The translations under genes were made by a program, and so were the position numbers. From a virus, in UHGV virus genome UHGV-0115695: a stretch of 42,066 bases of DNA; one strand, given 5' to 3'. The notes beneath the pieces are model-generated. The model was not told where the DNA came from. It worked only from the letters and a program-made list of their open reading frames with translations, and searched no databases. Each line of letters starts with the position of its first letter. Within the stretch, counting starts at the first letter, position 1. Positions 1 through 42,066 of the stretch are shown in pieces.

Positions 1-10
1 GTTACTTTCA

Positions 11-1426
11 TCATTCCACCGTAAATTGAATGCCTGATTTTGAGGTATATGATCCAACCTGATTCCGTGGTTCTCCTGAAGGTGTCGAATCTTGTGCTGG
101 CGCTGCGTCAGTATTCATTGACATATACCGCTTAACGGCACTCCCCAATGATTCACCTTTTTTAACATCCAACCCCAATATCTGACCGCCATTACGCGAT
201 TGTCCTGGATTGCCATTCGCGCTCATCCACTCGGCTTTAAACTCATTAAACTGCGCGTTTCGTCGCTCAAGGTTTGCCATCGCATCAAGCCATCTTGCGA
301 CCGTCTCAGGGTTATCCATGTCAGTTGGTGCACCCTGCCGAACGATCTCAACGTCTTTATCCGTTGCGGGGCCGGGAGGTAGGAATTTAAGAACCTGACT
401 GTTAACAAGGGCATTTTGGCGGATGCGCAAATCACGCAATGTTGTATCGCTTCCGGTAAGTTTTGCGAACATGTTCTGTGCGTTACCGAACAAACCTGTC
501 GTTGGTTTTTCTGCTCTGAACTGTTGAGCAAGCGCACTCATAGAATTGGCTGAGTTTGATGATGCTGTAGCATTGTTTACAGCCGTCTCGATGCCTTTTT
601 CCATGTTTACTGACAGCTTAGGTGCTTCGCTAATCAACTGCTGAGCCTTTTCCTGTGCTTGCTGCATCTTAAACCCGAACTCTTGCTGATCCAGAGCCAA
701 GCGTTGTGCTGCGATATTGTGTCCAGTCATTGCTGACTGATAGGAAAGGTTTTGCCCTCTCGCCTGAAGTGCTTCTCCAGCCTGATTGCTGCGGATTGTC
801 TCTGCCAGCCTGCCTCGGTCAATTTCACGACCAGCCATCTTATCCTGAACAGCAAACGCCTTTTCTGGTCCAAGCGCACCGAGAGACATAGTAGTCAGCA
901 TGTGTGATAGCTGCTCTGGATTCTGGATACCTGTCTGAATCATCCAGTCAGCATTAGCACCAACGCGATTTAACCTGTCCTTGTTGTCAGTAATGAATTT
1001 ACTGTAGGCTTCCGGTCCCTGAGAAAGAGCGACGTTAGCCCTCATGGCTAAATCGCCCATATCGTTGCGTTGCTGATCATTAAGACCGGAAAACGCCTGT
1101 TGTGCCTGCGCAACAAACGCTGGATTTTCCTGGGCAAACTTAAATAGTCCCGATGGATCACCAGAAGCCCATGCATCAGCATGAACCTTATTGAACGCAT
1201 TAATCGCTTTCTGTTGCTGTTCCTGCTTATAAATATCAGCAACTCCAGCCAGACCACGTAACGCGGTCAGACCAACGTTATTTGCACCTGAGCTAGCCAA
1301 CTCATTGTTTTCGCGGATCAGACCAAGCGTTGCGTTAATGTCGCTTGCCTTTGGTGCATTCTCGTTTTGCGTACCGATGCCAGCCAGAAAACCACCAGAA
1401 TTAATATCCTGTTGCCACGTAGCCAT
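11..1426 (-). CDS. 20: Ejection (internal virion / DNA-injection) protein, P22 gp20 homologue
   Basis: 471 aa, the same length as P22 gp20 as I recall it. Sits after the gp7 homologue in P22 gene order. Gln/Ala-rich low-complexity composition typical of ejection proteins. Confidence 0.8.
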
Positions 1427-1436
1427 TGATTACCCC

Positions 1437-2132
1437 TTAATAAAGCAGTGAACTAAGCAGACCGATACCAGCACCGATACCAGCGCCCCACGGAGTTGAT
1501 GAACCAATTAATTTCGCAAGTCCAGCCCCAGCAATAGCACCAGACGCACCTCCGCCAATAGCAGATTGCATTGCTGATGGTCTGTTGGCATTTGCCGCTG
1601 CAAGAGCCGCACTTTGCTGCGAAATCTGACTCATGTTGTTGGCATATGTCTGCCCGGCGTTTGCCTGACCTTGCAGTGCGCCAAGACCAATATTTGCCAG
1701 ATTCTGGTAGTTGTTCATCTGACCAGATAGCCATTGCTGACCAAGCGTTGGTGCGATTGTTGCTAACTGATTACTGGTTGCGGTGGAACCCAATCCACCT
1801 GTTGCTTCCGCTGCCGCCAGACTCTGATAGCGAGCCTGACCTGCAAGGTCTTTATACTGCTGAGAGTTGTAATACTGGTTTAGCGCCTGACCTTGCCCCT
1901 CCAGAGACGATAAGTTCTCGAGGCTGCCGACATACTTATCAGCCAGAGGAGTAAACGGCTTCAGGTTGTTCATGATGGTGTTGAACTGCTGATTTTGCAG
2001 GTCTGCGGCATACTTCTGAGCTTCTGCTGCATACTTTGCGCTTTTATCAGAGCTGCCACCTTTCCCGCCTTTTTCAGGGCAATAAGGTTCCTCGCCGCGC
2101 AGTTTTCTGCCCAGCTTAAATGCATATAACAT
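1437..2132 (-). CDS. 7: Ejection protein, P22 gp7 homologue
   Basis: 231 aa; Gly/Ala/Gln-rich with hydrophobic C-terminus; position between gp14 and gp20 homologues as in P22. Confidence 0.8.
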   Translation of the reverse strand: MLYAFKLGRKLRGEEPYCPEKGGKGGSSDKSAKYAAEAQKYAADLQNQQFNTIMNNLKPFTPLADKYVGSLENLSSLEGQGQALNQYYNSQQYKDLAGQARYQSLAAAEATGGLGSTATSNQLATIAPTLGQQWLSGQMNNYQNLANIGLGALQGQANAGQTYANNMSQISQQSAALAAANANRPSAMQSAIGGGASGAIAGAGLAKLIGSSTPWGAGIGAGIGLLSSLLY

Positions 2133-2134
2133 GG

Positions 2135-2590
2135 CTATCTCCCGTGATTCAGGAAGTCGATTAGTTCTTCGCGTGTGGCGCTGTAAAACGTCACGTCATC
2201 CACGCCTTTGAAGTATTTCTTGATGGTTCCTACACGCTTAAGGCCAATCATTGCGCAGTACATCTGACCGTGGCGGAATTTGCGTGCAGCGAACGATGTG
2301 AAGCACTGAACGGTGGTGTTAGTCAGAATGTATCGCCAGAACTCCAGCCCGATTTCCTTGCTGAAGCCGCGAATCTCTGGCAGGTACATGGCGTGGCAAT
2401 CGAATGTCTGCGGCTGAATCTCCTGATAGTAAACAATGCCGCCAAACTGCCCGTGCACGTTCACCTCAAAGTAACGGCAATCAGGTTTGTAGTCGTATCC
2501 ATCGCCGTTGTTGCTCCCGGCAATAATGTCAGGGTGATTTCCGACTGCTTCGATCAGGTCGATGTTTCGCGTTGGTTTGAACTGAATCAT
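2135..2590 (-). CDS. 14: P22 gp14 homologue (virion/ejection-associated protein)
   Basis: 151 aa; call rests mainly on position between the tail needle and gp7 in conserved P22 order; stop overlaps needle gene start region. Confidence 0.6.
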   Translation of the reverse strand: MIQFKPTRNIDLIEAVGNHPDIIAGSNNGDGYDYKPDCRYFEVNVHGQFGGIVYYQEIQPQTFDCHAMYLPEIRGFSKEIGLEFWRYILTNTTVQCFTSFAARKFRHGQMYCAMIGLKRVGTIKKYFKGVDDVTFYSATREELIDFLNHGR

Positions 2591-3438
2591 TACTGCTCCG
2601 CGATTATCTTGATGGTTGTGGCAGTAAACGCCGCACCATTTGACTGAATGGTTAACGTACTGCCATTTGTGGCAAGAAAGCCGTCTTTATCCACGCTGAA
2701 GAACGTAGCTAACAGGATGTTATCGGTTGTTGTCGCCGCATTACGACTGCTGACCAGTGTGTCAGGAACAGAGCCGGAAAAGGTTAGCTGCATTGACCTG
2801 TTTGCGGTTCCGCTGGGCCACGTCCCGACAATCGACAGCTTGAAGAACAGGGTTTTGTTCTCGTTGAACACAACCATCTTGTTGTTAACGGTGTCGAAGA
2901 ATGGTGCCAACGAGCCGGATGACGGCGTGAGCGTTTTCAGCAGGCTAACAAGGTTGGTCGGCGCTGTCGGGATGGTTACAGATACGCCAGAGTAAACAAC
3001 CTCTGACTTCTTGCGTGTGGTTGCATACTCCAGAGCATCAATGCGCGATTCATGGTCTGAAACCTGCGATTCCAGCGACTGAACTCTGGTATCAAGCGAC
3101 GCAATATCGCTTTCATTCTGAGCGATTCGCGTTTCATGTTCCTGAAGAGTTGATTCTGCCTGGCTGATTCGCTCCTCATGATTAACAAGTGTTGCTTCCG
3201 CAGCAGAAATTCGCTGCTCATGGTCAGCGAGAATCACATCCTGCTCATCGTTCCTGACCTGTGCATCATAAGCGCCCTGTCCTGCCTCGTTGGCCTTGTT
3301 AGCCACGTTACCAACATCAGTGCCCTGTGCGATAACGTAAAGCAGATACGACTGCGAGAAGATATTGCGTGGAAGGACTGATGTGTCGAGTCGTGTAGCC
3401 TGAATGATTACCGGCTCATTGAGATTCGAATCAGCCAT
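2590..3438 (-). CDS. 26: Tail needle protein (P22 gp26 family) with a different, longer C-terminal domain
   Basis: N-terminal ~60 aa ([43 protein letters not shown]...) closely matches recalled P22 gp26 N-terminus, followed by heptad coiled coil; C-terminal ~130 aa unrelated to P22; 282 aa versus 233 aa in P22. Confidence 0.85.
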
Positions 3439-4856
3439 TACTCAATCCTTATCTGGCAGCCTGAGAGAGTGACAGGTGACTTAGTGATAACGCGCAATTT
3501 GAAGCCGACATTTTTCCTGATGCGCCCGACTCGCTTCCACAAAACGCGTTTGTCGTAAACGAACGGTTCATTCTGCTCAATCATCTGCTCACGACCGTAA
3601 TTTATGCCGTCAGTGGTTGCAGAGAGGAACAGGCGGTCAGCGTACTGCGCAACGCCAGTTGAAGATTCAACCTCAAGGTCGAACACTCTTGCGTTATCCG
3701 CTTTGAACAACGGAGTAAACAACAGGTGTTCCTGTTGCTTGTCGTACTGGCTGCTGATATCGAACTGCAATTTGCCGATAACCGATTCCAGCTTATCGCC
3801 GCACGTTATCTGATTGCCTTCGTAAATGAAGTCGATAGCGCGGTACACATCGTCATACAGGCCTGTTTTCAACACACACCATTGCGGACCATTGGCGCTT
3901 GAAGATGCGTCGTATACGAGGACGTGGCGCGGAAGATGGATAATCAGCAACTCATGCGCATCAAACCGCAACGATTCCATCACGCCATCAGCCAGTTCAT
4001 CAGCAGTGTAGGAGCGGAGGATTTTCTCAATGCTCGCGCTGGCGATTGGTGATACCTGACCGGAGCCGATGATGTACACAGACGGCGCACCTGTTGCCGG
4101 ATTGCTGATGAACGCATACGAATCAGCAAACGGCGTTTTGCAGTAGGTTCCGGCAATCCCTTTCTGCACCATCAGTGATGGCTGTGCGACATACAAAGCG
4201 GCACCAACAGTGGTTGCACCAGTCAGGGAGAAATATTCAATCGTCGATGAACCAAAACAGACGATGAAATCTCGCCATGTTCCGATGCCGATGATGCCGT
4301 CAGGCTGAGACTCGGCACGATATTGTGCGCTGTAACGGTCAGGATGCGATTCGTCTTCAGGGTCAGTGATAAACCATGAATCAGTGCCGTCTTTTGACCA
4401 CGCATAACGCCCACGTAAACGCGTAATGTCGCGAACCGAACCTAACTCATACTGAGTGAATCCGCTGTCTGTAGGCCAGTTTGAGACGGTTTTAACCGTG
4501 CCATCATAGCGATACTCGACCAGTTGACCATTAACGCCTACCGCCTGTGATGTTCGACCATGCGCCATTGATACGCGACCACTTCCGGCAACATCACCAA
4601 CCTCGCTTTCGCCCTTATACAGCTTGCCACCACACACGCGATAAACAGCATTCTGCGCCATGTTGTACTCGACGCCTCGCGATACGCCGTTCACATCAGA
4701 ACGTTTGGCAATGCCCGGGAATGAGCGAAGATATCCGCTGCTGTTGAGGATTTCTTTGGGTGTAGCCAACATATTCACTGGTAGATAGTCGATATAGTCA
4801 GCGTTTCTAAAGTCTTTGCCGACACCTTTCATAAGCGGAAGTTGCTGAATCGGCAT
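3438..4856 (-). CDS. 10: Head completion / tail-hub protein, P22 gp10 homologue
   Basis: 472 aa, the same length as P22 gp10 as I recall it; position between gp4 and the needle gene. Confidence 0.85.
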
Positions 4857-5334
4857 TTATTCGCTCCCGTTATCGCAAGGTTCCTTCCGGTGGAAGTAAT
4901 TCCAACCGTTCCACTTCGCCAACTGGTTACCACTACCAACAGGCATACGGTTTGGATAACCGGACTTACATTTAGCGGCTTTTGCTCTGTCCATTGCAGA
5001 CAGTTTGACGAGTCGCTCTTTCCCGTATCTGGCAGTGGTTATAAGTTTTGCAGAGGCTTCCAGCGCATAATCCGGAGCAATTCGGCAGGCAAGGTTGAAA
5101 ATGACAGAATTGATAGCGTTATTTGATAAACCGTGCTCATCGCCCGGATCCGGAGCGACATCTGCATCAGCAAAAATGTAGCCAACGTTGATGCCAGGTG
5201 ACACATCACCGCCAAGCCATTCAGCCATCATCATTTCAAGGTCATTGACGCCGTCTTCCATGGACTGCGGTTCGACATCGGTTAACGTGGCATTTGATGC
5301 CACACCGAGCTTACGTAATGCCGCAAGGACTAAA

Positions 5335-5357
<23 letters not shown>
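4857..5357 (-). CDS. 4: Head completion protein, P22 gp4 homologue (start at internal Met of the 203-aa track ORF)
   Basis: From [33 protein letters not shown]... the protein matches recalled P22 gp4 and gives 166 aa; the N-terminal (SQ)n extension in the track comes from reading the hexanucleotide repeat and is rejected. Confidence 0.85.
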
Positions 5358-5607
<250 letters not shown>

Positions 5608-5620
5608 GCTTGTCTCCAGA

Positions 5621-5648
5621 TAAAAAAGGGAGCCGAAGCTCCCTTTGG
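5621..5648 (-). terminator. Rho-independent terminator downstream of coat gene
   Basis: Minus strand reads GGGAGC-TTCG-GCTCCC followed by TTTTTT, immediately after the coat stop codon. Confidence 0.8.
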
Positions 5649-5651
5649 TTA

Positions 5652-6947
5652 TCACGCGGTCTGGTTAGGCAGACCAACACCAATTGCCTCTGGTCGTACA
5701 GCACATGCTGAATACCACACAGCAATACGGCACTTACCAGACAGAGTGTTGATATCACCCTGCGTTGCGAAGATGCCGTTAACACCAATACCAGGAATGC
5801 TGAAGGAAGACGTTTTCATGCCAGCAAACAGTTCATGGGTTACCGGGATCGGCTGAGACAGTAGACGGATTGAGTCATCAGCCCAGAACACGTTAGCGGT
5901 GGTTGTTGCCACGTTCAGAACGTTTACCGGAGTGGTATCAGCAAGAGAGGTGTTTACATTCGCGTAAGCCTTCTCTTCTTTTGTCAGTGACGCGTCATCA
6001 AGTGCAATCGGCTTCGGCGTGATTTCGATGTGAGTACTATCGATCACACGGGTGATTGAGAAAGTTGCATCATCAGTCAGCACGTTCTTCGCCATCTGAG
6101 ACAGGAATTTCACACCAGTGAAGCTTATTTTGTCGCCGCGCTTAAATCCGGTGGTGGAGGATACGGTCACCGTTGCAACACGGTTGTCGACGTTCTCTTT
6201 GTTACCATCGGTATCAAGGGTGTATGCCTGCGGCTTAAACTTCTGCGCACCAGAAACAGTTACACCAGTAGCGGTTGACTTGGTAACTGCCGGAAGTTTC
6301 GGTGAGCGAAGAATTTCATCAAAGCCAGCAATCTGACGCTGAATAGTACCGTTGCGATACGCTTCTTCAGGAACGCGCCCGAAGATGTCACCATCTACCA
6401 GGTTGCGGCCTGCTTTGCGGTAATCGTCGGGGTTCAGGAAGTAACTGATGCCCATATCGCGGTTTAGCTCACGGGAGAACATCAGGCGCTCTGCATCAGA
6501 CACAAAATCCCAGCCAGACAGGCCAGTAGATGGACCAATTGCGCGGGTATCGTGAACAACAAGCGAGCCCATTTCAGTTGCCTGTTTGGCAATCGCTGAC
6601 TCAATGTTATTCGCCAGTTTTTTGGCGGATGCCTGGATGCGGCGACGGTAAGAACGCTCATCACGCAGGTCATCTGCACGAAGCTCGAAGAAATCGTTAT
6701 CCGGATCGCCCATGTTGCATTTCACGGAGAGTTCCAGAATCCCGGTTGCGTTGCCAGTTAAATCCCAGCCAGTCTGGGTTGGCGCTTCCTGCTCAACAGG
6801 CATCCACACGGTGTTGCTTGAACGCTGCATGGATTGTGCCGGAGGGGTGTATTTTGTCACTTTGGACGCCATTGGCGTCAGATTCTGGACGGTTTCGATG
6901 ATTTCATCGATAGCGTAAGTAACTAACTGCCCTTCTTTGAGAGTCAT
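5652..6947 (-). CDS. 5: Major capsid (coat) protein, P22 gp5 homologue
   Basis: 431 aa; strong similarity along the whole length to recalled P22 coat protein (e.g. ...[15 protein letters not shown]-terminus). Confidence 0.95.
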
Positions 6948-7014
6948 ATATTGAATACCTTACTTTCTTTATGTGCTATACTATTGTTATATCAACATAT
7001 AGCGCATTAGGGTT

Positions 7015-7536
7015 ATGAGCATGGAACTGAATGAATACTTCGAATACCGCGATGGTTTTTTGGTTTGGAAAGCCAGAAGCTCTGAATTTTTCAACAACAA
7101 AAAGAATCGCAACTATCACAACGTTTGGAATGCAAAACACGCTGGGAAAGTTGCTGGTCTTTTAGAAAGCAATGGATATATCCGCATAAGAATTAACGGC
7201 ATTAAGTGGCTAGCACACCGAATCGTATGGGTGATGTTTAACGGAGATATTCCAGAAGGCATGGAAATTGACCATATAAATGGGATTCGCCACGACAACA
7301 GAATTGAAAATCTTCGTCTTGTGAAAAAATCAGCAAACCAAAGGAATAGAATCAAACTATCTAAAAATAACTCCAGCGGAATATCTGGAGTTTACTTTTG
7401 CAACACGCGGAAAAGATGGATCGCTCATAAGCGACTGCTTAATGCAAGAGTGCAAAAAGTATGTTCTTCATTCGAAGAGGCGAAAGAAGTAATCAGAAAG
7501 TTTGACGAGGAAAACAACATCACGATATCGAAATAA
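7015..7536 (+). CDS. Freestanding HNH homing endonuclease (HNH_3 motif plus AP2-like DNA-binding region)
   Basis: IDHINGIRHDNRIENLRLVKKSANQRN HNH motif; ISGVYFCNTRKRWIAHKR AP2-like segment; AT-rich gene, opposite strand to and wedged between scaffold and coat genes; own TATACT-like -10 upstream. Confidence 0.85.
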   Translation: MSMELNEYFEYRDGFLVWKARSSEFFNNKKNRNYHNVWNAKHAGKVAGLLESNGYIRIRINGIKWLAHRIVWVMFNGDIPEGMEIDHINGIRHDNRIENLRLVKKSANQRNRIKLSKNNSSGISGVYFCNTRKRWIAHKRLLNARVQKVCSSFEEAKEVIRKFDEENNITISK

Positions 7537-8448
7537 TTATCGAATTCCTTTATTCAGTTGCGCCTTGAGCTTGCGGTATGTCTCTACATCCCCTTTGTTT
7601 GCTGCCGCTTCCATCTGTTTTTCAATCGCAGAGATATTTGCAGCAACAGCGTGTCCCTGAATGGGTTCATCAGGTAACGGGGCTTCTGAAACAGGCTTTG
7701 CTCGAGGCTTGAGAGTTAAACGTTCTGACAGTCGAGTGAGTTCAATCAGTGCGGATTGCCCGTCCATCGCCAGCAACTGGCGTGTTTTCTCAGGATTAGC
7801 ACCAAGGTGATACATGAGAGCGGCGGATTTCTCCGGGAAGAGGCGCATGATGTCGGCACCGACTGCTGGCGGCACCAGTTGCATGAATGCATCCTCTTTC
7901 TCCTGATAGTCAGGGATATTGAGCTTTTCCGCTGCGTCGTAGTGCTTACGGGCTGCCTCGACGTATTGCGCTGATTGCTGGGTGAACTCCTGAGTTTTGC
8001 GACCCTGCTCGGCGACAGCCTGGCTTCGTGCGTCCATAGCCTTGATCTGCCATTCACTGTTTGCCTGCTGGAAGGCCGCCAGTGCGCGGCTCTGGTCATA
8101 GTCGTACTTAGCCAGTGCGTCTTCGGAAAGATAATCGTTAGGGTCTGGTTGTTTTGGTAACTCAGGGTTCACCCGCAGGTGCTCCGGCAACTCTCCACGC
8201 TTAACCGCTTCCATCTGCTGCTCAAGCTCACGCTGGCGTTTGCGTTCGATGCGGCGACGAGCAAATTCAGCATTAGTTGCCGGGTCTTGTTTTGGTTTCT
8301 CATCGTCTTTCAGGACAATCTCGAAGCCTTCTTCCTGACCTGCGTTGTCGTTGGCATTATCGACAACTAAGCCATCAGCAGATGCCGCTGCATGATTGCC
8401 GGGCAGGGTTAATTCTTCAGAAGCCTGAATGTCGGTGGTTTGGTCCAT
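7537..8448 (-). CDS. 8: Scaffolding protein, P22 gp8 homologue
   Basis: 303 aa, the same length as P22 gp8 as I recall it, with similarity to it throughout. Confidence 0.95.
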
Positions 8449-8461
8449 GATTAACTCTCTC

Positions 8462-10627
8462 TTATTGAGGTGTCTCGGCTACTCCGCCGGAGGGGATTTG
8501 AACTTGACGCATAAGATTCGCGAAATCCATGCGTTGTGAATGAGTCTGGTCTGCATCTTTAAGAAGCAGCTCAGCGTTAGCGCGAGCGTCTTTGCTGCGC
8601 TGTTGCTGGAATTGACCTACGAGCTTGAGGTACTCACGCAGTTCTGCCTGCTTGTCGAGGTCCATATTGTTGAAGATTTCTGCAATCTTCGCGGCGTTGA
8701 GTTGGTTTTGGGCTTCAACCTTGGCAGCTTCAACCTGAATCTGCGCCTGTTGGTTCTCTGCCTTGAGCAATTCAGCCTGACCTTGCAGAAGGATACCCTG
8801 CGCCTGAATTTGCTCTGCTGATGGCTGCTGCGTCTGTTGTTGTGCCTGCTGCACCATCTCCATCTCTTCAGGTGTTTCTGGTTTCTTCAGCCCCATCATC
8901 ACCAGTTGCTTGTTCGCGTACTCTCGCATCATCTCGACGCCTTTACCGTCAAGCAGCGTGAAGTATTGCAGCATCAGCATCTGGAACTCTGGAGTACCTT
9001 GCGGAACCTTGGTAAGTAACTCCTGAATCTCTGCGCGGTTCTGTTCCTTCATACTCTGGAAGGATGGTCCAACGTCTGTATAGCACTCATAGCGACCGCG
9101 AATGTCGTTGAGTGTGACCACATTGCCGGACTGGTAATCTACAACTTGCGCGTAGAGTTGAACGTCTTTCTCGCTTCCGTCTTCAAGAGTCAGCGTTACA
9201 TGGCGAGGAACGTCATAAATATCGTTGACCATTGAGGCATAAATCTCGCCATCACGTCGCATTGCGGTAGCCAGGTTATCCTGAAACACGTATGTCTCAA
9301 GGTCTGCCCGCATGTTCAGTTGATTGACGGTATCGAAAGCGACCTGACCATTTGCCGCCTTCGCATCCACGCCAAGACTAGCCACCTCTTTCACTGCGTT
9401 GGTGGCAGCCTCAAGCATGTAAGCGTTGGCTTGCGGCACTTCAGGGTTTTCCATGTAGGAGATTGGACCAATCGGCAGGTCGTTGCCGTTTTCATCGGTC
9501 TTGTTCTGCAAATAGTACGGATAGTCATCATTTCCACCGTACATGTATTCGTAGCCTTCGATTTGCTCAGGGAAGAAGGTCGGTTTCTTCTTCGGTGAAC
9601 GAGCAACAATATCGGCGTTGAACGACATGATCATGTTACGAAGGCGTTGACCGTCTTTCGTCAGCCTTACCACTCCTTCGTAGCACTCCTTGTCACCAGC
9701 GAATGACCATTCGCCATACACTGGAACGATTGGAATATGCTCTCCGGCTATCTTCTCGCGGTCTTTCAGTATCTGCGTGCAGGTGATGATCGACTTATAC
9801 ACGCGCCGACGCTTCACCTTGCGCTCTGCTACCTTAATGAATCCACGATTAGCCAGGTCGTCGATGACGTCTTTGATATCCTGCTGGTAATAGCTGACCG
9901 GCTCACCTGTCAGCGGGTCGCGGTAGATGAAGACTTTCTCCTTCTTCTCTTCTACCTCGTAATACTCAGCGACGTAGACGACATCATTCGATACCCACGG
10001 AAACAGCCATGTATCGTTCGGATTCTGGAAAGATGGCAAGGTGTCCGGATCAATACCGTAATCCTCTGCGAACTCTTTCCAGCCATTGCGCGACAAGGCG
10101 TTAATCACCGTGCAGTGCTTAGCGTCGCTCTTATCCATCTGCTTGCTGTTGGCGTCCCATATGACGTGTGAGCAGGCTTCATGGATTGGCAGGCGTCGGA
10201 TTACCTGATTGTTGCTTGTTGGGTCGTTGTCTTCGTACTGGGTGACCAGACGCCATGCACCAACGCCGGACTCTATCTGCTCACGAACGCCAACGTTAAC
10301 GGCAATTTTTGCCGTGTTATGGCGCATATCAGTACGATACATTCCCATCAACACATCGGCAGCATCAGGATTAGCGCCGTCTTTGGGTCTGAATAGAACG
10401 TCGATAGGGTTCCGACGCATCTCTGCGACCAGTTTCCTGACCACCGGGCGAACAACATCGAATTGTCCGCGATATTGCAGGGTGGTGTAGTTTGATAGCC
10501 AGTCATCCCATTGCGACACTCGGCTAAAATACAGGTCATTTGTCGCCTCGGTTCTGGCTTCATCGCTCGCCATCCAGTCTGCGTCAAACTTACACAGAAT
10601 GGAATTGAGTCTGTTTTCGTCGGCCAT
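8462..10627 (-). CDS. 1: Portal protein, P22 gp1 homologue
   Basis: 721 aa; P22 portal-like sequence with long C-terminal Gln/Ala-rich coiled-coil barrel region. Confidence 0.95.
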
Positions 10628-12127
10628 TTAAGTTCTCCGTGCGATGGGCCTGATTGGGGCTGGTATCTTTTTCTCTTTTGGTTTTTTGATGTCGCGCATC
10701 ATTTTGGCGAAGCGGCGCATCATGTATGCATAGCGAACGGCTGAGAGAACGTCGTCGTTAAGCTTGACGATTTTCCCGTTTTCATCACGGTGATAGAGGC
10801 GGAACTCCTCAAAGAATGGCTCACAGTTGTTGAATACTTTGAAGCGACCATCGAGCATCATGTCGCGCAATTCAGTGATGCCAGGCTCCACAGCGTTACC
10901 GCCATCAGGCCATGTCGCATGCTCCTGCAACATCATAAAACCAGCGTCGGCATACTGCCCTTTGAGCTGCTCACCGCCGCCCTTCTCATGCTGGTTTCCG
11001 TCATGAGGCCATGCGGTTGGCACTTTATGCGCCCATGATTTAACGGCTCCCCATGCCTGAACAGCTGTTTTTTCTTTCGCCTTCCACACGCGTGAAACGT
11101 AGATTGTGTCTGCGTCCTTATCCCACCAAAGCTGAACCTGCGCCTGTGGGTGATCCCATCCGAAATCCATCCCGCCAATTACGTAGAAGTGATCAGGACA
11201 CTCGAACGGCTGACACTTAATTGTCTCTTCCGGTATCTGGAAGATTCGACCACTACCCATCGTAGGAATACCGCGAGCACGCGCCTCTCTCTCATGCTCA
11301 GGATAGGATGCGATGATTTGCTCTTTCTGCTCGTCGGTGTAGTGCTCAGCGTCATAGATGGTCATGTTGACCACTTTCTGCGACTTGCTGGGATTCTTCA
11401 GGAACTTGGTAACAACGTCAGACATCCCCATCAGCGGGGTAAACGTCAGAATTGAGAATTGCCCGTATTTGTTGGTACGGGTAAGGCCTTCGCCATAAAT
11501 GCTGTATGGTGGCTCTTCGTCAAACCACACGCCGTGGATTGTGTCACCCTGCCAGCGAGCGCGACCTTGCGAGTATGGTTTGAAGTAGCAGATTGAAATG
11601 CCATCTTCAACGCCATCAGCCGTGTGATGCTTAACCAGAAGATGATCAACAAGGTTCGGAAAGAAAGGAGACTTCTTCCAGCTAATGATGTCTTCTTTAG
11701 GTATGGAACCGTAGCCTGGCTCATCATTCTCTTCGATACGACCACACAGGATGCGTTGAGTCGTTTTGGTTACAGTCTCGTTTGTCTCGCCGCCAATCCA
11801 GAAGACAACAGGCTCATAGAAACGCTTACCTTTCCACTCCCCACCATATTTACCATCAGCCGGATAGCCTTTTGTTCCCGGATAACGCCCGGTAAGGTGA
11901 AACGCGACTTCAGCAGCCCCAGTAAATGACTTACCAAGCTGGTTACCAGCCATAAAACAGCGCTCTGGATAGTCATGCCCGGCATCGATGAACTCACGCT
12001 GTTTGCTGTATGGCGTAAATTCATATAGCAGGTGTGTGTTCCGGTAGTTCTCTTCTTCTTCGAGTAGCTCGAGCAACTCGATTTGCTCTTCGTCGCTCAG
12101 GTTATCAAGAATCGCGTCCAGTTCCAC
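10628..12127 (-). CDS. 2: Terminase large subunit, P22 gp2 homologue
   Basis: 499 aa, the same length as P22 gp2 as I recall it; Walker A-like GNQLGKS; overlaps small subunit gene by 23 nt as in P22. Confidence 0.95.
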
Positions 12128-12599
12128 GGTTGAATAGCTCCTTGATACGAGAGCGCCGCTTATCGCGATCTCCCTTATCAGGTGTCACGTCTTCAACTTG
12201 CGACTGCTCTTTGAGGCCCAAATCACGGGCGATGATGTTAGCGTTGAGAAGGTCAGCGGCTGCGCCAGAGAATTTCTGGTCGTAGATGATGTCTTCCGCT
12301 CGTGATGTGACGTCAGAAAAACCTTCCATTGACCGGAAGGTTCCCCATGTTTGCCTGGTGATATCAAGGAAGGTACACAATCCTGAAATAGTCATGGCTC
12401 GCATCTTAGGGACATTAGCCTTAATTATTTCTCCCTGATATGAAAATACCTTACCCTCCCATAGCGGGTTATCATCAGCCCACTCGAAGTATTCACAACA
12501 AGCAGCCCACAGCGCCTCAGGCGATTCGAATTTAGGGTTTCGCCCATGACTACTGCGGGCCTCCCAGAATCGGTTGCCCTTTGGTGCTGCCATATTCAT
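12105..12599 (-). CDS. 3: Terminase small subunit, P22 gp3 homologue (true start may be the Met two codons in)
   Basis: [38 protein letters not shown] matches recalled P22 gp3. Confidence 0.9.
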
Positions 12600-12628
12600 C
12601 TCACTTAATCGTTATTTCAGGTTGAGCA

Positions 12629-12871
12629 TCATGCTCCGGTGGTGAACAAGTCTAACGCTTCCTTCGATTTACGCACCGCTTCAAATGTGCGGATCGTGAT
12701 ATCTGAATTAGCGCCGCCTGACTGGAAGTGAATTTTGAATAGCTCAAGCTTCAACTCGTCAGTGCCGATGAATTGAAATGCTTCTTCTGCGGCTGCGTTC
12801 TGGTTCATGACCAGCTTGTAAATCTCTAACTGGAATTTCTGTTCTTCAGTCATGGGAATAATCTCTGCCAT
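12629..12871 (-). CDS. Small conserved phage protein upstream of terminase (P22 orf80-like)
   Basis: 80 aa ORF immediately upstream of gene 3, matching the position and size of P22 orf80; function unknown. Confidence 0.6.
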   Translation of the reverse strand: MAEIIPMTEEQKFQLEIYKLVMNQNAAAEEAFQFIGTDELKLELFKIHFQSGGANSDITIRTFEAVRKSKEALDLFTTGA

Positions 12872-13098
12872 TGTTGGCTCCGTTTATCCGTTAAAAGGGA
12901 TATCAGTTAAGTTATCCCGTGTAGGGTATAAGCCATTGTCGAGACCACTCATTGAATGGCCTCTGCAATAACCGATGTCTTTCCATCAGTCCGCCACCAC
13001 AAAGAATCTTTTTTGCCATAAGGCAGGAGGTTCATCTTTCAGTGGCTGCCAGTGTTATTTCCCCACTTTCTGGCTTGGGTTGTTTCGCTGTACTGCCG

Positions 13099-13641
13099 TT
13101 AATTGGTGAGTCCGGGGATTACGGTTTGCCCGTGCTGTTCAAGGCGTTCAATTCTCGCCAGTAGCTGAGGCTTCTTAATTTTTCCCCAGCGATTAAGCAG
13201 GCGGCCTGACATGCTGGCAACATCCTTCTCTTTCATGTACTCCAGCATTACGGCATTTCTCTCTTCTTCAAATTGACGATGACCAACCTGAAGCATGGCG
13301 TACATCCAGTTGAATGCGTTGATGTAAGCAATTTTGATACGCATTGCTTCTTTTTTGGTGTAGGACATAACCAAAAGCATCAACCCATCCTTGCGGAGAC
13401 GGTAGAATTTTTGCGGCTTACCATTCTGTAACTCATTGTTTTTATAGCAAAGCTCAAAGTTGAGCTTTGTATCAAACTCAGGAGGGCAAGCTTCTATGGT
13501 TCGTTCAATGTCACGAACCACGTTCTTCGGCAGCTTTCCAAATGCTTTTGCCACCATAAAAGAATCTGTAACCGGATCGTTGTTTGCTACAAAAATTAGG
13601 TCTCTGAAATCTATATCGTTAACAACGGTTGGGTAGTTCAT
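13099..13641 (-). CDS. rha: Rha-family phage regulatory protein
   Basis: 180 aa; position between lysis genes and terminase as for P22 orf201/rha; family call from recalled Rha N-terminal pattern. Confidence 0.65.
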   Translation of the reverse strand: MNYPTVVNDIDFRDLIFVANNDPVTDSFMVAKAFGKLPKNVVRDIERTIEACPPEFDTKLNFELCYKNNELQNGKPQKFYRLRKDGLMLLVMSYTKKEAMRIKIAYINAFNWMYAMLQVGHRQFEEERNAVMLEYMKEKDVASMSGRLLNRWGKIKKPQLLARIERLEQHGQTVIPGLTN

Positions 13642-13987
13642 TGCGTCTTTACCTTTTAGAAAGATGAGCCTGTTCGCACAGAAAAGCCGTCCCCGAGATG
13701 GTCGCCACCATATACGGCAATTCTCAGGCTCAGCTTTCTGAAAGACTCGGGATTGTTACGCGCTGCGATGCGCGGTTTACTGCAGATGTAAAAAAGCCCC
13801 GCAAATGCGAGGCTAAATCCTGGTATTTGTAATGACTGGCTCTTATCTCAACGCAGCCCCTTACCGCGCGCCAGATGCTCAATATCAAGCATCAGCAATG
13901 AGATGTTTAATCTGGATTCACTCCAGAAGTGATCATCACCCTGTCTACAGAGCCAGATGTGAAGGATGATGAGTAAAATTATCGCTA

Positions 13988-14425
13988 TCATCGAAGGCAT
14001 TGCGTCCTGATGTATTCCTGCAGGTAGTTAACCTGCGCGGTTATCCTGTCGATTCCACTTCTGAGACGGTAATAATTGAGTTCAGCATCTGCTGTAAGTC
14101 TTGGGCTTTCTCCATCGCCCATGCTGCTGGCTCCGGTCGTTGACTTTGCACAGGTGGCGGAGACTTGCAGGCGCTTACGACCAGCAGAAACATCAGCACG
14201 GAGACTTTCGATAGTCGCGTTAGCATCAGCAAGCTCCTTTGTGTATCTGGCGTCAAGTTCTGCTACATCACGTTGACGCTTCTGCATGTCAGCGATTGTG
14301 GATGTGGCCTTATCGCGCTGCTCTTTGTAGGTCATGGCGTTATCACGGTAGTGATTAACAGCCCATGACAGGCAAACGATGATGCAGATAACCAGAGCGG
14401 AGATAATCGCGGTTACTCTGCTCAT
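13988..14425 (-). CDS. Rz: Spanin inner-membrane subunit Rz
   Basis: 145 aa; N-terminal TM helix then coiled coil; follows endolysin; Rz1 embedded in +1 frame. Confidence 0.9.
14041..14226 (-). CDS. Rz1: Spanin outer-membrane lipoprotein Rz1 (embedded in Rz)
   Basis: Signal peptide ending in lipobox LVVSAC, followed by a proline-rich stretch ([14 protein letters not shown]); wholly inside Rz in another frame. Confidence 0.8.
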
Positions 14426-14898
14426 ACCTCAATCTCTCTGACCGTTCCGCCCGCTTCTTTAAATTTTGTAATCAGGCTGTCAGCCTTATGCTCGAACTGA
14501 CCATAACCAGCCCCCGGCAGTGAAGCCCAGATATTGCTGCAACGGTCGATAGCCTGACGAATATCACCGCGATCAATCATCGGTAAAGCGCCACGTTCTT
14601 TAATCTGTTGCAGTGCCACAGCGTCCTGGCTTTTCGGAGAGAAGTCTTTCAGGCCAAGCTGCTTGCGGTAGGCATCCCACCAACGGGAAAGAAGCTGGTA
14701 ACGTCCGGCTGCTGTTGATTTGAGTTTGGGGTTTAGCGTGACAAGTTTGCGAGGGTGATCGGAGTAATCAGTGAATAGCTCTCCGCCAACAATGACGTCA
14801 TAACCATGATTTCTGGTTTTCTGACGTCCGTTATCAGTTCCCTCTGACCACGCCAGCATATCGAGGAACGCCTTACGTTGATTATTGATTTCCACCAT
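14422..14898 (-). CDS. R: Endolysin, lambda R-type lytic transglycosylase
   Basis: 158 aa; near-identical to recalled lambda R ([45 protein letters not shown]...). Confidence 0.95.
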
Positions 14899-15205
14899 CT
14901 TCTACTCCGGCTTTTTTAGCAGCGAAGCGTTTGATAAGCGAACCAATCGAGTCAGTGCCGATGTAGCCGATGAACACGCTCGTTATATAAGCGAGATTGC
15001 TACTTAGTCCGGCGAAGTCGAGAAGGTCACGAATGAACCAGGCGATAATGGCGCACATCGTTGCGTCGATTACTGTTTTTGTAAACGCACCGCCATTATA
15101 TCTGCCGCGAAGGTACGCCATTGCAAACGCAAGGATTGCCCCGATGCCTTGTTCCTTTGCCGCGAGAATGGCGGCTAACAGGTCATGTTTTTCTGGCATC
15201 TTCAT
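14882..15205 (-). CDS. S: Holin, lambda S-type with dual-start MKM motif
   Basis: 107 aa; [39 protein letters not shown]... matches lambda S. Confidence 0.95.
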
Positions 15206-15993
15206 GTCTTACCCCCAATAAGGGGATTTGCTCTATTTAATTAGGAATAAGGTCGATTACTGATAGAACAAATCCAGGCTACTGTGTTTAGTAATCAGAT
15301 TTGTTCGTGACCGATATGCACGGGCAAAACGGCAGGGGGTTGTTAGCGCAACCTCCTGCCACCCGCTTTCACGAAGGTCATGCGTAGAAGGCCGCAGCAT
15401 AACTATCACTGATGAGTTCAGGATAGCCAGTGGCTACGGCTCAGTTTGGGTTGTGCTGTTGCTGGGCGGCGATGACGCCTGTACGCATTTGGTGATCCGG
15501 TTCTGCTTCCGGTATTCGCTTAATTCAGCACAACGGAAAGAGCACTGTATGTTGCCGGGCCAGATGTCGGCTGCACAGGGAGTCATTGCCGACCCACGCC
15601 CTAAACACACTCGTAAATGCGCTTAGGGTTGTCTCCCCTGGTATCCAGTTATTCCCCGGCTGGGGATACTCCGCGCGACGCTAATGCGTTTCGTCCCTCA
15701 TGGACTCGTCAGGCGCGCAATGCTCTTACCTGTTGTGTGCCCATTATTAATCACACCGGGCCAGTGCGCCGAATTTGTTTACAAGGAGTCGGAAGACCTT
15801 GCTGACTTACAGGCTATTACGCCGCCATCAGAACAACATCATCGTTTGCATTTATCTTTGTGGTCAGTTTCTAAAAAACCGCAAAGTCGCCAACTCTGAC
15901 GAAAACTATCGTTGTGCTGCCACAACGATAAGAGCACTCGGTGCATTTAAGCCAAGCCCCATAAGGGAGAATGCTCTTACCTGTTGCACAGAT

Positions 15994-16022
15994 ATAAAAA
16001 ATCCCGAAACCGTTATGCAGGC
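15994..16022 (-). terminator. Late-leader terminator tR'
   Basis: Minus strand GCCTGCATAACGGTTTCGGGATTTTTTAT, matching lambda tR' hairpin plus U-tract. Confidence 0.85.
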
Positions 16023-16169
16023 TCTAACTATTACCTGCGAACTGTTTCGGGATTGCATTTTGCAGACCTCTCAGCCTGCGATGGTTGGAGTTCCAGACGA
16101 TACGTCGAAGTGACCAACTAGGCGGAATCGGTAGTAAGCGCCGCCTCTTTTTATCTCACTACCACAACG

Positions 16170-16225
16170 AGCGAATTAACCCATCGTTGGGTCAAATTTA
16201 CCCAACTTTATTCAAAAAGTCAATA
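16170..16225 (-). promoter_or_regulatory. Late promoter pR' with overlapping qut (Q utilisation) site
   Basis: Minus strand TTGACT (plus 16218-16223) and TAAATT (plus 16195-16200) with lambda-like surrounding sequence TTGGGTAAATTTGAC..; lies 40-70 bp downstream of Q. Confidence 0.8.
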
Positions 16226-16265
16226 TCATGCCGTTAATATGTTGCCATCCGTGGCAATCATGCTG

Positions 16266-16889
16266 CTAACGTGTGACCGCATTCAAGATATTGTCTGCGA
16301 TTGACTCTTCCTTGTGGCATTGCACCACCAGAGCGTCATACAGCGGCTTAACAGTGCGTGACCAGGTGGGTTGAGTAAGGTTTGGGATTAGCATCGTTAC
16401 AGCGCGATATGCGGCGCTTGCTGGCATTCTTGAATAGCCGACACCTTTGCATCTTCCGCACTCTTTCTCAACAACTCTCCCCCACTGCTCCGTTTTTGCT
16501 ATATCAACCGCACGGCCTGTACCGTGGCAATCTCTGCATCTTGCGCCCGGCGTAGCGGCACTACGGCAATAATCCGCATAAGCGAATGTTGCGAGCACTT
16601 GCAGTACCTTTGCCTTAGTATTTCCTTCAAGCTTTGCCACGCCACGGTATTTCCCCGATACCTTGTGTGCAAATTGCATCAGATAGTTGATAGCCTTTTG
16701 TTTGTCGTTCTGGCTGAGTTCGTGCTTACCACAGAATGCAGCCATTCCGAATCCGGCTTGTGATTGCGCCATCCCCATAGCAGCCATCACATCAGTACCG
16801 GAAAGAGAGTCAGAAGCCGTAGCCCGTGGTGAGTCGCTCATCATCGGGCTTTTTGGCGAGTGAAATTTAGCTACGCTTTCGAGTCTCAT
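16266..16889 (-). CDS. Q: Late-gene antiterminator Q (lambda type)
   Basis: 207 aa, the same length as lambda Q as I recall it, with matching sequence; Cys-rich zinc-binding region CRDCHGTGR...CGRCKGVG. Confidence 0.95.
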   Translation of the reverse strand: MRLESVAKFHSPKSPMMSDSPRATASDSLSGTDVMAAMGMAQSQAGFGMAAFCGKHELSQNDKQKAINYLMQFAHKVSGKYRGVAKLEGNTKAKVLQVLATFAYADYCRSAATPGARCRDCHGTGRAVDIAKTEQWGRVVEKECGRCKGVGYSRMPASAAYRAVTMLIPNLTQPTWSRTVKPLYDALVVQCHKEESIADNILNAVTR

Positions 16890-17074
16890 CGTCTTCCCCT
16901 CTTGCCCTGTTTGACCATCAGGACGCCGTTAACTATTACATGACGCTCGCCTTTGCTGTCTCGGTTGTACTTGAGCACTGTTCCTCTTGCACAGGAAAGC
17001 ATCCTCGCCACTTCGGTCTGATTGCCTCGTGTCTGGATAAGAAGCTCTGGTATCGTTTGAATTGTGGCGTTCAT
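16886..17074 (-). CDS. ninH: NinH-like protein
   Basis: 62 aa; ...PELLIQTRGNQTEVARMLSCARGTVLKY... resembles recalled lambda NinH; immediately upstream of Q. Confidence 0.75.
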   Translation of the reverse strand: MNATIQTIPELLIQTRGNQTEVARMLSCARGTVLKYNRDSKGERHVIVNGVLMVKQGKRGRR

Positions 17075-17433
17075 GCGTTCTCCAGTTCGGTGATTTTTAT
17101 TCCAATCCGTCCGCCTGGTACTTTCACACCACGAATTACGCGAATGTCATCGAATTGCTCGTCGTCTTCCGCAAATCCGGCGTGGATAAGGGAATCGAGT
17201 AAACCTTTCAGGATGTTATCGAGGTCGCGGCGGCGGGAGTCTGGAACGTCTGCGATGACTTTGATGCGGAGTCGTGATTTGGTGAAAATGTCTAACTTGA
17301 GTTGGCGGATGATTTGCTGAACGTCTTTTCGGTATTTCTGGCCTTTATCGCTGGTGTAGTATTGGCTTCCCCGTCTTCGCCAGTAGGTATTCACCGACGG
17401 CGGGTATGGAAGCACAAACTGATATTCGTTCAT
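17071..17433 (-). CDS. rusA: RusA-family Holliday junction resolvase
   Basis: 120 aa; ...DVPDSRRRDLDNILKGLLDSLIHAGF...DDEQFDDIR pattern matches RusA catalytic region. Confidence 0.85.
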   Translation of the reverse strand: MNEYQFVLPYPPSVNTYWRRRGSQYYTSDKGQKYRKDVQQIIRQLKLDIFTKSRLRIKVIADVPDSRRRDLDNILKGLLDSLIHAGFAEDDEQFDDIRVIRGVKVPGGRIGIKITELENA

Positions 17434-17708
17434 TGGACAAACACCCTCCCATTGTTAACCAATTTTTTAAGGGTAAGCACAATGGCCCGATCCATTTCAG
17501 CCCTTCGCTCTTCCCTGCTCATATCTCTTCCATTATCAATTCTTGAATGACAATCAACACATAGCGCAGCAGTAAGGCAATCATCTACTTTAATCCCAAC
17601 CCCCTTCCCTTCATTTCTGTGAGCGGCCTGAACTCCGTATCTTCCGCAAAGAACGCAAAATTCAATATCCCTGACTGCCTGAAGCCATTTTTTGCTTCTA
17701 AACATCAA
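17430..17708 (-). CDS. Nin-region Cys-rich protein, DUF1364/YbcO-like
   Basis: 92 aa; CVLCGRYGVQAAHRNEGKGVGIKVDDCLTAALCVDCH spacing resembles recalled YbcO family; weak. Confidence 0.55.
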   Translation of the reverse strand: MMFRSKKWLQAVRDIEFCVLCGRYGVQAAHRNEGKGVGIKVDDCLTAALCVDCHSRIDNGRDMSREERRAEMDRAIVLTLKKLVNNGRVFVQ

Positions 17709-18207
17709 TCCCCTCCAAAAAACGTCGGTACGCTGATTTGTTTTTTATGTTGCACACTGTCTGCGCACAAACACCAAATTCTTTGGCTATATCTCTGTAT
17801 TTGCCTTTTGATTTATATATTGATTTCACTTGTTCTGGCGTTAGTTTGCAGAAGTGATGATTAAAACCATGAACAAGCAACCCGGAATCAAATCCATGTT
17901 TCGCATTTTCTGTTCGCGTTACCCACTCAAGATTTTCAACTTTATTATTAAGTTTATTTCCATCCTTATGATTAACTTCCGGTTTTCCATCTGGGTTATC
18001 AATAAATACTTCTGCAACAATTCTGTGAACCATTTTATATGATGGTCTTTTCCCGCCACCTGGATACAGACCGACAAATGCATATCCTCCTGGTTTAATA
18101 CCATGAGATAATTTTTTTGATTTACGGCATGAAATGATGTCTCCATTTTCAGTTACTTTATATATACCCTCAAAGCCGGGGATATCTTTTTCTTTTACAT
18201 CACTCAT
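17698..18207 (-). CDS. Freestanding HNH homing endonuclease (NUMOD4-like N-terminus, HNH core, C-terminal HTH)
   Basis: IPGFEGIYKVTENGDI (NUMOD4-like), VNHKDGNKLNNKVENLEWVTRTENAKHG (HNH), AT-rich; inserted within nin region. Confidence 0.85.
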   Translation of the reverse strand: MSDVKEKDIPGFEGIYKVTENGDIISCRKSKKLSHGIKPGGYAFVGLYPGGGKRPSYKMVHRIVAEVFIDNPDGKPEVNHKDGNKLNNKVENLEWVTRTENAKHGFDSGLLVHGFNHHFCKLTPEQVKSIYKSKGKYRDIAKEFGVCAQTVCNIKNKSAYRRFLEGIDV

Positions 18208-18394
18208 CGTCTTCTTCCTCGTACATTGAGCTATTCGGATCGCTCATCAGCTCTGCGCAGCAGTGCTCACACACGTGAACTTCCAGAAAATGCAGCTTTT
18301 GACCGCAATTAGCGCACGTTAAAGCTCGCTCGACGCTTTGTTGTTCGTAACTTCGATTTGGGTCAATCACCTTGTTTTCCTCATGCGGTTCCAT
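18200..18394 (-). CDS. ninF: NinF-like protein (internal start of the 153-aa track ORF)
   Basis: C-terminal 64 aa ...SVERALTCANCGQKLHFLEVHVCEHCCAELMSDPNSSMYEEEDDE closely matches recalled lambda NinF. Confidence 0.75.
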   Translation of the reverse strand: MEPHEENKVIDPNRSYEQQSVERALTCANCGQKLHFLEVHVCEHCCAELMSDPNSSMYEEEDDE

Positions 18395-18509
18395 TTGGCC
18401 TGTAACAGCCCGTAGACATAATCGAATGTCTTTACCTGGCTTTCTGTGGGGATTGGTTTCTTGCGGGATTTGGTGCGTTTGGTAGGAGTAAAAATCAGGT
18501 TGTCTAACG

Positions 18510-18683
18510 CTATTTGAGTAATACTTCGTCGCTGTCTCGCCACACGTCCTCCTTTTCCTGCGGTAGTGGTAAAACTCCTGTTGGTGTTCTTTCACACCGG
18601 AGACACCATCGATTCCAGTAAGGTTGATTTGGTCGGAAGCGGTTATCTTCTTTGCATTCACCGCACCGATAACATCGCATCAT
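18510..18683 (-). CDS. Small Cys-rich nin-region protein (NinD/NinE-like zinc ribbon), start overlapping ninB stop (ATGA)
   Basis: 57 aa from [16 protein letters not shown]...; two CxxC pairs; translational coupling with ninB. Confidence 0.5.
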
Positions 18684-19120
18684 GCAGCCCGATCTCCCCA
18701 TCGCGCTTTCCATTCGAGAGCCAGTCGCGCTTCGTCTGACCACTTAACGCCACGCTCTGTACCGAATGCCTGTATAAGCTCTAATAGCTCCGCAAATTCG
18801 CTTACACGCATCCTGCTGGTTGACTGGCCTATTACCACAAAGCCATTCCCGGCAAGGTTAGGAACAACGTCCTGCTGCTTTAATGCTGCGGTAAACACAC
18901 ACTTCCAGCTTTCTGCATCCAGCCAGCGACCATGCCATTCAACCTGACGCGAAACGTCACCAAGGCAAGCCCAAAGCTTCCGATTTTGGTCTAAGCTGCG
19001 GTTGCGCTCCTGAATGGTTACTACGATTGGCTTGGTTGGGTCTGGAAGGATTTGCTGGATGGCTTGAATGGCGTTCTGCTGATGGATGGGGCTTCTTAGT
19101 TCAAACGTTAGTTTCCTCAT
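18680..19120 (-). CDS. ninB: NinB (Orf) recombination mediator
   Basis: 146 aa, the same length as lambda NinB as I recall it, with matching sequence. Confidence 0.85.
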
Positions 19121-19337
19121 GGGATGAACTCCAGTGTGCGATGTTAAATTCCCATTTAATTACCTTTGCATACCCAATTTTGAACCCATCAATACCTATC
19201 CACCGCTTGCCACTCCAATAAGCTGTACCACTATGCTTGAAATGATGTGGATGCTTAGATTGAGTGGTCACTGTTACAGGTAAATATGGCTTCGGGTATT
19301 CCCCATTCCCTGGATAACCAGATTTAATTCTGCTCAT
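19101..19337 (-). CDS. Hypothetical nin-region protein
   Basis: 78 aa ORF packed between ninB and upstream gene; no family recognised. Confidence 0.4.
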   Translation of the reverse strand: MSRIKSGYPGNGEYPKPYLPVTVTTQSKHPHHFKHSGTAYWSGKRWIGIDGFKIGYAKVIKWEFNIAHWSSSHEETNV

Positions 19338-19660
19338 TGATACCCTCGCTCACTTAATCGCCTCCACGCTTCGTTAAACTCTTCTCGGGTTGCGCCGGAT
19401 TTTCTTTCTTCAAACATCATGCATTCGCTGATGTCTCCCCATGACTTTGTTCGCTTTTCAGCGAACAGATCATCCCATTCGAATACCCAGCGGCCTGATT
19501 TTCGGTAGTGGTAAATGGTCAGCCATGTTGTGCTGTTCGCTGGATACCCATAGAGAACTTCGACTTTTTGATCACGGTCTTTATGCTTTTTCAGCAGGAT
19601 AAAGCCAGCAACCAGCGAAGCTCCGGCAAGAATGATGATTGGAATTTGCCAGTCAGCCAC
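19334..19660 (-). CDS. Hypothetical small membrane protein
   Basis: 108 aa; N-terminal hydrophobic helix IPIIILAGASLVAGFILL; no family recognised. Confidence 0.45.
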   Translation of the reverse strand: MADWQIPIIILAGASLVAGFILLKKHKDRDQKVEVLYGYPANSTTWLTIYHYRKSGRWVFEWDDLFAEKRTKSWGDISECMMFEERKSGATREEFNEAWRRLSERGYQ

Positions 19661-19732
19661 ACTTCCCTCTCCCCCAAATAAAAAGACCTGCGATTACCAG
19701 CAGGCCTGTTATTAGCTCGGTGATGTAGATGG

Positions 19733-21109
19733 TCATACGTCAGCCCCTTGTGCATATCGCCTGCCACGTGCAGCGGGTGCATTTGATGCTGTGCAAATCT
19801 GTCTGGCTTCATCCTGGTCACATGCAACAAAGTGTCCGTTGCAGAACCGCTGGTAAACCGTACCAAGCGAGCCAAAACGGTTTTTCGTCACGATGATTTC
19901 AGCAAATGGCGCGGCGCTACTGTTCTCGTCATATACCGCTTCCCTATAGAGCATGATGATTGAGTCTGCGTCCTGTTCAATGCTTCCTGAATCACGCAAA
20001 TCTGCGTTTGTCGGGCGTTTGTTTGGTCGCTTCTCAACATCGCGCGAAAGCTGACTTAGGGAGATAACAGGCGTTTTCAGGTCTTTCGCCATCGCCTTAA
20101 GGCTTCCTGAGATGTGAGCAATTGCGAGGTCGTTGCGGTCTGCTTTCGGCTTCTCAATCAGGCCAAGATAATCCACCATGATGAGTGACAGGTTTGGATT
20201 TTCCTGTTTGTGCCGTTCTGCGATTGAGCGTATTTCTTCGACCGATAACCGCGAGGCATCGACTACCCATACATCCAAATCTGCAAGCTGACTCATGCCG
20301 TTAGCAACACGCGCCCAGCCTTCGTCATCCATCGATGCAGGATTTCGCAGTACGCTAACCGACATCCTCCCGGCGTTGGCAATGCTTCGCTCTGCAATCT
20401 GCAATGCGCTCATTTCCATTGAGAAAATCAATACCCCGCGCCGGACGTCAGAACCAGGAATAACGCGGCTTGCAACGCCTTCGGCAATCTTCAGCGCCAG
20501 TTCGGTTTTCCCCATACCAGGACGAGCAGCGATTATCACCAGGTCTTCCGCGTTCATCCCTCCGGTGATGGCATCAAGTTCTTCGATTCCGGTCTTCAGG
20601 GTATCGGACTCTTCTCCGTTCCTCAGACGCCTGTCAAGCGTGTCAGTGTAGTCAGTAATGATTTCCCCTAACCGTACAGGTTTAACCTCGTCACGGGGCT
20701 TTCTGATGGCCGAAAGACGCTTTACAAGTTCATCCATCGCCTGACTCGATGCGTCGATGGTTCCGCTCTGAATTGGTTCACGCATTTCATCCATGATTTC
20801 CAGCACCAGACGGCGGTGATAGTTATCCGCGACCATTCCGGCATATCCCTTCAGGTTTGCGGCACTCGGGCAGTTTTTGCTGGTCATCAGGATTGACGTG
20901 AAATGCTCCTCTCCGCACGCCTCGGCAACCATCAGCGCGTCGATTAGGTTTCTGTTTCGCGCCTGCTTGCGGATAACCTCGAAGGCTTTCCGGTAGAGCG
21001 GAATTGAAAACGCTTCCGGCTCCAGCGTTGCCAGAACGTCGCTGGCGGTTGGTGTTAATCCACCAATCAGCAAGCCACCGATAACGCTCGCTTCGATATC
21101 CTGTCTCAT
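19733..21109 (-). CDS. 12: Replicative DNA helicase, DnaB family (P22 gp12 homologue)
   Basis: 458 aa; Walker [17 protein letters not shown]; DnaB-like N-terminal and C-terminal RecA-fold regions. Confidence 0.9.
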
Positions 21110-22053
21110 GCAATCCCCCTGTCTGCAAACTTCCCTTCCCGTACTCCAGTTAACGAATCTTCTCTCAGCAAGTAATCAAAATCTGCCGTCCAGCCAGTGT
21201 CGTTGTCTCCGAAGTAAAACGGCTTGGCCTGATGCACAAACGCCCTGACATACGCTCTGAAACCGTCCACGTTTGGCGTTTTCAGTTGCGGGATGATTTT
21301 CTTCAGGCGGCGTTTGCGTTTCTCGTTGACCGCAACAGCGTGTGGCAGTCTGTCACCGACTTCGGTGTTGTAGGCGTTCAGGAAGGATTCGTAGTCGATT
21401 CGTTCTGCCTTGCGACGTTCAGGTTTAACCTGCCCATCGCCTCCCACGTTAGGGGGTAAGGGGGTATTATTTATATTCTTGTTAATACCTTCTTGTTCAT
21501 GATGTGCGGTTGTTTGTGCGGCTTCATGTGCGCTTTCATGTGCGGCATGTACGCTGAAAGCCGCGCCATTACTGGCTTCATCATGTGCGGCATCATGTGC
21601 GGTTGTTTGTGCGGCTTCATGTGCGGGTGAGTTGTCCATTTTTTGAGCGTATTCATGGTAATTTGTGATGGTGATCACACGACCTTTTTTCTTCTCTCCA
21701 TCAATGGAGATCATCCCCTCTTTCACAAAAACCTGAAGCATCCTCTCAACCTGATCACGGCTTGCTGGCTTGCCATGTCTGTCGCATAACTGAAGACCTA
21801 AATCAGCTGCTGTCACAACCAGTTGACCGGGTTGCAGATGCCATTCATGACCTTTGAAATTCGCTTTGTATGGCTTTCTGGCGGCATTCAGGAGAAGGTT
21901 TTCCCACAGGGTGCGAAGATAAACATCTTTCGCCCATGACTGTTTCAGAATGCTCCGGTACAACGGAATGTAACCAGTTTTCTGGTTCTCCATCCTGTTG
22001 CTCCTGCGCTCGTGTGCGGCGCTGAAATCGTAGATTTTTGCTGTATTGCTCAT
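21106..22053 (-). CDS. Replication initiator, lambda O-like (P22 gp18-like), with origin iterons inside the gene
   Basis: 315 aa; internal His/Ala-rich repeats (HEAAQTTAH) encoded by DNA iterons; precedes helicase gene with overlapping stop/start. Confidence 0.8.
21455..21650. repeat. Replication origin: array of CATGTGCGG-type iterons followed by AT-rich segment
   Basis: Repeated ..atgtgcgg.. units between 21480 and 21650 and adjacent tattatttatattcttgttaat AT-rich stretch at 21455-21480, inside the O-like gene as in lambda ori. Confidence 0.75.
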
Positions 22054-22055
22054 AA

Positions 22056-22328
22056 CTACCTGCCTTGACGAAAGACCTTAAGAACATCGTTAAACTGACT
22101 TACGGATATGTCTTCTTTGAGAAGCTTTTCCAGAAATGCGTTTGGAATGAACGTATATCCCTCCTCTTTTGGTAGAGACGGGAGCAACGCCCTCGCCTCA
22201 GCCTTCAGAAGCTCAGTTCTGGCAACTTTCACAAAAGAGATTTGAGTTCTTTCATCAATGGAACGAAGGAAGCGCAAACGCTTAGCTTCTTTGTGTGTAT
22301 CAGGTGGATTAAAGCCTTTGTTTCGCAT
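22056..22328 (-). CDS. Hypothetical protein between cII and the initiator gene (internal start of 193-aa track ORF)
   Basis: 90 aa from MRNKGFNPPDTHKEAKRLRFL...; GAGGT RBS upstream; no family recognised. Confidence 0.5.
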   Translation of the reverse strand: MRNKGFNPPDTHKEAKRLRFLRSIDERTQISFVKVARTELLKAEARALLPSLPKEEGYTFIPNAFLEKLLKEDISVSQFNDVLKVFRQGR

Positions 22329-22350
22329 ATAATTACCTCGTTGGATGTTG

Positions 22351-22644
22351 TTAAAATTCCATTTGTATTTGATCAGAACGCTCGGTTGCCGCCGGGCGTT
22401 TTTTATTGGTGAGAATCGAAGCAACTTGTCGTGCCAATCGAGCCATGTCGTCGTCGACAACACCCCATTCAAGAACAGCAAGCAGCATTGAGAACTTTGG
22501 AATCCAGTCCCTCTTCCACCTGCTGATCTGCGACTTATCAACTCCCACAGCTTCCGCTGTCTTCTCAGTTCCAAGCATTGCGATTTTGTTAAGCAACGCA
22601 CTCTCGATTCGTAGAGCCTCGTTGCGTTTGTTTGCACGAACCAT
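22351..22644 (-). CDS. cII: Transcriptional activator CII (lambda type)
   Basis: 97 aa from MVRANKRNEALRIESALLNKIAMLGTEKTAEAVGVDKSQISRWKRDWIPKF..., matching recalled lambda CII. Confidence 0.9.
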   Translation of the reverse strand: MVRANKRNEALRIESALLNKIAMLGTEKTAEAVGVDKSQISRWKRDWIPKFSMLLAVLEWGVVDDDMARLARQVASILTNKKRPAATERSDQIQMEF

Positions 22645-22703
22645 ATGTAAGTATTTCCTTAACAAATAAGAAGTTATGCGCATCAACTTATGCGCGTTGT
22701 ATT

Positions 22704-22745
22704 CCCGCATTTCGGCGGGAATGAGTACCATGACTGTTAAAGAGC
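22704..22745 (-). promoter_or_regulatory. nutR: boxA (GCTCTTTAACA) and boxB hairpin
   Basis: Minus strand boxA at 22745-22735 and boxB CCCGCCGAAATGCGGG at 22719-22704; identical boxA/boxB pair recurs at nutL. Confidence 0.75.
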
Positions 22746-22752
22746 AATTTGC

Positions 22753-22938
22753 TTATGCCGCTTTGCGGTAAGCGCTTTCTTGATACTTCAGGGCGCCAGC
22801 TGTAACGACTTCCAGTCGATAGGCGTCTTTCTCTGGGATGACTTCCTTCCACTGAGAGACTGCTGCGTCGCTAATGCCTAACGCTTTAGCTACAGCACGC
22901 TGGGTTCCGAAGTGGTCGATAACATCTTTCTTGTACAT
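22753..22938 (-). CDS. cro: Cro repressor (P22 type)
   Basis: 61 aa MYKKDVIDHFGTQRAVAKALGISDAAVSQWKEVIPEKDAYRLE... matches recalled P22 Cro. Confidence 0.95.
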   Translation of the reverse strand: MYKKDVIDHFGTQRAVAKALGISDAAVSQWKEVIPEKDAYRLEVVTAGALKYQESAYRKAA

Positions 22939-22949
22939 AGACTCGCTCC

Positions 22950-23018
22950 GAAATTAAAGAACACTTAAATTATCCACTAAAGGAATCTTAAGTCAAGTTT
23001 ATTTAAGATGTCTTAACT
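22950..23018. promoter_or_regulatory. OR region: three 18-bp P22-type operators with divergent PR and PRM
   Basis: ATTAAAGAACACTTAAAT (22953-22970), ACTAAAGGAATCTTAAGT (22977-22994), ATTTAAGATGTCTTAACT (23001-23018), each with dyad half-sites and 6-bp spacing. Confidence 0.8.
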
Positions 23019-23669
23019 ATGAAAACTCAATTGATGGGAGAGCGCATTCGCGCTCGGAGAAAAGAACTCAAGATCAGGCAGGCCGCACTTGGAAAGATGG
23101 TCGGCGTGTCTAATGTTGCCATATCTCAGTGGGAACGCTCTGAGACAGAGCCAAATGGAGAGAATCTTCTCGCCCTGGCTAATGCGTTGAAGTGTTCCCC
23201 TGACTATCTGATGAAAGGAGAGGAAAGTCTTTCAAACATTGCCTATCACAGTAGGCATGATCCAAGAGGGTCATACCCTCTGATTAGCTGGGTGAGCGCA
23301 GGATGCTGGATGGAAGCTGTAGAACCATATCATAAGCGTGCAATAGATAACTGGTACGATACAACCGTAGACTGTTCAGAAGATTCGTTTTGGTTGGACG
23401 TGAAGGGAGACTCAATGACGGCTCCGGCCGGTCTCAGTATCCCTGAAGGAATGATAATACTCGTCGATCCTGAAGTAGAGCCGCGTAACGGGAAACTGGT
23501 AGTTGCAAAGCTCGAAGGAGAAAACGAGGCAACTTTCAAGAAGTTAGTTATTGATGCAGGCAGGAAGTTTCTAAAACCACTTAACCCACAATATCCGATG
23601 ATCGAGATCAACGGAAACTGCAAAATCATCGGCGTAGTTGTCGATGCAAAACTAGCAAACCTTCCATAA
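23019..23669 (+). CDS. c2: Prophage repressor C2 (P22 type, LexA-like cleavable)
   Basis: 216 aa; matches recalled P22 C2 including HTH QAALGKMVGVSNVAISQWERS and C-terminal peptidase fold region. Confidence 0.95.
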   Translation: MKTQLMGERIRARRKELKIRQAALGKMVGVSNVAISQWERSETEPNGENLLALANALKCSPDYLMKGEESLSNIAYHSRHDPRGSYPLISWVSAGCWMEAVEPYHKRAIDNWYDTTVDCSEDSFWLDVKGDSMTAPAGLSIPEGMIILVDPEVEPRNGKLVVAKLEGENEATFKKLVIDAGRKFLKPLNPQYPMIEINGNCKIIGVVVDAKLANLP

Positions 23670-23692
23670 GGGGGCATTCGCCCCTTTTTTTA
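23669..23692 (+). terminator. Rho-independent terminator after c2
   Basis: GGGGC-ATTC-GCCCC followed by TTTTTTT directly after the c2 stop. Confidence 0.75.
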
Positions 23693-23699
23693 TTTCCTT

Positions 23700-23790
23700 T
23701 AAAAATCAAAGCCAAACTTAAGTTACGAAAGAAAATTTAAGTTTTCTTCAAAAATACTCTTGACCATTAATTAAAGAGATCTTAAATTTA
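23700..23790 (+). promoter_or_regulatory. OL operators and PL promoter
   Basis: TTGACC (23760-23765) and TAAATT (23783-23788) with 17-bp spacing; operator ATTAAAGAGATCTTAAAT (23769-23786) overlapping; further half-site-like repeats upstream. Confidence 0.7.
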
Positions 23791-23833
23791 AGCCATCAGC
23801 AGGACGCGGAAGCCAAACGGAACAGATTGGCAG

Positions 23834-23873
23834 GCTCTTTAACATTGATGGGATTGTCCCGCCGAAATGCGGG
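23834..23873 (+). promoter_or_regulatory. nutL: boxA (GCTCTTTAACA) and boxB hairpin
   Basis: Same boxA and boxB (CCCGCCGAAATGCGGG) as nutR, downstream of PL and upstream of the N-like gene. Confidence 0.75.
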
Positions 23874-24141
23874 AACCAAAGAGTAGTTGGCTTTGGGGTG
23901 TGGTGAAGCCAGCTAGTCACTGGCAAGTGCTTACCTACTGTTGAGCGGTGAAGCGCTCCCAACGCTAGCAATAGCGTGGACGAGATGGGGAGCCGCGGGC
24001 GATAAGGCCGCCATAACGCGCACGTTGTCGCATGGAAAAATCGCTGGGGTGCCGGTTATACCCCTCCGAATGAGACTCAACAAGCTGGAGCTAGACTACC
24101 AGCCACCACACCACCAAAGCTAATCATCTGAGGAACAGAAA

Positions 24142-24261
24142 ATGTTAGACATCATGACCAACCCAATTCTCGGTGGTTTAGTTACCACATTCGCCATCTG
24201 CTTCGGTTTCACTATCTGGTCTGAAGTAGATGACTGGATGTGGGAACGCAAAAACAAATAA
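24142..24261 (+). CDS. Small hydrophobic peptide (39 aa) between nutL and N
   Basis: ATG preceded by GAGGAA; MLDIMTNPILGGLVTTFAICFGFTIWSEVDDWMWERKNK has one predicted TM helix; below the track length cut-off. Confidence 0.4.
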   Translation: MLDIMTNPILGGLVTTFAICFGFTIWSEVDDWMWERKNK

Positions 24262-24301
24262 TCATCGACACACAAGGATGTGCACCTACCCGGAGGTCAA
24301 C

Positions 24302-24601
24302 ATGACAGTAGTCATTACATATCTGGCTGACGATAACGCCAGAAATCGCCGCAGAGCACGCAGACAGGCTCAACGTGAACAGGCAATGCAAGAGCAGCGA
24401 CTGGCGCGAAAAATTGAGCTAAAGCTCTCTGGTTGCGTCAGAGCAGATAAAGCAGCATCACTCGGAAGCCTTCGCTGCAAGAAGGCAGAAGAAGTCGAGC
24501 GTAAACAGAACCGTATTTACTACCGCAAGCCACGCAGTGAAATGGGTGTGACTTGTGTTGGTCGCCAGAAAATGAAATTAGGCAGCAAACCACTTATTTG
24601 A
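24302..24601 (+). CDS. N-like transcription antiterminator (arginine-rich motif)
   Basis: 99 aa from MTVVITYLADDNARNRRRARRQAQREQ; arginine-rich motif at N-terminus; first gene of the PL operon downstream of nutL. Confidence 0.65.
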   Translation: MTVVITYLADDNARNRRRARRQAQREQAMQEQRLARKIELKLSGCVRADKAASLGSLRCKKAEEVERKQNRIYYRKPRSEMGVTCVGRQKMKLGSKPLI

Positions 24602-24609
24602 GGTGATAT

Positions 24610-24933
24610 ATGGAAGCATTAGTAGTAGAGCGAAGCGAGGATGGCTACTGGACGCACCCAGAATACGCCAACCTGTTTGGGGATAGAGAGGTAATTTCAG
24701 CTGATGAGTTCAGATCTTTCTGCAAGCAGCATGGCATTGAATCATCAATTGTTGAAATGGAAAACGACAACAATCAAACGGTAATTGACTCGTATTTTGA
24801 AGATGGGAATCCAAACATCAGTGGATGGGAGCCAAGCATGCCAGATGGAGAAGGATGGTTTGTTGGTTCGATTCACGATACAGAAGACGGTCCGATCTGC
24901 GTTTGGTTCAGGAATGTAGATAAGGCCGCATAG
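24610..24933 (+). CDS. Strongly acidic hypothetical protein (first gene after N)
   Basis: 107 aa; roughly 23 Asp/Glu against about 6 Lys/Arg by my count; terminator overlaps its stop. Confidence 0.6.
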   Translation: MEALVVERSEDGYWTHPEYANLFGDREVISADEFRSFCKQHGIESSIVEMENDNNQTVIDSYFEDGNPNISGWEPSMPDGEGWFVGSIHDTEDGPICVWFRNVDKAA

Positions 24934-24948
24934 TCGGCCTTTATTTTT
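24923..24948 (+). terminator. Rho-independent terminator (tL1-like)
   Basis: AGGCCG-CATAGT-CGGCCT followed by TTATTTTT. Confidence 0.7.
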
Positions 24949-24970
24949 GGCATAAACAACAGAGGTGAAT

Positions 24971-25105
24971 ATGAACGCAGTTGAATTTACAAAATGGATG
25001 GCAGAGCAAGATATCACAGGATCCGACGAAAAGGCTGTGTACTACATGGCTCTGCTATGGATTCACAAAGCAAAAGAGGCTGCAAATGCTCTTGGAGGTG
25101 AGTGA
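24971..25105 (+). CDS. Small hypothetical protein (44 aa)
   Basis: AGAGGTG RBS then ATG; stop overlaps next start; no family recognised. Confidence 0.35.
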   Translation: MNAVEFTKWMAEQDITGSDEKAVYYMALLWIHKAKEAANALGGE

Positions 25106-25305
25106 TGTGCGAGTTTTATGAAGCAGATATCAAACGCCCAGAAATGGCAAGTGATGCAACATTACGTGATTACTTCGCGGCAAAGGCTATGCAAGCAATG
25201 ATTAGCAATCCATCGATTATCGATAATGATTCTGATGGAGCTGTTAATTATGCAGCAAGCGCTGCATATAAGTTTGCAGACGCAATGCTCAAAGCTCGCG
25301 AATAA
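25105..25305 (+). CDS. Small hypothetical protein (66 aa)
   Basis: Translationally coupled to the preceding small ORF; no family recognised. Confidence 0.4.
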   Translation: MCEFYEADIKRPEMASDATLRDYFAAKAMQAMISNPSIIDNDSDGAVNYAASAAYKFADAMLKARE

Positions 25306-25400
25306 GCACTGTGTATTCATTCCAACGAGTGAATACACGGAGCAATGTCGCTCGTAACTAAACAGGAGCCGACTTGTTCTGATTATTGGAAATCTTCTTT

Positions 25401-25428
25401 GCCCTCCAGTGTGAGGGCAATTTTTTTG
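25401..25428 (+). terminator. Rho-independent terminator
   Basis: GCCCTC-CAGTGT-GAGGGC followed by AATTTTTTT; lies inside the N-terminal extension of the 324-aa track ORF, which argues for the later start. Confidence 0.65.
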
Positions 25429-25439
25429 ACGGAGGATAT

Positions 25440-26360
25440 ATGAGTGAAGTAACAGATTTAGTTGTTATTGAAAAAGCAAATGCAATGACTGTATTTCAGT
25501 CTGCCGACCAGATTGAAGAAATCCTTCAAAAGGTTGAACGTGAAGTTATGTCCTTTGTGCCTGATATCACAACGGCAAAGGGCAGAAAGGAGATCGCTTC
25601 TCTGGCGTATAAAGTTGCGCAGACGAAAACATATCTCGATGGTCTTGGCAAAGACCTTGTTGCTGAACTGAAGGAAATTCCAAAGCTAATTGATGCTAAC
25701 CGCAAGACAGTGCGCGATCGCCTTGATGAACTGAAAGCCAAGGCGCGCCAGCCTCTTACTGATTATGAGGAAGAACAGGCGCGGATTAAAGCCGAAGAAG
25801 AAGCTAAGGCAGCAGCTGAAGCTCTCGCAAAGCAAATTGAGTCTGACCATGAAATAGCGATTTTGATGGATCGCGAATTTGACCGCCAAAGAGAAGAGGC
25901 AAGACTCAAAGCTGAGCAGGAAAAGCGAGAGCATGAAGAACGCTTAAAAAGAGAAGCTGAAGAGAAAGCCAGAGCTGAAGCCGAAGCAAAGGCAAAAGCC
26001 GAAATTGAAGCAGCAGCAAGGCGAGAAGCAGAAGCTAAGGCCGCAGCGGAACGTGCAGAGCGTGAACGCATTGAAGCCGAGCAACGAGCACAGCGCGAAG
26101 CAAAAGAGGCAGCAGAACGAGCTGAAAGAGAAAAGCATGCGGCAATTGAAGCAGAACGCCGTAAAGCACAGGAGGAGGCAGAACGAATCCGGCGCGAGGC
26201 TGAAGCAAAAGAGCAAGCCAGAATAGCAGAAGAAAAAAGAATCAAGGACGAAGAAGAGCGTAGAGCAAAGGATAAAGCTCACCGGAAAGAAGTAAATAAC
26301 AAAATACTTGCTGACCTTATCAAGGTTGGCGCATCGAAGATGTTGCTAAAAATATCATAA
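25440..26360 (+). CDS. Hypothetical protein with a structured N-terminal region and a long E/A/K/R-rich coiled-coil
   Basis: 306 aa from MSEVTDLVVIEKANAM... (GGAGG RBS 5 nt upstream); residues ~110-290 are low-complexity charged heptads; upstream of the recombination module. Confidence 0.6.
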   Translation: MSEVTDLVVIEKANAMTVFQSADQIEEILQKVEREVMSFVPDITTAKGRKEIASLAYKVAQTKTYLDGLGKDLVAELKEIPKLIDANRKTVRDRLDELKAKARQPLTDYEEEQARIKAEEEAKAAAEALAKQIESDHEIAILMDREFDRQREEARLKAEQEKREHEERLKREAEEKARAEAEAKAKAEIEAAARREAEAKAAAERAERERIEAEQRAQREAKEAAERAEREKHAAIEAERRKAQEEAERIRREAEAKEQARIAEEKRIKDEEERRAKDKAHRKEVNNKILADLIKVGASKMLLKIS

Positions 26361-26431
26361 CAGCCATCGTAAAAGGCGAAGTATTCGCAACAAAAATAAC
26401 CTACTAATAAAACCAACATAAGGAACCACCC

Positions 26432-26563
26432 ATGATTTACGCAATCGCGGGAGGCGCTCGCATGGGTGCCTTCCAATTAAATGAATCTTTACTTGAACGA
26501 ATCACCCGTAAATTACGTGACGGATGGAAAAGATTTGAGGTCTTATTATGCGCAATGAAATAG
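26432..26563 (+). CDS. Small hypothetical protein (43 aa)
   Basis: AGGAACC RBS then ATG; overlaps next small ORF. Confidence 0.3.
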   Translation: MIYAIAGGARMGAFQLNESLLERITRKLRDGWKRFEVLLCAMK

Positions 26564-26700
26564 CCATCAATCACCAGATGCTTCGTGCTGCACAGAACAA
26601 AGCAGTAATAGCCAGATTTATTGGTGATTCAAAAATGTGGCTTGAAGCAAATAAAGCGATGAAATCAGCTATCAATCTTCCGTGGTATCGCAGGAAATGA
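26548..26700 (+). CDS. Small hypothetical protein (50 aa)
   Basis: Overlapping coupled small ORF; no family recognised. Confidence 0.3.
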   Translation: MRNEIAINHQMLRAAQNKAVIARFIGDSKMWLEANKAMKSAINLPWYRRK

Positions 26701-26867
26701 GTTTTACAGATAACTGGTCAGACGAAGAATTCATTCGTCAGATGAAAGAATTAATCGGTAACGAAGGAGATATTCATGTCACTTGCAACCACAGTGAAGG
26801 AGAGCAAGTTACAGAGACGCATGTACACGCAGCAGGCGTTAATGTATCGCCAGAAGGGAGATCGTGA
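26697..26867 (+). CDS. Small hypothetical protein (56 aa)
   Basis: ATGA start/stop overlap with the preceding ORF; acidic. Confidence 0.35.
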   Translation: MSFTDNWSDEEFIRQMKELIGNEGDIHVTCNHSEGEQVTETHVHAAGVNVSPEGRS

Positions 26868-26954
26868 AGGTGTTCGCGTATTTTTAAATGCGGCAAAGAC
26901 TGAAGTATTAAATCAGCGTTATTTCCTTGGGCCATGTCCATTCTGAGGTGAATT

Positions 26955-27662
26955 ATGGATTTGAATAAATTCGATGAGCCATTCAGCCCTGAAGATATCG
27001 AATGGCGAATACAGCAAAGCGGTAAAACACGCGATGGCAAAGTGTGGGCTATGGTGCTGGCTTATGTCACGAACCGGGCAATCATGAAACGCCTGGACGA
27101 TGTTTGCGGCAAAGCAGGATGGCGCAATGAATACCGCGATATTCCCAACAACGGCGGCGTTGAATGCGGCATATCGATAAAGATTGATTCCGAATGGGTA
27201 ACCAAATGGGATGCTGCTGAAAACACGCAGGTAGAAGCCGTCAAAGGTGGTCGTTCCGGTGCAATGAAGCGCGCTGCCGTTCAGTGGGGAATCGGTAGGT
27301 ATCTGTATAACCTTGAGGAAGGTTTCGCACAAACATCTCTCGATAAAAAGCAGGGGTGGCACAGGGCAAAACTGAAGGATGGAACAGGATTTTACTGGCT
27401 CCCTCCATCACTTCCGGGATGGGCAATCCCAGCATCAGATAACAAACCATCACCAGAAAATACCAACCAGAAATCTCCATCGGTTGACTGCGAACAAATC
27501 CTGAAAGACTTCAGCGATTATGCAGCGACAGAAACTGACAAGAAAAAACTCATCGAGCGTTATCAGCGTGACTGGCAATTAATGGCTGGCAACGAGGAGG
27601 CGCAGGCTAAATGCGTTCAGGTAATGAACATCAGAGTTAACGAACTAAAACAGGCGGCATAA
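26955..27662 (+). CDS. Single-strand annealing protein, Rad52/Sak-like (recalled family; unverified)
   Basis: 235 aa; ...AMKRAAVQWGIGRYLYNL... resembles the conserved motif of phage Rad52-like annealases; immediately followed by SSB and an exonuclease. Confidence 0.55.
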   Translation: MDLNKFDEPFSPEDIEWRIQQSGKTRDGKVWAMVLAYVTNRAIMKRLDDVCGKAGWRNEYRDIPNNGGVECGISIKIDSEWVTKWDAAENTQVEAVKGGRSGAMKRAAVQWGIGRYLYNLEEGFAQTSLDKKQGWHRAKLKDGTGFYWLPPSLPGWAIPASDNKPSPENTNQKSPSVDCEQILKDFSDYAATETDKKKLIERYQRDWQLMAGNEEAQAKCVQVMNIRVNELKQAA

Positions 27663-28178
27663 ATGGCAAGCAGAGGCGTAAATAAGGTGATCATTATTGG
27701 TCGCCTTGGGCATGATCCAGAAATCAGATATTCACCATCAGGAACGGCATTTGCAAACCTTACAGTTGCTACGTCAGAACAATGGCGTGATAAGCAAACT
27801 GGAGAGCAAAAGGAGCAGACGGAGTGGCACCGTGTGGTAATGAGCGGGAAACTGGCAGAAATTGCCAGCGAATATCTGCGAAAAGGCTCTGAGGTTTATC
27901 TTGAAGGCAAATTGCGGACAAGAAAATGGCAGGATCAAAGCGGACAGGATAGGTTCACTACCGAAGTCATCGTGGGCGTTGGTGGAACCATGCAAATGCT
28001 TGGTGGCAAGCAAGGAGGCAATGAACAGTCTTCACCTCAGCGAAATAACGGTCAGCAACAAAAACAGCAGCCTCAGCAGCAAGGGAATCACAGCGAACCA
28101 CCTATGGATTTTGACGACGATATCCCCTTTGCACCAGTAACTCTCCCTTTCCCTCGTCACGCTATTCACGCAATTTAA
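27663..28178 (+). CDS. ssb: Single-stranded DNA-binding protein
   Basis: 171 aa; OB-fold N-terminal region ([18 protein letters not shown]), Gln/Gly-rich linker, acidic tail DFDDDIPF. Confidence 0.9.
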
Positions 28179-28198
28179 GGACTTACATGAATCACTAG

Positions 28199-28735
28199 AT
28201 GGTTGACCTTGAAACAATGGGCAACGGGCCATACGCGCCAGTTATTTCTATTGGGGCGGTATTCTTTGACCCGAATATCGGAGAAACAGGAGAAGAGTTC
28301 TCGGTAAATATCTCACTTGAGTCATCAATGCGATATCGAGCGCGTCCTGACGCTTCAACGATTTTATGGTGGATGGAACAGAGTGAAGAAGCCAGAAAAT
28401 CGCTAACCAGCAACACTCAGGAGCTTTCAACGGCTCTTTCATGGTTATCTGAATTCATCATAAAGAACGCTAACCACAAATTCGTTCAGGTTTGGGGGAA
28501 TGGAGCATCATTTGACTGCGTTATTCTCCGAAACAGTTATTCGCTGACAGGGCAGCCAGTTCCATGGCAGTGGTGGAATGACCGCGACGTAAGAACAATC
28601 GTCGAGCTTGGAAAGGTAATAGGATTCGACCCTAAGCGAGATATGCCATTCAAAGGAACTCGCCACAACGCTCTTGATGATGCCATTCACCAAGCCAAAT
28701 ACGTTTCAGCGATCTGGAAAAAGTTAGCTAAATAA
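28199..28735 (+). CDS. DEDDh-family 3'-5' exonuclease
   Basis: Exo motifs DLETMG, FDCVIL and HNALDDA in the right order and spacing; 178 aa. Confidence 0.7.
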   Translation: MVDLETMGNGPYAPVISIGAVFFDPNIGETGEEFSVNISLESSMRYRARPDASTILWWMEQSEEARKSLTSNTQELSTALSWLSEFIIKNANHKFVQVWGNGASFDCVILRNSYSLTGQPVPWQWWNDRDVRTIVELGKVIGFDPKRDMPFKGTRHNALDDAIHQAKYVSAIWKKLAK

Positions 28736-28751
28736 TCAACAGGAGAAAACC

Positions 28752-29045
28752 ATGCCAGCGCCTCAGTATGGTGCGGATGACCCGCGCCGCTGTTCCGGCA
28801 ATTCCGTATCGGAGGTGCTGGATAAATTCAGAAAAAACTACGACCTGATAATGTCGCTACCACAGGAAACGAAAGAGGAAAAGGAATTTCGCCACTGTAT
28901 ATGGCTTGCAGAGAAAGAAGAACGCGAGCGAATTTACCAGACATCAATCCGACCATTCCGCAAAGCCACATATACCCACTTCCCTGAAATTGACCCGCGC
29001 CTGCGTAATTACCGCTCACGCTATGGCGCTATCAGTAATGACTGA
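28752..29045 (+). CDS. Hypothetical protein
   Basis: 97 aa ORF in operon context; no family recognised. Confidence 0.45.
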
Positions 29046-29056
29046 GGAATTTACCA

Positions 29057-29224
29057 TGAGAGGACTTGCATACAATCCCGGCATTCTTCCGGCAGAAATG
29101 ATTATTCGCCAACGCGTAAAGCCAATGCCATCGAGAGAGGAATTGCTTAAGAGAAATTCTTTTCCATCAGTGAATCAAAACAAATATCTGAATGCGATGT
29201 GGCGCAAAGGAGGCAAGCAGTGAG
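29057..29224 (+). CDS. Small hypothetical protein (55 aa)
   Basis: GAGGAA RBS then ATG; fills the gap between neighbouring genes. Confidence 0.35.
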
Positions 29225-29519
29225 TGTATATCTTATTGATAAACGTCGACGTGGGCAACAAATACCACCTGTAGGAATTCCGAATCACACATGGTTTTGC
29301 GTACTTGATATCGATGGTATGGATGCGTTGGTTGACACTCGTCATTACTGCGATACCGCAACAGCTACTCCGGCGAAAGCAAAGAAAATGGCTGCTCTGA
29401 TAGAAAACTGGACTCCACCTGATGGTTGGTGCAATGGGAATGATCGAGATTGGCATGAAAAAATGAAGGGCTATATCTGCGATTTCTTACGTAAATGCAA
29501 CGGATTCAGGGTGATGTGA
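29221..29519 (+). CDS. Hypothetical Cys-containing protein (GTG start after AGGAGG)
   Basis: 99 aa from [12 protein letters not shown]...; strong RBS; no family recognised. Confidence 0.45.
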
Positions 29520-29520
29520 C

Positions 29521-30207
29521 ATGAACAAGATTGACTATCAGGCACTGCGTGAAGCGGCAGAGAAAGCCGGTGAAGATAAGTGGCAGGCTAAAAAAATAAA
29601 TGGTGATTTTTTCGTTATTCGTCACGGTAGTTATACAAGACAGCATGGCTACACATCGTATCAACCCATTGCGGAGATTGATTGTAAGCCAGTCCGGGAT
29701 TTTGTTTCCAAGGCTAATCCGGCTACCGTGCTGGAATTACTGGATGAACTGGAAGCAGCAAAAAAGCGCATTGCAGAACTGGAAGCCGAACCCGTAAGCC
29801 AAACTTACAACTTGCCAGAATTAATCGAAGGGATGGAAGTTTCCATTGATGTAAGCACTTGTGATGCTGATTTAGGTAATCGCTATTTCGGTACCGTCAC
29901 CGAGGCGTTAGAACTTGATACTGCCAAGAATGGTTACATCCTCCTGGTTCAGGACGCAGAGCCAAACTTCGATGTAAATGGCAACTCTCCGGTAACTCCG
30001 GATGGTTGGATAAGCTGTAGTGAGCGAATGCCGAAAGAAACGGGTGACATTATTGTTGTTTCGGATGGCATTGTAATGTCCGGGATTTCTTATTCTCGTC
30101 GTGACGGGTTCTATATAGCCGCATTGGAGTACGACGACGATGAGCCAATTGGCGGTGTAACCCACTGGATGCCTCTACCAGAACCGCCTCGATTAAAGGA
30201 GCTATAA
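29521..30207 (+). CDS. Ead/Ea22-like protein with C-terminal DUF551-like region
   Basis: 228 aa; N-terminus MNKIDYQALREAAEKA... and coiled coil LELLDELEAAKKRIAELEAE typical of the Ead/Ea22 family of lambdoid accessory proteins. Confidence 0.6.
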   Translation: MNKIDYQALREAAEKAGEDKWQAKKINGDFFVIRHGSYTRQHGYTSYQPIAEIDCKPVRDFVSKANPATVLELLDELEAAKKRIAELEAEPVSQTYNLPELIEGMEVSIDVSTCDADLGNRYFGTVTEALELDTAKNGYILLVQDAEPNFDVNGNSPVTPDGWISCSERMPKETGDIIVVSDGIVMSGISYSRRDGFYIAALEYDDDEPIGGVTHWMPLPEPPRLKEL

Positions 30208-30321
30208 TAGTGAACTATTATATCTATTTGTATTAAAAGAGTTTTTATAAAATAAATCTTCCAAAGCATGTAAAAACACTGTTAATCTTAACGTGTGTGA
30301 AACGTGAAGAGAGGTGTTGAA

Positions 30322-30603
30322 ATGAGCATTCATGATTTGTGTGAAGATCAAGAGCAATGGGCTATGCAGACCCTTATGGGATCAGGAGTTCTTGCAAGGT
30401 GCAGAATCCATAACGATGTAATTTTAGACAGCGGAAATGATGCTTCTTCTGCTTATAAATTAGGAACTTACCTATATCAAAAAGATAATAGCTGCAACTT
30501 ATTCAATACTCTTACTGAAGCCCGCGACGCAATAAAGGATGCATATGAATCGTATTGTGGGATAGATGATTGCCCACAATGCTCAAAATACATTGACGAT
30601 TAA
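30322..30603 (+). CDS. Hypothetical Cys-rich protein, moron-like (own AT-rich upstream region, two terminators downstream)
   Basis: 93 aa from MSIHDLCEDQEQW...; preceded by ~110 bp AT-rich segment; followed by tandem terminators. Confidence 0.5.
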   Translation: MSIHDLCEDQEQWAMQTLMGSGVLARCRIHNDVILDSGNDASSAYKLGTYLYQKDNSCNLFNTLTEARDAIKDAYESYCGIDDCPQCSKYIDD

Positions 30604-30621
30604 TAATATGAACAAGTAACT

Positions 30622-30645
30622 ATCCTCGCACTCGCGGGGATTTCT
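30622..30645 (+). terminator. Rho-independent terminator
   Basis: TCCTCGC-ACTC-GCGGGGA (one G-U pair) followed by TTTCTTTT. Confidence 0.6.
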
Positions 30646-30653
30646 TTTATCTG

Positions 30654-30678
30654 AACTCGCTACGGCGAGTTTTGTTTT
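30654..30678 (+). terminator. Rho-independent terminator
   Basis: AACTCGC-TACG-GCGAGTT followed by TTGTTTT. Confidence 0.7.
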
Positions 30679-30691
30679 ATGGAGATGATAA

Positions 30692-30859
30692 ATGCACTTC
30701 CGAGTCACAGGTGAATGGAATGGAGAGCCATTCAACAGAGTTATCGAAGCGGAGAACATCAACGACTGCTACGACCACTGGATGATATGGGCGCAGATAG
30801 CACATGCAGACGTAACCAATATTCGAATTGAAGAACTGAAAGAACACCAAGCCGTCTGA
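30692..30859 (+). CDS. Small hypothetical protein (55 aa)
   Basis: GGAGATGATAA then ATG; MHFRVTGEWNGEPFNRVIEAENINDCYDHWMIWAQIAHADVTNIRIEELKEHQAV. Confidence 0.4.
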   Translation: MHFRVTGEWNGEPFNRVIEAENINDCYDHWMIWAQIAHADVTNIRIEELKEHQAV

Positions 30860-30916
30860 TGGCGGTTTTTTATTGCCTGATTTGCAGGTTCGATTCCCTA
30901 TTCGGAGATAGCACTC

Positions 30917-31117
30917 ATGCAACACGAACTACAACCTGATTCACTGGTTGATTTGAAATTCATCATGGCTGATACTGGCTTCGGTAAAACCTTCATCTAT
31001 GACCGGATTAAGTCCGGCGACCTGCCAAAAGCCAAAGTTATCCACGGACGAGCAAGATGGTTATATCGTGACCATTGTGAATTCAAAAATAAGCTCTTAA
31101 GCCGCGCTAATGGGTAA
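30917..31117 (+). CDS. AlpA-family excisionase / transcriptional regulator (xis-like)
   Basis: 66 aa; HTH FIMADTGFGKTFIYDRIKSGDLPKAKV; directly upstream of and co-oriented with the integrase. Confidence 0.8.
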   Translation: MQHELQPDSLVDLKFIMADTGFGKTFIYDRIKSGDLPKAKVIHGRARWLYRDHCEFKNKLLSRANG

Positions 31118-31365
31118 AATAGCGGGTAAAATATTTTTCACATCTAAAAAATACCATTCCAATCAATCCCCTGCTGCCTCAAGTAGATGTCTGCAGGGGA
31201 CACCATGAACACTTCTCACTAAGTCCAATTAATTCCATAACTCACTGTTTTAACTGATATCATCTCCTTATACTCGTCCAGCAAAGTACCATTATTTCTA
31301 ATGGAATCTATACATCTTTGCGTATAACATTGTGTATAACTGAGTTCGATCTTTTTTCTATACAC

Positions 31366-32541
31366 ATGCTGCTATCTGACATCCAAATAAAAAGAGCAAA
31401 ACCGAAGGACAAACCCTATACGCTTAACGATGGTATGGGGCTATCACTCCTGATCGACACAGCGGGCAGTAAAGGCTGGCGTTTTCGCTATCGCTTTGCA
31501 GGTAAGCCTAAGATGATTTCCTTTGGCGTATATGGCGATGTGTCGTTGGCACAGGCACGTACCAAACGTGATGAAGCGCGTTCGATGTTAGCCAAAGGGA
31601 TAAACCCAAGTGAAGCCAGAAAAGCAGATAAGATTGCTTTGCAGTTCGCGCATGAGAACAGCTTTGAGTCTGTGGCCAGAGAATGGCACTCATCGAAAAA
31701 AGCCACCTGGTCAGAGGGTTATGCAAAAGAGGTTCTCAATTGTATGGAAAAGGATATTTTTCCTTTTATCGGCCAGCGCCCAATTGAGCAGATTGAACCA
31801 TTAGAACTGCTAACCGTCCTGCAAAAAATAGAGAAAAGAGGTGCGCTAGAGCAAACCAGTAAGATCCGCCGCCGCTGTGGTGAAGTGCTTCGTTATGCTG
31901 TTGCCACTGGTAGAGCAAAGTATAATTTTGCACCCGATTTAGCTATCGCACTCAACAAACCTAAAACCCAACACTTCCCGTTCCTGACTGAAAGCGAGTT
32001 GCCCGAGTTCGTTAATGCTCTGGATAACTATCAGGGCAGTTTAGTTACCAAATACGCCACGCAGCTGTTGATGCTAACAGGCGTGCGAACAATTGAACTA
32101 CGTGCAGCGGAATGGGCTGAGTTTGATTTAGATAATGCCTTATGGGAGATCCCCAAAGAACGGATGAAGAAACGCCGCCCCCATCTGGTTCCGTTATCAA
32201 CTCAGGCGATCAATATCCTGAAAAAGCTGCAAGAAATAACAGGGAATTACAGCCTCGTTTTCCCTGGCCGAAATGACGTCAGGAAACCAATGAGCGAAGC
32301 CAGCATCAACAAAGTGATAAAACTACTGGGTTATCACGGTCGGTTAACGGGTCACGGTTTCAGGCATACCATGAGCACCATCTTGCATGAGCATGGGTTT
32401 GAAAGTGCCTGGATTGAAATGCAGCTTGCGCATGTTGATAAGAACTCTATTCGAGGTACTTACAATCATGCGCAATATATTAAAGATCGACAAGTAATGA
32501 TGGAATGGTACGCTAGCTTATTAAATACGACCTGCTATTAA
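31366..32541 (+). CDS. int: Tyrosine integrase, P4-family (arm-type N-terminal DNA-binding domain)
   Basis: N-terminus IKRAKPKDKPYTLNDGMGLSLLIDTAGSKGWRFRYRFAGKPK typical of P4/CP4-57-type integrases; C-terminal catalytic region with R...HGFRHT...Y; ATG at 31366 preferred over the upstream TTG. Confidence 0.9.
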   Translation: MLLSDIQIKRAKPKDKPYTLNDGMGLSLLIDTAGSKGWRFRYRFAGKPKMISFGVYGDVSLAQARTKRDEARSMLAKGINPSEARKADKIALQFAHENSFESVAREWHSSKKATWSEGYAKEVLNCMEKDIFPFIGQRPIEQIEPLELLTVLQKIEKRGALEQTSKIRRRCGEVLRYAVATGRAKYNFAPDLAIALNKPKTQHFPFLTESELPEFVNALDNYQGSLVTKYATQLLMLTGVRTIELRAAEWAEFDLDNALWEIPKERMKKRRPHLVPLSTQAINILKKLQEITGNYSLVFPGRNDVRKPMSEASINKVIKLLGYHGRLTGHGFRHTMSTILHEHGFESAWIEMQLAHVDKNSIRGTYNHAQYIKDRQVMMEWYASLLNTTCY

Positions 32542-33471
32542 ATCCAGCATGAAACAAATATGGTGAGTAATTTGATACTGTTTGTTTTTTGGCAACCCAG
32601 GGAAATGCCTTACAGTTGGTTGACTATTGTAATAATAATAGTTAAGACCAATGTTGCTGCCAAACTGGGTTGGATGTTGGGGAACAAGATTTGTAATTTG
32701 ATCTGAAACATCTAAAAATTTTGCAGTAACATTTGAACTTCCTCGTTGCGTGTTGCTTGATACAAAATGACGAATCCAAACTGTATTCGCTTGTAAATTC
32801 TTGAACACCAAATGTGCGGCAACAGCAGAAGGTTGACCACCTCCAAGATCTAGTACCTGGCCAGTAATTGTATAATCGCCAAATCCTAAGTAATTTTGTC
32901 CCACGAATTGATGTGCGTGCGTGAAAAGTTCCGGCCCATTATAATCAGCATTTTTTGCTAACTTTCTAAAGTTATCGCTAATAATAATTAACTTCGACAA
33001 AGGAAGAAGAGCGCACTGATTAGGAAGCATTTTATTATTTAAAACAACATGATAACTAATCAATTGATTTGTCGCCAACAACTGAATATCAGAGTTGGAT
33101 AATGATGGATTATCATATAGAAGTGCAACTCGTCTATTTAAGTTAGCATTCAACCAATTATTAATATCATTAATCGTTGTATTGGGCTGAATAAGATATC
33201 CAGAGATGATATTGTTTTTATTTGTTAATACACTTGATAAATTTTGATTTAAAGTTAAGACGTTATTGTGTGAAGAAAAATCTTCCTGATAAGGATTAAG
33301 GATAACAATTATGTCAGAATTCCAAACATTTAAACATGTTAATAAATTTCTCGTATTGACGTTAATTGGTTCTAAAATTGGTAGCAGACCATTTAGGCTA
33401 ACTCCCTTCGCAACGAGGTCCCTAAGGCATAATAACTCTGTACTTCTCGCATACAAATATGGGCTATACAT
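32521..33471 (-). CDS. Unknown protein B of low-GC two-gene cassette (316 aa)
   Basis: Long uninterrupted ORF, AT-rich codon usage distinct from flanks, 22 nt downstream of protein A; only weak motif VLDLGGGQ; no family recognised. Confidence 0.75.
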   Translation of the reverse strand: MYSPYLYARSTELLCLRDLVAKGVSLNGLLPILEPINVNTRNLLTCLNVWNSDIIVILNPYQEDFSSHNNVLTLNQNLSSVLTNKNNIISGYLIQPNTTINDINNWLNANLNRRVALLYDNPSLSNSDIQLLATNQLISYHVVLNNKMLPNQCALLPLSKLIIISDNFRKLAKNADYNGPELFTHAHQFVGQNYLGFGDYTITGQVLDLGGGQPSAVAAHLVFKNLQANTVWIRHFVSSNTQRGSSNVTAKFLDVSDQITNLVPQHPTQFGSNIGLNYYYYNSQPTVRHFPGLPKNKQYQITHHICFMLDLIAGRI

Positions 33472-33492
33472 AACTTACAACTCCTGAGGATA

Positions 33493-34374
33493 TCAACAAA
33501 TTTTAATTTTTACATCCATCAAATTCATGATGAATTCTTTTTGCTTTCTTGATAATGGTGTTGCATAACCTAAAACACGTAAACATGCTGGAAGAGAATA
33601 AATATAATCCAAAAAAACTTTGTCGTTACATCTTTTTTTCATAGCAGAGATAAAGTATTTATTTGCTATGTTTAATGGCATCTGCATGAATATCTCTTTA
33701 CAATATTCATAAACCAATCCATTAGGCATATTTATTTTAGTTGAAGTGTAATCTTCTATTATAGCTAAGAACTCTTCCTTTCTAAGAACTGAAAACAAGC
33801 TGTCACTTTTAATATAATCAATATTTGAATCTGCCTCCTTAATGACACTCAATTGATCTTTTTTATTCAAAACCATAACTCCCACTCTGGGGAGATTTAA
33901 AGCACAATATTTACTTGCATACTCTGGATGTGTAACTATATACACTTTATCAAAAACATCCAAATAATCAGGGGCTTGAGTAATCAACCTTTTTGGTGAA
34001 TCATACTCTGTCTTAATCTCGTAAGCTGTAGACGTACCATTAAACACCGCAACATCCACTATAGAGTTTTTAATTGGTAACTCTATGGACGACGAACTTG
34101 TTTTTGGGCTGTGCTTACCGAATATTATTTTATTGACAAGTGCTGTCTTATAAACATATTCATTTCTATAATTCAGACGCAAAAAATCATATAATGATGT
34201 AAATAAATCCCTTAGTGAAATCTCATGTTCATTATTATCATTGTTTGAAAACAGTGTTTCATAGCAGTAAGAATCAAAACTCCCAAATAAATCCGAAATA
34301 TCCTTACCTTTTGCTAAGGATGAAAAAATGGGGCGACGGAAAAATTTAGCATATTCCTTTTTATTATGACTCAT
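33493..34374 (-). CDS. Unknown protein A of low-GC two-gene cassette (293 aa), possible PD-(D/E)xK-like nuclease
   Basis: Long ORF, AT-rich; segment SIVDVAVFNGTSTAYEIKTE has the D...ExK spacing of restriction-endonuclease-fold catalytic cores (inference only). Confidence 0.75.
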   Translation of the reverse strand: MSHNKKEYAKFFRRPIFSSLAKGKDISDLFGSFDSYCYETLFSNNDNNEHEISLRDLFTSLYDFLRLNYRNEYVYKTALVNKIIFGKHSPKTSSSSIELPIKNSIVDVAVFNGTSTAYEIKTEYDSPKRLITQAPDYLDVFDKVYIVTHPEYASKYCALNLPRVGVMVLNKKDQLSVIKEADSNIDYIKSDSLFSVLRKEEFLAIIEDYTSTKINMPNGLVYEYCKEIFMQMPLNIANKYFISAMKKRCNDKVFLDYIYSLPACLRVLGYATPLSRKQKEFIMNLMDVKIKIC

Positions 34375-35054
34375 TACTCATACTCTATAAACATCATGCA
34401 ATTTGATAAGTTATGACGAATTCTCACCATCCAGTTACTACCTGTACATACTAATCAAAAAAAACGAGTACGCAAGATACGAAAGTACTTTTCTTGTTCA
34501 CCAGTTAGCTTACCTTGATCCTCACCAGCGACTGGAAGATAGGTAGCAGTATATGTGGAAACCTTCCCCTAGCTAGGTCTACAAACGTAGTTTGGGCATT
34601 TAGGCTCCACGATTCACGGTTTGACACGGCCTGATATCTGCACATTCGTTTTGATATGCAGCAATCGTGAAAAAGGGAAAATATACGCTCGACAGACCAA
34701 AACGGCACTACACCGCACCCGCCTGCGGTTTTCATATCACTAAAAATTTTCAGCCTGGATTTTTTACAAACGATACCGCCAGTCCGTGCCAGTCCTCGAG
34801 ATGTACTGCGATACAGGAACTGAAAAGAATGAAAAGAAATTCATTTTTTTTCAGTTTTACTGTCCGTCGAATCTATGGCCTGAATACGCAACTCTATGAT
34901 ATTAAATGGATAATTAATTTTAGGTGTGTGATTTTATGAAGGTTTGTGAAACATGAAGAAGATAACCAGTTGAAAAATAATAATTTTATGACCGTATAAA
35001 CTGAAATCCTGTGTTCAGGTTCCGGGAACAGATCGGCCATTCCCGACGCATACT

Positions 35055-35327
35055 TTACCCATTCTTTTGCGCAGCCAGCAGCAACTTTAAAGCCTTTTCC
35101 CGTTCCTCGGGTGGAATTGCATCAATCAGCTCTTTAACCCTTCCCTGCCCGTTCAGCGCGCTTGGACTAACGGAATGGGAGAAAGCAACATTCATCACAA
35201 ACGAGTGACCGCACTCCACATTAGAGCAATAGCAGTACACATCGTACAGTTGTGGGTGTTTCCTGTTTGTTTTACCTATCCGTGCTACTGCCTGACATGT
35301 GGGGCAGTACATTCTCATCATCTTCAT
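35055..35327 (-). CDS. ogr: Ogr/Delta-family zinc-finger late transcription activator
   Basis: 90 aa; CPTCQ...CYCSNVECGHSF zinc-finger arrangement typical of P2 Ogr / P4 Delta. Confidence 0.8.
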   Translation of the reverse strand: MKMMRMYCPTCQAVARIGKTNRKHPQLYDVYCYCSNVECGHSFVMNVAFSHSVSPSALNGQGRVKELIDAIPPEEREKALKLLLAAQKNG

Positions 35328-35392
35328 CGTTCTGTGCCCTATACTGTTGCCCGCCAGAAGAAGGGATTTGGATCCCTACCTCTTGTTCTGAA

Positions 35393-35585
35393 CGTGTAAC
35401 ACTGGTAACACGTGTAACGCTATTGATTTAAAAGGATTTAATCTGTTACCAGTTAGCAAAATCAAGAGGTAACGCGTGGTAACACACCATTTTTTGTTAC
35501 CTCTGTTACCAGTCAGTATTTTTGACTGGTAACACTGAAGAACCGCATCAGTAACGGGTGTTACCTCTGTTACCAGTGTTACCTC
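35393..35585. repeat. Iteron array (about 12 GTTACC/GGTAAC cores in both orientations), putative satellite replication origin
   Basis: Repeated TGTTACC and its complement read directly in the sequence, immediately 3' of the primase gene; resembles P4 TGTTCACC iterons bound by alpha. Confidence 0.7.
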
Positions 35586-35609
35586 ATAAAAATAAGACTC
35601 ACGCGATAA

Positions 35610-38297
35610 TCACTCAGGTTCAGCGCTTCCCAGTACCTGTGTATTGAACTGGTACACACGTTTAAGCCCTATTTCTGGCAGGCGAATGCTGTTTTGCGTC
35701 CGGCCATCTTCACCGGGTTTCAGCCAGCCCGCGTCCACACACAACCTGGCCACCTTACGCGAGTCAAATCCCTTACAGATCTCCTTCCAGCCTGACGGGA
35801 GAACGTAGAACGTCACAACCGGCTCTGTCACGTTGTCTCCTTTATCGACTTTTCTGAATCCCATCATTGAAACAGGCCGGTTCCTGTCGTCATTCCAGTC
35901 AGCAAACCGACTGAACTGATTACGCGTCATGAAGTCCCGAACCTGTTCAAGTGCCGCTTTATCTTCCTGATTAGCTGTATGGCCCCGGTCAGCCATCCAT
36001 GCAGCCAGACAGCTTTGAGCGGCACGAAAGGCCTCTCCCTCCGGCCATCCTGTGATGCCCGCTTTTGTGGCCAGCTCCCCGGCCATCGCAACCAGAGCAA
36101 AACGGGTAACAGCCCGGCCAACCTGATTCCCGGCATTTTCCGGCGTCAGCCTTCGGGTATACTCTTTCAATAAGGCTTTCGCCTGACTGGTCAGTTCCGG
36201 CAGATCAGCGGTCAGGCAATACAGCCAGTCGCGGAATGGTGCACCATGATAATGCGCTACGTGCTGCTCAAGATGCTCAGCCAGGGTTTTCCCGCTACTG
36301 AAGCCATGAAGTTCTTCAAACACGCCATACTTGCCCGAATCGCTTGGGATCTGGATCATTCTGACCTCAACCCCGGCATACGTACGTTCCCCGGCGCTTG
36401 CCGCATGCTCTACCAGTGACAGTTCCCCGGTAGACAGAAACAACAGATTCCAGCGGTTGGTTTCCCTTACCGAACCATCTGTTCTGGCTCTGGCTTTGCC
36501 CTGCCCGTTAGCCAGCATATAAGCGATATTCCCCGCCTCCCTGCCGTCAACCTCCCGGATTTCATCCAGCATCAGCGTGGCATCATTGCGGCGGCTCGCC
36601 GTTCCTTCTAAGGCATTCCCCGTCGCCCGCCACGTATGCCAGAAATCTGTTCCACCACATACTGATGCAGCCACTTTCATCGTCGTGGTTTTACCGTCTG
36701 TGGATTCCCCTTTGAGGTGATAACCTCCACCGCCGATACCAACCAGTTTCAGAAGGGGGGCAGCAAATGCCAGACTCACCGCAAAGGCAAGACGGGCATT
36801 CTTTATGCAATAACGGCCTATATTTTCACGCCAGCCCTCTGATGTGCCGCTGACACGAAAATCACGCCCCTGCACACTCGATGTTTGTAAGATGACTGAC
36901 TGGGCTTCGCGCCCTATCACTTCATCCTGGAGAACGTAAACCCCGCCGTGCCAGCCAGTTTTATTCACACAGGTTACTTTTCTGTCCGGTTTACACAGCG
37001 AGATATATTCCATCAGGAATGCTCTGGCCATGCCATTAATGTTGATGTAAGAAAGCCCGTTAACCAGCAGAACGCGGCGCAGTTCTTCCCCGCTACCGCC
37101 CAGCATCTCCATCGGCATTGCCCATTTACGGCTGTTTCCGTTGGTATCTTCCCATTCCAGCAAACGCCCGTAATTACTTCCATCAGCATCACTGGTGATT
37201 GCCGTCACCCGCAACGGACTGCAAATTTTGATATTACGTATCTCTGTATCACCATCAGACTTATTAACCAGCTTGTCGTACCACAAATATTCTTTTGTCA
37301 GCCGGAACCCTTCTGGTAAACGGGTCTGCCCTTTGCCATGCAGCGTCATTTCTTCACGAAAGGCATCTCTCGCCCGTTCTTTCCCCACTTCCTGCCGATA
37401 ATCATCCCAGTCAGCCTTATGGCGTACCGGAGGGAGCGTTACCCAGCCATCCACCGCTTTGGCGGCTTTCTCTGCCTGAATACGCCCGGTGTTTTCTTTG
37501 CCGTCAGCCAGATCATTATCTCCGGCCAGAATGATCCGAGTTTCCGGCCAGCGTTTTCGGATCTGCTCCGTCACCTTCAGTAAATTGGTGGCAGCGACAG
37601 CCGCCACGATCCATCCTTCAGTCAGCAGACTGACGGTAAGCGCCGTGGCAAAACCCTCAGTGATAATCACCTGTTCAGGTGTTTCAGCGGGTATATCGGT
37701 CAGGGCAATGAATGCGCCAGACAGCTGGCTACCGGGCAGCAGACTTTTATCCCCGTCAGGATTGATAAGCTGGCCACCAGTAATATTCCCGGAAATATCC
37801 GTCAAAGGCAGCAGTAATGAACCGGTGGAAAATGTTATTCCGGCCAGATTCAAAGGCTGTGACAGCAAGGGAAGTGAATACCCGTGTAAGCCCTTATTTG
37901 TCAGATAGACCGGCTCACCATTGCAGGACTGCTGTCTGAGTCTGGTATATCGCTCCGCGCCCGCTTCTTTTCCTGCGGCCTTTTTCCTGGCTGGCAATGC
38001 GGGCTTCTCCTGTATTTCTGGTAATGCAAGCGCCTCAGATACCATCCCGGCGACTTCTTTTATCTTTCTTCCTGTCACCAGACGAACCAGATCAAGACCA
38101 TCGCCATGACCGCACTGATTACAAAACCACGTCCCTCGCCCCGCTTTATCGTCCAGTCGAAAACGATCTTTTCCACCACAGGCAGGGCAAGCCCCATGAT
38201 GTCCTGCGGACGGTACTTTAATACCTAATGCTGACAGGATATAAGGCCAGCGCCCAATTGCAGCTCCGGAAATCGTGGATACAGACGGTGTTTTCAC
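35610..38297 (-). CDS. Primase-helicase, P4 alpha family
   Basis: 895 aa; N-terminal zinc ribbon CPACGGKDRF...CNQCGHG, Toprim-like ITEGFATALTV, C-terminal helicase with Walker A GESTDGKTT. Confidence 0.9.
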   Translation of the reverse strand: MKTPSVSTISGAAIGRWPYILSALGIKVPSAGHHGACPACGGKDRFRLDDKAGRGTWFCNQCGHGDGLDLVRLVTGRKIKEVAGMVSEALALPEIQEKPALPARKKAAGKEAGAERYTRLRQQSCNGEPVYLTNKGLHGYSLPLLSQPLNLAGITFSTGSLLLPLTDISGNITGGQLINPDGDKSLLPGSQLSGAFIALTDIPAETPEQVIITEGFATALTVSLLTEGWIVAAVAATNLLKVTEQIRKRWPETRIILAGDNDLADGKENTGRIQAEKAAKAVDGWVTLPPVRHKADWDDYRQEVGKERARDAFREEMTLHGKGQTRLPEGFRLTKEYLWYDKLVNKSDGDTEIRNIKICSPLRVTAITSDADGSNYGRLLEWEDTNGNSRKWAMPMEMLGGSGEELRRVLLVNGLSYININGMARAFLMEYISLCKPDRKVTCVNKTGWHGGVYVLQDEVIGREAQSVILQTSSVQGRDFRVSGTSEGWRENIGRYCIKNARLAFAVSLAFAAPLLKLVGIGGGGYHLKGESTDGKTTTMKVAASVCGGTDFWHTWRATGNALEGTASRRNDATLMLDEIREVDGREAGNIAYMLANGQGKARARTDGSVRETNRWNLLFLSTGELSLVEHAASAGERTYAGVEVRMIQIPSDSGKYGVFEELHGFSSGKTLAEHLEQHVAHYHGAPFRDWLYCLTADLPELTSQAKALLKEYTRRLTPENAGNQVGRAVTRFALVAMAGELATKAGITGWPEGEAFRAAQSCLAAWMADRGHTANQEDKAALEQVRDFMTRNQFSRFADWNDDRNRPVSMMGFRKVDKGDNVTEPVVTFYVLPSGWKEICKGFDSRKVARLCVDAGWLKPGEDGRTQNSIRLPEIGLKRVYQFNTQVLGSAEPE

Positions 38298-38704
38298 AGC
38301 AGCACCTCCTGACCTTCCGGCTTCACAAATTCAAAACCTTCGGGTAGTTCGCCATCAGGTGCTCCGAAAATAATATCCCGGTAAACCTCACGCATCTCTG
38401 TGACACCAAAAACTGACAGGCGAATATTTTCTGACATAAAGCCTGGTTTAAGCATTTTTTCCAGTTTCTCTGCGGCCAGTATGCAACCAGCATCAGCCCC
38501 AAACTCATTCACCCACGGCATTTCAATATGGTAAATAATATTACTCACCACTTTTTCGTGGGAGAGTTCTATTCGTTCGCCATCTTCAATATAAACAGGT
38601 TCATTATGAACACGCACCATTAAGGAAATGAATGCATCAGCAATGTAGTAGCGTAAGACTGCTGTTCGTAAAGCATGCGCCTTTAAATTTTGATTATTAT
38701 TCAT
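38294..38704 (-). CDS. Hypothetical satellite protein
   Basis: 136 aa; stop overlaps primase start (ATGA); no family recognised. Confidence 0.5.
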   Translation of the reverse strand: MNNNQNLKAHALRTAVLRYYIADAFISLMVRVHNEPVYIEDGERIELSHEKVVSNIIYHIEMPWVNEFGADAGCILAAEKLEKMLKPGFMSENIRLSVFGVTEMREVYRDIIFGAPDGELPEGFEFVKPEGQEVLL

Positions 38705-38933
38705 CGCGCATCACTCCCTTAATTGTGCTGGTTTCCTTAACAACGCCATCCAGTTGTTCGGCAATACAGGCCACTAAAGCCGCAGCGCCTTCCGCTGAAA
38801 CAGTTCTCGCTCCATTCACTGTGGGCACGGACAAGACCTCTGCAAGAAACTCACTGGCCAGTGCCGCCCGTAACAGACGACTCTCCCCCTGTTCACTCAA
38901 TATGCAGCCTTGCTTAAAATTCATGGATTTCAT
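38697..38933 (-). CDS. Hypothetical satellite protein
   Basis: 78 aa; overlapping coupled ORF upstream of the 136-aa gene. Confidence 0.45.
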   Translation of the reverse strand: MKSMNFKQGCILSEQGESRLLRAALASEFLAEVLSVPTVNGARTVSAEGAAALVACIAEQLDGVVKETSTIKGVMRDE

Positions 38934-39133
38934 GCAACCACCTCCCCGGCTCTTTTCACAGGGATACGGGCAGCAAAGCTCAGGATAAATTCAGTGGCAA
39001 GTTTAAGGCGTGCAGCATGCTCGCATTCTGCGATTACACGCACAGGGCGTGGACGGGCATCACGGTCTGTACGGCGGACAGCCAGAAAGACAAAGGTAAA
39101 TTCAGGGTGAGATAAAGCAGGGACTGTAGCCAT
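38930..39133 (-). CDS. Hypothetical small basic protein (internal start of the 196-aa track ORF)
   Basis: 67 aa from MATVPALSHPEF...; GAAGGAGG RBS 8 nt upstream; the long N-terminal extension crosses an apparent promoter region and is rejected. Confidence 0.45.
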   Translation of the reverse strand: MATVPALSHPEFTFVFLAVRRTDRDARPRPVRVIAECEHAARLKLATEFILSFAARIPVKRAGEVVA

Positions 39134-39607
39134 AATGGCAACCTCCTTCAGATAGCGGGTAACGCTACCACCGGAGTTCCTACGCTCATGGGTGGTAGCC
39201 CAGACGGGGGTAGGAATACCGGCTCTGAAGGATACCGGCCAGCCCGAAAGCTGCCCCGCCTGGACTACCATAATTCTGATGATGTGGCGTAAAAAATAAA
39301 AAAATACAATCAGCCACCACACCATAAATTTTAGGTGAGTCAAAGCTGCGACACAAAAAAACACGCCTGGCGCGTGTAGTATCGCCTTCAGATAACACGG
39401 GTTCCTACGCCCGGCTGCCGATTTTGCGGCAACCTTTAAACTATATCCCGCGCATTCCTGGTGAGGCAAGAAATTTATAACCGAAAACTGATCATTGCCT
39501 GGATTAATTAACGCTGGCATGCTTAAGCCTCTGCTTAAAAATAGTTCTTCATTTTTCCTGATGCTGTAAACGAGACCCGCCTCTGAGCGGGTCTTTCTGT
39601 CGCTAAG

Positions 39608-40612
39608 TCAATCCGCAAACGTCAGGGCGCTCTCATCGACAGCCGCGTACAGTTCAGGTTCACCGAGTGCATAACCTTCATTGCGCAGGTAGGAATGCAC
39701 GTATTCACTGCTTTCATCATCAAACTCAGCACGAAACCAGCGTGTTATCGCCTGAGTGTAAATATGCAGATTATCCAGCGTCGTTACTGCCAGACGCTTA
39801 CCCGGCATAAACGGGGGAATAAACGCAAAGCGGCCAGCAACAGAACTTGTAGCCATCTGTGCCGCATTCACATCAGACGGGCGGTCTGCGGCATTAAATA
39901 ACTTCAGGCGTTGATGTGCTGCCAGCTCTGCCCCAACCAGTACAACCAGACGAGGATCTTCACGAAACTGCTCAGCAATAAGCTCTGTAATCAGATGGTT
40001 GGCCAGAGCATCAATATTTTTCCAGGTGCCAGTCTCTCCCAGAGTGACAGGCTCAGAGATGATTTGCTTTCCGTTCCCGTAGGCTTTCGCCAGTGCATGC
40101 CAGCCAATATTGACATCCTCGCCTTTTTTATTGATTTCCGGGTTTGTAGTATTTGCAATCGACACACCATTGAAACCGACCCGCAGCATGTCCAGCGCAT
40201 ATGCCTGGGCAAAAAAGCTCTCAACCGTTTTCTCAAACTCATCCGGCACGCCGGTATGGTAAATATGAGACATATCGGAATAGCTGATCCGGGCGCAGGT
40301 ATCCGTCTCTGTCAGAAAGAACTCCGTACCATTGATTGCCATTTTTTTGTGGAAACGGCCACCATCCACACGTCCGGTATACAGTTCACTGGCACCAATA
40401 TTGACGGCATTACCTGACACGGCGTTAACATCACGTAGGGTAATATTTTTAATAAGCCACCCGGATTCCAGAATTGAGGTACGCAGTATATTTTCAGTAG
40501 GTTCGCTTAATGCAAAGCGTCTGTTTGATTCTTCCTGATAGTTAGTGCCAGTGACGAATTTATTATGATAACGACGTGCTGCGTCCGGCCTTTCAGTTTT
40601 GAAGGCATACAT
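39608..40612 (-). CDS. Putative major capsid protein, P2 gpN-like (recalled similarity; unverified)
   Basis: 334 aa; segments GFNGV...GW, DALANHLITELIAEQFREDPRLVVLVGAELAA and TTLDNLHIY resemble what I recall of P2 gpN. Confidence 0.5.
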   Translation of the reverse strand: MYAFKTERPDAARRYHNKFVTGTNYQEESNRRFALSEPTENILRTSILESGWLIKNITLRDVNAVSGNAVNIGASELYTGRVDGGRFHKKMAINGTEFFLTETDTCARISYSDMSHIYHTGVPDEFEKTVESFFAQAYALDMLRVGFNGVSIANTTNPEINKKGEDVNIGWHALAKAYGNGKQIISEPVTLGETGTWKNIDALANHLITELIAEQFREDPRLVVLVGAELAAHQRLKLFNAADRPSDVNAAQMATSSVAGRFAFIPPFMPGKRLAVTTLDNLHIYTQAITRWFRAEFDDESSEYVHSYLRNEGYALGEPELYAAVDESALTFAD

Positions 40613-40634
40613 AGTTTTTCACCTTTTTAAGTAT

Positions 40635-41495
40635 TTAAGAAAAGATTTTATTTTTGTACTCAGTAACCAGATTGTATTTCATTACATGCTCAACATAATC
40701 CCGGTCACTTACGACTGAACGTAATACATAATTATCTGCTCGATAGTACTCCCTGTAAGCCATAGCTCTTGCCATTCCACCGTTATTTAATACATAACGA
40801 TCAGTTGGAACGCTACAACGACTAATAATTTCACTCACGGAATCAGATAAAGACTTGAGTGCATCAGTAATAAATTTAATATCACGGACAACGTCACTGT
40901 CATTAAATACAGAAATAAAATCAGCAGGGATCTGGCCGGATTGAGGAAATATATTCAGTAAACGCTTATCGATTCCCTTCCCAATGTAGTTTCCTTCATC
41001 GGCCAGTACTCCCGGCAAAAGCTTGATCGTGCTCAATCGACTATGTTGTTCATTCAACCGGGAAACAGCCAGATGGTAATACCGTTCAGCATCCGCTCGT
41101 TCAGCATGCCCCATTTTATTCGTTTTGGCTTCAGCAATGCTACTGACGCCGTTTTTTGAGAATGTGCTTTTCCATGCAACTTCCGCATTTGTCACTTCAC
41201 GCTGCCGGAAAGATAACTCTTCCTCTTCCTGACGACACAACTGGGCATAACGGCTCAGGAGCAGGTTGATCTCATTCGCCACAGTTTCCGTATCAGGTAC
41301 TGTTAACCCCGTAAGTGAATACAGCTTTTCACCTTTAGCTCGCAGCTTATTCAGTGAATATATTTCAATAATACGCACAATACAGGCCGTGTCGCTATGA
41401 GTCTCTTTAAATGATCTTACTTTGTAACTATCTAACACCGACACATGTTCGTTCTTAATTGATGCCAATTTCTTCTTAAAAACATTGTCAACCAT
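40635..41495 (-). CDS. Hypothetical protein, possibly capsid scaffold-like by position and size
   Basis: 286 aa, immediately upstream of the gpN-like gene (P2 gpO is about the same size and precedes N); AT-rich; no motif recognised. Confidence 0.35.
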   Translation of the reverse strand: MVDNVFKKKLASIKNEHVSVLDSYKVRSFKETHSDTACIVRIIEIYSLNKLRAKGEKLYSLTGLTVPDTETVANEINLLLSRYAQLCRQEEEELSFRQREVTNAEVAWKSTFSKNGVSSIAEAKTNKMGHAERADAERYYHLAVSRLNEQHSRLSTIKLLPGVLADEGNYIGKGIDKRLLNIFPQSGQIPADFISVFNDSDVVRDIKFITDALKSLSDSVSEIISRCSVPTDRYVLNNGGMARAMAYREYYRADNYVLRSVVSDRDYVEHVMKYNLVTEYKNKIFS

Positions 41496-41512
41496 ATATT
41501 TGCCACCTCAAT

Positions 41513-41755
41513 TTAGGAGTTTAATTTTCTATTGAGAATATTCTTCTCTATCCATTCATTAACTTCATGCTCCACCCATGCAACAGAACGAGAACCGATA
41601 GAAACTTGGTTCGGAAATTCATCATTCTTTATCTTTAGATAAATTGTTGACTTGGGTAAGCCAGTCAAATTAATCACTTCTGATATTCTCAGAAGTCTAT
41701 ATCTTTTTTGGGGTGCGTTTTCCCGAGGCAATAAGCTCATGGCTATGTCCTTCAC
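41513..41755 (-). CDS. AlpA-family transcriptional regulator of the satellite
   Basis: 80 aa; RLLRISEVINLTGLPKSTIYLKIKNDEFPNQVSIGSRSVAWVEHEVNEWI HTH typical of AlpA; first gene of the minus-strand operon. Confidence 0.8.
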   Translation of the reverse strand: MKDIAMSLLPRENAPQKRYRLLRISEVINLTGLPKSTIYLKIKNDEFPNQVSIGSRSVAWVEHEVNEWIEKNILNRKLNS

Positions 41756-41871
41756 ATTAGATATTTATACTAAGACTTAATTAGTCTCTATTGGGTGTAT
41801 ATATACTTGCACAGAAGAATTAATACGTAAAGACTGGCACTTTCAAACTCATTCAAAGAATTTGAATACTA

Positions 41872-41901
41872 AATAATGGTGAATAATAGTTAATAATGGT
41901 G
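41872..41901. repeat. Three tandem 10-bp units AATAATRGTK upstream of the satellite alpA gene
   Basis: aataatggtg / aataatagtt / aataatggtg read consecutively; helically phased, in an AT-rich promoter region. Confidence 0.6.
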
Positions 41902-42012
41902 AGTATTACTGAGTGACAACCTTTGCCAATGCTTGTTAATCTCTGATAATAATGAAATTTGACGAATAATATATGTAACAATTTGTAAACTAAAGACTGC
42001 ATTAGGTTTGTT

Positions 42013-42062
42013 GGGGCTGGGCTGGGCTGGGCTGGGCTGGGCTGGGCTGGGCTGGGCTGGGG
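42013..42062. repeat. Hexanucleotide microsatellite, about 8 copies of GGGCTG
   Basis: Perfect period-6 array at the window edge. Confidence 0.95.
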
Positions 42063-42066
42063 AAGA

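Follow-up and report, generated by a model that had tools for sequence, protein, structure and literature searches.

A P4-like satellite in Escherichia coli encodes a diverged P2-family capsid protein and a constant partner protein that may redirect capsid size

Introduction

P4 with its Sid protein is the textbook example of capsid-size piracy. The core gene set of P4-like satellites comprises int, alpA, alpha, delta, epsilon, sid and psu (PMC8628076). In Staphylococcus, the satellite SaPIbov5, whose helper is phi12, encodes a capsid-protein homologue, Ccm, which occupies the pentamer positions in small T=4 procapsids (PMC8569155). PmCI172 also encodes a capsid homologue, and makes small heads on contractile tails (PMC6092414). 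The cfPICIs code for capsid, portal, protease, connectors and a terminase subunit.

Here we describe a satellite found in a 42,066-nucleotide stretch of viral DNA (UHGV virus genome UHGV-0115695), referred to throughout as the window. Its alpA gene is followed by two genes, one for a protein of no known family, here called X, and one for a capsid protein, here called MCP' (satellite copy of the helper major capsid protein). We found no description of an X-MCP' satellite family in the literature, whether it was sought as P4-like elements with a capsid gene, as ESSI-2 together with a satellite, or as capsid-forming P4-like elements.

Results

Organization of the satellite

The 11.0-kb integrative satellite, found in E. 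coli, extends from window position 31191 to just past the window end. Its size is known because a second copy of the att core lies 125 nt beyond that end. The features are listed by window coordinates, strand and identification.

31191..31205, no strand: att core CTGCAGGGGACACCA, the 3' end of the tRNA-Arg gene argW
31366..32541, plus: satellite tyrosine integrase (Pfam), which adjoins tRNA-Arg in strain Ecol_244
32521..34374, minus: variable cargo of 30-36% GC in a hotspot between cos and int, here the sce7725/sce7726 pair (NCBIfam NF033832, E=1e-51; PADLOC candidate model PDLC02989)
34678..34855 (core 34699-34726), minus: cos site of the ESSI-2-like type, from colinear alignment with the ends of the ESSI-2 record
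35055..35327, minus: Ogr/Delta-type late-gene activator, 90 aa (PF04606, E=5e-14)
35328..35609, no strand: iteron-rich intergenic region, from its GGTAACA/TGTTACC repeats; probable replication origin
35610..38297, minus: primase/helicase, 895 aa, the counterpart of P4 alpha (Pfam zinc ribbon, Toprim and DUF927; phrog_1139, E=2e-185)
38294..38933, minus: a pair of short, conserved genes of the satellite that encode 78 and 136 aa, syntenic in relatives (phrog_38507, E=5.8e-55; phrog_5991, E=8e-38)
38930..39520, minus: Ash-family protein, 196 aa, in the same position across all relatives (PF10554, E=4.5e-33; RefSeq label Icd-like)
39573..39594, minus: GC-rich hairpin AGACCCGC-tcagag-GCGGGTCT, read directly from the sequence
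39608..40612, minus: MCP', 334 aa (PF05125, Foldseek)
40635..41495, minus: X, 286 aa, all-helical, the constant partner of MCP'
41513..41755, minus: AlpA/Vis-like regulator that opens the alpA-X-MCP' unit (PF05930, E=6e-20)

The two genes that an earlier note on this DNA had placed after alpA, of 286 and 334 aa, correspond exactly to both minus-strand open reading frames in the ORF listing. The unit is compact, with 17 nt between alpA and X and 22 nt between X and MCP', and Shine-Dalgarno sequences precede both X and MCP' (GAGGTGG, AAGGTG). The hairpin lies right behind the MCP' stop codon and, judged from its letters, could be a weak terminator or attenuator; the terminator scan made no call there because the T-tract is weak. 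In relatives the cargo hotspot holds retron Ec48, Kiwa, DndB or GmrSD in place of sce7725/sce7726.

Across about 40 loci the order AlpA-X-MCP'-(GPO_N)-Ash-p78-p136-primase-Ogr-hotspot-int is kept wherever the contig permits, with AlpA, p136 or Ash undetected in some and the integrase upstream of X in others. None of these loci contains portal, terminase or sheath genes, and the window element contains no portal, terminase, tail, head-completion or protease gene. The satellite is present in 440 of 5426 complete E. coli genomes (~8%), ST131 included, and the family appears to be widespread across Enterobacterales.

Comparison with known satellites and with the helper head operon

The likeness to P4 extends from size to gene order. 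At about 11 kb, the element is a third the size of its helper. Its integrase sits at a tRNA gene, it carries an Ogr/Delta activator, and its long leftward operon runs from a Vis/AlpA-type regulator to a primase/helicase accompanied by iterons. Its cos is copied from the helper and lies beside a variable defence hotspot. Integrase, AlpA/Vis and the Ogr/Delta activator are all recognized by Pfam, and the cos is of a helper type, that of ESSI-2. The proposal in the earlier note that this is a P4-like element is borne out by the architecture. There are also differences from P4. No open reading frame of the element matches Sid or Psu, and X with a capsid-protein copy is found instead of sid and psu. 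The primase shares the zinc ribbon and Toprim domains of P4 alpha and ends in DUF927, whereas P4 alpha has DUF5906, as does the sister backbone L048. Finally, cos and Ogr match ESSI-2-like phages rather than P2.

In SaPIbov5, likewise a cos satellite, the HK97-fold capsid protein of the helper has a satellite-encoded homologue. SaPIbov5 belongs to an unrelated lineage and host, and no obligatory partner comparable to X has been described for Ccm. Gram-negative PICIs such as EcCICFT073 (gene c1499) and PmCI172 are also integrative int-alpA-primase elements with a helper-type capsid gene, but their capsid genes are of the lambda E or Mu type, and they lack Ogr/Delta, a P2-type cos and X. In supplying its own shell protein the element resembles the cfPICIs, but these also bring a portal, a protease, head-tail connectors and a terminase subunit. 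The present element has MCP' and X alone, to which the Yersinia and Providencia relatives add a protease only.

The final comparison is with the gpO/gpN operon of the Peduoviridae (ESSI-2, ESSI2_ev015). MCP' is a full-length homologue of gpN, and X occupies the place of gpO directly upstream at the same length (286 versus 266-284 aa). However, similarity between X and gpO is undetectable, X contains no protease domain, and neither portal, terminase nor gpL genes flank the pair.

MCP' is a full-length capsid protein of a separate satellite clade

The earlier note's suggestion that the 334-aa protein resembles gpN is supported far beyond chance. On Pfam PF05125 (Phage_cap_P2), whose gathering threshold is 27 bits, MCP' scores 225.6 bits (E=1.1e-66), with an alignment that spans positions 16-325 of the 327-position profile. 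It also matches PHROG 70, 'major head protein', with E=2.6e-86. In phmmer searches of the PDB it matches 7oz4 (2.5e-21) and P2 gpN (7jw1, 2.8e-16). The note had named structure prediction as a check for an HK97 fold, and would have been refuted had neither an HK97 nor a gpN match turned up; both did. In Foldseek, the AlphaFold model (pLDDT 76.6, pTM 0.79) finds gpN in the P4 procapsid as its best PDB chain (7jw1, E=6.5e-23, TM 0.70), alongside phiRSA1 7oz4 (E=7e-20). MCP' is a full-length P2-family (gpN) capsid protein with the HK97 fold.

MCP' is 49% identical to the capsid proteins of ESSI-2-like phages and 25% identical to P2 gpN. It aligns end to end with phage capsid proteins with hardly any indels, departing from them in the initial ~35 residues and in having a shorter C-terminus, and its core motifs are strongly conserved across genera. 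By position, gpN F31|T32 corresponds to about F33 of MCP', a candidate site of cleavage. The satellite copies are set apart by the NCBIfam model TIGR01551, whose equivalog cut-off is 219.65 bits: the window MCP' scores 204.7 bits and five other satellite copies 186.7-213.8, so that all six fall under the cut-off, and their matches begin only at profile position 20-34. P2 gpN (315.5 bits) and the ESSI2 capsid protein (304.9 bits) both pass with more than 300 bits despite their great mutual difference.

The satellite copies are monophyletic in 100 of 100 neighbour-joining bootstraps. In the ~40 satellite loci no head operon of portal, terminase, gpO and gpL surrounds the MCP' gene, whereas a member of the phage clade (P0225) lies in a complete prophage with all four around it. 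MCP' is not a phage's working copy, given the satellite context, the single clade and the TIGR01551 scores under the cut-off. The phage collection does not contain the satellite, and all 506 of its MCP' matches fall below 60% identity. The single clade and the dN/dS of 0.09-0.11 for MCP' point to one old capture kept under selection.

X is the constant partner of MCP'

X has no match in Pfam, NCBIfam, PADLOC or PDB sequences. We collected 105 homologues, and those named to genus are all from Enterobacterales except for one record labelled Vagococcus. Full-length homologues measure ~280-290 aa, and only 53 cluster representatives occur among 1.84 billion proteins. The AlphaFold model (pLDDT 87) consists entirely of helices, including long ones, and fold searches returned generic helical matches only. 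Neither in sequence nor in fold does X resemble gpO, Sid or Psu, and hhalign gives less than 1% probability for Sid and Psu. This speaks against the alternative in the earlier note that the two proteins are Sid/Psu-like, the 334-aa protein belonging to the gpN family.

In every locus with a readable capsid-gene position, X lies directly upstream of MCP'. Homologues of X adjoin MCP' in Yersinia, in Providencia and in a second Salmonella backbone (hhalign 98-99.5%). X-MCP' is found in two satellite backbones, the second with a P4-alpha-type primase. Both reading frames are intact and constant in length over hundreds of homologues, and dN/dS of X is 0.18-0.22. From its context, we regard X as a candidate scaffold or size determinant. 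A basic-aromatic motif at its C-terminus (K281, F285), which we had likened to the ends of ESSI-2 scaffolds, lacks conservation in distant homologues and was rejected.

The Yersinia and Providencia relatives encode an additional gpO homologue that consists of the protease half, with D19, H48 and S107 (P2 numbering) invariant. It lacks the C-terminal scaffolding half, so scaffolding must come from elsewhere. The E. coli lineage of the window has no protease of its own.

The likely helpers are ESSI-2-like peduoviruses

We consider ESSI-2-like peduoviruses, relatives of P2, to be the likely helpers rather than P2 itself, because the closest capsid protein (49%) and the closest Ogr (52%) are found there and the cos is shared. 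The satellite Ogr is 52% identical to that of phage ESSI2_ev015 (E=2e-36). When the end of the ESSI-2 record is joined to its start, the satellite cos region aligns colinearly over the junction, and among 50,697 phage records only nine match it, all ESSI-2-like. Of 18 satellite loci tested, 17 share the 22-nt cos core GCAGGCGGGTGCGGTGTAGTGC without a change; in the remaining one, L039, the contig stops short of the cos region. Phage records end, or bear sequencing adapter, within the cos core, and we predict that the cos ends lie within GGCGGGTGCGGTGTAG. P2, which the earlier note had used as the comparison, is an unlikely helper, since the P2/P4 cos 19-mer has no match in the window at up to three mismatches; gpN is also only 25% identical.

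The genome sizes are in proportion: 11.0 kb for the satellite and 28.8-30.9 kb for the helpers gives a ratio of 0.36-0.38, versus 0.35 for P4/P2. In overall counts, ESSI-2-like prophages are much rarer than the satellite, occurring in 29-48 of the 5426 complete E. coli genomes versus 440. The window's own strain shows no ESSI-2-like prophage and is not among the 48 helper-positive genomes.

An Ogr-type late promoter (TGT-N12-ACA) was considered and rejected, with seven copies in the window versus ten expected, which is not above chance. One copy lies upstream of ogr, inside the iterons, and another upstream of alpA, where no conserved promoter of this type was found in distant relatives.

Discussion

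Our preferred reading, to which we assign a probability of roughly 55%, is that X and MCP' form a capsid-size redirection module in a P4-like satellite of ESSI-2-like peduoviruses. In its favour are the identity and fold of MCP', its purely satellite context, the single old capture under selection, the low TIGR01551 scores, the constancy of X beside MCP', the link to the helper, the size ratio and the precedents of Ccm and PmCI172. Counting against it are the absence of the satellite from the phage collection, the generic fold matches of X and its dissimilarity to gpO, Sid and Psu, the missing late promoter upstream of alpA in distant relatives, the rarity of ESSI-2-like prophages relative to the satellite, and the lack of a protease in the lineage of the window. 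The alpA-X-MCP' unit would be expressed during helper late gene expression. MCP' would join procapsid shells, either alone or at particular positions among helper subunits, like Ccm of SaPIbov5, and X would serve as a dedicated scaffold or size determinant bound to the satellite-specific N-terminal arm of MCP'. The outcome would be small, P4-sized (T=4-like) heads, each holding one 11-kb cos-to-cos genome and excluding the ~30-kb helper genome. Portal, terminase, head-completion protein, tail and lysis functions would be provided by the helper, as would the gpO protease in the E. coli lineage of the window.

More tentatively, X and MCP' might constitute a minimal, portable two-gene kit for small heads, in which the whole shell is built from the satellite's capsid paralogue on an X scaffold, and only portal, packaging motor, completion proteins and tail are taken from ESSI-2-like phages. 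If true, this would be a third solution in the world of P2 and P4, between P4, which remodels the helper protein, and the cfPICIs, which carry a full head module, and X would represent a new fold of scaffold or size determinant. The term capsid-forming, used in the earlier note, is too strong for an element that lacks portal, terminase, head-completion and (here) protease genes and provides at most a shell subunit and its partner.

Alternatively, MCP' and X may act by interference only, as dominant-negative poisons of helper head assembly that are not part of the satellite-bearing particle. Such poisoning would shield the host population or give an advantage to the satellite, which would be packaged, if at all, in helper heads. 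Ccm likewise blocks its helper (PMC8569155), and a score under the equivalog cut-off fits a protein freed from building a working shell; counter to this, MCP' has kept its whole fold, with strongly conserved core motifs and dN/dS of ~0.1, and the protease retained in some lineages still has its whole catalytic triad, although a pure poison should have little use for such an enzyme. The satellite bears a defence hotspot and is ~10 times commoner than the putative helper prophage in overall genome counts, yet the identical cos core shows selection for packaging. We also infer that a 30-kb head would be only ~73% full with two 11-kb copies and too small for three. Overall, we think interference alone unlikely.

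It is also improbable, in our judgement, that MCP' is a captured late gene that is dispensable or a backup, substituting for or supplementing the helper capsid protein with head size unchanged. There are precedents: 21 of 29 reference Gram-negative PICIs have a capsid gene, which is reported not to be required for transfer (PMC10111431), and deletion of c1499 in EcCICFT073 gave no relief of phage interference (PMC6092414). Such a role sits poorly with a gene that was captured once, long ago, and has been kept throughout Enterobacterales alongside its dedicated partner, with movement of X-MCP' as a cassette between two backbones, and with the systematic shift of MCP' away from phage capsid proteins. 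Elements with MCP' also have no other size-control gene, neither sid nor psu.

Alternatively, X could be the true size determinant, forming an external Sid-like cage on the helper capsid protein, with MCP' in a secondary role such as seeding or stabilising assembly. At ~286 aa and all-helical with long helices, X is broadly like Sid, and it occupies the slot where P4-like elements put capsid-remodelling genes. Yet X resembles neither Sid nor Psu in sequence or structure, and it is never seen without MCP' where the neighbouring position is readable, which makes this quite improbable. Although the MCP' gene lies in a chromosomal island beside another prophage, the idea that it is left over from the head operon of a P2-like prophage, functionless and in decay, is effectively refuted by the conserved synteny inside a complete satellite and purifying selection on both genes, and the intact, length-constant reading frames and absence of portal, terminase or gpL leftovers flanking X-MCP' also stand against it.

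Taken with the preferred reading of a size-redirection module, a sister family of P4 appears to solve the capsid-size problem with a diverged copy of the helper coat protein and an uncharacterised partner. This offers an E. coli system for asking how the triangulation number is determined by small changes in an HK97-fold sequence or by a new scaffold, and for following the path of satellites from capsid stealing to capsid making. It also names a probable helper, the ESSI-2-like phages, and a cos for elements so far annotated only gene by gene. In RefSeq, the MCP' gene is labelled 'P2 family phage major capsid protein' and the X gene 'hypothetical protein'. Satellite detectors trained on P4 may overlook the element because it has no sid, psu or P4-type alpha. 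IMG/VR joins these elements with a neighbouring prophage.

Two genes behind alpA in a P4-like satellite

The earlier note had placed two reading frames behind alpA and likened the product of the second to the P2 major capsid protein gpN. Both frames are real and lie exactly where it had put them. The first encodes protein X (286 aa) and the second MCP' (334 aa), the satellite's copy of a capsid protein; the gaps are 17 nt between alpA and X and 22 nt between X and MCP', and both genes have good ribosome-binding sites. The likeness to gpN also withstood the note's own refuting check, a lack of any HK97-fold or gpN family hit. MCP' matches Pfam Phage_cap_P2 over almost the entire model (E=1.1e-66), PHROG 70 'major head protein' (E=2.6e-86) and the sequences of the solved structures 7oz4 (phiRSA1, 2.5e-21) and 7jw1 (P2 gpN, 2.8e-16). 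The top PDB match of an AlphaFold model made from 30 homologues (pLDDT 76.6, pTM 0.79) is gpN in the P4 procapsid (Foldseek E=6.5e-23, TM 0.70), followed by many HK97-fold capsid and encapsulin proteins.

Features of the stretch
1-31190: P22-like prophage
31191-31205: att core CTGCAGGGGACACCA, equal to the 3' end of tRNA-Arg argW
32521-34374: sce7725/sce7726 pair (30-36% GC), filling the hotspot between cos and int
35328-35609: dense iteron array GGTAACA/TGTTACC, between primase and ogr
39573-39594 (-): GC-rich 8-bp hairpin directly 3' of the MCP' stop codon, before the Ash gene
39608-40612 (-): MCP'
40635-41495 (-): X
41513-41755 (-): AlpA-family gene, directly upstream of X

A second copy of CTGCAGGGGACACCA lies 125 nt past the window's end, which gives an element of 11.0 kb. 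E. coli strain E62 is 100% identical to the window (3.2 kb tested), and in Ecol_244 the same element stands alone between argW and dsdC. Transcription on the minus strand begins with AlpA, X, MCP', the hairpin, an Ash-family protein and two small conserved genes, and continues with an 895-aa zinc-ribbon/Toprim/DUF927 primase, the iteron-rich region and an Ogr/Delta zinc-finger activator. Beyond these lie a noncoding region, the low-GC cargo pair and a divergent integrase. The 11.0 kb contain no portal, terminase, head-completion or tail gene. The layout is that of satellite P4 with two differences: it lacks sid and psu, and X and MCP' are inserted after the Vis/AlpA gene, ahead of the remaining left-operon genes. 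The iteron array is probably the replication origin, comparable to P4 ori/crr, and the hairpin may separate the alpA-X-capsid transcript from the replication operon.

The sce7726 gene matches the PADLOC candidate model PDLC02989, and relatives carry retron Ec48, Kiwa (KwaAB), DndB, GmrSD or a HATPase gene in the same hotspot. The element is mosaic: when window 35610-40612 is compared with one related locus, L026, dS is 0.065 in the capsid gene and 0.92 in the primase, which indicates recent recombination inside the element. Near attR, at 42014-42061, a microsatellite repeats GGGCT perfectly, as (GGGCT)n, for 9.6 units; it is one unit shorter in Ecol_244.

The MCP' family

MCP' has more than 600 homologues; the members with 50-99% identity span 328-339 aa and occur across Enterobacterales. 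Loci looked up directly (Providencia, Y. ruckeri, Enterobacter hormaechei, Salmonella) and a tblastn census of about 40 loci revealed the same synteny wherever the contig permits, except that AlpA, p136 or Ash went undetected in some loci and that one set has the integrase upstream of X. These satellite loci never include portal, terminase or sheath genes. The nearest phage-type sequence, P0225 (Brenneria), lies inside a complete prophage. Rooted on P2 gpN, a neighbour-joining tree puts all 20 satellite-type sequences (satellite context directly verified for five) into a single clade that every one of 100 bootstraps recovers, with the ESSI-2/YenM324/SI7/phiO18P phage proteins as its sister group. 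In unsaturated comparisons dN/dS is 0.09-0.11 for MCP' and 0.04 for the primase.

Aligned with phage capsid proteins, MCP' has almost no internal indels; most differences fall within the ~35 N-terminal residues or stem from a C-terminus that is shorter. On the equivalog model TIGR01551 from NCBIfam (cut-off 219.65 bits), P2 gpN and the ESSI2 capsid protein each score above 300 bits, despite their little mutual identity, but all six satellite proteins tested fall below the cut-off (187-214 bits), with matches that start at profile position 20-34. Taken together, context, phylogeny, selection, alignment and equivalog score indicate that MCP' is a full-fold homologue but no ordinary working phage capsid protein. 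Its gene is a long-kept, diverged satellite paralogue.

Satellites that encode a relative of their helper's capsid protein are already known, among them SaPIbov5 with Ccm, PmCI172 and many Gram-negative PICIs (PMC8569155, PMC6092414, PMC10111431). In the surveys of P4-like satellites that were searched (PMC8628076, PMC10085698, PMC13586616), sid and psu are the defining genes of the family and a capsid gene is not mentioned. Since such satellites are known, P4-like elements are well catalogued and RefSeq already gives the MCP' gene a name, the finding is not new in kind. Targeted literature searches returned no account of this satellite family or of X, and none that names ESSI-2-like phages as helpers. 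Common and found in a tractable host, the satellite lends itself to direct tests, and a new scaffold or a new way of controlling capsid size could come to light.

X and protease-only gpO relatives

X has no match in Pfam, NCBIfam, PADLOC or PDB sequences. Its 105 homologues, all 'hypothetical' and about 280-290 aa where full-length, come from Enterobacterales when genus-named, bar one record labelled Vagococcus; when 1.84 billion representatives were searched exhaustively with a profile, only 53 clusters came up. The gene is under purifying selection (dN/dS 0.18-0.22). Its profile shows no similarity to P4 Sid or P4 Psu, nor to P2 gpO or the ESSI2 scaffold.

The association of X with MCP' is invariant. 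In Yersinia and Providencia, X homologues (22-28% identity, hhalign probability 98.4-99.5%) lie immediately upstream of MCP', as they do in a Salmonella element with another integrase, another regulator and a true P4-alpha-type primase. Given this pairing across distant elements and backbones, X-MCP' behaves as a cassette.

In Providencia (L003:11017-11550) and Yersinia ruckeri (L006:11011-11532), MCP' is followed by a third gene, which encodes a gpO homologue of 173-177 aa, 50% identical to the ESSI2 scaffold over the N-terminal part. It keeps the protease half, with D19, H48 and S107 (P2 numbering; we take these to be the P2 gpO catalytic triad) invariant, and ends before the C-terminal half, which in P2 gpO is presumably the scaffolding domain. 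With coat protein and protease kept, the scaffold domain dropped and X always present, X may supply scaffolding or size determination. This pattern is the strongest argument for that role, and a circumstantial one. The E. coli and Enterobacter lineage is without the protease-only homologue; in the window's E. coli lineage the MCP'-Ash gap is only 87 nt.

Helper lineage and cos site

The helper is predicted to be ESSI-2-like and not P2. MCP' is only 25% identical to P2 gpN; among 50,697 phage records its closest capsid proteins (49-51%) are those of Cronobacter phage ESSI-2, the Escherichia ESSI2_ev phages and Yersinia phage YenM324, each a member of the Peduoviridae with a genome of 28.8-30.9 kb. 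The Ogr proteins of the satellite and of ESSI2_ev015 share 52% identity (E=2e-36).

The P2/P4 cos 19-mer has no match in the window. Noncoding 34678-34855 matches nine ESSI-2-like records and nothing else in the whole phage collection. It is colinear with the end-to-start junction of the ESSI-2 record, with 28 nt identical; GGCGGGTGCGGTGTAG occurs at both ends of that record, and the ev015 record terminates within it. In ESSI2_ev040 (NC_049393.1, ~29,480-29,660) a 41-nt Nextera adapter splits the core (..TCGTCGGCAGCGTCAGATGTGTATAAGAGACAG), an assembly artefact that marks the physical genome end. Of 18 satellite loci tested, drawn from E. coli, Enterobacter, Yersinia ruckeri, Providencia and a Salmonella element of another backbone, 17 carry the 22-nt core GCAGGCGGGTGCGGTGTAGTGC without a single change; the exception, a 6.9-kb contig (L039), ends before the cos region. 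The core always lies 0.3-0.6 kb downstream of ogr, in elements whose proteins are only 25-70% identical. Judged by sequence, this region is the cos site. Carrying an ESSI-2-type cos site, the element would be built for packaging by an ESSI-2-type terminase.

The repeats beside the identical core differ. They are of CTGAAA/TTTCAG type in DUF927-backbone satellites (window 34730-34860) and ESSI2 phage, and of TTGCAA type in the P4-alpha-type Salmonella backbone (L048:17380-17620); small terminase subunits from distinct sub-lineages of the helper may bind there.

Proposed mechanism and alternatives

The most likely mechanism, to which we give slightly better than even odds (about 0.55), is that MCP' and X form small procapsids and the helper supplies the rest of the particle. 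The alpA-X-MCP' unit would be switched on by the helper late phase or by AlpA. MCP' would then assemble with X, either by itself or at certain places in a lattice of helper subunits, by analogy with SaPIbov5, in whose T=4 shells Ccm makes up the pentamers (PMC8569155). The helper would contribute portal, protease, head completion, tail, lysis and the terminase, which would cut the satellite cos site. The ratio of satellite to helper length is 0.36-0.38 (P4/P2, 0.35); a T=4-like head would hold one satellite copy, and a helper head would be underfilled by two and overfilled by three. The residue aligned to the gpN processing site, which we take to be F31|T32 in P2, is conserved in most satellite copies (..RRF|ALSE..), compatible with processing of MCP' by a gpO-type protease.

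Counter to this, the satellite sequence is absent from the 50,697-record phage collection and no conserved Ogr-type promoter was found. The satellite is also commoner than its proposed helper (in 440 of 5426 complete E. coli genomes, against only 29-48 with ESSI-2-like prophages), and the strain that the window comes from is missing from the helper-positive set; this too weighs against the favoured mechanism. Alternatively, the genes could serve pure interference with the helper, which we think rather unlikely for an element with an ESSI-2-type cos site. It is unlikely that MCP' is a dispensable captured gene, as in lambda-type PICIs (PMC6092414, PMC10111431); its invariant partner must be set beside that precedent. 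Sid-like action of X on the helper protein would suit a P4-like layout but is improbable; X has no likeness to Sid. A dead remnant, with both genes so constrained, is scarcely credible.

Neighbouring prophage

The P22-like prophage carries coat, scaffold, portal, terminase, cI/cro, erf and torI-type excisionase genes. It stands in tandem with the satellite at one argW att site, and their junction is the common core CTGCAGGGGACACCA (31191-31205). In IMG/VR, ten 'viral genomes' of ~50 kb (L016-L025) carry the satellite at one of their ends; judged from that end alone, each is apparently this tandem of phage and satellite, entered as one virus. Between the prophage coat and scaffold genes, on the opposite strand, lies an HNH endonuclease gene (5901-6416, +) that may be a homing endonuclease insertion.

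Follow-up and report, generated by a model that had tools for sequence, protein, structure and literature searches.

Long perfect arrays of 5-7 nt units are rare in E. coli. Loci with a variable number of tandem repeats serve there and in Salmonella as typing markers, such as the 6-7 bp loci of E. coli O157 and the Salmonella STTR5/6 loci, and several of them are located in prophage or intergenic DNA. Simple-sequence contingency loci include the CTCTT coding repeats of the Neisseria opa genes, tracts located within promoter spacers, and the distal TAAA tract of nadA. An intergenic repeat, ACAGATAC, occurs in 2-20 copies between clbR and clbB, in the pks (colibactin) island of E. coli; in promoter-reporter assays of clbR, 20 copies gave about twice the signal of 5 (PMC7364221).

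The DNA analyzed here, a stretch of 42,066 nucleotides referred to in its entirety as the window, ends in a short-unit array. Tandem Repeats Finder reports positions 42014-42061 of the plus strand as a perfect (GGGCT)x9.6 repeat, with period 5 and 100% matches, which confirms that a perfect tandem array lies where a first-pass annotation, made from the sequence alone, had placed it. That annotation had read the array as eight units of GGGCTG. The unit is instead GGGCT, since the 48 bp correspond to 9.6 x 5 and not to 8 x 6, and a period scan finds 43 consecutive identities at period 5 against a longest run of 4 bases at period 6. The window closes, over its final 55 bases, with GTTG(GGGCT)9GGGGAAGA. 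By chance, about 5e-22 runs of this type would be expected in random sequence of 42 kb. The sole other perfect repeat of the window with at least 4 copies and a period above 2 is (TCTGGC)x9.7, at 5405-5462, within the coding DNA of a P22-like prophage, where it lies in frame and encodes a dipeptide repeat; the window thus holds one perfect period-6 array and not the two which had been described. With its short unit and head-to-tail copies the GGGCT array is a microsatellite. Its unit has no further copies elsewhere in the satellite which carries it, and a Rfam scan of the region and its extension, at an E-value threshold of 1, gave no match. String and keyword searches of the literature returned no description of the locus, or of the repeat string in this context, the only E. 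coli match to the string being an unrelated merC primer.

The window is part of an E. coli chromosome. Two elements, arranged in tandem at argW, make it up: positions 1-31191 are a P22-like prophage, with 96-97% identity to phages HZ41 and IME10, and everything from 31192 onwards belongs to a P4-family satellite. The last 667 bases of the window were matched in 435 of 5426 complete E. coli genomes; all matches are chromosomal, and many belong to O25b:H4-ST131. The window was extended beyond 42066 by using the identical genome Ecol_244 (locus L001). The flanking sequence obtained in this way, which the first-pass annotation had proposed to inspect, begins with about 125 bp of AT-rich DNA, followed by CCTGCAGGGGACACCA, the dsdC 3' end, dsdX and dsdA. 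In island-free genomes the sequence from CCTGCAGGGGACACCA on corresponds to the 3' end of a tRNA-Arg gene (argW) and its downstream flank (query 334-401), which identifies the motif as the attR of an element integrated at argW. No intact tRNA is present in the window. The main features of the satellite are the following:

31192-31206, plus strand: att core, a copy of the argW 3' end (CTGCAGGGGACACCA), at the left end of the satellite, i.e. at the junction with the P22-like prophage and directly upstream of the integrase gene.
About 31307-31372, beside int: candidate arm-type sites TATACAY / GTATAAC.
31318-32541, plus strand: gene for a tyrosine integrase with an arm-binding domain (Arm-DNA-bind_3), 40% identical to P4 Int.
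35610-38297, minus strand: gene for a primase-helicase with Zn ribbon, Toprim and DUF927, sharing 39% identity with the P4 alpha primase domain over its N-terminal 317 aa.
41513-41740, minus strand: AlpA/Vis-family gene of 75 aa (PF05930, 5e-20; phrog_2790; RefSeq; 46% identical to P4 orf88, X02534, E 5e-12).
About 122-136 bp past the window end (6789-6803 of L001): attR core, pairing with the core at 31192-31206.

By its gene content and att cores the element, which extends from 31192 to attR, is related to P4: a P4-type integrase is located at a tRNA gene with a duplicated att core, and a Vis/AlpA protein, an alpha-type primase and an Ogr_Delta domain are present. The AlpA/Vis-family product is predicted to be an excisionase and transcriptional regulator, and the satellite further encodes proteins of the Ogr/Delta zinc-finger and Ash/Icd-like kinds. 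The comparison, which rests on the annotation of NC_001609, shows that Int, Vis and the primase domain are homologous in the two elements, while the satellite differs from P4 in that vis adjoins attP, in the DUF927 helicase part of its primase, which is unrelated to P4 alpha, and in the presence of a P2-type capsid gene, a homologue of the P2-family major capsid gene, which is unusual. No Pfam or PHROG match to Sid or Psu was found among the subset of ORFs scanned, and the P4 cos 19-mer is absent from the window at up to 3 mismatches. Tandem Repeats Finder detected no microsatellite in P4.

The array is contained within the satellite, where 274 bp separate it from the start of vis/alpA, upstream of which it lies, and about 127 bp from attR. 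The intervening 274 bp include a stretch with 29% G+C, in agreement with the AT-rich region upstream of alpA reported by the first-pass annotation. Its suggestion that an adjacent gene beyond the window could be controlled finds no counterpart in the extended sequence, where the attR core comes about 127 bp on and is followed by the dsdC 3' end, transcribed towards the array. The repeat belongs to the satellite and not to a gene beyond the window.

Length variation was evaluated by using queries of 401 bp and 361 bp across the array and taking evenly spaced samples of the match lists, for about 85 genomes sampled. In two such samples the array ranges from 2.6 to 35.6 copies, in 5-bp steps, with at least 23 different lengths, beside a left flank of 273 bp which is at least 99% identical in 418 of the 435 carriers; the polymorphism between isolates which the first-pass annotation had proposed to look for is therefore present. 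Relative to the window allele, which is found in 14 of the 435 carriers, the offsets in the sampled genomes are -7, -5 to +15 and +26 copies, with a median of about 15.6 copies in the second sample. L042, with 2.6 copies, and L041, with 35.6, are the loci at the extremes; inspection by eye gave 2.6 copies for strain AVS0790, 24.6 for FXCREC073 and 35.6 perfect copies for the ST131 strain 5506. Satellite variants whose flanks match at only about 87-90% carry 12.8, 16 and 18 perfect copies. Arrays are perfect in L001, L003, L005, L041, L043 and L044, the exception being the rearranged array of strain AZ 191 (L004), where 34 bp of right flank are duplicated within the repeat; this duplication may be a misassembly. 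The first-pass annotation had also suggested slippage, which is strongly supported: lengths shift by multiples of 5 bp, the arrays are perfect and the adjoining flank is near-invariant, a combination which is the signature of slipped-strand mispairing.

Errors of long-read assembly could in principle produce length differences of this type, as repeats are error-prone, and the AZ 191 duplication, together with two sampled genomes whose offsets are not multiples of 5, would fit such an origin. Nearly all of the approximately 85 sampled genomes are however found at exact multiples of 5 bp, with perfect arrays, and in other genera the contigs of independent short-read assemblies are interrupted precisely within the repeat. 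In addition, six isolates of one study (Esc3, 4, 7, 13, 14, 22) agree on one allele, and the chromosome lengths of five of them differ by no more than 51 bp. The probability that the variation is an artefact is thus next to nil. The agreement of the six isolates also indicates that the locus is stable over short spans, and that change is too slow to suggest programmed switching.

With a varying copy number and constant flanks, the array is in kind a bacterial variable-number tandem repeat. Like the loci used for typing, it is hypervariable, has a short unit, varies among close isolates and is stable at outbreak scale; a 5-bp unit is unusual among them.

The region between alpA and attR was analyzed by aligning 11 related loci, taken from E. 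coli variants, metagenomic contigs, Kosakonia, an Enterobacter MAG and an IMG/VR contig. Four IMG/VR loci end exactly at alpA and contribute no upstream sequence. A common order of elements was found in the aligned loci. Starting from the attR side, the att core is followed by an AT-rich segment of about 60 bp which includes an IHF-consensus site, and then by two TATACAC motifs, a stretch varying in sequence and in length, a TTTACA-N5-TTAC block, an IHF-like TATCAG-N4-TTAA site, the 10-bp repeats, a palindrome and a conserved, promoter-like CTTTAC...TGYAARTATA block located just before alpA. The array occupies the variable stretch, between the TATACAC motifs and the TTTACA block, at a distance of about 190 bp or more from the CTTTAC...TGYAARTATA block. 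The elements identified in and next to the window are listed in the same order:

Past the window, about 6705-6726 of L001, between array and attR: partner arm-type candidates GTGTATAAC / GTGTATAGA.
From window position 42066 (6667-6675 of L001): inverted arm-like 9-mer ATACACCCA, abutting the array.
41973-41990, minus strand: conserved block TTTACAAATTGTTACAT (TTTACA-N5-TTAC), adjoining the array on the alpA side; both TTAC cores are invariant in 11 of 11 relatives.
41936-41948, minus strand: putative IHF-consensus-like site TATCAGAGATTAA (WATCARNNNNTTR), proposed from sequence and conservation; it overlaps the plus-strand promoter-like match.
41923-41950, plus strand: promoter-like TTGCCA-16-GATAAT, 10/12, pointing to the array, to attR and, in the excised circle, to int.
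41872-41902: three 10-bp phased repeats AATAATGGTG, 132-162 bp upstream of alpA (period 10, 3.1 copies).
41851-41867: palindrome ATTCAAA-GAA-TTTGAAT, between the 10-bp repeats and the proximal CTTTAC...TGYAARTATA block, present in most relatives and operator-like in appearance.

The two TATACAC motifs are direct repeats, separated by 11-12 bp, whose TATAC is invariant in all relatives. They are probably integrase arm-type sites, because Int has an Arm-DNA-bind_3 domain and similar motifs adjoin int (31307-31372). The 9-mer ATACACCCA recurs in inverted orientation in the alpA proximal promoter block (inverted repeat I4). The 10-bp repeats, in three or four copies, are found in every relative aligned, with a sequence which varies by lineage.

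Tandem repeats are located at the position of the array in several related satellites. Citrobacter contigs encoding a 97% identical AlpA start within (AGCCC)n, and an Enterobacter contig, where AlpA is 67% identical, starts within a heptamer, (CAGCCTC)n, at the same position. In metagenomic loci of the lineage with heptamer GCCTCCA the array has 3.6, 3.6, 12 and 16.7 copies, and at least 9 copies in a fifth locus, where the contig end cuts the array; two of the heptamer loci have almost identical flanks and differ by 3.6 vs 16.7 copies. Yet another relative carries CTTCCAAAG x2.9, a 9-mer, at the same place. Short-read contigs tend to stop here: five of them terminate in the repeat itself, and a sixth no further than 10 bp away. 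The unit is not conserved, the G-rich strand being the same in the pentamer and heptamer lineages. A search within E. coli with "distant" blastn settings returned the same 435 genomes and no member of the heptamer lineage.

In at least four further relatives aligned, no tandem repeat is present at the array position. The variable stretch measures about 33 bp in IMG/VR contig L023, about 45-85 bp in four other repeat-less relatives and more than 120 bp here. Across relatives, the arm sites and the TTTACA block are separated by anything from about 33 bp to over 125 bp, and the length of the spacer is unconstrained. Arrays may also be very short in loci which are otherwise intact, as are the near-minimal heptamer arrays of 3.6 copies in L033 and L035 and the 2.6 GGGCT copies of L042. 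Judging from these alignments, a tandem repeat at this spot is recurrent or persistent, and not universal. The occurrence of different units (AGCCC, GCCTCCA, CTTCCAAAG) at the same spot in three satellite lineages is a hint of something beyond drift.

Known sequence motifs were also considered for the units. A Chi-like reading, assessed by eye, gave 6/8 matches to GCTGGTGG for the pentamer (GCTGGGCT) and 7/8 for the heptamer (GCTGGAGG); the similarity is too weak, and differs too much between lineages, for this reading to be retained. An array of DnaG CTG sites was likewise dropped, the 9-mer lineage having no CTG.

A coding function was evaluated on both strands. On the minus strand an ATG located 19 bp to the right of the array (extended position 42080) opens an ORF running through the repeat (PQPSPAQ...), which could specify a phase-variable small protein: depending on copy number modulo 3, the frame ends early or extends for 56-105 aa, as with the CTCTT repeats of Neisseria opa, and PGAP, the NCBI annotation pipeline, places "hypothetical proteins" across long alleles. 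The PGAP calls, however, concern the opposite strand; they begin at a flanking TTG, and only long arrays give rise to them. The array has no stop codon in any frame of either strand, so that long alleles open frames by themselves, and these calls are artefacts. Moreover the ATG is missing in the heptamer lineage, differences among variants are mostly non-synonymous, with an early stop in L005, and the downstream ORF overlaps conserved DNA motifs in DNA with 29% G+C. Alleles show no bias modulo 3, and no preference of this type is visible in the copy numbers of the sampled genomes. A small protein switched by the repeat is accordingly considered extremely improbable, and a coding role was rejected for both strands, being largely refuted by the unconserved ORFs, the missing ATG and the lack of frame bias. 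The array is non-coding and variable, the opposite of the conserved coding sequence with invariant copy number which the first-pass annotation had set against its own proposal.

The array shares with simple-sequence contingency loci a perfect short unit, length changes driven by slippage and a regulator nearby. It differs from them in being located outside any conserved ORF and apparently outside a -35/-10 spacer, in a repair-proficient enterobacterium, and in a satellite rather than a surface-antigen gene. The array is probably not an on/off switch.

A graded effect may be envisaged, in which array length modulates the expression of alpA/vis, leftward, or that of int, rightward through attP in the excised circle, or else alters how the excision/integration complex is arranged in space, and would give lineages heritable but reversible differences in satellite mobilisation, as proposed by analogy with the clbR repeat or the nadA tract. 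The location is suggestive, as the array is found in the only intergenic region which contains attP, the alpA control region and, after circularisation, the upstream region of int, and there it separates the arm-type sites from the IHF-like site and the 10-bp repeats. The 9-mer abutting it recurs inverted in the alpA proximal promoter, the 10/12 promoter match is directed into it, and a repeat is kept at the same place in diverged lineages. The array nevertheless does not appear to be within a core promoter spacer; it is outside the conserved proximal block, about 190 bp or more away, and 274 bp from the alpA start codon. A promoter/terminator consensus scan of the region found 5 promoter-like matches vs 4.5 +/- 2.2 expected from shuffled sequences, and individual sites are consequently to be taken only as leads. 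The TTGNNA-16-GATAAT/C element pointing into the array is present only in repeat-bearing lineages, but these are kin, and sharing it is not independent evidence. Each 5-bp step corresponds to half a helix turn, yet offsets in the sampled genomes are evenly distributed between even (27) and odd (28) values. Finally, spacer length is free among relatives, several of which have no repeat.

The clbR repeat provides the most direct precedent for such an effect, 5 vs 20 copies changing expression about 2-fold in an E. coli island (PMC7364221). Like the array, it is a perfect short-unit repeat placed in the intergenic control region of an acquired island, upstream of a small regulator gene, in B2-type E. 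coli, with a similar range of copies between isolates. In the clbR case, however, the unit is of 8 bp, the repeat falls within the mapped 5' UTR and its effect on expression was measured, while the array has a 5-bp unit and is located 274 bp from the start codon, beside an attachment site. Modulation by array length is on these grounds a tentative possibility, and an unlikely one.

The arrangement of the region was also compared with that of P4. P4 carries three 10-bp "ori type 2 repeats" (9176-9205; orf88 start 9030), 146-175 bp upstream of vis, vs 132-162 bp for the 10-bp repeats found here, and the iterons of P4 ori type 1 are located 280-383 bp upstream of vis, vs 274-321 bp for the array. 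Both elements have a pair of adjacent arm repeats on the flank of the core opposite to int, at a distance of 54-77 bp in P4 vs about 63-85 bp here. In the P4 type 1 cluster the alpha protein binds 8-bp TGTTCACC iterons which are separated by spacers, whereas the array is a head-to-tail microsatellite. An identity with the type 1 iterons was rejected, since the array has no spacers and no second copy in the satellite, and position alone matches.

A structural role may also be envisaged. As a G-quadruplex, or as an R-loop under rightward transcription, for which the G-rich strand would be the non-template one, the array could aid unwinding or priming at the satellite origin, or stall polymerases beside attP, copy number being free above a minimum. 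The array, with ten GGG runs and CT loops, is the sole G3+N1-7 x4 motif on either strand of 42.4 kb (window and extension), and two tandem quadruplexes are predicted within it; its last unit pairs with flanking CCCAGTCC. Its distance from vis is that of the P4 ori type 1 iterons, the interval to the 10-bp repeats is about 112 bp vs 105 bp in P4, and it adjoins the P arm, the place of crr in P4. The common G-rich strand of the pentamer and heptamer lineages is in line with the same idea. For GGGCTA repeats, hairpins, non-canonical quadruplexes and length-dependent instability are reported (PMC8287962). The heptamer, on the other hand, has only GG runs, compatible with weak two-tetrad quadruplexes, and neither the 9-mer variant nor the repeat-less relatives have a G-quadruplex motif. 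Alleles of 2.6 copies cannot form a G-quadruplex and, together with the repeat-less relatives, indicate that the locus can be kept in the absence of such a structure. The unit, unlike the P4 iterons, does not recur in the rest of the satellite, where the TTCACC-like 10-bp repeats are better iteron candidates. A structural role of this type is considered most unlikely.

On balance, the array is probably a slippage-driven, tolerated and essentially neutral variable repeat, with at most a graded effect on nearby promoters. Spacer length is unconstrained, arrays may shrink to 2.6 copies and no phase preference is seen, which makes a tolerated repeat the most likely interpretation. The spacer which hosts the array lies between the outermost putative integrase arm-type site and a control or origin-like region upstream of the Vis/AlpA gene, and copies would be gained and lost by slipped-strand mispairing during replication. 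The G-rich strand may fold into hairpins or G-quadruplexes, a process which would favour slippage. MutS-dependent (MutHLS) repair of E. coli poorly corrects loops of five or more bases, which fits the instability of 5-nt and 7-nt arrays in a repair-proficient host; escape from repair, combined with folding, would keep the array perfect while its length drifts.

Besides the recurrence of tandem repeats at one spot and the clbR precedent, some observations stand against neutrality, namely the presence in the array of the sole canonical G-quadruplex motif, its P4 ori type 1-like position and the restriction of the promoter-like element to repeat-bearing lineages.

The variable-number tandem repeat found here is at a locus for which no description was found in the literature. 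It is among the most length-variable sites seen in near-identical ST131-type genomes, and could serve as a marker for fine-scale strain typing. It also explains the contig breaks and the spurious "hypothetical protein" calls observed at the locus. The range of alleles in near-clonal genomes, the differing units at the same place and the attP/P4-ori-like position set it above a routine microsatellite, a function not being thereby shown. The recurrence of different units at one position in related satellites makes a functional test cheap and worthwhile.

It is clearly unlikely that the repeat is a selected mutable element of the attP/origin/vis control region, whose length, or whose G-quadruplex or R-loop, sets int/vis expression, excision, replication and re-integration. 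Were this the case, mutability would itself be under selection, and this would account for the retention of 5, 7 and 9 nt units at one position in diverged satellites. Within a clone such as ST131, sublineages would mobilise the satellite to differing extents, through differences both heritable and reversible, and would hence interfere differently with helper phages. If vis/int, excision or replication were influenced by the array, it would represent a rare contingency-type element in E. coli, and would be, to our knowledge, the first mutable repeat by which the mobility of a phage satellite is tuned.

The argW site is occupied by a P22-like prophage and a P4-family satellite arranged in tandem (window 1-31206). 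The prophage shares 96-97% identity with phages HZ41 and IME10 across 61-67% of window 1-24000. At its junction with the satellite only the 15-bp att core is retained (31192-31206), and no intact tRNA was found in the window. In other strains, such as Ecol_244, from which the window was extended, the satellite is found without the prophage, directly adjoining argW.

Beyond the satellite, two E. coli genomes, L005 (NZ_CM148320) and L044 (NZ_CM129887), were observed in which the dsdC-side flank of ST131-type genomes is replaced, just past attR, by other sequence. This sequence, common to both, is followed in L005 by the sucrose genes cscB, cscK and cscA. The two flanks reflect the variability already known for argW-dsdCXA.

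The following satellite genes can be set beside P4:

32521-34374, minus strand: two genes adjoining int, whose products RefSeq assigns to the sce7725 and sce7726 families
39608-40612, minus strand: the satellite's own homologue of the P2-family major capsid protein (PF05125, 1e-66; phrog_70)

The two genes adjoining int gave no match in Pfam. RefSeq also gives the label 'sce7726 family' to cII, which takes the equivalent place beside the P4 int. In the satellite, this place is the variable or cargo position and may have a defence function. As for the capsid, P4 re-sizes that of its helper by means of Sid, while the satellite described here encodes instead a P2-family major capsid homologue; no match to Sid or Psu was detected among the ORFs scanned.

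The P22-like prophage contains a second perfect array, (TCTGGC)x9.7, at window 5405-5462, which lies within coding DNA of the minus strand, in the following surroundings:

4857-5468, minus strand: ORF beginning MLQSQSQSQ..., with the array at its start
5335-5655, minus strand: ORF with ...EPEPEPEP... near its end, which the array overlaps
5652-6947: coat-protein-like ORF, with the array just downstream

Since its period is 6, this array keeps the reading frame, as a dipeptide repeat.

For the non-coding (GGGCT)n array upstream of alpA, long alleles are found at L003, L041 and L043, where RefSeq/PGAP annotates 'hypothetical proteins' of 41-76 aa over the array. The GGGCT repeat is free of stop codons in every frame of both strands, and these calls are therefore probably annotation artefacts. 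At L004 (NZ_CP184114.1, strain AZ 191; 1660-1830) the array is split: a 34-bp duplicate of its right flank stands between (GGGCT)2.6 and a long array, after which the right flank comes a second time. The duplication may be genuine or may stem from misassembly. Separately, in strain 98889 (NZ_CP173438.1; matches H15 and H208) the satellite carries an IS1A insertion upstream of alpA, about 65 bp from the array on the alpA side; there is thus at least one strain in which disruption of the intergenic region is tolerated.

Upstream of vis/alpA, three phased 10-bp repeats are located at window 41872-41902, at the same distance from the gene as the annotated 'ori type 2 repeats' of P4 (L045, 9176-9205). 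In several lineages they share the core TTCACC with the type 1 iteron of P4, TGTTCACC. The helix-turn-helix of AlpA is invariant between lineages, whereas the sequence of the 10-bp repeats differs, which suggests that the repeats are the binding target of a protein with greater variability, the primase-helicase for example.
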